DNA from: Eledone cirrhosa
Lineage: Eukaryota
Direction of reading: 5' to 3'
Assembly: GCA_964016885.1 (NCBI GenBank)
Contig: OZ024760.1
Location: 15,624,001 to 15,688,000 of the forward strand
DNA: 64,000 nt
The position numbers and the translations under genes were made by a program. How positions within the stretch are numbered: the stretch's first letter is position 1; every line of letters starts with the position of its first letter. Below are positions 1 to 64,000 of this stretch, one piece after another. The notes beneath the pieces were generated by a model. It was not told the DNA's origin. It saw only the letters and a list, made by a program, of their open reading frames with translations, and searched no databases.

Positions 1-12318: not shown

Positions 12319-12924
12319 CTATGTGTTTAATATATCTTGTCGCGTTTTTCTGTCAATAACTTTCTCGAAATACTTTGGTTTAATAAATCCATGTTCATCT
12401 CCTTCAGTGAGGATTACATTGTTCTCTGACTCGTAAAATGTCAGTCCTTCTTTTAATGCCAGATTTAGATTTAAATAAATCATTATGTCAGAAGATAATG
12501 GCATCCCGCTAATTACTCCAGCATCACCTGGTTCCCCTCTGGCGAAATGAATGTGCATTCTATTCCGTTTGCTTAGGCCTTCTCTTCTGATGGCATTCCA
12601 CGCACTGTAATAGGTACCATGAATTACATTAGGATAATTCGCTCCGTTTAATATCGGCTTCAAAGATAAATCTTTTATGTGGATTGAATGTCCTTGATTC
12701 GCTCGAATCATTAATTCGTTTCCCTGCTCTTTTAGCGAATATCTTTTCTTTGTGTCGTTTTTCACGATACGCCTGATGTCGTTTTGTGTTAAATTATTAA
12801 ATCCATGTATTTTGAGCAAATCGTTTACTTTAACGAATCCATTACTGTCTATTTGGATGCCTATGTGCTCTGCTTGGTGTCGTAATACAGTTACTAATTT
12901 TTTCGATATTCTAATATCACTCAT
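12319..12924 (-). CDS. TRPT1: tRNA 2'-phosphotransferase (Tpt1/KptA family) paralogue A, 201 aa, uninterrupted CDS
   Basis: Motifs SKxLxxVLRH, KKRY, IRANQGHS, IHGT, GLSKRNRMHIHF, VISGM and SENNVILT. Probable start is MSDIRISK at 12924; the track's upstream extension begins at a non-ATG codon. Confidence 0.92.
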   Translation of the reverse strand: MSDIRISKKLVTVLRHQAEHIGIQIDSNGFVKVNDLLKIHGFNNLTQNDIRRIVKNDTKKRYSLKEQGNELMIRANQGHSIHIKDLSLKPILNGANYPNVIHGTYYSAWNAIRREGLSKRNRMHIHFARGEPGDAGVISGMPLSSDIMIYLNLNLALKEGLTFYESENNVILTEGDEHGFIKPKYFEKVIDRKTRQDILNT

Positions 12925-13125
12925 TTTCTTTCTTGCTCTATATTTCGTAATTGACGACGAAGAGATGGAAATGTAAAGAAAGTTTAAAATATCGAGATAT
13001 ACAAGAGACAGATGAATGGAAGTAAAAGAATTTTGAAAACTAGATAATAATTCAGCTACATCGATTTTATATACAAATAAAATGAAAGTGAAAACGAATT
13101 TTCGTGGAAAATATATATTATTTCC

Positions 13126-13824
13126 GGGCACTACCATACTATTAGCTGTCAAAAGTGAAAATTTCGTCAACCTTCTCAATCGTAAACATCGTTTATTTCC
13201 GTATTTTCACGCGTTATTTTAATAAAGCATATCTATGTAAGTGGAGTTACTTAAATGAAAATTAGAAAACAAGTCATGGTTATCAAATAAATTGGATTTA
13301 ATCATTTATATTTTCATAGTGTTGAACAAATGAGCAACGATGGTTGCTGGACACTGTACGGCTTAATTCGAGATGTTTGTTTACAAACACACCGAGCATT
13401 ATAATAAATGTTCGGTGAATCCATACGTACATATATATGTGTGTGCATGTATGTATATATATATATACTACTGTACGTCTGTATACATATATTTATGTAC
13501 GTATACATACTTATATTTAAGTCATTTTCACCAACAGTGGAATTACTTCTGACAGCTAATACCATGAACTTAAATGAATTTTCACCAACAGTGGGAGTTA
13601 CTTCTGACGGTTAATACCATGAACTATATTTTCATAGTCATGGTTATCAATGTAGAAAACAATTTGGCCCTTTTAAGGGCCACCTATATTTTCATTTAAG
13701 TAACTCCACTTACATCGATATGCTTTATTAAAATAACGCGTGGTAATACGAAAATAAACGATGTTTACGATTGAGAAGTTTGACGAAACTTTCACTTCTG
13801 ACAGCTAATAGCATGTTAGTGCCC
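13126..13824. mobile_element. Foldback/MITE-like element with ~135-bp imperfect terminal inverted repeats
   Basis: 13126-13262 (GGGCACTACCATACTATTAGCTGTC...) is the approximate reverse complement of 13688-13824 (...GACAGCTAATAGCATGTTAGTGCCC). No clear TSD. Confidence 0.7.
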
Positions 13825-14347
13825 CAAATTGTTGTTAATACGGTTAAAATTATATTTATTTACATAAAGTATATTAGTAATGGTAATTTTCAACTGATTT
13901 TTCAATTAATATTAGTTATGGTTCATTAGATATCGTGAAATGAATGTCTTTTCTTTTTACTTTCAATTATGTATGTTTTAAATATTTATTTACTGAATTA
14001 TATAGGAAAGGCACCACCACAAAAGTCCAAAGTTCAAAACATTCTGTATTAAAATGAAAAGGGTAAAAAAGTTATGACACCCTGAATCAATCACACACTA
14101 CAAAAAACACATTTTTTATTTTTTTAAATATAAATCTTTTTTATGTTAAATATGAAAAAATATAAATTTGTTTTTATCGATGTTTTTTTTTAAGAATCTG
14201 GCCTTTTAAATCAGCGAAAATTCAATATTTTTTAGTTAACTGGTGTGGGAAACCCTCGGAGTTCTCTCCCCTAGTTAACTAAAACTAATAATTCTCGGCA
14301 TTTTGATAGCTATTAAACACAGAAAAAAGGCGTTCCTTCCTTTTAGC

Positions 14348-14915
14348 GGTCGCAATAATGAAAGTAAATTTATTTTCATTTTCGAACGTCATGTTTACAT
14401 TGTGTGTGTGTGTTTAAAGGAAACATACTGGCGACGAAGCTTCTTCTTTGCACGGCTCCATGTGTTCACCATGAGCTGTGTGTGCACATCAGGGTCCGTT
14501 GGATCTACAAAGTTCCGTTCGTGCACCACAACATCCTGAACGTAAATCCCACCTTCAATTTCCTCAATTTCCGAATAGGAAGCCCAACCATCGGAGATGA
14601 TGCGGCTGCCTGGCAAAATCCCTGCTGAATGATGGGGACGAGAGTGTCACGGCTTCGATTTGGGAGACTTCTACAAGGCAGCAAAGTCCAGAATGGCGGA
14701 CTCACCATTCTGCAAGCCTCATTACAAGATTACTTCGGTATTGAGTACTCTTCTCTCAACCGTCAACTACACACACACACACATATATATAATCAGTTAA
14801 AACGACAGAGGCTCTGATTTTGTCTTTAATCTCAGTAACTAATTTAGATCTAAACACACACAATGTAAACACGACGTTCGAAAATGAAAATAAATTTACT
14901 TTCATTATTGCGACC
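14348..14915 (-). mobile_element. Merlin/IS1595-like DDE transposase fragment enclosed by ~65-bp inverted repeats
   Basis: PGSRIISDGWASY...VVHERNFVDPTDPDVHTQLMVNTWSRAKKKLRRQY resembles the IS1595/Merlin catalytic region. Inverted repeats at 14348-14416 and 14851-14915. Confidence 0.7.
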
Positions 14916-15290
14916 ATAAAAGTAAGGAAAGCCTACAAAAAATATATTTCACCTCAAAAAGTGGAATTCTAAAAATTTACCAAGAAACCTTAATTAAAAA
15001 AATTCATATAATAAACATAATTTTCAAAAGAGATTAATCAGGTAAAACACAAATGCAATAAAAAAAAAATAACCACCAGTCGACTTTGTTTCCTCATAAT
15101 TATTCTTAGTAATGCGTCATTTGCATATCTTACAGATACCTAGTCGGAGGTGTAGATTACGATCGATTAAAAATAAAGGTTCTCGAGGTTATCTTTGCCT
15201 TTCATCCTTACGGGGTCGATAAAATAAAGTACCAATAATGTAATAGTTTAATTACTGGCCTTGTGCCAAAAGTAGAAACAGCTATTTTCA

Positions 15291-16124
15291 CTAATCCGAG
15301 TCGTCCGAATAGTAAGCTGTTGCACGTGGAATCTTACGACCCCACTTGGCTGCGAAAATAAAACTGCCATCACTTTTCTCTTTCATAATGTATCTGCCTT
15401 TCTTGTCGTTCATCGCGATACGTTGGAGGTCGTCAAAATTGACGTGTTGTAATTCCTTACAGTTAAGCAAGTCTTTTACCTTAACAAACCCTTCGTTGTC
15501 CATAGGTATATTCATTTTCTCTGCTCTACGTCGTAATATCGCCGCTAACAGTTTCGATAAATTAATATCTTTTTTTACACCGGCCGTTTCTGTTTCAAAT
15601 GAATGACCCCACTCTGCCCCTATCATTAACGCACCATGCACAGTTTTCAAACTGAATCTCTTCTTTTTGTCACATTCCACGACATGTTTTATATCGCGAC
15701 AAGAGTAGTTACAAAATTCTCCCCTGCTAAGTAAATCGTCAATTTTCACGAAATGATCCGGGTCCATTTTTAATTCATATCCCTCCGCTCTATGTCGCAA
15801 CACATAAGCTAGTAGTTTAGAGAGATGAACAAGTTTTTTCTCATTGATATGTAAATCACTTATTTTCAAAATATGTTCATCGATTGTATGTCCCCGGTTC
15901 GCCCGAATCATTAGATCACCGTACTTAACTTTCAAACTGTATCTGTTCTTCGGGTCGATTTCCACGATTTTGGTGATATCGTCGTGGGTGACACCTTTAA
16001 ACTCCCTCTGACTAAGCACATCTTTCACTTTCACAAAGTTTTCTGGATCCATTTCTATATTCCTCTCTTTGGCTTTATGTCGTAAGATCTTAACCAACAG
16101 CCTGGATATGTTCTCACTGTCCAT
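15291..16124 (-). CDS. TRPT1-like paralogue B: three tandem Tpt1 N-terminal (RNA) lobes, no NAD lobe, 277 aa
   Basis: Three ~90-aa repeats, each S(R/K)LLxx(I/V)LR(H/R)...MDxxxFVK..DxL...D.KxR(Y/F)...I.AxxG(H/R). No HGT or HIH motifs. Uninterrupted ORF with start context AAAAAAATGG. Confidence 0.85.
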   Translation of the reverse strand: MDSENISRLLVKILRHKAKERNIEMDPENFVKVKDVLSQREFKGVTHDDITKIVEIDPKNRYSLKVKYGDLMIRANRGHTIDEHILKISDLHINEKKLVHLSKLLAYVLRHRAEGYELKMDPDHFVKIDDLLSRGEFCNYSCRDIKHVVECDKKKRFSLKTVHGALMIGAEWGHSFETETAGVKKDINLSKLLAAILRRRAEKMNIPMDNEGFVKVKDLLNCKELQHVNFDDLQRIAMNDKKGRYIMKEKSDGSFIFAAKWGRKIPRATAYYSDDSD

Positions 16125-16765
16125 TTTTTTTGTAATAGGTAGTTGAACAAGGGCAGGTGAAGTTGAAGACGAGAAACTTGTTAGAGGAGGATAAAAAATA
16201 AATCAAATGGTTTGTTACCGCGCAGTCGATATATATATATCTTCTATGTTCAGAACAGAATTATTTATTTATAAAGTGAACTGTTCGCTATCGGATTATA
16301 TATATTTATATAAACTGAAACTAAATTTTCCGGAAATAGAGCTAACACATCTTTAGAAAACGAAATACACACATATACATGAATGCATCCGCACCCAACC
16401 ATGAGTTAAGGGTGCCAACTTCACCGATGTTGCTCAATGAATGACTGGGACAGACCAATCCGGTTGAACCAGACTGAACCAGTATCAGAGTTAAAAATAC
16501 ATTATGAAGAGAGAAGAAACATTTAGATATAATTAGTAATAAAATGTATCATACCTAAACTGCTCCTAGATTCCTCGACTACGTAGTTTCGTGGCATAAA
16601 CAAAAACAATACATCATAAAGATATAGAGTCCTTGCGAGGTCTGCCGACTTATCAAGAGGATACCTCATTTTACTAGTCTCAAGAACGCGTCTCCACAAC
16701 GTGAGAAAGAATCCCAAAAGGCGGAGGGGGAGATAGTCACGCGATATAACGGTCGAGAAACAGAG

Positions 16766-16847
<82 letters not shown>

Positions 16848-17149
16848 ATGATATTAATAAATGGAAACTATATTTATAAAACCATTTATTAATATCATTG
16901 ATATTATACTCCAGAAAATTTGTCGAGTGCTTCGAATCTGTTGTAAATATATATATTTGTTGAATTACCAACAAATTAAATTTGCTTATATGTGTATATA
17001 TATAGAAGTGGTTACACGACAGTTAGTTCACCTAAGGTGAAACAATTGTTCTCGGTATGGTGAACTAACTGTTGTGTAACCACTTCTACCTAACTCGTCC
17101 CATGGACTGAGTGCTCTACCACTAGGGATATTACCTTTCAGTGTTCTAC

Positions 17150-17228
<79 letters not shown>

Positions 17229-17461
17229 TATCGTCTCCCTGTCTTCCTCCGGTTGCAACGTTTTTTGAAATATTCACTTCTGCGTTCACAGATTGACTTT
17301 GTTAGTTTCAGAAGATCCCGTTAAGGGTGAAAGCAACGATTCTTTGCTTAAACTTTAATCTGTTATTTTAATAAATATTTGCTCTGCGGTTCTTATATAT
17401 TTGATATATATTTATCCTTATCGAGCCCTCTTTGGATTTTAGTCTTCAAATTTATTATTAT

Positions 17462-17528
<67 letters not shown>

Positions 17529-17885
17529 TTGTAATAAAATGAAAACGAAATTTCATTTCTCACTCTTAGTACGGCACTTACTTAAATGTAAGTATGTATG
17601 TATACGTACATTCATATATGTATACAGACGTACAGTAGCATGCATATATATATATATATATATATATATAGTATTTACGTATCGAGAAAGAGAGAAAAAA
17701 AGGAGGGATAGGTGATACATATAGTTATTTGCCAAGTAGCGTATGCCAAAGGTGCTCGATACTAGTGCCGGCAGTATTAAATATTCGAAGTGTTAATATT
17801 TAGTGGGCTAGAGAGTTAGCAGAGCGTAAGTACGTGGGAAAGTGAAAAATCGGAGAATAGACCGTTAAAACATGTTTATTGAAAA

Positions 17886-17930
17886 TATCACCGACGTACG
17901 TTTCGCCCAGTTGGGCTTCTCAAGGATATA
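17886..17930 (-). ncRNA. Hammerhead ribozyme motif, U3-A8 core variant
   Basis: AUAUCC-UUGAGAA-GCCCAACUGGGC-GAAA-CGUACG-UC-GGUGAUA; palindromic loop III and a GUC cleavage triplet; stem I is weak. Confidence 0.55.
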
Positions 17931-18902
17931 AACAGTCACAAGTGTTCCTTATATAGTTTGGAAAGAGTTTTGGGGGTTAGATCGACATCAAGATTCATTG
18001 TTCGCAAAAATGTCTTGTTTTGATTTTGCAGCAGGTCAAGGGAGGTAACTCTGGCCGGTGTTAGGGCAGTCTTTCCCGGATAATTTTTGGTATGCAGGGA
18101 TCGTTTTCTGGGTGTTATTTTGCTGCGCCTGCCCGCCGGGGTGTTAAGACTTGTTGCAGGGAGATCCAGTGTGTTATTTCACTCTCCATTCTTAACCCAT
18201 CTAAAGAAGGATATTTTTAAGCGATGTGTACAACTTATCGCTGTTTCAGCTCTGCTGTTGATGAGCTCGTGGGGTGCAGTTATGATGTGGTAGAGCTCCA
18301 TGAGGCAAAGATCGCATTTCCTCTATATATATATATATATATATACATACAGGTACACATACATATATGTACGTAATATATATATAGTGGTGGAACACTG
18401 GAAGGTAATATCCGTAGTGGCAGAGCACTCAGTCCAAGGGACGAGTTAGATAGAAGTGGTTACACAACAGTTAGTTCACCATACCGAGAACAATAATTTC
18501 ACCTTAGCTTTTGTCAAGGCAGAATTCTAGAAGGAAAACTCTGATATAACACCTGCAACCCTGATGGTATCCAATGATGTTGACTTGTTCTTCTTTTTGG
18601 TAAATATCATCTTGGTTAAGAGAGTGGGACTGGCTTTGTGCAGTGCCTTTGCTCACTATAAAAGCTTAACGGCATATGCTTTATATCTGGAGATCTCTCT
18701 GCACTTGTCGTCACATGGTACCATGGGCCCAGCACTATGTGTCAGTAATTGTCACAAGTATAGTGTTTGTACCAGAGTTTTCAAGTCGCTGGCTGGACTA
18801 AAAAGTCACACTCGTTCAGCGCATCGGTAGGGGTTCTCCTACATGGATATAAAGTAGTGACCATACTCGAAAACGAGTTGGCAGCTACCATATATATATA
18901 TG

Positions 18903-18933
<31 letters not shown>

Positions 18934-19083
18934 GTGTGTATATATATATGTGTATATATATATATATATATGTGTGTATATATATATATATGTGTATAGT
19001 AATAATAATAAAATTGAAGACTAAAATCCAAAGAGGGCTCGATAAGGAAAATATATATCAAATATATAAGAACCGAAGAGCAA

Positions 19084-20299
19084 ATATTTATTAAAATAAC
19101 AGATTAAAGTTTAAGCAAAGAATCGCTGAAACTAACAAAGTCAATCTGTAAACGCAGTACTGGATATTTCAAAAAACGTTGCAACCGGAGGAAGACAGGA
19201 AGACGATACTTTGGTTCATGGTGACGTTCGCTGGCAAAGAACGGGAAAAAACGAATAATACGTCATTAATAGGAGCGGTGAAAAACAATTACGCACAAAG
19301 ACAGAACCACGTTTATGGTATAAAAGAGGTCGTAGACTAATGTTCTCTAAGTGGTGCATAGAGACGTTCTCTGGCAATGAACGAAAAAACGAAGATAATA
19401 AGTCATATGTGGAGCGTGGAGAACAATAGCACGCAAAGACAAAACCACGTAAATGGTATAGCAGAAGTTGTAGACTAAAATTCTAACTAGGAGACCGAAT
19501 GAATCTCCGCTACAGAGTTAAGAACAAAGTAAATAAATACAATACTGAAGTAATAGAAACAAATAAATACATACGCGCAAACAGATACGTACATACACAA
19601 GCATACGCTAAACCTTACCATAGGTATACAAAACCACGCACATATAAATATGTGTATGTGTGTATGCTTGTGTACAAATAAATAAATAATTATATAAACG
19701 TATATAAGTAAATAAATACGTATATAACAAGTGCACACACATACCTACGTGTATGTATATATATATGTATGTATATATATATATGTATGTATATATATAT
19801 ATATGTTTGTATATATATATATATATATATGTATGTATATATATATATGTATGTATATATATATATATGTATGTATGTATATATATGTATATATATATAT
19901 ATGTATGTATATATATATATATGTATCATTTACGTGGTTTTGTCTTTGCGTGCTATTGTTCTCCACGCTCCATATATGATGTATTATCTTCGTTTTTTTC
20001 GTTCATCGCCAGAGAACGTCTCTATGCACCACCTAAGAGAACATTAGTCTACGACCTCTTTTATACCATAAATGTGGTTCTGTCTTTGCGTGTAATTGTT
20101 TTTCACCGCTCCTATTAATGACGTATTATATTCGTTTTTTCCCGTTCTTTACCAGCGAACGTTACCACGAACCAAAGTATCGTCTTCCTGTCTTCCTCCG
20201 GTTGCAACGTTTTTTGAAATATCCACTTCTGCGTTTACAGATTGACTTTGTTAGCAGCGATTCTTTGCTTAAACTTTAATCTGTTATTTTAATAAATAT
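19084..20299. repeat. Large foldback with ~375-bp inverted arms around a (TA/TATG)n core
   Basis: 19084-19460 is the approximate reverse complement of 19924-20299. A third partial copy lies at 17228-17465. Confidence 0.85.
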
Positions 20300-20676
20300 A
20301 TGTATATATATATATATATATATGTATGTATATTTATATATATGTATGTATATAGATATATATGTATGTATGTGTATATATATATATATATGTATGTATG
20401 TATATATATATATATGTGTATGTATATATATATATATATGTATGTATGTATGTATATATATATATGTATGTATGTATATATATATGTATGTATGTATATA
20501 TATATGTATGTATATATATATATATGTATGTATATATATATGTATGTATGTATATATATATATGTATGTATATATATATATGTATATATATGTATATATA
20601 TATATGTATGTATATGTATATATATATGTATATATATGTATGTATATATATATATGTATGTATATATATATATATA

Positions 20677-21229
20677 TCATCATCATCATCATCATCATCA
20701 TTTTACGTCCGCTTTTCGCTGCTTGCAAGGGTGGGACGGGTCTTATTCAGCACAGCATCTCTCCACTCGTCACGGTCCCTCGTCATCTCCACCGTGAGCT
20801 TCAATGATCTGAGGTCTGTTCTCACCACCTCCGCCCATGTTTTTCGTGGTCTACCTCTACCACGTCTTCCTTCAACTGGCATTTCCTGGCACTTCTTCAC
20901 CCATCGGTCATCCTCCATGCGCATCACATGTCCATACCACCTCAGTCTCCTCTCCCGTACACTACATTCTATCCCTCTCAGACACAGTTTCTCTCTCAAC
21001 ACATTTATGCTGGGTCGTTCACGCACATTTACACTGCACATCCAACGGAGCATGCTTGCCTCATTTCTCTCCAGCCGTCGCATATCTTCTGCGGTAGCTG
21101 CCCATGTCTCACTACCATGCAGCATCGCGCTCCTCACACAGGCATCATACAACCGGCCTTTCGTACGCAGGGAGAAACCCTTCTTCGTCAACAGAGGAAG
21201 CAGCTCCCTAAACTTCTTCCAACCCGTCC

Positions 21230-21230
<1 letters not shown>
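20677..21230 (-). mobile_element. RTE-clade LINE 3' fragment with (GAT)n tail
   Basis: [17 protein letters not shown]...[20 protein letters not shown]...[12 protein letters not shown]. Further copies at ~29870-30150, 43560-43860, 48270-48600 and 62005-62400 (+). Confidence 0.88.
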
Positions 21231-21268
<38 letters not shown>

Positions 21269-21321
21269 ATATATATATATATGTATGTATGTATATATGT
21301 ATGTATGTATATATATGTATG

Positions 21322-21353
<32 letters not shown>

Positions 21354-21435
21354 TGTATGTATATATATTTATGTATATATATATATGTATGTATGTATAT
21401 ATATATGTATGTATATATATATGTATGTATATATG

Positions 21436-21466
<31 letters not shown>

Positions 21467-21580
21467 GTATATATGTATGTATGTATGTATGTATATATAT
21501 ATATATATATGTATGTATATATATATATATGTATGTATATATATATATGTATGTATGTATATATATATATATGTATGTAT

Positions 21581-21614
<34 letters not shown>

Positions 21615-21683
21615 GTATATATATCTATGTATGTATGTATATATATGTATGTATGTATATGTATGTATGTATATATATATATG

Positions 21684-21715
<32 letters not shown>

Positions 21716-21788
21716 TGTATGTATGTATATATATATATATGTATGTATATATATGTATATGTATGTATATATATATATATGTATGTAT

Positions 21789-21823
<35 letters not shown>

Positions 21824-21907
21824 GATATATATATGTATATATATATATGTATGTATATATGTATGTATATGTATATATATATGTATATATATATATATAT
21901 ATGTATG

Positions 21908-21957
<50 letters not shown>

Positions 21958-22137
21958 TGTATGTATATATATATATATGTATGTATATATATATGTATGT
22001 ATGTATATATATATGTATGTATGTATATATATGTATGTATGTATATATATATATATGTATGTATGTATATATATATGTATGTATGTATATATATATGTAT
22101 GTATGTATATATATATATGTATGTATGTATATATATG

Positions 22138-22169
<32 letters not shown>

Positions 22170-22301
22170 TATGTGTATGTATGTATATATATATATATGT
22201 GTATGTATGTATATATATATATATGTATGTATGTATATATATATATATAGAGAGAGAGAGAGAAATTACATGAATCAAAGTTCTGTTCAAACCATTTATT
22301 A

Positions 22302-22346
22302 GCTTACAATTGTTTCATCCAAACCGAGGTTTGGTGTCTTCGGAGC
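22302..22346 (-). ncRNA. Degenerate minimal hammerhead motif (U4 changed to C)
   Basis: GCU-CCGAAGA-CACCAAACC-UC-GGUUUGGAU-GAAA-CAAUUG-UA-AGC. Confidence 0.5.
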
Positions 22347-23009
22347 AATTTTTCAATGATTGTTTACATACTTGACCTCCTTTCCAACACAAGAGACATA
22401 CAGAAACATATGTATATATTGATGCACAGTGGGGTGACATCCATTATAATATTTAAGCATGGCAATTTACATTTAAAGATTAAAGTCATATTAAAAGAAA
22501 ATTACAACAAAATTAAAGTTATCATACAACATTGGCAGTCTATGAAGATGATGCAGGAGGATAGTTAGAAGTAGTTAGTTACACGTGTGTCCTATTTATA
22601 TAAGAATATAGTGCGGTAAGGTGTTATATGGAATATAAGCACTTTAAGCGGGCAATCTAGAGTATTATGGGGGTTGTATAGTATTTTATATGTATGATAT
22701 AGAAGCTTGTGTGCAGAGAAATATTTAAAGTATTAAGAATGAGAGGCAAAACAGTGTTATGGTTTTTTAACAGTGTTATAATTTCTACATAACTGCTCTG
22801 TAGAACAACTGATGTTATTACATTGAGCTATTTATCTTACTGGTAATAAGGTAGTCATAAATTACTGTCTTTCACTGTTTACCAGTGCATTACTGGTACT
22901 TTATTTTAACGACCCCCCGTAAGGATAAAAGGCAAAATAATATATATATAATCTATATACAATTATAAATCCGAAAGGGTAATATTTTGTATTACCTAAT
23001 TACTAGTAA

Positions 23010-23038
<29 letters not shown>

Positions 23039-23042
<4 letters not shown>

Positions 23043-23148
23043 AACAAGTAAGACCCCGACGGCTGAGCTCAAGCCGTTTCGACGGCTAATTCCAGAATTA
23101 GCCGTCGAAACGGCTTGAGCTCAGCCGTCGGGGTCTTACTTGTTCCTA
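23039..23148. repeat. Perfect palindrome with 54-bp arms and a 2-nt spacer; part of a dispersed repeat
   Basis: TAGGAACAAGTAAGACCCCGACGGCTGAGCTCAAGCCGTTTCGACGGCTAATTC-CA-reverse complement. Related copies at ~7645-7790, ~49975-50050 and ~63335. Confidence 0.9.
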
Positions 23149-23743
23149 TTACCCACTCTACTACCCTAAGTATTGAGTACTTTGGTGCGTTATGGTCCAC
23201 CTGGTTCTTTACCACACCTCCTTCGTTATATATATATATATATTTGAAATGTTGAGAAGTGACACACGAGTTGATATATATTAGTAAAATAAGAAAAACA
23301 GTAGAAAATGCTAATGGGATTTTCTCATAGAATAAGAGCAAGACATTGGTGGCTTGAAATAGAAGCACCATGGAGGAGAGAAAGCGATAAACGAAAATGT
23401 GAACTCATTTATATCTATATGTATGTAGGCCATGTTCTAATTATCATACACTTCTGTAGAATGAATGAAGCCTACAACGTTTGGCTGAAGCCAGTACGAT
23501 GAATTTCTTTTTTGTAAATAAATGTTATGCTGTTGTTCTATGAGAAAATCCCAATTAGCATTTTCTACTGTTTTTCTTATTTTACTAATATATATATATA
23601 TATATGCACACAATATATTAATAAATGGAAACTATATTTATACACTATTTGTGTATTATTCTATGTACTATACATACACCTTTGACGAGTTGTAGTGCAC
23701 CTGAGCACTTTACACAATAATTTCATTTCATTATTATTATAAT

Positions 23744-23808
23744 TATTCTATTATATATATTTCAAGGGCAACCAAGGCAGTCTTGGTGCGCTTTCATCAG
23801 ATAAAATA
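23744..23808 (-). ncRNA. Minimal type I hammerhead ribozyme motif (family A, copy 4)
   Basis: UAUUUUAU-CUGAUGA-AAGCGCACCAAG-ACUGC-CUUGGUUGCCCUU-GAAA-UAUAUA-UA-AUAGAAUA. Confidence 0.72.
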
Positions 23809-62900: not shown

Positions 62901-63359
62901 TATACCTAGTTTGGTATGTTGTTAGTACAGTTAATCCATTCAACTCATGCTAGCATTATTGATGATGATATTTGATTTCTCTTTTATTTTATTTTTTCAG
63001 ACTCGTATGGTGAACCTATCACAAATTGATGTTATTCTCATCTCTAACTACACCTGTATGTTAGCCCTCCCTTACATCACTGAGTATTCAGGGTTCAAGG
63101 GTGTCGTCTATGCTACTGATCCCACTGTACAGATAGGAAGGTACTTATTCCTTTCCCTAATATTTTTTACAGACATATTTTATTTCAAAATGCTTTTTTT
63201 TTTTAGGAACGAAAAGGGTTGTTGATACCAGAAGGACATCTAATTGTAAAACATTGCATCAAAAATGATCCCATGATATATGTGAAATTTGTCACGTGAC
63301 CTGTAAGGCCAACCCCAGCTTTATATATATACATCAGCCGTCGGGGTCCTGACTCTTTT

Positions 63360-63394
<35 letters not shown>

Positions 63395-63649
63395 CTATCT
63401 CCTTATTTTGTTTCATAGAACCAGCACTAGTTTCAGGCTGTTTCATATCAAAAGAGTTTAAATATTTGTTGATGTATTGTTGTCATTTTCATATTGTTTT
63501 TGATATATTCCAACAATATCATCTCTTCTGATTCTTTTACTTTCTCTTTTTCCACCTTACAGACAATATATGGAAGAACTGATAACATATGTAGAACGGT
63601 TTTCCAAATCCAAAGTTTCTGCCAAATGGAAATCTGAAGACATTATCAA
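59311..63649 (+). CDS. INTS9: Integrator complex subunit 9, coding exons 1-6 (continues beyond the window)
   Basis: Exons 59311-59319 (MKL), 61022-61149 ([28 protein letters not shown]), 61869-61938, 62682-62750 ([13 protein letters not shown]), 63001-63140 ([39 protein letters not shown]) and 63563-63649 ([11 protein letters not shown]). Phases are consistent and the sequence matches the INTS9 N-terminus. Confidence 0.93.
59682..59746 (+). ncRNA. Hammerhead-like motif with truncated stem I, INTS9 intron 1
   Basis: CUGAUGA-CC-GAUCC...GGAUC-CA-GAA-ACC-UUU-GGU-A; the 5' side abuts (TA)n. Confidence 0.4.
60240..60810. repeat. ~57-60-bp diverged minisatellite in INTS9 intron 1
   Basis: Recurring TATTCCAGCCTCTTAGCCTCTCTATCACCTGCAATAATGCTGT units. 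Confidence 0.85.
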
Positions 63650-64000
63650 GTAAATCTTAGACTTCGCTTTTGTTAACACCTCATCAGCAACACTCATTTT
63701 TAACTCAAGGACAAGGCCAGGGCCAAATGGTTTTAATGAGGAAGGCATTAGAGTAAATCACCCCAGTACATCACTGGTACTGTATGTTATCAAACCCAGA
63801 AGAGCGAAAGTCAATTTAAGGTGATATAACGATGATGGCGATAAAAGTAACAATAATAATAAAAAAAACAATGTTAATTGTTTCTACTTTTGACACAAGG
63901 CCAGCAATTTGAAAGAAAGCTTGGGTTGCCCCGTTTGAGGCAAGTTGGGTCAGGTGACCATGTCTTGCTCACACAGAACTGTTTCTGGCTTGCTTTCTAC

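What the first reader, a model, noticed from the sequence alone, without database searches (positions are those of the whole stretch)
15291..16124. Unusual architecture: three tandem Tpt1 RNA lobes with no NAD lobe
Seen: an intact 277-aa ORF of three diverged repeats. The RNA-lobe phosphate-binding residues are kept (repeat 1 LRH/KNR, repeat 2 LRH/KKR, repeat 3 LRR/KGR), the QGHS linker motif drifts (NRGHT, EWGHS, KWGRK), and the ADP-ribosyltransferase-fold lobe (HGT, RxHIH, SGMR) is absent. Known: Tpt1 needs both lobes, and the fourth catalytic Arg is in the NAD lobe. Inference: a catalytically dead, multivalent reader or protector of 2'-phosphorylated or terminally phosphorylated RNA, or a regulator of the neighbouring enzymes. 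Strong divergence between repeats with no stops or frameshifts argues for selection. I do not recall this architecture being described, but could not search.
Basis: partly seen in the sequence, partly recalled or inferred. Interest (0 to 1): 0.9.

Follow-up and report, generated by a model that had tools for sequence, protein, structure and literature searches.

The report
Triple Tpt1 RNA-lobe protein, no enzyme
An intact gene in a likely octopus-group genome repeats three times only the RNA-gripping half of the RNA-repair enzyme Tpt1 and lacks the NAD-binding half, so it likely makes a non-catalytic protein that holds phosphate-bearing RNA ends, a layout that also turns up in other animals.

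Summary
Confirmed. Window 15291-16124 (-) is an intact 277-aa ORF of three Tpt1/TRPT1 RNA lobes with no NAD lobe. It is one of five intronless TRPT1 copies, likely retrocopies, beside a spliced six-exon parent elsewhere in the genome. The lobes diverged under purifying selection (dN/dS 0.18-0.51). They keep 16 of 18 phosphate-pocket residues but 4 of 12 polar residues of the NQGHS motif. An unlabelled run showing an A-to-I-like signature covers the ORF unspliced through its stop, so it is likely transcribed. The layout is not unique: 8 of 150 listed relatives are multi-lobe proteins without an NAD lobe, among them a colinear Argonauta protein, a chiton protein and a tunicate BTB-BACK fusion. 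Ten paper searches found no description. Best reading (0.5): a catalytically dead, multivalent binder of phosphorylated nucleic-acid ends. Binding and ligand are untested; orthology to Argonauta is unresolved; a second allele has 5 of 5 amino-acid-changing differences. The scan's index held no look-alike of this sequence.

The parts
15291..16124 (-). Gene B: single-exon ORF, 277 aa, three Tpt1 RNA lobes, short acidic tail, no NAD lobe
15879..16118 (-). RNA lobe 1 (aa 3-82): pocket S7 R8 R15 H16 K59 R61; NQGHS motif reads NRGHT
15591..15833 (-). RNA lobe 2 (aa 98-178): pocket S102 K103 R110 H111 K154 R156, all six kept; motif EWGHS
   Evidence: matches mouse TRPT1 at Z 15.8
15327..15569 (-). 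RNA lobe 3 (aa 186-266): pocket S190 K191 R198 R199 (His replaced by Arg) K242 R244; motif KWGRK
15251..16361 (.). Stretch covered by one unspliced contig of run X3 (inferred RNA library), across the start and stop codons of B
   Evidence: record 23
13126..13824 (-). Inverted repeat (arms 13126-13262 and 13688-13824, 137 nt, 93%) between B and A; ten listed T>C differences in X3 at 13147-13252 are minus-strand A's paired in the predicted hairpin (likely A-to-I editing)
12319..12924 (-). Gene A: intronless two-lobed TRPT1 paralogue; catalytic tetrad kept, donor-loop SGxR Arg replaced by Pro (SGMP), as in Octopus proteins P0158 and P0159
26777..27589 (-). Gene C: intronless two-lobed TRPT1 paralogue with all motifs (domain 26777-27379); true start uncertain; head-to-head with the RNase Z-like gene starting near 28498 (+)

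Best explanation
Gene B encodes three Tpt1 RNA lobes on flexible linkers with no NAD lobe, and it likely works as a non-catalytic, multivalent binder of phosphorylated nucleic-acid ends. Shown: the architecture, the fold, the loss of every NAD-binding and ADP-ribosylating element, purifying selection between the lobes, and retention of the phosphate/base-flipping pocket. Inferred: it arose when the 5' half of an intronless TRPT1 retrocopy was triplicated in a tandem cluster. Each lone lobe would bind weakly, because two phosphate-contacting arginines come from the missing lobe, and three lobes would restore avidity. The likely ligand is a 5'-phosphate or 2'/3'-phosphate RNA end, which B would shield from, or hold for, the intact TRPT1 enzymes, nucleases or ligases.
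For: Architecture and fold. Pocket residues S, K, R, H, K, R are the RNA-lobe contacts to the junction base, 2'-PO4, 3'-PO4 and 5'-AMP phosphate in solved Tpt1 complexes (PMC6333775, PMC12170183, PMC10622864, PMC10415124). In NAD-free complexes the distal tetrad Arg points away from the site. B keeps 16 of 18 pocket positions, both changes to Arg, against 101 of 225 other positions (binomial p 1.4e-4), 15 of 45 non-pocket K/R and 4 of 12 polar NQGHS residues (Fisher p 0.004). dN/dS between lobes is 0.28, 0.18 and 0.51. A neutrally drifting copy of this ORF stayed open in 26 of 2000 simulations at 0.05 changes per site and 0 of 2000 at 0.1. Likely transcription. The named NAD-lobe-less proteins keep the pocket too: Argonauta 10 of 12 in its two recognisable lobes, chiton 11 of 12, tunicate 11 of 12.
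Against: No binding was tested, and I found no paper showing an isolated RNA lobe binds anything. dS is near saturation and the method ignores transition bias, which lowers dN/dS; the lobe 2-lobe 3 pN/pS interval reaches 0.98. A second allele has 5 of 5 amino-acid-changing differences (P 0.32 if neutral, 0.045 at dN/dS 0.3), though none lies in the pocket. Lobe 3 lost the His; lobes are less basic than enzyme lobes (+4, +1, +6 against +6 to +10). No Octopus orthologue of B was found. Argonauta lobe 1 is degenerate, and orthology is not shown. The ten-lobe protein P0151 lost the pocket (19 of 48) but kept the core (81 of 112), so such arrays can persist without it.
Confidence: 0.5

Rival explanations
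1. B is a general winged-helix RNA-binding or scaffolding repeat protein, used like tandem LOTUS or La motifs, and does not read phosphates specifically.
For: After Tpt1, the next fold matches are La and LARP La motifs (Z 8-9.3) and LOTUS domains (Z 6.5-7.3). Pocket retention is not above core retention (p 0.19), and P0151 and P0009 keep the fold but lose the pocket (19/48, 8/18).
Against: B keeps pocket basics far better than other basics (16/18 against 15/45 identical) and has lower net charge than enzyme lobes, which fits pocket binding rather than surface binding.
Confidence: 0.2
2. B was once selected but is now a relaxed or decaying retro-duplicate, transcribed along with the cluster and of little current function.
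For: 5 of 5 allelic differences change amino acids. The family turns over: copy E on C14 has a frameshift, Argonauta lobe 1 is degenerate, and no Octopus orthologue was found.
Against: The ORF would rarely survive 0.05 neutral changes per site, the pocket is kept in all three lobes, and five polymorphisms carry little power.
Confidence: 0.15
3. B is a dedicated partner of the neighbouring enzymes: it feeds substrate to, or blocks, paralogue A (which lacks the NAD-gate Arg) or C, or pairs with an NAD lobe in trans.
For: Tandem position on the same strand as A and C; X3 contigs tile from B to A with breaks at repeats; loss of the equivalent Arg weakens a bacterial Tpt1 (PMC6333775 section 14).
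Against: No stand-alone NAD lobe among the 9 candidates scored in the genome: the 4 matches all belong to two-lobed copies. The NQGHS motif at the lobe junction has drifted. Clustering is explained by tandem duplication. Octopus species have the A type with no B found.
Confidence: 0.12
4. The ORF is an exon of a longer protein that splices onto the NAD lobe of gene A, like the extra-lobe TRPT1 proteins of Owenia, Tegillarca and Mytilus.
For: Extra lobes in front of a complete Tpt1 exist (P0007, P0010, P0040), and A lies 2.4 kb downstream on the same strand.
Against: The three best-scoring donors (two in B, one in its 3' flank) are phase 1, and the only acceptor passing my filter needs phase 2 and lies past A's HGT motif (a crude consensus scan). 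The X3 contig runs unspliced through the stop (contigs drop rare forms). The Argonauta protein also ends after its last lobe.
Confidence: 0.03

Closest known systems
Tpt1/KptA/TRPT1 RNA 2'-phosphotransferase (Pfam PF01885; PDB 7YW2, 7YW3, 6E3A, 8TG5)
   Same: Winged-helix RNA lobe with the S-K, R-H and K-x-R pocket residues; 41-50% identity of each lobe to neighbouring TRPT1 lobes.
   Different: Three RNA lobes and no NAD lobe, HGT, RxHIH Arg or SGxR; cannot transfer ADP-ribose. A 2026 paper states that all Tpt1 enzymes studied have a single bilobed fold (PMC12810181, passages).
Argonauta hians GAB1608604.1 (P0002), labelled 'tRNA 2'-phosphotransferase 1-like'
   Same: 277 aa, three colinear lobe positions, no NAD lobe, acidic tail, 35% identity over the alignment.
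   Different: Its first lobe is degenerate, and its second leans to the A-type paralogue in the tree; common origin is neither shown nor rejected (p-AU 0.247; lobe 2 with lobe 2 p-AU 0.059). It is an automated annotation, not a described family.
Tandem winged-helix RNA-binding modules: La motif (La, LARP1/6/7), LOTUS (MARF1, TDRD5), Z-alpha/Z-beta (ADAR1, ZBP1)
   Same: Related fold (Z 6.5-9.3); non-catalytic binding modules, some used in tandem (tandem use recalled).
   Different: 6-21% identity; the Tpt1 R-H and R pocket residues are not conserved in La (PMC6333775). A working analogy only.
Extra-lobe TRPT1 proteins (Owenia CAH1790725.1, Tegillarca KAJ8308379.1, Mytilus CAC5387880.1)
   Same: Additional RNA lobes in one chain.
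   Different: They keep an NAD lobe (partial in the Tegillarca and Mytilus models), and the extra lobes checked in Owenia and Tegillarca have partly or wholly lost the pocket.

Membership tests
Tpt1/KptA enzyme (PF01885) | N-terminal winged-helix RNA lobe | tested here: met
   Three copies
Tpt1/KptA enzyme (PF01885) | C-terminal ART-fold NAD lobe with HGT motif | tested here: not met
   No NAD-lobe HMM hit, no HGT
Tpt1/KptA enzyme (PF01885) | [quoted passage not shown] | tested here: not met
   First three kept in lobes 1 and 2, His replaced in lobe 3, fourth Arg absent (tetrad)
Tpt1/KptA enzyme (PF01885) | NAD-dependent 2'-phosphate transfer or 5'-phosphate ADP-ribosylation | not testable with these tools
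   Predicted absent: H130A-T132A and R150A abolish NAD binding in human TRPT1 (PMC10415124 section 22)
Octopod TRPT1 paralogue clade | Lobes group with octopod TRPT1 against other animals | tested here: met
   15-row clade, support 100/99 against 8 outgroup rows; 90/83, not starred, in the 53-row tree
Orthologue of Argonauta GAB1608604.1 | Lobe-by-lobe common ancestry | tested here: inconclusive
   Lobe 3 pair 61/0; five-lobe clade p-AU 0.247; lobe 2 pair p-AU 0.059
Orthologue of Argonauta GAB1608604.1 | Shared synteny beside RNase Z and the SGMP paralogue | not testable with these tools
   No Argonauta DNA could be fetched
Retrogene-derived copy | Intronless where a spliced parent has introns | tested here: met
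   The parent on C2 has six coding exons with an intron inside the RNA lobe; B, A, C, D and E run through without one
La motif / LOTUS family | Family sequence profile | tested here: not met
   No La or LOTUS Pfam match at E 0.1; fold likeness only

The most novel reading that the evidence does not exclude
The Tpt1 RNA lobe is a free-standing reader of phosphorylated RNA ends that animals have cut loose from its enzyme several times independently (octopods, a chiton, a tunicate where two lobes replace the Kelch repeats of a BTB-BACK adaptor, and an unnamed ten-lobe array). B is its purest form, a trivalent sensor of the marks that animal TRPT1 acts on.
Probability: 0.3. Interest if true: 0.78.

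Novelty: new variant of a known kind. Interest (0 to 1): 0.55.

Why it matters
What TRPT1 does in animals is open: Trpt1-null mice showed no tRNA or XBP1 splicing defect (review PMC4090602, passages), and its natural substrate is debated (5'-phosphate ends, NADP, 2'-phosphate RNA). A naturally evolved, enzyme-free triple RNA lobe would show that the lobe can bind alone. It would also be a ready affinity probe: what it pulls down from octopod tissue would point to the natural ligand. The expansion to six TRPT1 loci in this genome, with one conserved altered paralogue, suggests an undescribed RNA-end biology in octopods.

Tried and rejected
Sequencing-run search: no RNA holder listed. Word-based homologue search with B: 0 of 840 candidates scored. 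The B+Argonauta profile found 5 of 8000 scored candidates, none a new multi-lobe protein; both searches covered 152-485 aa only and do not show absence. Exact look-up of B, A, C and D: 0 of 4 in the collection. ESM Atlas: single-lobe PF01885 clusters only, scores 0.88-0.89. Single-sequence AlphaFold2: pLDDT 45, not used. DNA for the ten-lobe protein P0001: 72 pattern matches, 0 confirmed, so its completeness is unchecked. A polymorphism control on the HemN-like gene failed: X1, X2 and X4 laid nothing there. The genome search for a fungal-type RNA ligase (PF09511) rang neither here nor in the 14 controls, so it is uninformative. The Foldseek PDB search did not run. No complex prediction was sent, because an RNA lobe with an NAD lobe would pass by likeness to solved Tpt1. 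My early note that gene A lacks the fourth catalytic Arg was wrong and was corrected. Assembly artefact rejected. Four papers could not be opened, among them two domain-architecture surveys whose ids I recalled; they may mention such arrays. No supplements were read.

Full report
Observation. The ORF is as described: 15291-16124 on the minus strand, 277 aa. PF01885 hits it three times, each over the first half of the profile only. An HMM built for the NAD lobe finds nothing in it, and the NAD-lobe motifs are absent. The lobes are 38-44% identical to each other, and single contigs of three public runs span the ORF without differences, so it is not an assembly artefact. AlphaFold2 with a 31-sequence alignment, deep mainly over lobe 1, gives three confident domains on low-confidence linkers (mean pLDDT 86.9, pTM 0.46). 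Among 48,161 chains the best matches are three Tpt1 structures (Z 15.8, 13.7, 10.0), then La motifs.

Setting. The genome is 3.0 Gb. The closest named relatives of neighbour C are Octopus and Argonauta TRPT1 proteins at 60-70% identity, so I infer an octopod. The genome holds at least six TRPT1 loci (counts are lower bounds). One is a spliced gene on C2 with six coding exons and an intron inside the RNA lobe. Five are intronless: A, B and C in this window, D on C3, and E on C14, which has a frameshift. I infer that B descends from a retrocopy whose 5' half was triplicated. All three lobes fall in the octopod TRPT1 clade (100/99 in a 23-row tree; 90/83 in a 53-row tree from which 16 near-duplicate or very degenerate rows were dropped). 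Their order of branching is unresolved.

Selection. Nei-Gojobori dN/dS between lobes is 0.28, 0.18 and 0.51, with pN/pS bootstrap upper bounds of 0.76, 0.73 and 0.98. The enzyme paralogues give 0.33-0.51. dS is close to saturation and the method ignores transition bias, so these are rough. In simulation the ORF stayed open in 26 of 2000 runs at 0.05 neutral changes per site and in 0 of 2000 at 0.1, far below the divergence between lobes. Against this, the second allele seen in one contig of X4 differs at five sites, all amino-acid-changing: K52I, V66I, D129G, A181T, K184E. This has P 0.32 under neutrality and 0.045 at dN/dS 0.3. None is in the pocket. Constraint may be relaxed now, or outside the pocket.

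What is kept. Solved complexes place the flipped base between a Lys and an Arg with a Ser contact, and the 2'-, 3'- or 5'-phosphate on Arg, His, Lys, Arg and Tyr of the RNA lobe plus two NAD-lobe arginines (PMC6333775: passages and section 14; PMC12170183: passages; PMC10622864: abstract, opening of the introduction and section 14; PMC10415124: passages and sections 22, 25, 26, 27). B keeps 16 of 18 of the six RNA-lobe positions, and both changes are to Arg. This compares with 101 of 225 other positions, 15 of 45 other K/R and 4 of 12 polar NQGHS residues. Against all other conserved columns (29 of 42) the excess is not significant (p 0.19). The residues needed for NAD binding are all in the missing lobe, so catalysis is excluded on established grounds.

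Expression. No run is on record as RNA. My inference rests on run X3. Its assembly is 88 Mb against about 1,400 Mb for X1, X2 and X4. It shows 30 T>C places of 61 against 4 of 29 in X1 (Fisher p 0.001; T>C against A>G p 0.0005). The ten listed sites at 13147-13252 (29 rows of that table were not shown) are all minus-strand A's paired in a 137-nt inverted-repeat hairpin. Only 1 of 10 has a 5' G, against 10 of 47 A's in that arm; that ADAR avoids a 5' G is recalled. This is the pattern of A-to-I editing of a minus-strand transcript. X3 is a different sample from the DNA-like runs, so alleles are not formally excluded. One X3 contig covers 15251-16361 unspliced, through B's start and stop, and further contigs tile towards A with breaks at repeats. 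B is therefore likely transcribed. Its own strand, level and ends are not shown, the editing lies 2 kb downstream of B, and X3 was found because it holds B.

Relatives. Of 916 representatives hit, the 150 listed were classified: 94 are ordinary two-lobed, 34 are single lobes (mostly short, probably fragments), 8 have two or more RNA lobes and no NAD lobe, and 14 are other mixtures. Three of the 8 are named: Argonauta hians GAB1608604.1 (277 aa, colinear with B at 35%, first lobe degenerate), Liolophura sinensis XP_064602609.1 (two lobes in 820 aa) and Clavelina lepadiformis XP_076816677.1 (BTB-BACK plus two lobes). The other five come from unnamed records and may be cut short. The chiton and tunicate lobes lie outside the octopod clade, and the tunicate pair groups with Ciona TRPT1 (100/95), which points to separate origins. 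Whether B and the Argonauta protein are orthologues is open. No Octopus orthologue was found, by searches of limited reach.

Mechanism. The most likely reading (0.5) is a trivalent, non-catalytic binder of phosphorylated nucleic-acid ends, with avidity making up for the lost NAD-lobe contacts. Rivals are a general winged-helix binder (0.2), a decaying duplicate (0.15), a partner of paralogues A or C (0.12) and an exon of a longer enzyme (0.03). The ligand is inferred. Animals mostly lack 2'-phosphate splice junctions, which favours terminal phosphates; a lancelet is a reported exception, and my genome search for such a ligase was uninformative.

Novelty. Ten full-text searches listed no paper on NAD-lobe-less or tandem RNA-lobe proteins. 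The KptA/Tpt1 passages of two surveys (PMC9503650, PMC8120803) do not mention them, and PMC12810181 (passages) says all enzymes studied are single bilobed units. The library lacks most subscription papers and four papers could not be opened, so this is not proof. The scan's index holds no look-alike, only the mirror case, a bacterial stand-alone NAD lobe. Losing a catalytic half to become a binder is a known route, so I rate this a new variant of a known kind, interest 0.55.

Noticed in passing
window 12319-12924 (-): Gene A has SGMP in place of SGMR, losing the Arg that gates NAD and contacts the 2'-phosphate; the same change is in Octopus sinensis XP_029649910.1, O. bimaculoides XP_052832118.1 and unnamed P0157. 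A conserved octopod paralogue with likely weakened or altered activity (the equivalent R137A is crippled in Runella Tpt1).
   Followed up: partly
window about 12255-12445 and 26710-26900: The 3' ends of genes A and C are nearly identical (59, 60 and 58 of 60 bases in three successive blocks, against 36-47 of 60 in the 5' part): likely recent gene conversion.
   Followed up: partly
window 13126-13824: Inverted repeat with clustered T>C differences in run X3, likely A-to-I hyper-editing of a minus-strand transcript just upstream of gene A; B and A may share one transcription unit.
   Followed up: partly
G000:C2:101478973-101491354 (+); L014 (C14); L002 (C3): Spliced six-exon TRPT1 parent on C2; frameshifted intronless copy E on C14; intact intronless copy D on C3 with a run of short tandem peptide repeats before the RNA lobe.
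   Followed up: partly
proteins P0021, P0015, P0001/P0151, P0010: Other uses of extra RNA lobes: BTB-BACK plus two lobes in Clavelina, NUDIX plus extra lobe plus Tpt1, an array of about ten lobes, and four degenerate lobes before a full Tpt1 in Owenia.
   Followed up: partly
window 28498-55010 (+): Multi-exon RNase Z (ELAC2)-like gene head-to-head with gene C; name from recalled motifs plus metallo-beta-lactamase Pfam hits at 47174-47413. Two tRNA-processing families side by side may be chance.
   Followed up: no
window 57201-58601 (-), 62935-63222 (+), 3235-3945 (-): Single-exon radical SAM/HemN-like gene; an exon resembling Integrator subunit 9 and a first exon resembling ATG14 (both names recalled; weak or no Pfam hit).
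   Followed up: no
window 30792-32246 (+), 10558-11172 (-), 52650-53400: Reverse-transcriptase ORF of a retrotransposon, a GIY-YIG fragment and an 18-bp tandem array inside the RNase Z-like gene.
   Followed up: no
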